A DNA stretch of 64,000 nucleotides from Candidatus Azotimanducaceae bacterium (GCA_965205735.1 OZ242179.1:483162-547161); one strand, 5' to 3'. Shown: positions 1 to 64,000, counted from the first letter of the stretch. Numbers and translations are program-made. Notes: a model not told the origin generated them from the letters alone.

Positions 1-698
1 ACGTCCGGCCTCCGCACCGCGGCCTATCGCTCTTCGTGGTGGAGAAACCTGTCTACGACGGACACGACTTCGAATACACCGAACCACGCGGCGGCAAGGT
101 GTTGGGACGCGCGATACCGACCATCGGCTACCGGGGGATGCATTCGTTCGAAATGTTCTACGACGACTTCTTCGTGCCCGATGACGCGCTGGTGGGCGAA
201 GTTGAGGGTCGCGGCAAGGGCTTCTACTACACGATGCGCGGCTTTTCCGGAGGCCGTCTACAGACCGCGGCGCGTGCCAGCGGCCTGATGCGCGCCGCCT
301 TCGAGGCGGCGCTGGACTACGCGGAAAACCGCAGGGTGTTCGGCCGCGCCGTGGCGGAATATCCGTTGACCCTGCAGAAGTTCGCGCGCATGGGCATGTA
401 CATCGTCGCTTGTCGGCAGTTCTCGTACGACGTCGCGCGGCGCATCGACGTCGGGAGCGGACCCGGAACGGGCCGAAACGGCGCGCAACTGGCGGCCAGC
501 CTGGTCAAGCTGTTCGCGTGCAAGGTGGCCGAAAGCGTGACGCGGGAAGCGATGCAGATCCACGGGGGCATGGGCTATGGCGAAGAATCAGCGGTGAGTC
601 GCTACTTCCTCGACGCGCGCGTCCTGTCCATCTTCGAGGGTGCCGAGGAAACGCTGGCGCTGAAAGTTGTCGGTCGGGCATTGTTGCCGACAGACTAG
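1..698 (+). CDS. acyl-CoA dehydrogenase, C-terminal part (5' end lies outside the window)
   Basis: The frame is open from the window edge (GLSLFVVEKP...). The C-terminal ACAD-type helical domain ends ...IHGGMGYGEESAVSRYFLDARVLSIFEGAEETLALKVVGRALL. Confidence 0.85.
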   Translation, partial: VRPPHRGLSLFVVEKPVYDGHDFEYTEPRGGKVLGRAIPTIGYRGMHSFEMFYDDFFVPDDALVGEVEGRGKGFYYTMRGFSGGRLQTAARASGLMRAAFEAALDYAENRRVFGRAVAEYPLTLQKFARMGMYIVACRQFSYDVARRIDVGSGPGTGRNGAQLAASLVKLFACKVAESVTREAMQIHGGMGYGEESAVSRYFLDARVLSIFEGAEETLALKVVGRALLPTD

Positions 699-796
699 TG
701 TCCGGGCCCCGGGTGCCGGAACCCCCACATCCAATTGCGCATAATATATATTATGTTAAATAGGATACTGGCTGGCGATGATCGGTGGACGTCCCA

Positions 797-1303
797 CTAC
801 CTGATGCTGAGTCTTGCATTGACAACGCCCTGCTCATCCTCTGCGTCGATCGCGGCCTGAACGATGCGCAGATCATCCTCGACGAGCAACCCGGTCCATC
901 GCAACACGTCGTTGAACGCCTGCCGCTGGATTACCACGTTCACGCTGCCGTCGCTTTCCGGTCGATACCGCGCGAGGCGAACGTTCGCCTCGCGCGCGGT
1001 GGCGTCGATCAATGTCAGCAGTGAGCGGTTGGGCGCGACCGGACCGGCGTTATCTTCGCCGCGTTGCCGGGCTTCGGCTTCGTGCGAGCGCATCCAGTCC
1101 AGTCGGTATTGCTGCTCCGCATAACGCGCCAGCGCCGTTTCGCGGAAATCGTATGCGGGAGAAAACGCGCCTGCGTACAGAATCGCCAGCATCCCCACAG
1201 TTCCGGCGACGTGAAGCAGGAGGCGCTCGCGTTGTTCCAGAGCCCGGTATCGCTGTTCGACGCCCGTGTCGCGGAACGCGGCTCGCAATCGTTCGCGGAT
1301 CAT
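797..1303 (-). CDS. gspM: type II secretion system protein M
   Basis: 168 aa from ATG 1303, with an ATGA overlap onto the gspL stop. It has a single N-terminal TM segment (LLLHVAGTVGMLAILYAGAF) and is the last gene of the gsp operon. The longer 347-aa ORF in the track is an upstream extension that overlaps gspL. Confidence 0.75.
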   Translation of the reverse strand: MIRERLRAAFRDTGVEQRYRALEQRERLLLHVAGTVGMLAILYAGAFSPAYDFRETALARYAEQQYRLDWMRSHEAEARQRGEDNAGPVAPNRSLLTLIDATAREANVRLARYRPESDGSVNVVIQRQAFNDVLRWTGLLVEDDLRIVQAAIDAEDEQGVVNARLSIR

Positions 1304-2577
1304 CCTGACATCCTGATGCGCAAACGCGCCCGGACGATGCTGTCCCGCTCTTCCGCGCTGCTGATATCGACCGTGAGGCCCCGCCCTTCGAGTTCGAGCT
1401 TGAGTTCGTCTAGCAACGCGTAACCGGGCAACCACAGCTCGGTCGTCAACTCCCCCCGGGAATCGTTGAACGTGATCGACCTGACGTTGACGTCTGCATT
1501 TCCCTGTGTCGTGCCGGCGGCAAGTTGTCCGAGCAACGCGTGAAAAGCGGCCTGTCCGGCATCCGATTCGCGGAGCTTGGCGCGCATCTGTGCATATGCG
1601 TTGGGGACGCGGCGCTCGTTCGGGTAGATGCCCCGGTACAGGGCCGTCGATTCGGCTTCGAGGGCAGCCGCGCGATGATTGGAAACGTAGCCTTCGGCAA
1701 TCAGCACAGCCAGGGTCACGATCAACCAAAGTGCGGCCAAACCTGCGACGCCGCGCCACCCGCCGCGGGATCCACGTCTGCCCATGGACGGCGCAAACGG
1801 TCCCTGCAGCAGGTTGATCTCGGGTCGGTTGGCATCCCACTGCGACGCAAGGAAATGGAGCACAGTGCCGCTGAGAGCTGTCCGATGGACGTTGAAACCA
1901 CTGCCATCCATCCGCCAGTCTGAAGCGTCCGGACCAACAACATCGAGTTCAAGGGTTTCGTCCGCTCCGTCAAAGCTTGCGCGAATGGACTCCAGTATGT
2001 CGGGCAGTGTCGACGCCTCGATAGTTGCGATGTGCTCGGGCGTTCTCACCAACGCCTCGTCGCCTTCCAACAGCACGGACGCCGAAGATTGGTTGCAAGG
2101 CAGCAGGCAAGCGTCCGGCACCATGTGACCTGGCCGCAACCCGCAATCGCGCAGGCAGGTGAGCCAATCGGCAAGCAGATGTCTATCAATCAGCGCGCAG
2201 CGCACCGGCTGCCCGCGCACGATGGGCCCGTGCGCCAAGTGCATGGATTCGACATCCTGGGTGAGGTCTTCCTCTACGGCGAACGGCAAGGCGCGCCGTA
2301 TTTGCGCGGCGCGACGGCCGGGCACTGCGCGGGAGAGCCAGGCGACCTGTGCGCTCGGAACAAGGACCACAAGGTTATCCGGGTCTGCCAGGGCCTCCGG
2401 CACGCCGGACATGCTAGCCATGTGGCTGAGTCCCGCCGCGTCGGTTTCGCCCTGCGCCAACGTCTGCCCGCGATCATCGCGCACCAGCCACTGACACTGA
2501 ATCGTCTCGTCGACAGTCTGGTTCGCGCCACCATCCGCCCGCCCCGGCCCCGAAAGGATCCGTATGAACAGCCGCAT
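1300..2577 (-). CDS. gspL: type II secretion system protein L
   Basis: 425 aa: a cytoplasmic N-domain, one central TM segment (WRGVAGLAALWLIVTLAVLIAEG) and a periplasmic C-domain. It sits between gspK and gspM. Confidence 0.8.
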   Translation of the reverse strand: MRLFIRILSGPGRADGGANQTVDETIQCQWLVRDDRGQTLAQGETDAAGLSHMASMSGVPEALADPDNLVVLVPSAQVAWLSRAVPGRRAAQIRRALPFAVEEDLTQDVESMHLAHGPIVRGQPVRCALIDRHLLADWLTCLRDCGLRPGHMVPDACLLPCNQSSASVLLEGDEALVRTPEHIATIEASTLPDILESIRASFDGADETLELDVVGPDASDWRMDGSGFNVHRTALSGTVLHFLASQWDANRPEINLLQGPFAPSMGRRGSRGGWRGVAGLAALWLIVTLAVLIAEGYVSNHRAAALEAESTALYRGIYPNERRVPNAYAQMRAKLRESDAGQAAFHALLGQLAAGTTQGNADVNVRSITFNDSRGELTTELWLPGYALLDELKLELEGRGLTVDISSAEERDSIVRARLRIRMSG

Positions 2578-2671
2578 GACCCCCTACTTCGCCGCGCTGG
2601 CGCGTTTCAGAAGCGGCGACAAGGATAACCGTTCGGTTGTTCGTAGATAAAGGCGGACCATCTTCGGCGCC

Positions 2672-3706
2672 TTATCGCCGCGTATCCGTGACGCCTGATT
2701 CGCTGACACCGGTGGTGGTGTTGTCGGCATTCGCGGACCCAGCATCGAAGATCGACGGTACGCGGCGTCCGAAATTGCGGCCTAGCAGCCGGATCTCGCC
2801 GCTTTGCGGATCGCGGTGAAGCATCGAGATCAACTCGGAGCGCGCCCCGCCGAGTTCGACCCGAACGCGCACCTCGAAGAATGCACTGGTGACAGTCAGC
2901 ACTTCCGCGCTGTCCGCCAACCCGGCGTATCGCGCCTGGGCTTCGGCGACATCCCGAAACTCCCTCGGGCTTTCCATCAGGGCCTCGGCTTCTTCGAGCG
3001 TGAAAGAATGACCTAGGCTCCGCAAGATCTCGACACCGCTTGTGTTGACGTTGACCTTGAGTTCGTTGACCGGGAACAGCGCGACGTAGGGCAAAAGGCG
3101 GTCATGGATATCTTTCGTAAAGCCCGCCACCGCGAGCATCGTGCTGGCACTGGCCGCAGTTCGGTTCGCGGCACGATACGCGGGCTCCGCCAGCAGGTAA
3201 TCCTCGTCTTCGGCGCCGAGTCCGTACACGGTTTCGTCGTGGTCGATCCAGTCGAGCCAAGCGTCCGCCAGGTTGGGGTCAAGTTCGAGGTCGACCATCA
3301 GACGCTTGAGCCGTTGCAGACTCTTGGGCCCCGTGACGGCATTCAGGTTGAACCGCCGTTCCAGGTCCGAGATGACGAGTTCGATCCGCCCGCCCTCGAT
3401 CTCAAACGGTTCAGTTGGCAACGACCATGTTTCGACAAGCGTGTCCACGGAGTTGTCCGTTACCCAGTCCTCGAACAGTAGTTGGCGCGCATAGGCCTCC
3501 GCGCCAAAGGCGTATTCGCGCGCCTGCGCGCCGTCAAGGACCTGCCGCGCGTGCGCCACGGTAAGCGCGTGTCGCGAGATCATTTGGGACGCAATCGCGC
3601 TGGCGAGTGCCACGACCAGCAACACGCTGACCAATGCTACGCCGCGAGTACGTCGAGCCTGTTCGACTGCGCGACCAGTGAGTCCAGAACTCGCGTATTG
3701 CTCCAT
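2672..3706 (-). CDS. gspK: type II secretion minor pseudopilin K
   Basis: N-terminal hydrophobic segment GVALVSVLLVVALASAIA, with the size and operon position of GspK. ATG 3706 is preferred over the TTG at 3736. Confidence 0.8.
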   Translation of the reverse strand: MEQYASSGLTGRAVEQARRTRGVALVSVLLVVALASAIASQMISRHALTVAHARQVLDGAQAREYAFGAEAYARQLLFEDWVTDNSVDTLVETWSLPTEPFEIEGGRIELVISDLERRFNLNAVTGPKSLQRLKRLMVDLELDPNLADAWLDWIDHDETVYGLGAEDEDYLLAEPAYRAANRTAASASTMLAVAGFTKDIHDRLLPYVALFPVNELKVNVNTSGVEILRSLGHSFTLEEAEALMESPREFRDVAEAQARYAGLADSAEVLTVTSAFFEVRVRVELGGARSELISMLHRDPQSGEIRLLGRNFGRRVPSIFDAGSANADNTTTGVSESGVTDTRR

Positions 3707-3754
3707 GTTATTCCGGTTAATATCTTTATATATCAATATAATGGAGTTAGTAAC

Positions 3755-4396
3755 TTAATTATTTTCGAGTGTGTTATCGGCGTCTGCAGGGGTCCGCAGG
3801 GCCATGGTCGTGGGGACCGTCCACAGCCGTTCGATATCCCCGTACGGGGGCAGCGTCATCCGGACGACAACGGCGGCGAGCCTCTTCTCTTGCGCGTTGT
3901 CGCCGACATCCGGGGGCCAGAACCTGTGTTCGACCCCGGCGTAATCCACCGCGAGCACTTCCATGTCGGTGACGTCGCTCAGCAACAACTGTCGGATTGG
4001 CATGCTGTCCCGCGCGCGGTCGAGCACTGGCCAGTACAGCCGAAACAATGCGCCTTCCACCCACGCATAAGCGACCCTTTGCAACTCGGAACGGTTGTGC
4101 CCCAGGGGATTCGCCCAGCCGCGCCGGGTGAATTGCAGCAGCCCGACTCGGTCGATTTCGAAACCGGGGTGCGAATCGCCCAGTTCGTCGCGCACACTTC
4201 GATGCGCAAGTTGCTGAATGTCACGCCGTATGATTTCGACGGCGCGCTGCGCTTCGACCAGTCGCTCGCCTCGCGCCTCGGTGCGTTCTCCCATGTCAAT
4301 GATCTGGATCAATAACCGGTTCGACATGAGGCCGATAACGGCGAATACCGCCAGGGCGACCAGCATCTCTATCAGGGTAAATCCGAAACGGCGCAC
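3755..4396 (-). CDS. gspJ: type II secretion minor pseudopilin J
   Basis: Prepilin-type N-terminus MRRFGFTLIEMLVALAVFAVIG. GTG start. Operon position fits GspJ. Confidence 0.85.
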   Translation of the reverse strand: MRRFGFTLIEMLVALAVFAVIGLMSNRLLIQIIDMGERTEARGERLVEAQRAVEIIRRDIQQLAHRSVRDELGDSHPGFEIDRVGLLQFTRRGWANPLGHNRSELQRVAYAWVEGALFRLYWPVLDRARDSMPIRQLLLSDVTDMEVLAVDYAGVEHRFWPPDVGDNAQEKRLAAVVVRMTLPPYGDIERLWTVPTTMALRTPADADNTLENN

Positions 4397-4397
4397 G

Positions 4398-4781
4398 TCA
4401 GTGGCGCCCGATGAATGCTGTCATCGAATCGACGGGCCCCACTTCACGCCCATCTTCCAGGTAGAACACCGAGTACTCGATTCGTGACAGCGTCGGATGC
4501 GATGTCGCAACGATGTCCTCCACGATCAGCCACTCGCGGGAACCGAGCTTGACGCGGCGGCGTTGGGTCCCGTCGGACAACGGACCGCGGTTCAGCATCT
4601 GGCGCAGCCGCGCCCGCTCGACTTCGTTTTCCAGGGCCCACCGGGCAAGCGCTCGCCGCTCGAGCGAATAGGTCTGCGCAGCCGTTTCGCCGCCGCGCAC
4701 AAGCACGGTGGTCGCGACGATAGCCACGACCGCCAGTGCGACCATCAGTTCGATGAGCGTGAAGCCGCGGCCGACGCTCAA
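4398..4781 (-). CDS. gspI: type II secretion minor pseudopilin I
   Basis: Prepilin-type N-terminus GRGFTLIELMVALAVVAIVA, 127 aa. Confidence 0.85.
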   Translation of the reverse strand: MSVGRGFTLIELMVALAVVAIVATTVLVRGGETAAQTYSLERRALARWALENEVERARLRQMLNRGPLSDGTQRRRVKLGSREWLIVEDIVATSHPTLSRIEYSVFYLEDGREVGPVDSMTAFIGRH

Positions 4782-5365
4782 GTCTGGTCGTCCGATCCGG
4801 CTGCGGAAGACGCGCGCGTGCGGGAGATTCCATCGGACGCCACCGTCCAGGAGACGAGTCCGCCTGTCCCGACGCCGATGAGGAATGGGCTCTGTTCCCC
4901 GCTCGCCAAGATCAGCACCTGGGGTAAATCAGCGTTATCGTGGCGGACCTCGTCAGACTCTGGCCGTTCGGGGGCCCCGAGGTATTGATCGGACGAAGCG
5001 TCCGGGCGCGACAACCCCTCAACCTGCAGCGAGAAAGTCACATCCGGCGGCGCATTGCGCGTTCGAAACGTGTGTTTCGAGGCCGCCTGCCAAGTGCCCG
5101 TCAGCTCGTCGTAGACCTTGAATCCGTACCGCGTCCGACCAACGAACAGTCCCCAGGATTCGTTGCGGCTCAACGCCTCTGCACGCGCGAGTTCAATCAA
5201 CGCCGCGAGCCGTTCTGCCTCCGTCTCCAGGTTGCGGTGCCTGTCGGCTCCGATGGAATGCAGAACAACCGCGCCCGCAAGTATGCCGATGATCGCCATG
5301 ACGATGAATATCTCAATGAACGTGAATCCACCACGGCCGGCGCTTGGCGGCCGCTTACGCCGCAA
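4778..5365 (-). CDS. gspH: type II secretion minor pseudopilin H
   Basis: Prepilin motif GGFTFIEIFIVMAIIGILAG. The track ORF (to 5563) overlaps gspG, so the start is placed at the in-frame TTG at 5365. This start is uncertain. Confidence 0.7.
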   Translation of the reverse strand: MRRKRPPSAGRGGFTFIEIFIVMAIIGILAGAVVLHSIGADRHRNLETEAERLAALIELARAEALSRNESWGLFVGRTRYGFKVYDELTGTWQAASKHTFRTRNAPPDVTFSLQVEGLSRPDASSDQYLGAPERPESDEVRHDNADLPQVLILASGEQSPFLIGVGTGGLVSWTVASDGISRTRASSAAGSDDQT

Positions 5366-5417
5366 CGGTGGCAAACGTCGAAAATGCCGGGGCGTCAGGC
5401 AGCGCGTTATCCGGTAG

Positions 5418-5840
5418 TCAAAGGTCGCGATAATAGATGTCGGCCGCGGACCCTTCGCCGCCCTCCTTGCCGTCGGCAGCCAGCGAGTACAGCTCAAATG
5501 TTTCACCCGCATTGATGTAGACATAGGGGTTTTGCCAAGGGTCGGTCGGAACTTTTCGGGCATAACCCCCCGGGTTGTAGTTCATGGGATCCGGAAGCCC
5601 GTTCGGCTTGCTTGCCAAGGCTTCGAGCCCCTGGTCCGTGGACGGATAATGCGCGTTGTCAAGGCGATACAGGTCCAGCGTGGCACCGATGCCGCGAAGG
5701 TCATTCACCACGGCGGTGCGGCGCGCCTGGTCGCTACGGCCGACGATGTTGGGTACGAACAGGGCCGCAATAATGCCGATGATCACCACCACCAGCATGA
5801 TCTCCATGAGCGTAAAGCCATTGTCCGTTCGCCGCTTCAT
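5418..5840 (-). CDS. gspG: type II secretion major pseudopilin G
   Basis: MKRRTDNGFTLMEIMLVVVIIGIIAALFVPN followed by a conserved GspG core (LDNAHYPSTDQGLEAL...DPWQNPY). The ATG at 5840 lies just after the gspF stop. Confidence 0.95.
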   Translation of the reverse strand: MKRRTDNGFTLMEIMLVVVIIGIIAALFVPNIVGRSDQARRTAVVNDLRGIGATLDLYRLDNAHYPSTDQGLEALASKPNGLPDPMNYNPGGYARKVPTDPWQNPYVYINAGETFELYSLAADGKEGGEGSAADIYYRDL

Positions 5841-5844
5841 AGTG

Positions 5845-7053
5845 CTAGGCCACAAGTTCATGGATATTGAGAATCGGCAACAAGATAGCAAGGACGATCA
5901 TGACGACGACGAGGCCCATGATAACCATCATCGTCGGCTCGAACACCCGCACCAGGGCGGTCGTCAGGCGCTCTATTTCGCTCTGCTGAAACTGCGCCAC
6001 CTTGCGCAGCATCGTGTCCAGCTCACCGCTCGACTCGCCACTCGCGACCATATGCAGGAACATCGGCGGGAAGTGGCCACAGGATCCCAGCGCAGTCCGC
6101 AGGCTGGAGCCTTCGCTCACGTGGCGAACGGCATCCCCGAGTCCGCGTTTCAGCCACTGGTTGGAAACGACTTCCCCGGCGATGCGCATCGCCTCGACCA
6201 GGGGGACGCCGCTCGATGTCAGGATGGAAAGCGTACTGGCGTAACGGCTGGCGTTGCCACCTCGAACAATCCTCCCAAGCAGGGGCAAGGCGAGTTTCCG
6301 GCGATCCCATTGCAGGCGGATTTCCGGTCGCGCCAACAGGCGGCGGACACCGTACCAGACCACGGCGATGCCTATCGCCAGCATCCACAGGTTGGTTCGC
6401 AAGAATACACTTAAGGCGATCATGAACTGCGTCAACAGGGGCAGTTCCTGCCCCGTATCTTCGAACACCTGGACGATGTCCGGCACGATATATATCAGTA
6501 GCGCGCCGACGATCAGCATGGCGAAGACCAGCAGAACCACGGGATAGAACAGCGCCATCTCGACGTTCCTGCGCGACTCGAAACTCGCCTCGGTATAGTC
6601 CGCCAGGTTTTCCAGCACCGCGTCGAGATGGCCAGACTGCTCTCCCGCGGCGACCGTAGACCGGTACATGTCGGAAAACGTGGACGGAAACTCGCCAAGC
6701 GCGGCGGCGAACGCATGGCCTTCCCGCACCCTTCCGCGGACGGTCATGATCATGGCCCGGGACCGGCGTTTTTCGATCTGCCCGCCGACCGCATCGAGCG
6801 CTTCTTCGACAGGCAGTCCGGCGGAAATCATCGTTGCCAACTGGCGCGTGAACAGGGCTTGGTCGAGGGCCGACATCCCGCGCGGAAACACCCAGCGAAA
6901 TCCGCCGGCGCGTTCTTCCGCCATGTCGACGGAAAGCGGCGTCAACCCGGCGTCGCGCAGCGCCTGGCGCACCTGCCGACGGCTGTCGCCTTCCCGAACC
7001 CCTTTCTTCCGGCGCCCCCGCGAATCGAGGGCAACGTATTCGAAGGCAGCCAT
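5845..7053 (-). CDS. gspF: type II secretion inner-membrane platform protein F
   Basis: 402 aa with GspF/PilC-type duplicated cytoplasmic domains and three TM segments. Confidence 0.95.
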   Translation of the reverse strand: MAAFEYVALDSRGRRKKGVREGDSRRQVRQALRDAGLTPLSVDMAEERAGGFRWVFPRGMSALDQALFTRQLATMISAGLPVEEALDAVGGQIEKRRSRAMIMTVRGRVREGHAFAAALGEFPSTFSDMYRSTVAAGEQSGHLDAVLENLADYTEASFESRRNVEMALFYPVVLLVFAMLIVGALLIYIVPDIVQVFEDTGQELPLLTQFMIALSVFLRTNLWMLAIGIAVVWYGVRRLLARPEIRLQWDRRKLALPLLGRIVRGGNASRYASTLSILTSSGVPLVEAMRIAGEVVSNQWLKRGLGDAVRHVSEGSSLRTALGSCGHFPPMFLHMVASGESSGELDTMLRKVAQFQQSEIERLTTALVRVFEPTMMVIMGLVVVMIVLAILLPILNIHELVA

Positions 7054-7223
7054 GGCTGGCTAGTGTTCCGTCAAGTCTAAAAATGCGAGTGTAGCTGCGA
7101 GGGATTTTTGGTTCCTGGCGAGGCGCGACGACGCCGTGTGGCAGGCCCCATACAAGGAGGAGCAACGAAGCCCAGGGGCCAAAAAAAACCGCAGATACCC
7201 GTAGATTTGGGCTTGACGGAGCA

Positions 7224-8720
7224 CTAGGTCCCGCCGTCGTCCAGAGTAGCCTTCATCACCTCTTCCACTGTCGTCGTTCCCTGCCGCACTTTCGCGCGGC
7301 CATCCTCGCGAATACTGGGAAACCGCTCGCGCGTGTGGCGAAACAGCGTCTGTTCGGACGCGCGGTCGTGGATCAGTTCGCGCATGGTGTCATCGGCAAC
7401 GATGAGTTCGTAGATGCCGGTTCGCCCTCGGTAACCGCTATTTCCGCAGGCATCGCAGCCTCGGGCACGATAGATGATTGTGCAGTCGTCGGCTTCCAGG
7501 AAGTGCCGTTCGAAAGCGTTCGGCGCGACCGGCTTCTTGCATTGGTTGCACAACACCCGAACCAGTCTCTGCGCCAGCACGCCGGCAAGGCTGGAAGCCA
7601 CGAGAAACGGCTCGACTCCCTGGTCCACCAGGCGAACCACCGCGCCGACCGCGGTATTGGTGTGCAGCGTCGACATCACCAAGTGCCCCGTGAGGCTCGC
7701 CTGGATCGCGATCTCGGCCGTTTCCAGGTCGCGAATTTCCCCGACCATGACGACATCGGGATCTTGACGAAGGATTGCTCGCAAGCCTCTGGCGAAGGTC
7801 ATGTCCGCCTTTTCGTTGACCTGGGTCTGCCCTATTCCGCTCAGGTTGTACTCGACGGGATCCTCTATCGTAAGGATATTCATGGTCCGCGTGCTGAGTT
7901 CGGTCAACGACGCGTACAGGGTAGTAGTCTTGCCAGAGCCGGTCGGTCCGGTCACGAGAAAAATGCCGTGTGGCCGATGGACTACTTCGCGCAGCAACTC
8001 GAGCGCCTCCCGGCGCATGCCGAGGTTTGGCAGGGTCAGCCGTCCCGCCTGTTTGTCCAGGATGCGCAAGACGACCCGCTCTCCGTTCGCCGAAGGCAGC
8101 GTCGAGACGCGGACATCCACTTCCCGGCCCCCGATGCGCAGTGGAATCCTGCCGTCCTGGGGAATGCGTTTCTCGGCGATATCGAGCTTCGCCATTACCT
8201 TGATCCGGGATACCAGGAGCGGTGCCAGCGCACGTTTCGGCCGCACGATTTCCCGCATGACGCCGTCGACGCGGAAGCGCACGCTGAGATCCTTCTCGAA
8301 CGTTTCGACATGAATGTCCGACGCATCTTCCCGGATCGCCTCCGCCAGCAGCGCGTTGATCAGGCGGATGATCGGCGCGTCATCCTCCTGTTCCAGCAGG
8401 TCGCCAAGCTCCGGCACGGACTCGGCGAGACGCGCCAAATCCATATCGTCGCCGATATCTTCGACCATCTGTTTCGCTTCGGAAGCGTCCCTGGCATAGA
8501 CATCGCCGAGGAGGCGTTCAAATTCGCCGTTGGAAACCGTACGCAGGGCGAAGCCGCTTCCGGCAAAACGCCTGACCTCGGCCAAGGTTGTCAACGTAGG
8601 CATCTGCTTGCAGACGAGGGTCATGCGCCCGTTCGTCCCGTGACCATCCGTAATGGCAACGCCGAATCGCCTTGCGAACGCGAACGGCAAGCGTCTAGCG
8701 AGTTCTAGCGGTTCCTGCAT
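7224..8720 (-). CDS. gspE: type II secretion ATPase E
   Basis: Walker A GPTGSGKTT, tetracysteine CNQCK...CDACGNSGYRGRTG, and a GspE-type N-terminal domain. 498 aa. Confidence 0.95.
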   Translation of the reverse strand: MQEPLELARRLPFAFARRFGVAITDGHGTNGRMTLVCKQMPTLTTLAEVRRFAGSGFALRTVSNGEFERLLGDVYARDASEAKQMVEDIGDDMDLARLAESVPELGDLLEQEDDAPIIRLINALLAEAIREDASDIHVETFEKDLSVRFRVDGVMREIVRPKRALAPLLVSRIKVMAKLDIAEKRIPQDGRIPLRIGGREVDVRVSTLPSANGERVVLRILDKQAGRLTLPNLGMRREALELLREVVHRPHGIFLVTGPTGSGKTTTLYASLTELSTRTMNILTIEDPVEYNLSGIGQTQVNEKADMTFARGLRAILRQDPDVVMVGEIRDLETAEIAIQASLTGHLVMSTLHTNTAVGAVVRLVDQGVEPFLVASSLAGVLAQRLVRVLCNQCKKPVAPNAFERHFLEADDCTIIYRARGCDACGNSGYRGRTGIYELIVADDTMRELIHDRASEQTLFRHTRERFPSIREDGRAKVRQGTTTVEEVMKATLDDGGT

Positions 8721-8761
8721 GTGTTGACTCGCAGTTCACGGAACGGTCAGCGAATGATAGT

Positions 8762-8812
8762 GCCACAAAAACCGTCGCCCTGGCGGGCGCCGGGTTCCCC
8801 CCGCCCAAGCCC
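8762..8812 (+). repeat. partial REP-like element (first-hairpin half only)
   Basis: gccacaaaaaccgtcgccctggcgggcgccgggttccccccgcccaagccc matches the 5' half of the full units at 39491-39730, in the same orientation. Confidence 0.7.
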
Positions 8813-8829
8813 TCTGCGTTGTAGCGTTG

Positions 8830-25761: not shown

Positions 25762-26649
25762 ATGGCCAGTTCCACCGGCGCGGCCAAGGTGATCGTCGGT
25801 GTTTCCTATCCGGCAGTCATCACCTTCGGCTTCGGCATGTTCGCCGCGCTGGCGGCGCAAGGCCTGCATGTAACGCTGGCCTCCTACATTGCCGTGCTGG
25901 CCGGCGCCGCACTCGTCACACTGCACGAGTTGAAGTGGCCGTGCCGCGCCGAGTGGCGACCCGACTTGCGCGAGGTCGGCGCCGATACGCTGTTCATGCT
26001 CGTTGTGCAAGTCGCGCTGCCCTACTTCCTAACCATCACCCTGGTGATCTTCCTGGCCGAACAACTGCGCGTTGGTGGCTTTATCGTGGAAGGACTATGG
26101 CCCCACACGTGGCCCGTGGCCGCGCAGGCGTGCCTGATGCTGGTCGCTGCCGACTTCTTCCGATACTGGCTGCACCGTGCTTTCCACAGATTCCAGTTCA
26201 TGTGGTGCTATCACGCCGTCCATCACTCGCCGCATGGACTGTACTGGTTGAACGTGGGCCGCTTCCATCCCATCGAGAAGGCCATCCAGTTCGCCGTCGA
26301 CACCCTGCCGTTCGCATTACTTGGCGTGTCCAAGGAGGTCCTCGCCGCTTACTTCGTCTTCTATGCGATCAACGGGTTCTTCCAGCATTCGAACTGCGAC
26401 GTGCGGTTGGGGCCGCTGAACTACATCGTCAGCGGACCCGAACTGCACCGCTGGCATCACTCGGAATTCACGCAAGAATCGGACACCAACTTCGGCAACA
26501 ACCTGATCATTTGGGATCTCCTGTTCGGCACCCGTTTCCTGCCGGCTGACCGGGTGGTTGGTCGATTGGGGCTTGTGAATCGAAACTACCCAAGCGGGTT
26601 CCTCGCCCAGATGAAGACCCCGTTCGTAGCGGGGCTCGACGAGAGCTGA
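25762..26649 (+). CDS. fatty-acid hydroxylase / sterol desaturase superfamily membrane di-iron enzyme
   Basis: Histidine boxes HRAFH, HAVHH and HRWHH, with several TM segments. The ATG at 25762 has AAGGA 8 nt upstream. Confidence 0.8.
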   Translation: MASSTGAAKVIVGVSYPAVITFGFGMFAALAAQGLHVTLASYIAVLAGAALVTLHELKWPCRAEWRPDLREVGADTLFMLVVQVALPYFLTITLVIFLAEQLRVGGFIVEGLWPHTWPVAAQACLMLVAADFFRYWLHRAFHRFQFMWCYHAVHHSPHGLYWLNVGRFHPIEKAIQFAVDTLPFALLGVSKEVLAAYFVFYAINGFFQHSNCDVRLGPLNYIVSGPELHRWHHSEFTQESDTNFGNNLIIWDLLFGTRFLPADRVVGRLGLVNRNYPSGFLAQMKTPFVAGLDES

Positions 26650-28301
26650 TGTCGCCGCGGATAGGTCACCTGCTCGCCAGAACCGGCTTGTCCGCCATGC
26701 ATGGACGTCGTTTCGCACGCCTGCTCGCCGCGGCAAAGGCGCCTGTAGAAGCGCAACGAAAAGTGCTCGACGGCATTCTTGCATCGGGCGCCCGGACGGC
26801 CTTCGGCGAACGCCATGAATTCACCGCGATCCGCGATCTTGACGACTATCGCCGGGCGGTCCCGGTGCAGACCTACGAGGATCTGCGCGAAGACATCGAA
26901 GCGCAGGAATCCACCGGAGAGCCGCGGCTTACGCGGGAGCGACCCGTGTACTACAACCGCACCAGCGGCACTGTGGCGGAACCGAAGAACATCCCGGTGA
27001 CGGCAGCGGGCTTGAATGGAATCCAGAGGAACCAGCAGCTCGCCGCCTACGTGTTCTCGCGATGGCCGGGGCTGTTTGGCGGCAAGGTGTTCGCGGTGTC
27101 GGGCGCCGCCGTGGAAGGCCACATGGCAGGCGGCACGCCGTTCGGGTCCGCTTCTGGCCTGCTGTACCAGAAGCAGCCGCGGCTTCTCCGCGCCCGCTAT
27201 GTGTTGCCGGCAGGGCTGTCCGCCATCGAGGACTACGAGCAGCGCTACCTGGCGATGGCGGCATTCGGTATCGCCGAACCGCGTGTCACGTGTGCGGCGA
27301 CGCCGAACTCCTCGACGCTGATTCGTCTGCTCGACGTCGTCAACAGGCGCCCGGACGAGGTGCTGCGGATAGTAGCGGACGGACGCTGGCCGGACGGGAT
27401 CGGTTCCAACGCGGTAGCGGCGTCTGGACGCCAGCCGCGCCGGGCGGCCGAACTTCGGGCCGTCCTGGATGCCGCTGGAAAACTCTCCTATGCGGATATC
27501 TGGCCGGATCTTGCGGGTGTCGTGACCTGGACAGGCGGTAGTTGCGGGATCGCTATCCGCGCTCTCGTGCCTACCCTACCGGCCAACTGCGGGATCATCG
27601 AGTTGGGTTACGTTGCGAGTGAAGTCCATGGCACGATCAACGTCGATCCGCACCGCAGCCTCTGCCTTCCCACGCTTGATCAGACGGTCTTCGAGTTTGT
27701 GCCGCGTGAGCGTTGGGAAAGCGGCGACAGAACCGAAGTGATTGGCCTTGCCGAACTGGAGGACGACCAGGACTACTACGTGATTGTGACCACCGCCGAT
27801 GGCCTCTATCGGTACGACATGAACGACATCGTGCGCGTCACGGGACGGATTCACGACACACCGACGCTGGCGTTCGTGCAAAAGGGCAAGGGCGTGACCA
27901 GCATCACCGGCGAGAAGGTCCACGAGTCGCAGGTTTTGAACGCCGTCTGCTCGGCGCTCGAAGACCGGGACATCGAGTCGACCTTCTTCATCTCCCTTGC
28001 AGACCCGGAAACCGCCACGTATACGCTCTACGTTGAGACCCGAGAGGATGGTGCCTCGGATGCGGGTCTCGCGGGGCTGGTCGATGCGCGTCTTGGGTCG
28101 GCCAATATCGAATATCAGGGCAAGCGCGCCAGCGACCGTCTGCATCCAATGCGCGTCGTCTGGCTGAAGCGCGGCACCGGCGAAGCGTTCCGGGTGCGCC
28201 GGGTGGCCGAGGGGCAACGCGACGCCCAGTTCAAGTACCTGCACCTGCAGTACGCGGGAGAGTGCGGCTTCGACTTCGAATCATTCAGACGTTCGGAGTG
28301 A
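26649..28301 (+). CDS. GH3-family (acyl acid amido synthetase-like) adenylating enzyme
   Basis: 550 aa with an ANL/GH3-type phosphate-binding loop YNRTSGTVAEPKNIPVT and GH3-like overall length. Its start overlaps the upstream stop (TGATG). Confidence 0.65.
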   Translation: MSPRIGHLLARTGLSAMHGRRFARLLAAAKAPVEAQRKVLDGILASGARTAFGERHEFTAIRDLDDYRRAVPVQTYEDLREDIEAQESTGEPRLTRERPVYYNRTSGTVAEPKNIPVTAAGLNGIQRNQQLAAYVFSRWPGLFGGKVFAVSGAAVEGHMAGGTPFGSASGLLYQKQPRLLRARYVLPAGLSAIEDYEQRYLAMAAFGIAEPRVTCAATPNSSTLIRLLDVVNRRPDEVLRIVADGRWPDGIGSNAVAASGRQPRRAAELRAVLDAAGKLSYADIWPDLAGVVTWTGGSCGIAIRALVPTLPANCGIIELGYVASEVHGTINVDPHRSLCLPTLDQTVFEFVPRERWESGDRTEVIGLAELEDDQDYYVIVTTADGLYRYDMNDIVRVTGRIHDTPTLAFVQKGKGVTSITGEKVHESQVLNAVCSALEDRDIESTFFISLADPETATYTLYVETREDGASDAGLAGLVDARLGSANIEYQGKRASDRLHPMRVVWLKRGTGEAFRVRRVAEGQRDAQFKYLHLQYAGECGFDFESFRRSE

Positions 28302-28307
28302 ACGCGG

Positions 28308-29420
28308 ATGCGAATCAGCCGATTTTCAGTATTTACCTTTCCCGTGCCGTTCAAGGTGGTCTTCCGGCACGCGTCGGCGAGCCGCGACCGCGCTGAGAAT
28401 TTAGTCGTCGCCGCCCACGCCGAAGACGGTCGCGTGGGCTACGGCGAGGGATGCCCCAGGCACTACGTCACCGGCGAAACCGTGCCGGGGGGATTGACGT
28501 TCATTCGCGCCCATGCCGATTCGCTCGTTGCCGACGTTTGCGACACGGCGAGCCTGCGCGCGTGGATCGCCGACCACCGCAACGCCATCGACCGCAACCC
28601 GGCCGCCTTCTGTGCGATCGAGACCGCGATGCTCGATCTTTTCGGACGAATGTCCGGCAGATGCGTCGAAGAACTCATCGGACTGCCGAGGCCGAGCGGC
28701 GCCTTCGGGTACTCAGCCGTGCTGGGCAACGCGCCCTACCCCGCCTATCGATGGCAACTTCGCCGCTATCGCAAGCGCGGCTTTTCGGACTTCAAGGTGA
28801 AGCTGTCGGGGAATTCAGCTCGCGACCGGCGCAAGATGCTCGCCTTGGCCCGTGTGGCTGCGCGCATCCGGTTGGACGCCAACAACCTGTGGGCATCCGC
28901 CCCGGACTGCATTCGCCACCTGAACAACTTGCCGGGACAGGCATTCGCCATCGAGGAACCGCTCGCGGTGGGTGACCTGGAAGGATTCCGCGCGGTGGGC
29001 GAGGCTTCGTCCATGCGTGTCGTACTCGACGAGAGCCTGCTCCGCGCGGAGCAACTCGAAGCGCTGCCGGACCCCGAGCGCTGGATCGTCAACCTGCGCG
29101 TGTCCAAGATGGGCGGCATCCTGCGATCCATCGATGTCGCGAAACAGGCGGCCCGCCTTGGCATCGGCACCATCGTCGGCTGCCAAGTGGGCGAAACCAG
29201 CATTCTCACCCGGGCCGCGCTGCCGGTCATGCACTCCGCCGGCTCGAACCTTGTCGCGGCCGAAGGTGCGTTCGGCACACAACTCCTGCAACGCGACTTG
29301 ACGACGCCCTCCCTCATGTTCGGCGAAGCCGGACTATTGGACGCGCGGGACGTGCCCCGGGCAGCCGGTCTTGGGCTGGTCGTTTCCCACAAGGAACTGC
29401 AACCTCTGGGGGATTCATGA
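28308..29420 (+). CDS. enolase-superfamily enzyme, MLE subgroup (N-acylamino-acid racemase / dipeptide epimerase / OSBS-like)
   Basis: KxK motif (DFKVKLSG), metal ligands in RLDANN, IEEPL and VLDESL, and a second catalytic Lys in LRVSKMGG. Confidence 0.75.
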   Translation: MRISRFSVFTFPVPFKVVFRHASASRDRAENLVVAAHAEDGRVGYGEGCPRHYVTGETVPGGLTFIRAHADSLVADVCDTASLRAWIADHRNAIDRNPAAFCAIETAMLDLFGRMSGRCVEELIGLPRPSGAFGYSAVLGNAPYPAYRWQLRRYRKRGFSDFKVKLSGNSARDRRKMLALARVAARIRLDANNLWASAPDCIRHLNNLPGQAFAIEEPLAVGDLEGFRAVGEASSMRVVLDESLLRAEQLEALPDPERWIVNLRVSKMGGILRSIDVAKQAARLGIGTIVGCQVGETSILTRAALPVMHSAGSNLVAAEGAFGTQLLQRDLTTPSLMFGEAGLLDARDVPRAAGLGLVVSHKELQPLGDS

Positions 29421-29854
29421 ATCGCTGGTTCGCGCTCGGCACGTCGGTTCTCGGCATCGCCTTCCTCGGCCGCGTCGCCGGTCAACTCATCCAGGTCGTT
29501 TCTCCCGTAGCGTTTCTACCGCCGATGGAAAGCTGGCAGGGCAGCAACCTGCCGTACCCGGTGTTGTTGACAGCCCAGCTCGCGATTGTCGGGCTGGTCG
29601 GGTGGATATCCTTGCAGATGGCCGCCGGACGACGCGTCATCGCCTCGCGATGGGGAAGCCCGGTCATCGTGGTTGGCACCATCTACTTTGGCGTGATGGC
29701 GGCTCGACTGGTGTTGGGACTGACCTCGATGGCCGACGTCAAGTGGTTCGCGGTTCCGATACCCACGATCTTTCACCTAATGCTCGCAAGCGCCGCGATA
29801 CTGACCGGCGCGTACGCCCTCGCGCTCCCGTCGAAGGCGGACCGGGACCGCTGA
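29417..29854 (+). CDS. small integral membrane protein (about 4 TM), unknown function
   Basis: ATGA overlap with the upstream gene. Hydrophobic segments ALGTSVLGIAFLG, VLLTAQLAIVGLVGWI, VIVVGTIYFGVMAARLVLGL and IFHLMLASAAILTGAYALAL. Confidence 0.6.
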   Translation: MNRWFALGTSVLGIAFLGRVAGQLIQVVSPVAFLPPMESWQGSNLPYPVLLTAQLAIVGLVGWISLQMAAGRRVIASRWGSPVIVVGTIYFGVMAARLVLGLTSMADVKWFAVPIPTIFHLMLASAAILTGAYALALPSKADRDR

Positions 29855-29933
29855 CTGGTTGTCGGTCAGTCCACCGCGCTGTGCGATACTTCCGTCCTGT
29901 TTCAGCGATGCGCACAGCGCCTGGAGGCCTTCC

Positions 29934-30455
29934 ATGTCCATCTCACTCTACGATGCCACCGCCCTCACCTTTCTCCAGATTCTCGGCGGCGCAGAACGGG
30001 TGCTGGAGAAAGGCCGCGCCCACTGCGAAGCCAATGACATCGACCTGAACGACATTATCGAGATGCGACTGATCGAGGACATGCATCCGTTTCGATACCA
30101 GGTCATTGCCATGACCCACCATTCCCTCGGCGCCATCCGGGGCGTGCAAGCGGGAGCCTTCAGCCCGCCGCAAATGTCAGACCTCGACTACGGCGGTCTG
30201 CAGGATCTTGTCACCGAGACGCGCGGTGCGATCGAGCAGTACTCGCCCGACACGATAAACGGCCTTGCGGGCAACCGGATCGAGTTCGGGGGGGGCAGTT
30301 TCAGGCTGCCTTACGTGGGGGAGGATTTCCTGCTGTCGTTTTCGTTGCCGAACTTCTACTTTCACGCGACGACCGCCTACGACATGCTGCGCATGAGAGG
30401 TGTCCCAATCGGCAAGCGCGACTTCGCGGGCAGGGTGCGATTCTTGAAGAGCTGA
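29934..30455 (+). CDS. DUF1993-family protein
   Basis: MSISLYDATALTFLQILGGAERVLEKG... resembles DUF1993. The ATG at 29934 has GGAGG upstream. Confidence 0.6.
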   Translation: MSISLYDATALTFLQILGGAERVLEKGRAHCEANDIDLNDIIEMRLIEDMHPFRYQVIAMTHHSLGAIRGVQAGAFSPPQMSDLDYGGLQDLVTETRGAIEQYSPDTINGLAGNRIEFGGGSFRLPYVGEDFLLSFSLPNFYFHATTAYDMLRMRGVPIGKRDFAGRVRFLKS

Positions 30456-30465
30456 CCGCCTGCCC

Positions 30466-30492
30466 GACTTGCCAGACTGGCGGCAAGATCGA
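30466..30492 (-). repeat. partial REP-like hairpin between convergent genes
   Basis: gacttgccagactggcggcaagatcga parallels gacttgccgcactggcggcgagatcga at 51148-51174. Confidence 0.55.
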
Positions 30493-30518
30493 GGGGTGAC
30501 GGGCGCGACGACTTCCGT

Positions 30519-33509
30519 TCAGGAAGACAAGCGCAGGAGTTCCGCGTTGCCTCCTATGGCTGCCGTATTCCGCGTCACCGTGCGTTCCACCGCGAACCGC
30601 GGCAGATAGTGGGGTCCGCCCGCCTTCGGTCCGGTTCCGGACAGCCCCTCGCCGCCGAACGGCTGGACGCCCGGAACGGCACCGATCATGTCCCGGTTGA
30701 CGTAGGCATTGCCGGCTTTGACCGTTGCAATGACCTTCTCGGCGCGCCGGTGAAGGCGCGAGTGGATACCGAGGGTCAGACCGAAGCCGACAGCCTGGAT
30801 TTCCGCCAACACATCGTCGAAGCCGTCGGCGGCAAAGCGAACCACATGCAGGATGGGCCCGAAGTGCTCGGCGTCGAGATCGGTGATGGAAGGGATTTCG
30901 ATCAGCGCGGGGCCGATGTGCCAACCCTTGAGACCCTGCGGGACTTCGCATTGGTACACGACACGTTCGCGATTCGCCTCGACGTGGGCCGTCAACCGCG
31001 CGAGCGCGGCTTCGTCGATGACAGGCCCGATGTCGGTTTCGGGATCCGCGGGATCGCCGATGATGAGGGTTTCCATGGCCTGCGCGGTCATCGCGAGCAG
31101 GCGCTCCGCGATCTCTTCCTGCACGTACAGTACGCGCAGGGACGAGCATCTTTGTCCGGCGGAGCGAAAAGCGGATGCGATCACATCGTCTATGACCTGT
31201 TCGAGCAACGCCGTCGAATCCACGATCATGGCGTTCTGACCGCCCGTTTCCGCGATAAGCGGGACAATGGGACCATCCTTCGCGGCGAGCGCGCGCTGGA
31301 TGTACTTCGCGGTCGCAGTCGACCCCGTGAATGCAACGCCGGCAATGGCGTCGATCGCGACCACTTCGGCGCCGGTCTCGCCGCCGCCAGGGGCCAGGCA
31401 AACCGCCGCCTCCGGAATCCCCGCTTCGCGCATCAATGCGGTCGCCGCAGCGGCGATGGCCGGCGTCTGCGGCGCGGGCTTGGCAATGACGGTGTTCCCC
31501 GCCGCCAATGCCGCCGCCACCTGGCCGGTGAAAATGGCGAGAGGAAAGTTCCACGGCGAAATGCAGGCAAATACGCCCCGACCATGGAGCCTCAAAGTGT
31601 TCGTCTCTCCCGTCGCCCCGTCCAGGACGTTCCCGGTGCCGAACAGGCGTTCGCATTCGCTGCCGTAGTAGCGGCAGAAGTCGGCGGCCTCGCGTACCTC
31701 CGACACCGCATCCCGCAGCGTCTTGCCGGCTTCCCGCGCGAGCATCGCAACGAAGCGGGCACGGTTTCCCTCGATCAGGTTCGCGAGCTTGTCCAGCCGT
31801 GCGCGGCGATCGGTTGCCGGAGTCGCCTCCCATGCCTGGAAAGCGCTGGCCGCTCGCGCAACCAAGGCCCCGACACGTTCGCCGTCCTCGACCATCGAGA
31901 CAGGGTTGCATGCCCGCGCCGCGTCGATCAACGCCTTGACCTCGCCACGGTCGCCGATATCCAAACCCGATGAATTGCGACGCGCCTTTCCAAAGAGATC
32001 CCGTGGCAAGGGGATCTCGGGATGCGGCTCGGCGCCGTATCCCGCGACCGCGCCGACTGGATCCACGACCACCTCGGCCGGCGCCACCTTTTCGTCGAGG
32101 AATCGGTTGACGAACGAGGAATTGGCGCCGTTCTCCAGCAGCCGGCGCACGAGATAGGCGAGGAGGTCCTTGTGGGCACCTACCGGCGCGTACACGCGCA
32201 CCGGGGGCAAGTCGTCGAAGCGCCGCCGCGCCTCGTCAAAGAGCAACGCGCCCATGCCGTGCAGGCGCTGGAACTCGTACGCCGCATCGGTGTTCGACGC
32301 GAGTTCCAACACCGCCGCCAAAGTGTGCGCGTTGTGCGTTGCGAACTGCGGAAACAGGTGTTGGCAGCGGAGCAGCCGCGCGGCGCAGGCGATATAGGCG
32401 AGATCCGTCGAAGGCTTGCGGGTGTACACAGGGTATCCCGGCAGCCCCTCGACCTGGGCGCGCTTTATCTCGAAGTCCCAGTATGCTCCCTTGACCAGCC
32501 GCACCATGATCGGCCTGCCGAGGCTCTCCAGCCAGTCGATGACCGCAGGCGCCCGTTTCGAGTACGCCTGCACGGCGATACCGAGCCCGTCCCAGGACGC
32601 GAGGTCGGGCGCCCGCGCCAGACGCTCGAACAACAGCAGCGACGCCTCCAGGCGCTCCGCTTCCTCGGCATCGATGGCGAAGTGCAGACCCCGGGTGGCG
32701 GCTTCACGGGAAAGGTCGAGCAGCGTGTGTCCAAGTTCGTCCAGTACGCGCTTTTCCTGCAGCGGCTCGAAGCGCGGATGCAGCGCCGATAGCTTGATGG
32801 AGACACCGGACGCTCCCGCCGGCGTCGCATCCGGGTATGCGTCCCCTATCGCTCGAATCGCGTGCCGATAGGACTGCCCATAGCGCGCCGCGTCCGGGTA
32901 CGTACGCGCCCCCTCCCCCAGCATGTCGAACGACGACAATCCTCCGTGGGCACTCTCCCTGGCCAACGCCTCCTCGATGGTCCTTCCCTGCACGAACTCG
33001 GCACCGAGGATGCGCACGGCCTGAGACATGGCCGCGCGCGCCATAGACTCGCCAATCCGACCCGCCAAGTGGTTGATCCAGCCCCGGACGTCGTCGGTAA
33101 TGTCCGCGGCCAGACCGATGACGTTGCCCGTAAGCATCAATGCCCAGATAGACGCGTTGAGGAACACAGAGTCCGACTGTCCGACATGATCCGCCCAGTT
33201 CCCCGTGGCAATCTTCTCCGCGATCAGCGCCTCGGCGGTGTTTTCGTCGGGAATTCTGAGCAGCGCCTCGCTGATACACATCAGCGCGATGCCCTCTTCG
33301 TTGCGCAGACCGAACTCGCCCAGGAACACGTCGAGCACAGAACGCTCATCCGCGCGAGACCGGCACCCCTCCACCAAGCTGATCGCGCGTTCCTGCACGC
33401 GCCGATTCGAGGCATAGGAAAACGGGACTTCCGCGAGCCGCGCCTGCACCGCCTCGCGCTCCCCCTGGGCACCTGCGGCGGAGATGGCTGCCCATCGATC
33501 GGTGCTCAT
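30519..33509 (-). CDS. putA: bifunctional proline dehydrogenase / L-glutamate gamma-semialdehyde dehydrogenase
   Basis: 996 aa: a PRODH barrel followed by an aldehyde dehydrogenase domain (ISPWNFPLAIF..., ETGGQNAMIVD). No N-terminal RHH domain. Confidence 0.9.
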   Translation of the reverse strand: MSTDRWAAISAAGAQGEREAVQARLAEVPFSYASNRRVQERAISLVEGCRSRADERSVLDVFLGEFGLRNEEGIALMCISEALLRIPDENTAEALIAEKIATGNWADHVGQSDSVFLNASIWALMLTGNVIGLAADITDDVRGWINHLAGRIGESMARAAMSQAVRILGAEFVQGRTIEEALARESAHGGLSSFDMLGEGARTYPDAARYGQSYRHAIRAIGDAYPDATPAGASGVSIKLSALHPRFEPLQEKRVLDELGHTLLDLSREAATRGLHFAIDAEEAERLEASLLLFERLARAPDLASWDGLGIAVQAYSKRAPAVIDWLESLGRPIMVRLVKGAYWDFEIKRAQVEGLPGYPVYTRKPSTDLAYIACAARLLRCQHLFPQFATHNAHTLAAVLELASNTDAAYEFQRLHGMGALLFDEARRRFDDLPPVRVYAPVGAHKDLLAYLVRRLLENGANSSFVNRFLDEKVAPAEVVVDPVGAVAGYGAEPHPEIPLPRDLFGKARRNSSGLDIGDRGEVKALIDAARACNPVSMVEDGERVGALVARAASAFQAWEATPATDRRARLDKLANLIEGNRARFVAMLAREAGKTLRDAVSEVREAADFCRYYGSECERLFGTGNVLDGATGETNTLRLHGRGVFACISPWNFPLAIFTGQVAAALAAGNTVIAKPAPQTPAIAAAATALMREAGIPEAAVCLAPGGGETGAEVVAIDAIAGVAFTGSTATAKYIQRALAAKDGPIVPLIAETGGQNAMIVDSTALLEQVIDDVIASAFRSAGQRCSSLRVLYVQEEIAERLLAMTAQAMETLIIGDPADPETDIGPVIDEAALARLTAHVEANRERVVYQCEVPQGLKGWHIGPALIEIPSITDLDAEHFGPILHVVRFAADGFDDVLAEIQAVGFGLTLGIHSRLHRRAEKVIATVKAGNAYVNRDMIGAVPGVQPFGGEGLSGTGPKAGGPHYLPRFAVERTVTRNTAAIGGNAELLRLSS

Positions 33510-33601
33510 CGGTTCACCCCTCGGAGGGCAACCCGCTCCATGTGGAGAGGGATAGCATGTGTAGGGACATTGTCCGCGCTCCGTCGCATCGGCAACGCAG
33601 T

Positions 33602-34008
33602 CTAGCCCGCATATCTCACCAAGTCGCTTGTTGAGTCACTGAATGTCATTTGCTTTCAATCAGGTACTTCCCTTTTTCGAAAGTTGTGTCCTGTACAGAC
33701 GGCGCTGGCCGCGCCCTCGCTGGCCTGCCGTGGAACAAACGCGTCCGGGAAGCGCCAGCGACCCGGCGCGGTTGTTCCATGGTCGAAGAGCGGGGCCGGG
33801 CCACGGGCGGAGCCGAAGGCGCCGGCTGTGGGGCACTTTTGCCCGCGTGCGCGCACGTGCTCACTCCACCATAAGGCGTGGCTATGCTTCCGTCTCTCTT
33901 CTTGCGAGGGGTACCCCCTCGCGCTCCCCGGCTGAAGGCTCCCGAGCACGCCCACGCGGGAAAAATTCTGCGCGATCATCGCGGCCCTTGGTGAGATATG
34001 CGGGCTAG
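33602..34008. repeat. 407-bp intergenic element bounded by 22-bp perfect inverted repeats (MITE-like or paired operator)
   Basis: ctagcccgcatatctcaccaag at 33602-33623 and its exact reverse complement at 33987-34008. The interior has an AT-rich left part, then a GC-rich part with strong hairpins. Confidence 0.6.
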
Positions 34009-34127
34009 CAACGGCGTCCGGCCGAAAGAACCTTGGCGATCAAAAGCCCGCCGTCGCGGCCGGTCTCATCGCCCGTGGATGAAAGTCGCTGCGTCACGAA
34101 GTATGATCCCCTCTCCAAGGGGGACCC

Positions 34128-35147
34128 TTGGACTTCATCGGCCACCACATTCTTTCTGTCGATCAGTTCGAGCGGAACGATATCGAACGCCTGTTCGATA
34201 TCGCGGACGAGATGGAACCCTACGCGCGTCGAACGCGAATCACGCGGGTCCTGCAAGGCGCGATCCTTTCCAGCATGTTCTTCGAGCCCAGCACGCGCAC
34301 GCGAATCTCCTTCGGATGCGCGTTCAACCTGCTGGGCGGAGAGGTGCGCGAAACAACGGAAGTCAAGGCCTTGTCCCTCGCCAAGGGAGAGTCCCTGCAC
34401 GACACGGCGCGGGTGTTGTCCGGCTACAGCGACATCATCGTCATGCGCCACCCTCGCGCGGGTTCGGTCAGCGAGTTTGCGGAAGCATCACGTGTGCCGG
34501 TCATCAACGGCGGCGATGGCTCCAATGAGCATCCGAGTCAGGCCCTGTTGGATGTCTACACCATAGCCAAGGAAATGCGCGAACAGGGACGCGGTATCGA
34601 TGCGTTGCGCATCGCCCTGGTCGGCGATCTGAAGTATGGACGCGCCGTACATTCGCTATGCAAGGTCCTTGCCCTGTTTCGCGGGATCACGTTCCAGTTG
34701 GTATCGCCGCCCGGGTTGCAACTTGCCGACGATCTTGTGGACGCGTTGCGCGCGCGGGGACACCGCGTCAACGTGATTCACGACATGGAGGCTGGAATTC
34801 GCCATGTCGATATCGTCTACGTTACCCGGACGCAGGAAGAGCGTTTTCCTTCCCTCGAAGCGGCGCGCCGATACCGCGGGCTGTTCCGCCTGAACCAGGC
34901 GGTCTATACGGAACACTGCGAACCCAATACCGTCATCATGCACCCGATGCCGCGGGATTCCCGCAGGCAGGCGCGGGAGCTCGATGAGGACCTGGACGCG
35001 AATCCGAACCTCGCGATCTTCCGCCAGACAGACAACGGCGTGCTGCTACGCATGGCGCTATTCGCCATGGTGCTGGACGTGGCGGATCGGGTCCATGTCG
35101 GCGCGCAGCCGGTGCATTGGTACACCGCCAAGCGGACGCCTCGCTAG
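34128..35147 (+). CDS. pyrB: aspartate carbamoyltransferase catalytic subunit
   Basis: STRTR, MRHP and HPSQALLD motifs. TTG start with AGGGGG upstream. No pyrI follows. Confidence 0.9.
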   Translation: MDFIGHHILSVDQFERNDIERLFDIADEMEPYARRTRITRVLQGAILSSMFFEPSTRTRISFGCAFNLLGGEVRETTEVKALSLAKGESLHDTARVLSGYSDIIVMRHPRAGSVSEFAEASRVPVINGGDGSNEHPSQALLDVYTIAKEMREQGRGIDALRIALVGDLKYGRAVHSLCKVLALFRGITFQLVSPPGLQLADDLVDALRARGHRVNVIHDMEAGIRHVDIVYVTRTQEERFPSLEAARRYRGLFRLNQAVYTEHCEPNTVIMHPMPRDSRRQARELDEDLDANPNLAIFRQTDNGVLLRMALFAMVLDVADRVHVGAQPVHWYTAKRTPR

Positions 35148-35173
35148 TAGGGTCCGCTTGAGTGCGCTATCCG

Positions 35174-36103
35174 CTACAGGGCCGCTTCGAGTTCCGGCAC
35201 GGCGGAAAATAGATCCGCCACCAGTCCGTAATCGGCGATCTGAAAGATCGGCGCGTCTTCGTCCTTGTTGATGGCGACGATGACCTTGGAATCCTTCATA
35301 CCCGCGAGATGCTGGATCGCACCGGAGATGCCGACAGCGACATAGAGATCCGGCGCGACGATCTTGCCTGTCTGTCCCACCTGCATATCGTTGGGCACGA
35401 AGCCGGCATCCACCGCCGCCCGCGATGCGCCGACAGCCGCTCCGAGCTTGTCGGCCACGCCTTCCAGAAGCTTGAAGTTGTCGCCGCTTTGCATGCCGCG
35501 TCCGCCAGAGATCACAACCCGCGCCGCCGTCAATTCCGGACGCTCCGACTTGGCGAGCTCGTCGCGGATGAAATCTGAAATGCCGGGATCGTGGACGCTT
35601 GCCGACGCCTCCACCGAAGCTGAACCGCCCTCCCCCGGCACCGGGTCAAACCCCGTTCCGCGCACCGAGATCACTTTCTTGACGTCATTGGACTTGACGG
35701 TGGCGATGCCGTTGCCGGCGTAGATCGGCCGCTTGAAGGTGTCGGGGGAGTCGACGCCGATGATGTCAGAGATCATGGCCACGTCGAGCATCGCCGCAAC
35801 GCGTGGCAGGAAATTCTTCCCCGTCGTGGTATGCGCGGCCAGGATGTGATCGTAGGAGCCGGCCAATTGGGCGATCAGCGGCGCCAGGTTTTCCGCTAAT
35901 TGATGCGCGTAGGCGGGCGCGTCCGCGCACAGCACGCGTGATACGCCGACAACTGCCGCTGCGCTCTGCGCCACCTCGGCGCATTGGCTGCCCGCGACAA
36001 GCACATCGATCTCGCCGCCGATCTCCCTCGCCGCCGCCAGTACGTTCAGGGTGACGGGCCTAAGCACGCTGTTGTCGTGCTCCGCGACGACCAGTACGCT
36101 CAT
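35174..36103 (-). CDS. etfA: electron transfer flavoprotein alpha subunit
   Basis: 309 aa. C-terminal FAD-binding region ...[38 protein letters not shown]. Confidence 0.95.
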
Positions 36104-36852
36104 TCGATCACCTTTGCTTCGTTTCTGAGTTTGTCTACCAGTTCTTCGACGCTCTCCACCTTGATGCCCGCGCTCCGACCCGGCGGCGCCTCGACGCCAA
36201 GCACTTCGAAGCGGGGCGCCGCATCTACGCCGAGTTCCTCGGGGGTGGTGATATCGAATGGCTTCCTCTTCGCTCTCATGATGTTCGGAAGCGATGCATA
36301 GCGGGGTTCGTTGAGCCGCAGGTCCGTGGTCACCACGGCGGGCAGGGACAGCAGTACGGTTTGCAGTCCACCGTCGACCTCCCGAACCACCTCCGCCTTG
36401 CCGTCCGCCACGGAGAGCCTGGACGCGAACGTGCCCTGGGGAAGGCCCGTCAGCGCGGCGAACATTTGCCCTGTCTGGCCGTTATCGCCATCAATGCTTT
36501 GCTTGCCGAATATGATAATCCCGGGCTGCTCCCGGTCATACACGGCCTTCAGAATCTTCGCGACCGCCAGCGGCTGCGCCTCTGTCTCCGTCTGCACCAG
36601 AATCGCACGGTCGGCGCCCAGCGCAAGGCAGGTCCTCAACTGTTCCTGGCAAGAGGGCCCACCCACGGAAACGGCGATGACTTCCGTGGCGACATCGGCC
36701 TCCTTCAGCCTCACTGCCTCTTCAATGGCAATCTCGCAGAACGGGTTGACGGCCATCTTGACGTTGGTGAGGTCGATGCCGCTGCCGTCCGGCTTGATAC
36801 GCACCTTGACATTCGCGTCGACGACGCGCTTTACGGGAACCAATACCTTCAT
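36100..36852 (-). CDS. etfB: electron transfer flavoprotein beta subunit
   Basis: [20 protein letters not shown]..., 250 aa from ATG 36852. The 466-aa track ORF is a spurious upstream extension. Confidence 0.95.
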
Positions 36853-37167
36853 GCAATCTTCTTCCGCTCGGGCGCCCCAGAATGGCCAGTTGTTCGGGGA
36901 ACATGTACTTCGCGTCGCCTGCCAAATGCAGTGTCGCGCCGCTCGGTCCCCGACCCCGCGTCGTCGACCGTAGCCGCGTATTCTCGCCTTTTTTCGGACG
37001 CTGCGACAAGCGCTCGCCCACGCACGCATTTCCTTCCGGCCCGCCGCGCGTGCGCTACAATCGCGATGCGTTTTTGGCATTGACGGCGCGGTGGTCCCAG
37101 AGTGCCCACCGTTCTGGGAGAAACCAGGGAACGCTGCTTGTGGAACAACTGAGTATCGGGGCCGTGC

Positions 37168-38823
37168 GTGGCTGAAGTCGAACACGAATCCATGGATTTC
37201 GATGTCGTGATCGTCGGTGGTGGACCCGCGGGACTGTCGGCCGCCATCCGGTTGGCTCAACTCGCGCAGGAGGCGGATCGAGAAGTTTCGATCTGCCTGG
37301 TCGAAAAAGGATCCGAGATCGGCGCCCACATTCTGTCCGGCGCGATTTTCGAGCCGACGGCATTGAACGAACTGTTGCCCGACTGGTCCGAACTGAGCGC
37401 GCCGCTCAACAATCCGGTCACCGAAGACACCATCTACTACCTGCCCAACGGTGATACGCAGGTCAAGGTGCCCAAGGCATTGATTCCAAAGGCGCTGCAC
37501 AACGAAGGCAAGTATGCGCTCAGCCTCGGCAACCTATGCCGGTGGCTCGGCGACCAGGCGGAAGCGATGGGCGTGAACATCTTCCCGGGCTTCGCCGCCG
37601 CGCAGATACGCTACGAAGAAGGCCGGGTCGCCGGCGTATTGACAGGGGATATGGGCGTCGCGGCATCCGGGCAGCCCAAGTCGACCTTTGAACCCGGTTA
37701 CGCCTTGCGCGCGAAATACACCCTCTTCGCCGAAGGTTGCCGAGGCCATCTCGGCAAGGAACTGATCGCCAGGTTCGAGCTCGGCAACGGCGCGCAACAC
37801 TACGGGATTGGCTTGAAGGAGCTATGGGATGCGGATCCGGCAAAGCATGTCCCAGGCAAGGTGATACACACTCTCGGTTGGCCTTTGGGCCATACTGTTC
37901 GCGGCACCGGGGGCGGTTCGTTCCTCTACCACATGGAAAACAGCCAGATCGCCGTTGGCTTGATCGTGGACTTGTCGTACAGCAATCCGCACCTGAGTCC
38001 CTATGACGAATTTCAGCGTTTCAAACACCACCCGCTAATCGCCGGTTTTCTCGATGGTGGAACCCGGGTCTCCTACGGCGCGCGAGCCGTGATCAAGGGC
38101 GGTATTCAGGCCTTGCCAAAGACAACCTTTCCCGGCGGAATGCTGATAGGCGACAACGCCGGATTCCTCAATCAACTCAAGGTGAAAGGCTCCCACACGG
38201 CCATGAAGTCCGGGATGATCGCGGCCGAAGCGGTGTTTGGCGCCCTGTCGCAGGAATCACCCCCGGCGGAGGTCAACGATTTCGACACGCGCTTCCGCGC
38301 ATCCTGGCTATTCGAGGAACTTCACTCCTCCCGCAATGTGGGGCCCGCCGTGCATCGGCTGGGCACCTTGCCGGGCGCAGCGTACGCGTGGTTCGACCAG
38401 ACCATCGCCCGCGGCCGCATGCCCTTCACCCTGCACGAAAACACTCCCGACCATGCCACGCTGCGGCCCGCCCCAGTTGCCAAGCCCATCGAGTATCCCA
38501 AACCCGACGGCGTGTTGTCGTTCGACAAGCTCTCTTCGGTGTTCCTCTCGAACACGAACCACGAAGAGGACCAACCGTGCCACTTGACACTCGCCGATCC
38601 CGACGTCCCGATTCGGGACAACCTGCCCACGTACGACGAGCCCGCGCAACGATATTGTCCGGCCGGCGTCTACGAGGTGGTCGAACAGGACGGCAGGCCG
38701 CGCTTCCAGATCAACGCCCAGAATTGCGTGCACTGCAAGACCTGCGACATCAAGGACCCCGCCCAGAATATCAACTGGGTCGTCCCCGAAGGCGCCGGCG
38801 GACCGAACTACCCCAACATGTGA
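37168..38823 (+). CDS. electron transfer flavoprotein-ubiquinone oxidoreductase
   Basis: FAD motif [12 protein letters not shown] and a C-terminal 4Fe-4S segment CPAGVYE...[13 protein letters not shown]. The start is GTG 37168 or ATG 37192. Confidence 0.9.
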
Positions 38824-38863
38824 CCTTTCGGGCTAGCGGGTTTCGGATCCTGGATCGTTCGCG

Positions 38864-39394
38864 TCATACGTCGCCCAGGACGAAACGCGTTCCTGAACTC
38901 CAGATTTCAAGCACGCCGTCCCGGACCTCTCCCAACTCCACTAGCCGATAGAAGACGCTACGTGCGATCAGCGCGCGTAGACCCCGACGAACCTCCACGT
39001 ATGGACGGGGCTCGCCCCGATTGTCGAGCACGGTGATGGGATGCGCCGCGCCGACCAGCACGTGATCGCCGACGTTCGTGGTCAGAATAAGGCGCCGTTC
39101 CCGCCCGTCGCCCGAAGATTCCATGTCTATCGCGACAAAGGGTGCGTCGTCGACCTGTATGCGCAGCTTTTCCGCGGGAGTGACAAGGCAATGACCATCG
39201 GGGTCGCGACGCAGGATCGTCGCAAACAGTTCGACCAGCCGCTGTCGTTTGATTTCCGCCCCGTCGTGGAACCACCGACCATCGGCCTTGATACGGATGT
39301 CGATATCGCCGACGCGCTGCGGCTGCCACTGCTCGACCGGCGGCAGTTTCCTGTCGCCGGCCACCTTCATCAGGGTGTCGAACGCTTCGTTCAT
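38864..39394 (-). CDS. DUF1285-family protein
   Basis: ...PPVEQWQPQRVGDIDIRIKADGRWFHDGAEIKRQRLVELFATIL... resembles DUF1285. Confidence 0.6.
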   Translation of the reverse strand: MNEAFDTLMKVAGDRKLPPVEQWQPQRVGDIDIRIKADGRWFHDGAEIKRQRLVELFATILRRDPDGHCLVTPAEKLRIQVDDAPFVAIDMESSGDGRERRLILTTNVGDHVLVGAAHPITVLDNRGEPRPYVEVRRGLRALIARSVFYRLVELGEVRDGVLEIWSSGTRFVLGDV

Positions 39395-39490
39395 GCAGGC
39401 ATGCGGGAATTGTGCGGGCTTGATTTCAACGGAGGTCGCCGACTCTCAAGCGGCTCTCGGCGGTGCGTCCGTGGAGCGGCCGACCTCAGT

Positions 39491-39730
39491 GCCACAAAAA
39501 CCGTCGCCCTCGCGGGCGCCGTGTTTTGCCCCCGCCCAAGCCCACCTATCATCCTGTCGATCTTGCCGCTAGTGCGGCAAGTCCGACAGCCTGCTAGCGC
39601 CACAAAAACCGTCGCCCTTCCGGGTGCGCCGTGTTTTGCCCCCGCCCAAGCCCGTCTGTTTCGTCCCACCCGCTCGCCCGTCATCTTGTCGATCTTGCCG
39701 CTAGTGCGGCAAGTCTGACAGTCTGCTAGC
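39491..39730 (+). repeat. two tandem REP-like units (108 and 132 bp), each with two hairpins
   Basis: Units run 39491-39598 and 39599-39730. Hairpin 1 is caaaaaccgtcgccc/gggcgccgtgttttg. Hairpin 2 is ctgtcga-cttgccgc-tagt-gcggcaag-tccgacag. The terminal ctgctagc contains the moaA TAG stop. Confidence 0.85.
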
Positions 39731-40730
39731 CGCCGATGAACTTCATCACCGTGACTTCTCCGGTGAACGCCGCCGTCTGTTTGTCGCCCATCGCCTTGAC
39801 CAGCACGCCCTGCAGCCGGACGAGGGCTTCGTGCTCCGGAGCGTCCAGCAAGGCATTGATGTCGTGATGATTCGTATTGGACAAGCATCCATAGAGAAGT
39901 CCGTTGGACGACAGTCGAAGGCGCGTGCAGGAACTGCAAAATGGTTCACTCTCGTTGGCGATGATGCCGAAGTTGCCGTATCCCGGCACGTTGAAGCGCA
40001 CCGACGTGGAGTCGTAGGGGGCATCGGTCCGGGCGAACGTAAAACGGCTCCCGATGGTCTCGAGCAGTTCTTCCATGCCGATGAAGTCGCGCTGATAGGC
40101 CTGATTGTATTTCAGATGCCCCATATTCATGAGTTCTATGTAGCGCAACTCTATACCCCGATCGAGGCAGAACTCGAGCATCGGCAGAATCTGATCCGCG
40201 TTGGCGGTGCGCAAGGGAACCATGTTGATCTTCACCTTGAGGCCCAACCCGATCATGGCATCGATGCCCGCCACCACCGTCTCCAGGTCGCCCGAACGCG
40301 CAATCAGGCGGAAGTGGGCGGGGTCAAGGGTGTCCAGGCTGATATTGATACGCTTGAGACCGGCCTTCCTGATGACCTCCTCCTTGCGCACCAGAAACTG
40401 GCCGTTAGTGGTGATCGCGACATCGGACAACGGCAGGGCCATGACCGCCGGAAGAAACTCGTCGAACTTGGAAGACAGCAGCGGCTCGCCGCCAGTAATG
40501 CGAAGCTTCTCGATGCCAGCGGCTCGAATCATCAGCCGCACGGCTTTCACGAGTGATTCGGCGGACAGTTCTCGGCTGGCGGGCTGGAGGCGTTTACCGT
40601 CGGCGACGCAGTAGGTGCAAGCGTAGTTGCACGCAGCCGTCAGGCTGACCCGCAAGTTCCGAAACCTGCGCCCCTGGCTGTCAACGATCATCCGCGAGTT
40701 CCAAGCAAGATTCGCCGTCGCCTCGATCAC
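39726..40730 (-). CDS. moaA: GTP 3',8-cyclase (molybdenum cofactor biosynthesis, radical SAM)
   Basis: CNYACTYC radical-SAM cluster, a second Cys cluster CSSCTRLRL, and a C-terminal GG. The start is GTG 40730 or ATG 40691. Confidence 0.85.
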   Translation of the reverse strand: MIEATANLAWNSRMIVDSQGRRFRNLRVSLTAACNYACTYCVADGKRLQPASRELSAESLVKAVRLMIRAAGIEKLRITGGEPLLSSKFDEFLPAVMALPLSDVAITTNGQFLVRKEEVIRKAGLKRINISLDTLDPAHFRLIARSGDLETVVAGIDAMIGLGLKVKINMVPLRTANADQILPMLEFCLDRGIELRYIELMNMGHLKYNQAYQRDFIGMEELLETIGSRFTFARTDAPYDSTSVRFNVPGYGNFGIIANESEPFCSSCTRLRLSSNGLLYGCLSNTNHHDINALLDAPEHEALVRLQGVLVKAMGDKQTAAFTGEVTVMKFIGG

Positions 40731-40851
40731 CTCGGGCGACGGCGCAATCGTTCATACTACCGCATGCGCAATTCGTCAGCACCATTCCGGCCATTTCCAC
40801 ACACCCCCGCCCGCCGGTGGCGATCATCACGCTGCTCCCAGTGCAGCAACG

Positions 40852-42234
40852 TCAATCAGCCTCATTCGATGCCCCTGGGGCGCTGGATCGTTGTTCGATT
40901 CGGCGGCCAAGCACGCGGGCGAAGTCACGTGCCCAAAAGACCCGGTTTGATCCCTTGAGCAACACCATGTCTCCAGGTCGTAGCGCATCGACGATCGCAT
41001 CCATGTCGATATCGTCAGGGGAAGGAAAAAATGCAAGCCGTCGATGATTTGGCAATCGATCAAAGAGCGCATCCATCGCGTGGCCGACACAAACCACCTT
41101 GTCGATTCCGCGACAGGCTTCGGCCATCGCTGCGTGCAGCCGCTTCCCGTCGTCGCCGAGTTCGAGCATCTCGCCCAGCACCGCGATGGTTCTTCCCGCT
41201 TCGGTGGCGAGCGTGTGCAGCGCGGCGGCCATGCTCGCGGGATTCGCGTTGTAGCTATCGTCGATCAGCGTGATCGAGCCAACGCGGATATGGTTGCCTC
41301 GTCCAGCGGGTAGGTTTTCTGGCCCTATGCGCCCGATGGTGGCCGGATCGCCGCCCAATGCAACGATGGCGGCGGCGGCGGCGGTCAACGCCAGCGCACG
41401 GTGCTCGCCCCCGCCTGGAATCTCCGCTTGGACACGCCCCGACGGTGTCTCCACCACGGCGACGCCTCCGGCCGAACTCGTCAAGCGCACGTCCGCGTTC
41501 TGACCGAGACCGAAAGTGAGCACGCGCTTGCCGCGGTCGAGTCCGCCGCGGTCCAACGCGTCAAGGCAGACCAGCGTACCCCCGGTTCGCAGCCCATCGG
41601 CAATGGAGAGCTTTTCCCGCCTGAGCGCGGCGATGTCGTCGAAATACTCGATGTGAGCGGGATGCACGTTGAGGACAACCGCGACATCCGGTGCCGCCAG
41701 GCGGGCCAGCGGCGCAATCTCGCCTGGGTGATTCGTGCCAATTTCGTACACGGCGACTCTGGTATGCGCCGGTGTACGCGCTAGCGACAACGGCACGCCC
41801 AAGTGGTTGTTCAGGCTGCCGGGCGCCGAAAAAGCACCCAGGGCATGCGCGACGAAGTTCTTTACCGTGGTCTTTCCGCTGCTCCCGGTCACTGCGACAA
41901 CGCGGCCACCCAACCTTTCGCGCGCGGCCTGGGCGAGCGCCCATAATGCATCGATGGTATCCCTCACAAGGATGCATGGCGCCCCATCCCGCACATCCCT
42001 CTCCACGAGGGCACCGGCTGCGCCGGCGTCGAAAGCTGCGCCCACATAGTCGTGACCGTCACGTTCAGACCGCTGACTGACGTGAAATCGGGATCCCGGA
42101 TCGCCTGGCAAGGCGACAAACAGTTCTCCGCCGCTCAGCGAACGCGAATCGATGCTTACGCCGTCGATGTCCGGGCCGCCGGTCAGCGGCGCGCCGACCG
42201 CCGCGCAAACCTCAGACCATCGCCAAAGACTCAT
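40852..42234 (-). CDS. murF: UDP-N-acetylmuramoyl-tripeptide--D-alanyl-D-alanine ligase-like Mur ligase
   Basis: 460 aa from ATG 42234, with VTGSSGKTT and DDSYNANP motifs. The 637-aa track ORF is an upstream extension. Confidence 0.8.
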   Translation of the reverse strand: MSLWRWSEVCAAVGAPLTGGPDIDGVSIDSRSLSGGELFVALPGDPGSRFHVSQRSERDGHDYVGAAFDAGAAGALVERDVRDGAPCILVRDTIDALWALAQAARERLGGRVVAVTGSSGKTTVKNFVAHALGAFSAPGSLNNHLGVPLSLARTPAHTRVAVYEIGTNHPGEIAPLARLAAPDVAVVLNVHPAHIEYFDDIAALRREKLSIADGLRTGGTLVCLDALDRGGLDRGKRVLTFGLGQNADVRLTSSAGGVAVVETPSGRVQAEIPGGGEHRALALTAAAAAIVALGGDPATIGRIGPENLPAGRGNHIRVGSITLIDDSYNANPASMAAALHTLATEAGRTIAVLGEMLELGDDGKRLHAAMAEACRGIDKVVCVGHAMDALFDRLPNHRRLAFFPSPDDIDMDAIVDALRPGDMVLLKGSNRVFWARDFARVLGRRIEQRSSAPGASNEAD

Positions 42235-42355
42235 CTCTACACCATCATCCAAGGGTCCCCCAACTCCGTTTTCGCCCGCGGCACCGTTCCGAGCGCCGCG
42301 CACTCCAACAACGCGTGTGGGACAATCGCCGCTTCTTATACCATCCGGTGCCGGC

Positions 42356-44176
42356 ATGTTGTTTGGACAGATCCTGCGAAAGTCCTTCGCCGCCGTTTCG
42401 CGGGCTTTTGCATTCCTGCGGGTCGCGTTGGCGAATGTGCTCATAGGGGTGCTGTTGCTTGTTTTGGTCGCCGTGATCCTGGCCGCGCCCAAGGGCGTGC
42501 GGACACCGGACGGCGCCGCTCTCGTTGTCGCTCCCAGGGGAATGATCGTCGAGCAGCCTTCCCGCCCCGCATTCCCCTTCCCGCCGACGTTGTCCGATGT
42601 CGCGAGCCAGACGAAGGCGGCGGACATCATAGACGCGATCAAACAAGCAGCTTCGGACGATCGGGTCGCGATGCTGACGCTGGACCTCACCGAACTCGAC
42701 TTCGCAAGCACCGCGCACCTCGAGGCGATTGGCGAGGCAATCCAGGAATTCCGAGGCGCGGACAAGACCGTAGTCGCCAGCAGCGACTACTTCACGCAGC
42801 CGCGATACTACCTCGCCAGCTTCGCCGACGAGGTGTACATGCATCCGCTTGGCGAACTCATGTTGACCGGTTTCGGCGCGTACCAGGACTACTACGGGGG
42901 CCTGTTGGAAAAACTCAAGGTCAACGTGCACGTCTACCGCATCGGCGCCTACAAGTCGGCCGTTGAACCCTATACCCGCGCGGACATGTCCGCGGATGCG
43001 AAGAAAGCGAACCAGGCGCTGGTGGATGATTTATGGGGAAGCTATGTCGACCGGGTGGCGGAGAACCGGCGCCTGGACCCGCAAGCGCTGCAACATTACG
43101 CCAACGAGTACGATGTCTTGCTGCGGGAAGTGAATGGCGACGCGGCGCGCGCGGCGCTCGAAAACGGACTGGTGGATGAGTTGTTGACGCATGACGCGTT
43201 ACAGGAGCGACTTGCCGAGAGAGTCGGAACGGCTGACAACGGTACGTTCCTGCACACGGATGTCCCCAACTACCTGCGGTCGGTGCGCAGTTCCGAACGA
43301 CCCGGGCGCGGACCCAAGGTGGCGGTCATCGTTGTAGACGGCATGATTCTGACGGGGGATCAACCAGTTGGCGTGGTCGGCGCCGATTCTACCTCCCGGC
43401 TCATTCGCAAGGCGCGGGAGGATACGGACGTGAAAGCCCTGGTGTTGCGCGTCGACTCTCCCGGCGGCAGCGCATTTGCCTCCGAAGTCATTCGTCAGGA
43501 GTTGGAGTTGGTGCAGGCAACCGGCAAGCCCGTGGTTGTGTCGATGGGCGGCGTCGCCGCTTCCGGCGGCTATTGGATCTCGGCGACGGCTGATGAGATA
43601 TGGGCCGCGCCGACGACCATCACCGGTTCCATCGGCGTATTCGCCATCTTGCCGACATTCGAGGATAGCCTGTCATCCATAGGGATATCGCGGGACGGCG
43701 TGGGTACGAGTTCCTTGACCGGCGCCCTCGACCCCTTCGGGGGCGTCAGCGAGCGCATGGGGAACGTGTTGCAAGCGGCTGTGGAGGACACCTACTCACG
43801 CTTCGTGAACCTCGTCGCGCGAGGCCGCGACATGGCGCCGGAGGAGGTGGAAGCGATCGCCCAAGGCCACGTATGGAGTGGACGCAAGGCGCTCGACCTG
43901 GGACTCGTGGATGGACTCGGTCATCTCAACCGTGCCGTCGAGGCCGCGGCGGAACGCGCCGGGATCGACGAGTACAACGTGGTGACGATCGACGAACCGT
44001 TAACCACGCGGGAGAAAGTCCTCATGCGGCTCTTCGATGAGTTGGGATTTTCGCTGCGTCCCGCCGCCGCCTGGTTTGAGCCGATCATCGCCGGTTTGGA
44101 ATCGCTCGCGTCGCTGAATGACCCGAGGCACGTCTACGCGATCTGCGAGTTCTGTGGAAACACCGCCCATCGGTAG
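42356..44176 (+). CDS. sppA: signal peptide peptidase SppA, 67K type
   Basis: 606 aa from ATG 42356: an N-terminal TM segment and two ClpP/S49 domains (...MGGVAASGGYWISATADEIWA...). Confidence 0.85.
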   Translation: MLFGQILRKSFAAVSRAFAFLRVALANVLIGVLLLVLVAVILAAPKGVRTPDGAALVVAPRGMIVEQPSRPAFPFPPTLSDVASQTKAADIIDAIKQAASDDRVAMLTLDLTELDFASTAHLEAIGEAIQEFRGADKTVVASSDYFTQPRYYLASFADEVYMHPLGELMLTGFGAYQDYYGGLLEKLKVNVHVYRIGAYKSAVEPYTRADMSADAKKANQALVDDLWGSYVDRVAENRRLDPQALQHYANEYDVLLREVNGDAARAALENGLVDELLTHDALQERLAERVGTADNGTFLHTDVPNYLRSVRSSERPGRGPKVAVIVVDGMILTGDQPVGVVGADSTSRLIRKAREDTDVKALVLRVDSPGGSAFASEVIRQELELVQATGKPVVVSMGGVAASGGYWISATADEIWAAPTTITGSIGVFAILPTFEDSLSSIGISRDGVGTSSLTGALDPFGGVSERMGNVLQAAVEDTYSRFVNLVARGRDMAPEEVEAIAQGHVWSGRKALDLGLVDGLGHLNRAVEAAAERAGIDEYNVVTIDEPLTTREKVLMRLFDELGFSLRPAAAWFEPIIAGLESLASLNDPRHVYAICEFCGNTAHR

Positions 44177-44192
44177 GAAGCGGCCGGGCTTG

Positions 44193-44455
44193 GTGTCGTG
44201 TCACGCGAGTTCTGGCGCTTCAGAGTTCGCCATGCGCGTCAATGCAAGGCGTGGTCCGCAGGGAATATCGGGCATATTCGCAAGGGCCACAACGCGGCAG
44301 TGGCGTGCATGGCGATCTCCCGAAGGGCGCGCCCCACGGGGCCCGTGGCCGCGTTGCGCCCCTTGGCAATGGAGCCGACCATTCCCGGCGGGGACGCGCC
44401 TTGCCACAGACCCCGTGGGACGCGCTGAAGCGTCATAACTCGCGTGACACGACAC
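44193..44455. repeat. 263-bp long imperfect palindrome (hairpin-forming, MITE-like) between convergent genes
   Basis: 19-bp perfect termini: gtgtcgtgtcacgcgagtt at 44193-44211 and aactcgcgtgacacgacac at 44437-44455. The arm complementarity continues inward (gcgcttcag, caaggcg, gggaat..tcgg, aacgcggc). Confidence 0.75.
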
Positions 44456-44467
44456 TAGTATTGTGGG

Positions 44468-45025
44468 CTAGAACAACCTGACTCGGGTACGCCCCGATTC
44501 CCTTGGACCGCGGAAGTTCCGACGCCGGCGCATGCGCTGGTGAAGTTCGCGTCGTTTCGCGGCGAGCCAATCCTTCCGCGTAACGCTCGGGTTCCTGTTT
44601 CTCGACGCCTCTCCCCGCTGGTAGCGTCGAAAATCGTCGAACGCCTCAATCTCGTGTTTCAGTTCCCTCATGATCAGCTCGATCATGATCGCGTCGTCGA
44701 TGTAGCCGAGAACCGGGACATCGTCCGGAATGACATCCTTCGGCTCGACGAAGTATGCGAGCGCGGTCACGACGTTGTTGCGTTCGCCCCCCGGGAGTTG
44801 CCATTCGTCGTCCCGCAACATGTCGATCAGGCTCTCGACGCGATCGATGCGCTGTTCGACGAACACGGGCAAGTTGGCGGCTTTCACGTTACTGATCATT
44901 GCGTCGGCGTGCGCAACGACTTCCTCTTCGGACGCGCGCTGGGCGCTCGCTCCGGCCCTCTTCATGATCGACCGAAAATACTCAAGGTCCGTCTCTTCCA
45001 GATCGAACGCGACCCGCAACGACAT
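44468..45025 (-). CDS. DUF1232 (YkvA-like) domain protein
   Basis: ...DVIPDDVPVLGYIDDAIMIELI... The ATG at 45025 lies one nt after the symporter stop. Confidence 0.6.
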   Translation of the reverse strand: MSLRVAFDLEETDLEYFRSIMKRAGASAQRASEEEVVAHADAMISNVKAANLPVFVEQRIDRVESLIDMLRDDEWQLPGGERNNVVTALAYFVEPKDVIPDDVPVLGYIDDAIMIELIMRELKHEIEAFDDFRRYQRGEASRNRNPSVTRKDWLAAKRRELHQRMRRRRNFRGPRESGRTRVRLF

Positions 45026-45026
45026 T

Positions 45027-46727
45027 TCAATCCCCACCCGAGTGTTTGTGCGCTCGCACTATACCACTGCCCGCTTGTATATCCGCACGATAGGTAGCCA
45101 CCGTTTGTTTCATTTCCTTGCGTAGCAGCACAAGGCCCAGGAGATTCGGCAGTGCCATCAGGGCCAGCGTAATTGCGGAAAATAGCCAGATCAGGGACGT
45201 ATCCATGACGGCGGCGAGAAAGAAGCCGAGCACGTACATTGCCCGATAAGACGTCACCCAGCGCAAACCGAACAGGTATACGACCGCACGATCACCGTAG
45301 TACGACCACGCGATGGCGGTCGAAAACGCGAACAGCAACAGACCAAGCGTTACCGCGTATTGGCCATAGTCGCCGAGGAACGACCGCTTGAACGCTTCTG
45401 CCGTGAGCGGTACCGAATGCAGCAGCGAACGCCCCCGAATCGTCGCTTGATCAACCAAGGCTCCATCGGCTATCCGAACGGTGCCGTTGTGCGGCTCCCC
45501 GTCGACGAGGACCAATACATCCTCCGCCACCGAACGGTTATGTAACACCGTCAGGTCGGCCGTGGCGAGCTTTCCGTCCACCACGGCAAATTCTCCATTG
45601 GCCGGTCGTACGGGGTCGTTCTCCGGCGGCGCTATATCCAGATGCGCGAACAGCGCCCGAACGTGCTCCGGGTCGTCCTCATTCCACGTCCCGGCGACGA
45701 ATTCCGTATCGAACCGCTGGAAGTCCGTCGCGAACTTCTCCGTCCACACGCCCGATGCGAGGATGACGAGTCCGGTCAAGGTACAGATGATCAGCGTGTC
45801 GAGAAACGGTTCGAGGATCGACACCAAGCCTTCCGATACGGGCTCGTCGGCGCGCGCCGAGGCGTGAGCGATCGCTGCGGACCCCTGCCCCGCCTCGTTG
45901 GAAAAGAGCCCCCGGTTGACCCCTCGGTTGAATGCATAGATAAAAGTCGCGCCGAGAAAGCCTCCCGTCGCCGCGCTACCGGTAAACGCTTCCCGAAAAA
46001 CGGAAACAAAGGCCGGGCCCACGGCTTCGGCATTGGTAGCAATCACGGCAACCGCGCCAATGGCGTAGAGCACGCCCATGACAGGAACGATTGTCGACGT
46101 CACCTTGGCGATGCGGGTGATGCCACCGATGATGACCAGCCCGAGCAGCGTAGCCAGCACCAGTCCGGTAACCCATGTCGGCACGCCGAATGACGCGTAC
46201 ATGCCCGAGGCCACGTTGTTGCTCTGGGGCATATTGCCGGAACCAAAGGAACTGACGATGGTCGCCACGGCAAAACACACCGCTAGCCATTTCATGTTGA
46301 GACCGCGCTCCATGTAGTACATGGGACCACCGGAGATCCGTCCCGCATCGTCCTTGACGCGATATTTGTGAGACAGCGTGACTTCGACAAACTTGGTCGT
46401 CATGCCGACGAACGCCGTGGCCCACATCCAGAACAGCGCCGCCGGGCCTCCGAGAAAGATGGCCAGGGCGACGCCGCCGATATTGCCCGTACCGACCGTT
46501 CCAGACAGCGCGGTCGAAAGCGCCTGAAAGTGACTCGTGTCTCCGGGACTGCCAGGTTTGGCATAGCGGCCAGCAAGCACGCCCCATGCGCGTTTGAAGA
46601 AGCGTATTTGCGGAAAGCCGAGGTACAGCGTGAAGAAGATGCCGACGCCAAGCAAAACGAGCGGAAAGTAGGCGGCGGATCCCAACAATCCATCGAGGAA
46701 GCGAAGAAAGTCCTCAAACGCCTGCAT
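45027..46727 (-). CDS. alanine/glycine:cation symporter (AGCS family)
   Basis: [36 protein letters not shown]. 566 aa with an extra soluble segment of about 100 aa. Confidence 0.85.
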
Positions 46728-46872
46728 CAGCGGCCTCTCTGTCGCGCAGGGACACCATGCCTGGCAAAGCGATCAGCGACCCGCGCGCGTCGCGTCAAAG
46801 CGCGCCCCGACCGCGCGCTCCGACCCCAAGGGGAATATCCTCATGGTCCGGCGTTCCCTGGTGAGATTCCTC

Positions 46873-48240
46873 TCATGCCCGGGCTTCGCGCATGGTCACG
46901 AACTCTTCGGCGGCGGTTGGATGGATGCCAATTGTGCGATCGAAGTCCGCCTTGGTGGCCCGAGCCTTGATCGCAACGCTCAAGCCCTGGATGATCTCGC
47001 CAGCTTCGGGACCCACCATGTGCGCCGCGACCACGCGGTCGCTGTCGCCGTCCACCAGCAACTTCATCATGGTTCGCTCCCCGCGTCCCGTCAGCGTGTG
47101 CTTCAAGGGACGAAACGTCGACTCGAATACCTTCAAGCCGGGATAACTGCGACGGGCGCGTTCTTCGGTTGGGCCGACAGTACCGATATTCGGCTGGCAA
47201 AAGACCGCCGTGGGGATACCCTCATAGTCCACGTTGCGTTCTTCTCCGCCGAACAGGTTGTAGGCGATGCACATGCCTTCGGCGATGGCAACCGGGGTAA
47301 GTTGGACGCCGCCAACGACATCGCCAATGGCGCGTATGTGAGGCGCGCTGGTCCGATAGCGGTCGTCTACGCGTACTCCCCCCGACCGCCCAAGTTCGAC
47401 GCCCGCCTGGGCCAAACCAAGGCTGGCAGTATTGGGCCCCCTGCCTGTGGCGCAAAGGACCACGTCAGCTTCAAGCGCGTCTCCCGCGCGTGTGCGAACA
47501 ACAAGACCCCCGGCTACCCTCTCGATGCTGTCGATCTGCGTATCGAAACGCAGCGCAACCCCCTTTCCGCGTAGTTCTCCCGCGATAAAGTTGCGCACGC
47601 CCCCGTCGAAGCCGCGCAAAAACAACGGTCCCCGATACAGCAGTGTTGTCTCGGCACCAAGTCCTTTGAATATTCCGGCGAACTCGACGGCAATGTAACC
47701 CCCACCGATGATGACTACTCGCTCCGGAAACGTATCCAGATAGAAGGCGTCATCCGATGTGATCGCGAGGTCATGGCCCGGGAACGGCGGCACGCTGGGC
47801 CGGCTGCCGGTGGCAATCAGAATATTCTCCGCCGTGACCGTTTCGCCCCCTACGTCCACAGTGTAGGCGTTCACCAAGGTGGCCCGTTCGCGGATGATCT
47901 CGGCCCCCGGTCCCTCCAGCAGGCCCTGATACACGCCGTTGAGACGCTCTATTTCCCGCGTCTTGTTGTCGCGCAGGGTCGGCCAGTCGAAGGTCTCGCC
48001 GGATGTGGTCCAGCCGTACGCCGCGCCATCCTGGAAATCCTCCGCGTAATGCGACCCGTACACGAACAGTTTTTTGGGAATGCAGCCGACATTGACGCAT
48101 GTCCCGCCCAGATGAAGTTCCTCGGCGATAGCAACTTTGGCGCCCAACGCGGCGGACATGCGCGCAGCGCGCGTGCCACCTGAACCGGCACCGATGACGA
48201 ACAGGTCGTAGTCGGGGGTCATTGCGTCCCTAGTAGTCAA
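46873..48240 (-). CDS. gor: glutathione-disulfide reductase
   Basis: GAGSGG, the redox-active GGTCVNVGCIPKK, and a C-terminal HPTAAEEFVTMR. Confidence 0.85.
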   Translation of the reverse strand: MTTRDAMTPDYDLFVIGAGSGGTRAARMSAALGAKVAIAEELHLGGTCVNVGCIPKKLFVYGSHYAEDFQDGAAYGWTTSGETFDWPTLRDNKTREIERLNGVYQGLLEGPGAEIIRERATLVNAYTVDVGGETVTAENILIATGSRPSVPPFPGHDLAITSDDAFYLDTFPERVVIIGGGYIAVEFAGIFKGLGAETTLLYRGPLFLRGFDGGVRNFIAGELRGKGVALRFDTQIDSIERVAGGLVVRTRAGDALEADVVLCATGRGPNTASLGLAQAGVELGRSGGVRVDDRYRTSAPHIRAIGDVVGGVQLTPVAIAEGMCIAYNLFGGEERNVDYEGIPTAVFCQPNIGTVGPTEERARRSYPGLKVFESTFRPLKHTLTGRGERTMMKLLVDGDSDRVVAAHMVGPEAGEIIQGLSVAIKARATKADFDRTIGIHPTAAEEFVTMREARA

Positions 48241-48356
48241 AATGTGGAGCGAGCTTGCTGTAGCGCGCGGGTTGTCCGAACGCGAAGGCTATCTTGTCAA
48301 TACGCGAAATCCAAACACACCGGACCGCCCGCCCTGCCCTGCGTTAACATCGGCCC

Positions 48357-49553
48357 ATGGAAAGTACGCTCCTGTACGACTGTTTCAGCGGAATCTCCGG
48401 CGACATGCACATAGGCGCGATGGTCGACATCGGCGTACCGACGGACTACCTGCGCAGCCAACTCGCAAAACTCTCGCTCAAGTCCGAATTCGTACTCGAA
48501 GTCGAAACGGCGACCAAGATGGGCATCAGAGGCTCCAGGGCCACCGTCGTTCTGCGCAAGGATGGGCCCAGACCTCATCGTCGTCTGGCACAGATCATCG
48601 AAATCATCGAACGCGCCAGTTACAGTCGCGCCATAGAAGAGCGCGCCGTCACGATGTTCCAGGCCTTGGGAGAAGCGGAAGCCGTTGTCCACGGCATCGA
48701 CGTGCAGGAGGTGCACTTTCACGAAGTCGGCGCGACGGATGCAATTGTCGACATCGTCGCCGCCGCGCTTGGTCTGGAGTATCTGGGTGTTGAGGGGGTG
48801 CTGTCGCGACCGGTCGAAGTCGGCGGCGGCACGATACTTTGCGAGCATGGTCGGATGCCGGTGCCCGCCCCAGCCACCGCGTTGTTGCTCCAGGGCGTGC
48901 CCTGCCGCTACGGCGGTGTCGACGGCGAAGCGACTACACCGACCGGGGCGACGATTCTCAAGTGCGCGGTCGACGTATTCGGCGAACCCCGCGACTTCGT
49001 CGCCGAACGTATCGGCTATGGGATCGGGCAAAAGGACTTCGACCTTCCAAACGTGTTGCGTGTCGTCCTCGGTACAGCCAGGGCCGACAAGGTTTATGGC
49101 TATGATGTCGAAACCAATGTCGAGATAGAGTGCAATATCGACGACATGCGACCCGAAGCATTTCAGCCGCTGATCGATGGTCTGTTCGCTATTGGCGCCA
49201 GGGATGTCATGGTGACGCCGGCCCTGATGAAAAAGTCCCGGCCGGGACACACGGTTTCCGTCCTGGCTCCGCCAGATCGGCTCGAAGCCGTGGTGCAGCG
49301 TCTGACGGTCGATTCCACAACCATCGGCGTGCGTTTTCACGAGGTGCAAAAGTGGATGCTGCCGCGACGCACCGCGACCGTCGAGACGACATTCGGCAAG
49401 GTTCGCGTCAAGGTGGCCGAGTTGCCCGATGGTCGTAAGCGCTGGAAGTCCGAACACGACGACATTCTCGCCCTCGCCCGCGCGCGTGGCGATAGCTACC
49501 TGATGCTGAAGGACGCGGTCGACCAGGAGATCGCTGCATGGATGAACGACTAG
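48357..49553 (+). CDS. larC: nickel-pincer cofactor biosynthesis protein LarC (nickel insertion)
   Basis: N-terminus LYDCFSGISGDMHIGAMVDIGVP (DUF111/LarC type). 398 aa. Confidence 0.8.
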   Translation: MESTLLYDCFSGISGDMHIGAMVDIGVPTDYLRSQLAKLSLKSEFVLEVETATKMGIRGSRATVVLRKDGPRPHRRLAQIIEIIERASYSRAIEERAVTMFQALGEAEAVVHGIDVQEVHFHEVGATDAIVDIVAAALGLEYLGVEGVLSRPVEVGGGTILCEHGRMPVPAPATALLLQGVPCRYGGVDGEATTPTGATILKCAVDVFGEPRDFVAERIGYGIGQKDFDLPNVLRVVLGTARADKVYGYDVETNVEIECNIDDMRPEAFQPLIDGLFAIGARDVMVTPALMKKSRPGHTVSVLAPPDRLEAVVQRLTVDSTTIGVRFHEVQKWMLPRRTATVETTFGKVRVKVAELPDGRKRWKSEHDDILALARARGDSYLMLKDAVDQEIAAWMND

Positions 49554-50290
49554 AGAATCTCGCCGCCATCCTCGAGGCCTACCGGGCTGGCGAGGTCTCG
49601 CGCACCGATGCCCTCCAACGCATCGATGTCTCGTATTTCGAGCCCGCGGGAGACGTGACCGTCGACCATGACCGTCGCCGCCGCACGGGAGCTGCCGAGG
49701 TCATCTACGGCGAACACAAGACGCCGGAACAGATCCTGACGGCTTTTCGGGCACTGCGCGCCCGCGGCGAAAACGTCCTCATCACGCGCGTGCAGGCGGA
49801 CAAGTTTGCCGCCCTCCAAGGAGAACTTGACGGCGCCGAATACCATGCGACAGCCCGCGTGATCACATACAAGACGTCCGGCGGCACGCCAGCGCCGACC
49901 ACGGTCGCTGTCGTCACGGCGGGCACCTCCGACGCGCCGGTCGCCGAGGAAGCTGCCGTCACGTGCGAGTTCTACGACACGCCGGTAACGCGAATAAGCG
50001 ATGTTGGCGTCGCCGGGCTGCATCGTCTATTAGCGAGGCTCACGACGTTGCGAGAGGCGAAGGTGTTGATCGTCGTGGCCGGCATGGAGGGCGCGCTGCC
50101 AAGCGTCGTTGGCGGTCTGGTGGACAAACCTGTCATCGCGGTTCCCACGAGTGTTGGCTATGGCGCATCTTTCGGTGGCGTCGCGGCGCTGCTCGGCATG
50201 TTGAACAGTTGCGCATCCGGCGTCTGCGTGGTCAATATCGACAACGGGTTTGGCGCGGGCTTCCTCGCAAGCCTTGTCAATCGGCTATAA
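49538..50290 (+). CDS. larB: nickel-pincer cofactor biosynthesis protein LarB (NaAD carboxylase/hydrolase)
   Basis: PurE-like domain VAVVTAGTSDAPVAEEA...VVAGMEGALPSVVGG. Confidence 0.8.
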   Translation: MDERLENLAAILEAYRAGEVSRTDALQRIDVSYFEPAGDVTVDHDRRRRTGAAEVIYGEHKTPEQILTAFRALRARGENVLITRVQADKFAALQGELDGAEYHATARVITYKTSGGTPAPTTVAVVTAGTSDAPVAEEAAVTCEFYDTPVTRISDVGVAGLHRLLARLTTLREAKVLIVVAGMEGALPSVVGGLVDKPVIAVPTSVGYGASFGGVAALLGMLNSCASGVCVVNIDNGFGAGFLASLVNRL

Positions 50291-50299
50291 GATGCGGGC

Positions 50300-51112
50300 A
50301 TGAGCACCTTGCAGGCGAAATATGCCGCCTTGAAATCGTTTGTCGGCAGTTTTGACTCCGCCGTCGTGGCGTATTCGGGCGGCGTCGATTCATCGCTTGT
50401 GGCCTACGTCACCGCGAAGGTGTTAGGGCCCAGGTCATTGGCCGTGACATCCGGCTCGAAAAGCCTGAAGCGCGACGATCTCGCCTTGTCGAAGGAACTT
50501 GCCGATCGATGGCACATGCCGCACCGCGTCATCGTGACAGACGAACTTGACGACCCTGACTATCGCGCAAATCCCACCAATCGATGTTTCTATTGCAAGA
50601 TGTCGCTCTACACGCACCTGGCGCAGATCGCCGAAACCGAAGGTTTTGACGCGATTTTCAACGGCACGAACCTCGACGACCTGGGCGACCACCGCCCGGG
50701 ACTCATCGCCGCCAGGGAGCATGGCGTCCGATCACCCCTGGTGGAGACCGGCTTCAGCAAGGCTGATATCCGCCAGCTAGCGGAGACCCTCGGCCTTGAG
50801 AACGCGCAGAAGCCGCAGTCCGCCTGCCTGTCGAGCCGCGTGCCCTACGGCACCGCGATCGACGCGAGCTTGCTGCGCCAGATCGAGCGCGCCGAAAGCG
50901 CTTTGCTCGCCCTCGGTTTTTCGCAGTTCCGCGTCCGCCACCACGGCGATGTCGCTCGCCTGGAACTGGTCGGGACAGAGTTCGAAAAGGCGCTGGCGCG
51001 ACGGGACGCCATCGTCGAAAGGGTGAAGGCTTGCGGATATCGGTTCGTCGCCCTGGACCTGGCGGGTTTCCGATCCGGATCGCTCAACGAGGGAATGGTC
51101 GAGAACGGTTGA
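50300..51112 (+). CDS. larE: ATP-dependent sacrificial sulfur transferase LarE
   Basis: PP-loop AYSGGVDSS and the conserved Cys in SACLSSRVPYG. Confidence 0.8.
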   Translation: MSTLQAKYAALKSFVGSFDSAVVAYSGGVDSSLVAYVTAKVLGPRSLAVTSGSKSLKRDDLALSKELADRWHMPHRVIVTDELDDPDYRANPTNRCFYCKMSLYTHLAQIAETEGFDAIFNGTNLDDLGDHRPGLIAAREHGVRSPLVETGFSKADIRQLAETLGLENAQKPQSACLSSRVPYGTAIDASLLRQIERAESALLALGFSQFRVRHHGDVARLELVGTEFEKALARRDAIVERVKACGYRFVALDLAGFRSGSLNEGMVENG

Positions 51113-51132
51113 ACGTTCGCGGCCGGGCTGGC

Positions 51133-51354
51133 GCTAGCGGGCTGTCGGACTTGCCGCACTGGCGGCGAGATCGACAGGATGATAGGTGGGCTTGGCGGGG
51201 GGCAAAACACGGCGCCCGCCAGGGCGACGGTTTTTGTGGCGCTAACAGGCTGTCGGACTTGCCGCAATAGCGGCACGGTCGACAGGATGATAGGTGGGCT
51301 TGGGCGGGGGCAAAAGACGGCGCCCGATAGGGCGACGGGTTTTGTGGCACTAGC
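51133..51354 (-). repeat. two tandem REP-like units, inverted relative to the 39491 locus
   Basis: gctagcgggctgtcggacttgccgcactggcggcgag...ggtttttgtggc occurs twice. The trailing actagc contains the ribE TAG stop (51350-51352). Confidence 0.85.
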
Positions 51355-51982
51355 CCGCGATCTCCCGCAGGAGTGTCTTGTCGCGCAGCAATTCCCGCAC
51401 GGTGTCGACCACCGCCTGGGTCCGATAGTCCACTTCCAGGTTCAGACGGTCGCCTACCGCCCTATCCTCGAATCCGGCGCGAACGAGCGTCTCGGGAATC
51501 AGCTTCACCGTTGCGCTCCCCGTATCTCGATTCAATTCGGCGATGGTCAGGCTAGCGCCGTCGAGGGCGATGAAACCCTTTTTCATCAGATAGTTCGGCC
51601 AAGGTCTTGGTACTGATACTGATACCGACGCAAGCCCTTCGGTGGTTTCAATGCGCGTCACGCGAGCGGTGCACGCGACATGGCCGGACAGCACATGGCC
51701 ACCCACTTCGTCCCCGACCTTGAATGATCGTTCAACGTTCACAAGATCGCCGGTCGCCGCCTCTCCAAGATTTGTGAGGACGGTGGTTTCCTGGACCAGA
51801 TGGAATGTCGCGACGGTCCCGCACACGCGCGTCGCCGTCGCGCAGACACCGTTCAGCGCGACCGACGCGCCAGTTGTCAGGCCCTCGGCCAAACGCCCAA
51901 GATCGACGGAAAGCGTTGTGAGCGCGCCCTCGCGCTGCGCCGCGATGACTTCGCAACGCTCCTGAACGATCCCCGTAAACAC
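51350..51982 (-). CDS. ribE: riboflavin synthase
   Basis: MFTGIVQERCEV... with a duplicated lumazine-binding barrel. 210 aa. Confidence 0.9.
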   Translation of the reverse strand: MFTGIVQERCEVIAAQREGALTTLSVDLGRLAEGLTTGASVALNGVCATATRVCGTVATFHLVQETTVLTNLGEAATGDLVNVERSFKVGDEVGGHVLSGHVACTARVTRIETTEGLASVSVSVPRPWPNYLMKKGFIALDGASLTIAELNRDTGSATVKLIPETLVRAGFEDRAVGDRLNLEVDYRTQAVVDTVRELLRDKTLLREIAG

Positions 51983-52020
51983 CTTGGAGCGCGCCGCGCG
52001 GTCAAAGGGGAAAAGGCTCG

Positions 52021-53334
52021 TTAGTCCGCCGCCGCGAGCAGTTCCCTGCGCTTCGCCTCATTGTCTATATGAGCGACCCAGCGCGAACAGATTCTTTCGA
52101 CGTTCCTATCCTTGGCCCCGCGCGCGGCGGTACGCGCCCCGACGAATACCTTTCTCGCCTGAGTCAGACGATCACGGTTGAACAGGCACATTCCGTGAAT
52201 GACCTGCGTATTGAACGGTTTCCGCAAGCCACCCTTTTCGAGGGCGCTCTCAGCCGAATCGGTACACTTCTTGTACTCGTCCTTTTCCAGGTACAACGTG
52301 GCCAGACGAGCGAGAATCTCCCCGTCGTCCGACTTGGTGCCGGCCTTCTCGAAGACGGGAATCGCGGAGTCCACCTCCTGCGCCATTTGGTACGCCTGGC
52401 CAAGCGACTGAAGGTTATCCGGGGTATCTTCCACGATGCCCTCATCGATAGCCTTCTGCAGCCATTTCGCCGCGCGGTATGGCACGGTGCTCTGCATCAA
52501 TAAGCCCGCATAGTTGCGCATATCGGACTCGCGGTCCAGATACCCCGCCACATGCGCCGCCTCATAGGTATACACCTGTTTGCTTTCGTAGCCTTCCTGC
52601 CCGTACACCTGACCGAGCTGCACCCAGTATTCGCGTTTCGGAAAATCGCGCACCAGGATCTCCAGGATATCGAGCACCTTCGCCCAGTCGTCCTGTTCGA
52701 AGTAGAGATACTTCAGCAATCCCCACCAGGGCTCCTTGACTTCGGTGCCCCGTTCCTGCGCGATGTTGATCGCCTTCTCCACATGGATGGTCGCGTTCGG
52801 GAAGTCATCCATCCGGTAGTAGACCTGCGCCATGAAGATATGCGGCTCGGGGCTTGGGCTGTCGGCCTGATCCAGCCACGTTTGCATGTAATGCAACGCC
52901 TCGTTGAAGTTCTCTTCCGAATAATGCAGCTGGGCCAGACTGTAGATGATCTGCGTTTCCATTCCTTCGCTGATCTGATCGCCCTGCTCCAGCACATGTT
53001 CGTAGGCGACGATGGCTTGATCGTACCGGTCGACCGCGTAGTAGACGAACGCCATCATGTTATATATGGCGCCGAGTTCATTGCCGTTGTAGCGCCGTCG
53101 TCGATCAAGCATGCCGTTCAAGGCACCGAGGGCGCCCTGATAGTCCTCCGCATCGATCAATTCCTGCGCCTGGGCCAATTTCTTGTAGGTCGCCTCCGTC
53201 ATTGTCGGCACGCGCCGCGTTTGTTTTTTCTCTTCGGCGGCGAACGCGATACCGTCGCTTACACCGGCTGGGAGCGGAAACAGGGAAAGAAGAAAGACCG
53301 CGACTAGCGTCCTGGCTACTGGATAGACCCGCAT
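52021..53334 (-). CDS. exported TPR-repeat protein of the TonB2-type cluster (TtpD-like)
   Basis: Signal peptide plus multiple TPR-like repeats. It is the last gene of the DUF3450/TtpC/ExbB/ExbD/TonB cluster. Confidence 0.7.
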   Translation of the reverse strand: MRVYPVARTLVAVFLLSLFPLPAGVSDGIAFAAEEKKQTRRVPTMTEATYKKLAQAQELIDAEDYQGALGALNGMLDRRRRYNGNELGAIYNMMAFVYYAVDRYDQAIVAYEHVLEQGDQISEGMETQIIYSLAQLHYSEENFNEALHYMQTWLDQADSPSPEPHIFMAQVYYRMDDFPNATIHVEKAINIAQERGTEVKEPWWGLLKYLYFEQDDWAKVLDILEILVRDFPKREYWVQLGQVYGQEGYESKQVYTYEAAHVAGYLDRESDMRNYAGLLMQSTVPYRAAKWLQKAIDEGIVEDTPDNLQSLGQAYQMAQEVDSAIPVFEKAGTKSDDGEILARLATLYLEKDEYKKCTDSAESALEKGGLRKPFNTQVIHGMCLFNRDRLTQARKVFVGARTAARGAKDRNVERICSRWVAHIDNEAKRRELLAAAD

Positions 53335-53343
53335 GCTCGCCTC

Positions 53344-53946
53344 CTATGCGTCCTCAAGCTCGAATTTGATGAGGTTGCGTACTCCCCCAACCTCGACCGG
53401 TTCGCCGTTGACCACCTTCGGCTTGTACTTGAACTTCAGCGCAGCCTGAATTGCGGAGCGATCAAAGATTCCGGGAGGCTTGGCTTCTATCACAACGGGA
53501 TCGCGCACGGCGCCCGAGGCCATGACGACGAACTCGAGCAACACGTATCCCTCTATGCCGCGCGTCTGGGCCCGTCGAGGGTAGATCGGCGCCACCTTGA
53601 CGATTGGCAGGTATTCGCCGTCGGCTGTGAATCCGCCGGTGCCGGAGAGATTGTGATCTACCTGGATCTGCACCGAGCCAATCTCCACGCCCTGGCTGAT
53701 ATTGGAATCGAAGTCTGGCTTCGGCATGTCGGGCGGTGGCTCATCGGGGGGTGGCGGCGGTTTCGGCTTGCGCTTTTTGGTGATCAGTTCCTGATCTTCC
53801 TCCAATCGAACGAAGTCGAGGATCCGGCCCTGCCCGGCGTCGGTAAACGGGCTCTTGTCGCTCTTGATCAGGGCCTGCATGAGAAGGAACAGCAGGAAGG
53901 TGACAACCAACCCGGCTGCGACACCGACGACGTAACGCGTGATCAT
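53344..53946 (-). CDS. tonB: energy transducer TonB
   Basis: N-terminal TM segment, a Pro-rich spacer (KPKPPPPPDEPPPDMPKPDF) and a C-terminal TonB domain (YPRRAQTRGIEGYVLLEF). The ATG at 53946 has AGGAGG upstream. Confidence 0.85.
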   Translation of the reverse strand: MITRYVVGVAAGLVVTFLLFLLMQALIKSDKSPFTDAGQGRILDFVRLEEDQELITKKRKPKPPPPPDEPPPDMPKPDFDSNISQGVEIGSVQIQVDHNLSGTGGFTADGEYLPIVKVAPIYPRRAQTRGIEGYVLLEFVVMASGAVRDPVVIEAKPPGIFDRSAIQAALKFKYKPKVVNGEPVEVGGVRNLIKFELEDA

Positions 53947-53989
53947 GCGGACTCCTCCTTCAGTGCTCTCTGGCAATCGCTATTGTTTG

Positions 53990-54394
53990 CTACTTCTCCG
54001 TGGCTATCGCCACTTCAGTCAGACTTGCCGATCGCGCCGCATCCAACACGGCTTTCAGCACCTCGAACTTGGCGTTCCGGTCGGCCTGGATGACCAGGCC
54101 TCCTTTCGGATTCTCGATATGAAGGCGTTCGATGTGGGCGGCCACCGCCGTCGGGTCCACCTGTTTCTTGTCGATCCAGATTTCGCCCGCTTCGCTGATG
54201 GCCACCAGTACGCTCACCGTAGGCTTCTGTTCCTGGGTCTGCGCGTCGGGACGGAAGACTTCGATACCGGCCTGTTTGATGAACGTCGCGGTCACGATGA
54301 AAAAAATCAACATGATGAACACGACATCCAGCATCGGCGTCAAGTTCAGATCCGAATCGTCGTCGGATCGGGAGTGGGTTCGAATCTGCCGCAC
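53990..54394 (-). CDS. exbD: biopolymer transport protein ExbD
   Basis: 134 aa. ...LNLTPMLDVVFIMLIFFIV..., ExbD/TolR type. Confidence 0.9.
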   Translation of the reverse strand: MRQIRTHSRSDDDSDLNLTPMLDVVFIMLIFFIVTATFIKQAGIEVFRPDAQTQEQKPTVSVLVAISEAGEIWIDKKQVDPTAVAAHIERLHIENPKGGLVIQADRNAKFEVLKAVLDAARSASLTEVAIATEK

Positions 54395-54454
54395 CGGATT
54401 ATCCTCTCGTCTAGCTATATTGCGCAGTCACTACGCCGTCGCCGCTTGCGACCT

Positions 54455-54973
54455 TCAATGATCCATTGTCAGGCGTTGTTCAAACGACTCGGTCTCGTAC
54501 TCGATCCTTCGTCGCACCACGGTGCTTGCCATGAGGCCCGACAAGGATGCGATCATCCCGGACATTGTAGGAATCGTGGCCATGGATACCCCGGCCGCCA
54601 TCGACCGCGCGTTGCCACCCTGCGTCGCCATGGCGTCGAATACGGTGATCATGCCGGTGACCGTGCCGAGCAGACCCAGCAGCGGACACAGGGCCACGCA
54701 GGTCTGGATGATCGGCAGCGAGCCTGTAATGCGCGCCGAGGTCTGGGAAATGATCGCGGCCCGAATTTCGCGCGCGCTCCAGGAGCGCCGTTCCGGGCGC
54801 CCTTCCCAAGCATCCGAAGCGTCGAGGATTACCCGCTTGTGTTCCGTCTGGAAATACCAGAAACGTTCGACCAGCAGCGTCCACATCAGGAACGTGACGA
54901 TAGCGATCAAATACAGGACGTTGCCGCCCTGCTCGATGTAGGCGACGACCGCTAGATATGCGTCACCAATCAC
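54455..54973 (-). CDS. exbB: MotA/TolQ/ExbB proton-channel protein ExbB
   Basis: 172 aa with the conserved LCPLLGLLGTVTGMI segment. Confidence 0.9.
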   Translation of the reverse strand: MIGDAYLAVVAYIEQGGNVLYLIAIVTFLMWTLLVERFWYFQTEHKRVILDASDAWEGRPERRSWSAREIRAAIISQTSARITGSLPIIQTCVALCPLLGLLGTVTGMITVFDAMATQGGNARSMAAGVSMATIPTMSGMIASLSGLMASTVVRRRIEYETESFEQRLTMDH

Positions 54974-54985
54974 GGCCTACCTCTC

Positions 54986-64000: not shown

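Follow-up and report, generated by a model that had tools for sequence, protein, structure and literature searches.

The question raised by this locus, which lies in a window of 64,000 nucleotides of DNA from a Candidatus Azotimanducaceae bacterium, was what the four closely spaced genes g1 to g4 (Table 1) produce together. The tentative answer, to which we give somewhat less than even confidence, is that they form a conserved biosynthetic module by which an N-acyl amino acid associated with the membrane, in other words a lipoamino acid or an aminolipid precursor, is made and tailored. An earlier note on this DNA described the genes as joined by TGATG (26647-26651, g1/g2), a 6-nt gap (g2/g3), and ATGA (29417-29420, g3/g4). 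The four reading frames and these junctions were confirmed, the gap lying at 28302-28307. The TonB-dependent receptor gene that it placed upstream on the same strand was also found, ending about 240 nt before the g1 ATG. An AAGGA sequence is located 6 nt 5′ of this ATG (25762), and an alternative GTG start of g1 lies at 25732. The leader between the receptor gene and g1 returned no Rfam family at E ≤ 1, and neither a sigma-70-like promoter nor a convincing terminator was found in it.

Table 1. Coordinates of the operon genes and the adjoining upstream features in the window
Feature	Position	Strand	Description	Basis
TonB-dependent receptor	23171-25522	+	upstream of g1, same strand	
5′ intergenic leader, TonB-dependent receptor gene to g1	25523-25761	+		
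g1	25762-26649	+	295 aa membrane di-iron FA_hydroxylase-family oxygenase, OlsE-like	Pfam PF04116
g2	26649-28301	+	550 aa GH3-type ATP-dependent acyl-acid amido synthetase	Pfam GH3 N, M, C
g3	28308-29420	+	370 aa MLE-subgroup enolase-superfamily enzyme, Arg for β6 catalytic Lys	Pfam MR_MLE_C/N
g4	29417-29854	+	145 aa orphan four-helix membrane protein	AF2 model

The co-conservation that the earlier note had put forward as a check was confirmed for the first three genes. The genes g1-g2-g3 were adjacent and collinear in all 80 related loci, which came from distantly related marine bacteria of four classes (18 Gammaproteobacteria, 9 Alphaproteobacteria, 27 Acidimicrobiia, and 26 Dehalococcoidia), with median inferred intergenic gaps of 18 and 10 nt, and g1 was directly beside the GH3 gene in 79 of them. 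The same genes were also found fused: P0174 is an FA_hydroxylase::GH3::MR_MLE fusion in operon order, and hydroxylase::GH3 fusions of 905 and 848 aa were present in L084 and L090/L091. At 35-37% g3 identity, the linkage was kept in five of six informative representatives with Arg at g3 position 264; in L089, an Arg-264 representative, a non-GH3 gene fragment precedes g3. No fifth gene family was conserved across the classes in the 80 loci.

The fourth gene was present in about 71 of the 80 loci and missing from about seven with adequate flanks. It lies 3′ of g3 in Gammaproteobacteria and Acidimicrobiia, 5′ of g1 in Dehalococcoidia and some Alphaproteobacteria, and 5′ of the triple fusion in L081 (E = 4e-43). 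Judging from this distribution, g4 is a frequent, not obligate, accessory of the module. Its product had been described as a roughly 4-TM protein, and the AF2 model (pLDDT 86.8) indeed consists of four long helices. Pfam gave zero matches even at E ≤ 10 with four phylum variants, and Foldseek gave no match in the PDB at E < 0.001. The intramembrane residues Q26, Q54, Y90, M94, R97, W110, and H120 were invariant in 70 sequences.

By its domain match and His boxes, g1 is a member of the FA_hydroxylase (membrane di-iron oxygenase) superfamily. The Pfam search matched PF04116 with an E-value of 3e-30, and the boxes HRAFH, HAVHH, and HRWHH, previously taken as those of membrane fatty-acid hydroxylases/desaturases, were all found. 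Every His in them was invariant among 78 sequences, in which ten invariant His residues were counted (H138, H142, H151, H154, H155, H169, H209, H229, H232, and H233), and the N-terminus is hydrophobic. The top NCBIfam match was the ornithine-lipid hydroxylase OlsE (NF052566; 169 bits, E = 1e-49, nearly full length). Since the equivalog cut-off is 475 bits, g1 was ruled out as an OlsE equivalog. OlsE, the C4 hydroxylase of the ornithine-lipid head group, has the same di-iron His boxes and membrane topology as g1, but it works with the OlsBA pathway, and GH3 linkage or fusion is not described for it in the literature cited here.

The 550-aa product of g2 falls inside GH3 by profile, with all three domains matching in Pfam (E = 4e-45, 2e-19, and 7e-11; 154.8, 69.6, and 43.3 bits against a cut-off of 23.6). 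Its loop YNRTSGTVAEPKNIPVT, previously called GH3/ANL-type in a protein of GH3-like length, corresponds to nucleotide-binding motif I. The motifs TSGTVAEPK (105-113), GYVASE (320-325), and GLYRYDMND (385-393) were invariant in the module alignment, the published definitions being SSGTSxGxxK, YGSSE, and GLYRYRxGD (PMC12493201). With three domains above the Pfam gathering scores and three motifs present, g2 is, on sequence grounds, a bona fide GH3. The nearest solved structures were plant GH3 amido synthetases (AtGH3.15, E = 6e-21). The best NCBIfam match was OlsH (NF052613), with a top-scoring stretch covering residues 18-219 only; at 101 bits against a cut-off of 620, g2 was rejected as an OlsH lyso-ornithine-lipid synthetase equivalog.

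The closest biochemical precedent was published in 2025, when OlsH, a GH3-like enzyme of Singulisphaera acidiphila, was reported to produce N-acyl-ornithine from a free fatty acid and ATP (PMC12493201). The N-acyl bond of this lipoamino acid is thus made by a GH3-like enzyme that uses a free fatty acid, ATP/Mg2+, and an amino acid (PMC12493201). All three GH3 motifs occur in g2, among them the Ser that corresponds to S115, essential in OlsH, and the operon would likewise code for head-group-modifying enzymes. By contrast, the module has neither the OlsI α/β-hydrolase O-acyltransferase nor the OlsG methyltransferase, its partners are a di-iron hydroxylase, an enolase-superfamily enzyme, and an orphan membrane protein, and its hosts belong to other phyla. 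No α/β-hydrolase was found in the window operon or among the conserved families of the 80 loci. We read this comparison as placing the module outside the OlsH ornithine-lipid route, to which its chemistry is nonetheless related. Because g1 and g2 score far under the OlsE and OlsH cut-offs, neither ornithine nor any particular amino acid is implied, and because an OlsI-like O-acyltransferase is missing from the conserved module, it is not expected to yield a complete acyloxyacyl aminolipid.

The enolase-superfamily enzyme g3 has a capping domain and TIM-barrel fold with a KxK motif and Asp/Glu/Asp ligands, as indicated by the model, Foldseek, and the alignment. The earlier note had assigned it the full MLE catalytic set, of which one part was upheld: K163, K165, D190, E216, and D241 were invariant in the module alignment, and the AlphaFold2 model (pLDDT 96.2) placed K163/K165 at the end of β2, D190 on β3, E216 on β4, and D241 after β5. 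The other part was not, since barrel strand 6 (259-264) ends in R264 instead of the catalytic Lys. Alignment to the B. subtilis dipeptide epimerase YkfB, with the register checked on E219 and D244, paired the catalytic K268 with R264 and the second-shell K271 with K267 (residue roles from bioRxiv 10.1101/2022.03.03.481873). The Lys previously identified in RVSKMGG is K267, a second-shell position and not the β6 acid/base, so that g3 keeps the second-shell Lys and has no two-Lys acid/base pair. Arg occupied position 264 in 80 of 80 module loci and in 128 of 151 representatives of the wider clade, and Lys was retained there in the sister clade.

The nearest structures of g3 in Foldseek were dipeptide epimerases, an N-succinyl Arg/Lys racemase, and NAAARs (TM 0.8-0.86), and not the OSBS or muconate cycloisomerases with which, according to the proposed check, it might have clustered. 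It failed every NCBIfam equivalog cut-off, with the DgcA, AEE, OSBS, and muconate cycloisomerase HMMs all far below. For all of the nearest relatives of g3 (dipeptide epimerases, N-succinyl-Arg/Lys racemase, NAAAR, and DgcA), the site of action is the α-carbon of an N-acylated amino acid, and the free carboxylate of these substrates is that of the expected GH3 product. The epimerases (YkfB/1TKK, 3JVA) and racemases (BC0371/2P88, Amycolatopsis NSAR) share with g3 the fold, the β2 KxK, the D/E/D ligands of the metal, and, after β6, a second-shell residue with positive charge (the R266/K271 equivalent), but they differ in using an acid/base Lys where g3 has its invariant Arg, and what defines the g3 clade is its linkage to GH3 and the hydroxylase. 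A further difference from 3JVA is E319 at the first Asp of the Asp-x-Asp element (‘dld’), the second Asp falling in a gap; we take this element to be the one that binds the dipeptide ammonium group in the epimerases. OSBS and muconate-lactonizing enzymes belong to the same subgroup and carry out one-base elimination or cycloisomerization, but the sequence similarity of g3 to them is weaker than to the epimerases, and the module has no menaquinone or β-ketoadipate gene context. In these one-base reactions, the β6 residue (Lys in OSBS) acts electrostatically (bioRxiv 10.1101/2022.03.03.481873), which provides a mechanistic model for Arg at this position in g3.

Taken as a pathway, the four genes probably build and modify a molecule composed of a fatty acid and an amino acid via a route not previously described. 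In the step order that we propose, g2 would adenylate a carboxylic acid (a free fatty acid being the most likely one) and transfer it to the α-amino group of an amino acid, yielding an N-acyl amino acid with a free α-carboxylate by the same chemistry as OlsH. The fatty acyl substrate is inferred from context only, as plant GH3s use small non-lipid acids. The oxygenase g1 would hydroxylate or desaturate the lipid at the head group or acyl chain, and g4 may be an accessory membrane partner. In g3, the free α-carboxylate would be held via Mg2+ (D190, E216, and D241), while the β2 Lys K165 takes the α-proton. With Arg in place of the second acid/base Lys, one-base resolution of the enolate appears more likely than two-base racemization, for example by β-elimination (dehydration) of a hydroxyl, with R264 acting electrostatically as Lys does in OSBS. 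The suggestion of a hydroxylated N-acyl amino acid lipid in the earlier note thus gained support from the OlsH precedent (PMC12493201), the OlsE match of g1, and the lipid-related accessory genes described below.

A broader version of this proposal, which we consider somewhat unlikely, is an unrecognized lipoamino-acid or aminolipid pathway in which a GH3 ligase is coupled, physically or genetically, to a membrane di-iron oxygenase, and in which a new Arg-β6 family carries out a reaction new to the enolase superfamily, assisted by a new family of small membrane proteins. The new reaction might, for example, convert a hydroxylated N-acyl amino acid into the N-acyl dehydroamino acid by loss of water. 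If this were true, the pathway would be widespread in marine sponge-associated and deep-ocean lineages, namely SAR202/Dehalococcoidia, Acidimicrobiia, Azotimanducaceae-like Gammaproteobacteria, and Rhodospirillales.

The D-amino acid (racemase/epimerase) step in the earlier note relied on a catalytic Lys that proved to be an invariant Arg, and a classical two-base racemase is therefore doubtful for g3 on the alignment and model. A true racemase or epimerase of the GH3 product, with R264 or K267 as the second acid/base and an N-acyl-D-amino-acid lipid or signal as the result, is an unlikely alternative. In its favor, the best structural and HMM matches of g3 are two-base racemases and epimerases acting on N-acylated amino acids, and the sister clade has Lys at 264, but the position is Arg throughout the module members and in most of the wider clade, and R264 ends β6 in a model of high confidence. 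The K267 equivalent in the B. subtilis dipeptide epimerase makes no substrate contact (bioRxiv 10.1101/2022.03.03.481873), which also speaks against this alternative. Arg has a high pKa, and we know of no documented racemase base of this kind in the enolase superfamily. In some enzymes, Arg does function as a general base, and this capacity together with the nearby K267 makes racemase activity of g3 possible.

The accessory genes of divergent module variants include a FadD11-like long-chain fatty-acid-CoA ligase and a YbgC/FadM acyl-CoA thioesterase, along with an ICMT/LmtA-like membrane O-methyltransferase, a CYP102-like P450, and a 2-oxoacid_dh-type acyltransferase. By their family assignments, these genes are lipid-related and would fit the N-acyl amino acid lipid reading. 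They weigh against a second alternative, in which a non-lipid acid (aromatic, hormone-like, or small) is joined to an amino acid in the manner of plant GH3s to give a soluble signal or secreted metabolite, with the hydroxylase acting on that molecule or on a different lipid. Every solved GH3 relative uses small acyl acids, and many hosts belong to sponge-associated lineages in which chemical signaling is plausible (PMC11706023). In one Acidimicrobiia clade, the module also has a divergently oriented gene for an EntS-like MFS exporter about 110 nt upstream of it, and a few further loci have MFS genes close by, but this association is lineage-specific. Since several lineages moreover carry GH3 and an integral-membrane di-iron FA_hydroxylase domain in one fused protein, and two of the four module products are membrane proteins, we regard this alternative as quite unlikely.

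Catabolism or salvage, in which a conjugate or lipid imported via the TonB-dependent receptor is hydroxylated, isomerized, and re-ligated, is very improbable: the receptor is directly upstream on the same strand, and SAR202 and sponge symbionts degrade recalcitrant organic matter using many enolase-superfamily paralogues, but no hydrolase or dehydrogenase was conserved with the module in the 80 loci, and GH3 is an ATP-consuming synthetase. The processing of an imported conjugate, which the earlier note had offered as its alternative, is weak because the receptor is kept only in near relatives. In the Actinomycetota and Chloroflexota hosts, which make up about half of the total, the 8 kb around the module contained no homologue of the receptor. 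The receptor, NUDIX, DUF1993, and PutA genes were missing from the remaining 70-odd loci and kept only in the closest Gammaproteobacteria (L001-L005, L007, and L011).

The four plus-strand ORFs proposed in the earlier note were present in the window at the positions listed below, and the junctions were exact, with TGATG at 26647-26651, a 6-nt spacer between g2 and g3, and ATGA at 29417-29420. For g1, there is an in-frame GTG at 25732, yet AAGGA lies 6 nt ahead of the ATG. The operon has a GC content of ~0.63, similar to most of the window. Neither the operon nor the sequence before it, leader included, showed an Rfam family, a sigma-70-like promoter, or an internal terminator. The DUF1993 gene comes after g4, with a listed TTG start 4 nt past the g4 stop. 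Since its Pfam match begins at residue 30, the ATG at ~29934 is, from the sequence, the likelier start.

Features of the operon and of a second locus in the window
Feature	Position	Strand	Description
g1	25762-26649	+	OlsE-like di-iron FA_hydroxylase
g2	26649-28301	+	GH3
g3	28308-29420	+	MLE-subgroup enolase-superfamily enzyme
g4	29417-29854	+	4-TM protein
DUF1993 gene	29859-30455	+	
RHS/YD-repeat gene	15256-21837	-	2193 aa; SpvB, Big_9, and cadherin-like domains
Near-identical tandem repeat in RHS gene	19997-20874		261 nt x 3.4, 94% matches
Near-identical tandem repeat in RHS gene	20895-21364		237 nt x 2
Second SpvB-domain ORF	9353-11431	-	

When one genome from each GTDB species was scanned for GH3, 530 relatives were obtained, the best 80 of which were taken with 10-kb flanks (going by record title, 18 Gammaproteobacteria, 9 Alphaproteobacteria, 27 Acidimicrobiia, and 26 Dehalococcoidia/Chloroflexi MAGs). 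The closest to the window were Candidatus Azotimanducaceae MAGs (order Pseudomonadales). Using tblastn with the window proteins, g1, g2, and g3 were found to be collinear and adjacent in these loci, with identities of 52-94% and median inferred gaps of 18 nt (g1-g2) and 10 nt (g2-g3). The exceptions were L023, in which g1 is lost to the contig end, and L026, an apparently degraded second copy of the module. Co-conservation had been suggested in the earlier note as a check on the operon, and the triad proved to be linked across four classes. All-against-all clustering of the flank ORFs from the 80 loci revealed no fifth gene family spanning classes. The largest flank cluster comprised 13 loci of one Dehalococcoidia lineage (Rieske/LigXa, pantoate transferase, NUDIX, ABC, and MFS genes), while the TonB receptor, NUDIX, DUF1993, and PutA genes were common only to the closest Gammaproteobacteria. 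Consequently, the receptor upstream of g1, which had previously been linked to the operon, was ruled out as part of the system, as was DUF1993, which probably lies outside the module.

In a neighbor-joining tree of the concatenated triad, the sequences grouped mostly by class, and the Alphaproteobacteria were split in two. One group fell with the Gammaproteobacteria, and the other was sister to the Dehalococcoidia, with which it shares the g4-upstream order. Judging by this split, the tree indicates some between-class transfer of the module. L026 and L016 lie on one Rhodospirillaceae contig (CBDHFR010000004.1), so that one genome carries two module copies. The GH3 match in L026 is stretched over 2386 nt, and g3 is reduced to a short fragment. 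Compared with L011, the flanks, g3, and g4 were 91-97% identical, with 88% for g1 and 85% for g2; compared with L001, the values were 92% for g1, 90% for g2, 89% for g3, and only 77% for g4. This mosaic of identities suggests that recombination may have occurred within the module between related strains. An EntS-like MFS transporter gene (MFS_1/MFS_3) on the opposite strand, ~110 nt upstream of g1, was seen in L024, L030, L042, L049, L050, and L067. It is confined to one Acidimicrobiia clade and may encode a lineage-specific exporter of the module product; the MFS genes near the module in L006, L008, and L014 are unrelated.

The g1 product belongs to the FA_hydroxylase family (PF04116, E 3e-30), and its His-box histidines were all invariant among 78 orthologues. 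Its best NCBIfam match was OlsE, the ornithine-lipid head-group hydroxylase, which aligned near end-to-end with a score of 169 bits (cut-off 475). The assignment of g2 to GH3 was borne out by the presence of all three Pfam GH3 domains and by the nucleotide-binding motifs TSGTVAEPK, GYVASE, and GLYRYDMND, which correspond to the three motifs defined in the OlsH paper (PMC12493201) and were all invariant. The nearest solved structures were plant GH3 amido synthetases, and the sole NCBIfam match, with 101 bits (cut-off 620), was the GH3-like lyso-ornithine-lipid synthetase OlsH.

The third enzyme is atypical. Pfam places g3 in the enolase superfamily (MR_MLE_C/N domains), and it scored below every NCBIfam equivalog cut-off, those of DgcA, muconate cycloisomerase, OSBS, and Ala-Glu epimerase. 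Its nearest relatives were dipeptide epimerases, the B. cereus N-succinyl-Arg/Lys racemase 2P88, N-acylamino acid racemases, and DgcA, the substrates of which are N-acylated amino acids in every case. The catalytic lysines of the MLE subgroup end the second and sixth strands, as with K162 and K268 of the B. subtilis dipeptide epimerase, while K271 (R266 in the Amycolatopsis NSAR) is a second-shell residue without substrate contact (bioRxiv 10.1101/2022.03.03.481873). In phmmer comparisons with five solved enzymes, their motif N-[IL]-K-x-x-K-x-GG aligned gaplessly with N-L-R264-V-S-K267-M-GG of g3, which sets K268 of the B. subtilis enzyme opposite R264 and K271 opposite K267. The same residue count along the B. 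subtilis enzyme reproduced the metal ligands E219 and D244. Thus, of the full MLE-subgroup catalytic set that had been read from the sequence, the metal site holds, but R264 replaces the β6 lysine, and the lysine of RVSKMGG is the second-shell residue rather than the catalytic one.

The AlphaFold2 model of g3 (pLDDT 96.2, pTM 0.94) contains strands at residues 161-165, 186-190, 214-216, 237-240, and 259-264, so that R264 closes strand 6 and is followed by a short helix containing K267. Both residues were invariant in 80/80 module sequences. When 1.84 billion cluster representatives were searched exhaustively with g3 using HMMER, 422 matches reached E<=1e-30. Among the best 150 of these plus the window protein, position 264 was Arg in 128 and Lys in 17, all 17 Lys-264 sequences having at most 47% identity; within the top 150 matches, the clade in which the β6 lysine is replaced accounts for no fewer than 127 clusters at 50% identity. 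Since the MLE-subgroup fold and metal site are kept and the β6 lysine is missing, g3 is best classed in a new family beside the dipeptide epimerases; the names epimerase, NSAR, OSBS, and MLE do not fit it.

Three long matches in the g3 search were fusion proteins. P0174 (1207 aa) joins FA_hydroxylase, GH3, and MR_MLE in the same order as the operon, and a clear g4 homologue (E 4e-43) lies upstream of it on the contig. In the other two, P0193 and P0253, a Lys-264 enzyme is joined to an alpha/beta-hydrolase. Divergent Arg-264 representatives with 35-37% identity to g3 showed varied neighborhoods. In L085, the hydroxylase, GH3, and enolase enzyme are followed by a FadD11-like long-chain fatty-acid-CoA ligase. 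L084 encodes a hydroxylase::GH3 fusion (905 aa) and the enolase enzyme, with an ICMT/LmtA-like membrane O-methyltransferase taking the place of g4 and a YbgC/FadM thioesterase upstream. In L090/L091, the genes for a CYP102-like P450, a 2-oxoacid_dh-type acyltransferase, an 848-aa hydroxylase::GH3 fusion, and the enolase enzyme overlap; the L090 P450 is CYP102/CYP97/CYP51-like, too unspecific for naming a substrate. In L083, a GH3 C-terminus lies immediately 5' of the enolase gene. L089 is a 1.5-kb contig only, in which an unrelated gene fragment precedes the enolase gene; a GNAT-like N-acyltransferase in place of GH3 was dropped here for want of Pfam support.

Linkage of the enolase gene to GH3 or the hydroxylase was seen in 5/6 Arg-264 loci versus 0/3 informative Lys-264 loci, whose neighbors instead encode a patatin, a PlsC-type acyltransferase, and cNMP-binding proteins. 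Therefore, in this small sample of loci, it is apparently the Arg-264 form that goes with the GH3-hydroxylase pair. The Lys-264 sister clade (P0193; P0253, at L082; L087; and L088), with its alpha/beta-hydrolase fusions or patatin-like phospholipase, PlsC-type, or cNMP-binding neighbors, may be a separate lipid-related system. As this clade had no GH3 or hydroxylase neighbors in 3/3 informative loci, the P0193 and P0253 fusions, which had at first suggested a link to OlsI, do not count toward this module.

Enolase-superfamily enzymes begin with the removal of a proton alpha to an Mg2+-bound carboxylate, and an N-acyl amino acid carries exactly such an alpha-carboxylate. GH3 enzymes activate a carboxylic acid by adenylation and then transfer it to the amine of an amino acid. 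The bacterial GH3-like OlsH performs the same chemistry, joining free fatty acids to ornithine with no need for CoA or ACP (PMC12493201). Two observations point to a substrate or product in the membrane: GH3 occurs fused to an integral-membrane di-iron oxygenase, and the variable accessory genes are of fatty-acid and lipid type. In the scheme we propose, g2 would make a lipoamino acid, g1 would oxygenate it, and g3 would act at its alpha-carbon. The earlier note had inferred a racemase, the second lysine base of which is replaced by R264 in g3. With K165 as the sole Lys base and a cationic Arg at the second-base position, a one-base outcome is more likely than racemization; speculatively, this could be a beta-elimination of a hydroxyl group, possibly one installed by g1. 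In the OSBS reaction, the β6 lysine acts via a cation-pi interaction and not in acid/base catalysis (bioRxiv 10.1101/2022.03.03.481873). Racemization would call for Arg as a base or for the participation of K267, and is the less likely of the two. The module itself is real and strongly conserved, with some of its genes fused. Our overall reading, tentative and held with somewhat less than even confidence, is that it makes a tailored N-acyl amino acid-type lipid through an as yet undescribed variant of GH3-dependent aminolipid chemistry. This reading retains the gene calls and general idea of the earlier note, without the racemase and the receptor.

The module resembles the OlsH route in its proposed first step and is not a member of it, since it misses the OlsH and OlsE equivalog thresholds by wide margins and lacks both OlsI and OlsG. 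To our knowledge, bacterial GH3 homologues number thousands, and OlsH (2025) is the sole one with a demonstrated function. The module is a second, tightly conserved bacterial GH3 system, with partners unlike those of OlsH. Neither the 2025 OlsH paper (PMC12493201) nor a 2026 review of aminolipid synthesis mentions an enolase-family or racemase partner, and no description of this gene combination was found in the literature. The large uncharacterized enolase clade with a replaced MLE-defining residue is also relevant to sequence-based enzyme-function prediction, for which the enolase superfamily serves as a test bed.

The small protein g4 is an orphan. Its AlphaFold2 model (pLDDT 86.8, confident) has four long helices, in agreement with the earlier call of about four transmembrane segments, and the invariant polar residues Q26, Q54, Y90, M94, R97, and H120 lie within them. 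Four phylum variants matched no Pfam family even at E<=10, Foldseek gave no significant match in the PDB, and hhalign against the PEMT/ICMT protein that stands in its place in L084 was negative. By tblastn, g4 was present in ~71/80 loci at a variable position: it follows g3 in 27/27 Acidimicrobiia and 15 Gammaproteobacteria, and precedes g1 in 24 Dehalococcoidia and 3 Alphaproteobacteria. A family HMM found it absent within 10 kb in ~7 loci. No stand-in gene was accepted, as loci without g4 have unrelated neighbors (AlkZ-like, MFS, CoA-transferase, and GMC oxidoreductase). In L090, a small DUF2809/VanZ-like membrane protein is encoded at 893-1306 (+), just 5' of the P450-acyltransferase-hydroxylase::GH3-enolase operon. 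This protein and the ICMT-like one of L084 suggest that a small membrane protein is usually recruited to the module, though not always g4.

Many MAG names among the hosts point to sponge microbiomes (Poriferisocius, Poriferisodalis, SB06xx, RHO, COS, IRC, and Langseth bins), and other hosts come from deep seawater. Two of the Acidimicrobiia families have been described with sponge-symbiotic lineages (PMC11706023). A literature search for GH3 in sponge symbionts returned only papers on the glycoside-hydrolase 'GH3'. The hosts include abundant uncultured marine and sponge-symbiont lineages, the membrane and signaling lipids of which are barely characterized, and a phosphorus-free lipoamino acid in them would, if true, be ecologically relevant.

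Elsewhere in the window, the RHS/YD-repeat stretch is GC-rich (0.68-0.70 vs ~0.62 elsewhere), and together with the nearby second SpvB-domain ORF it looks like a Tc-toxin/RHS-type locus.
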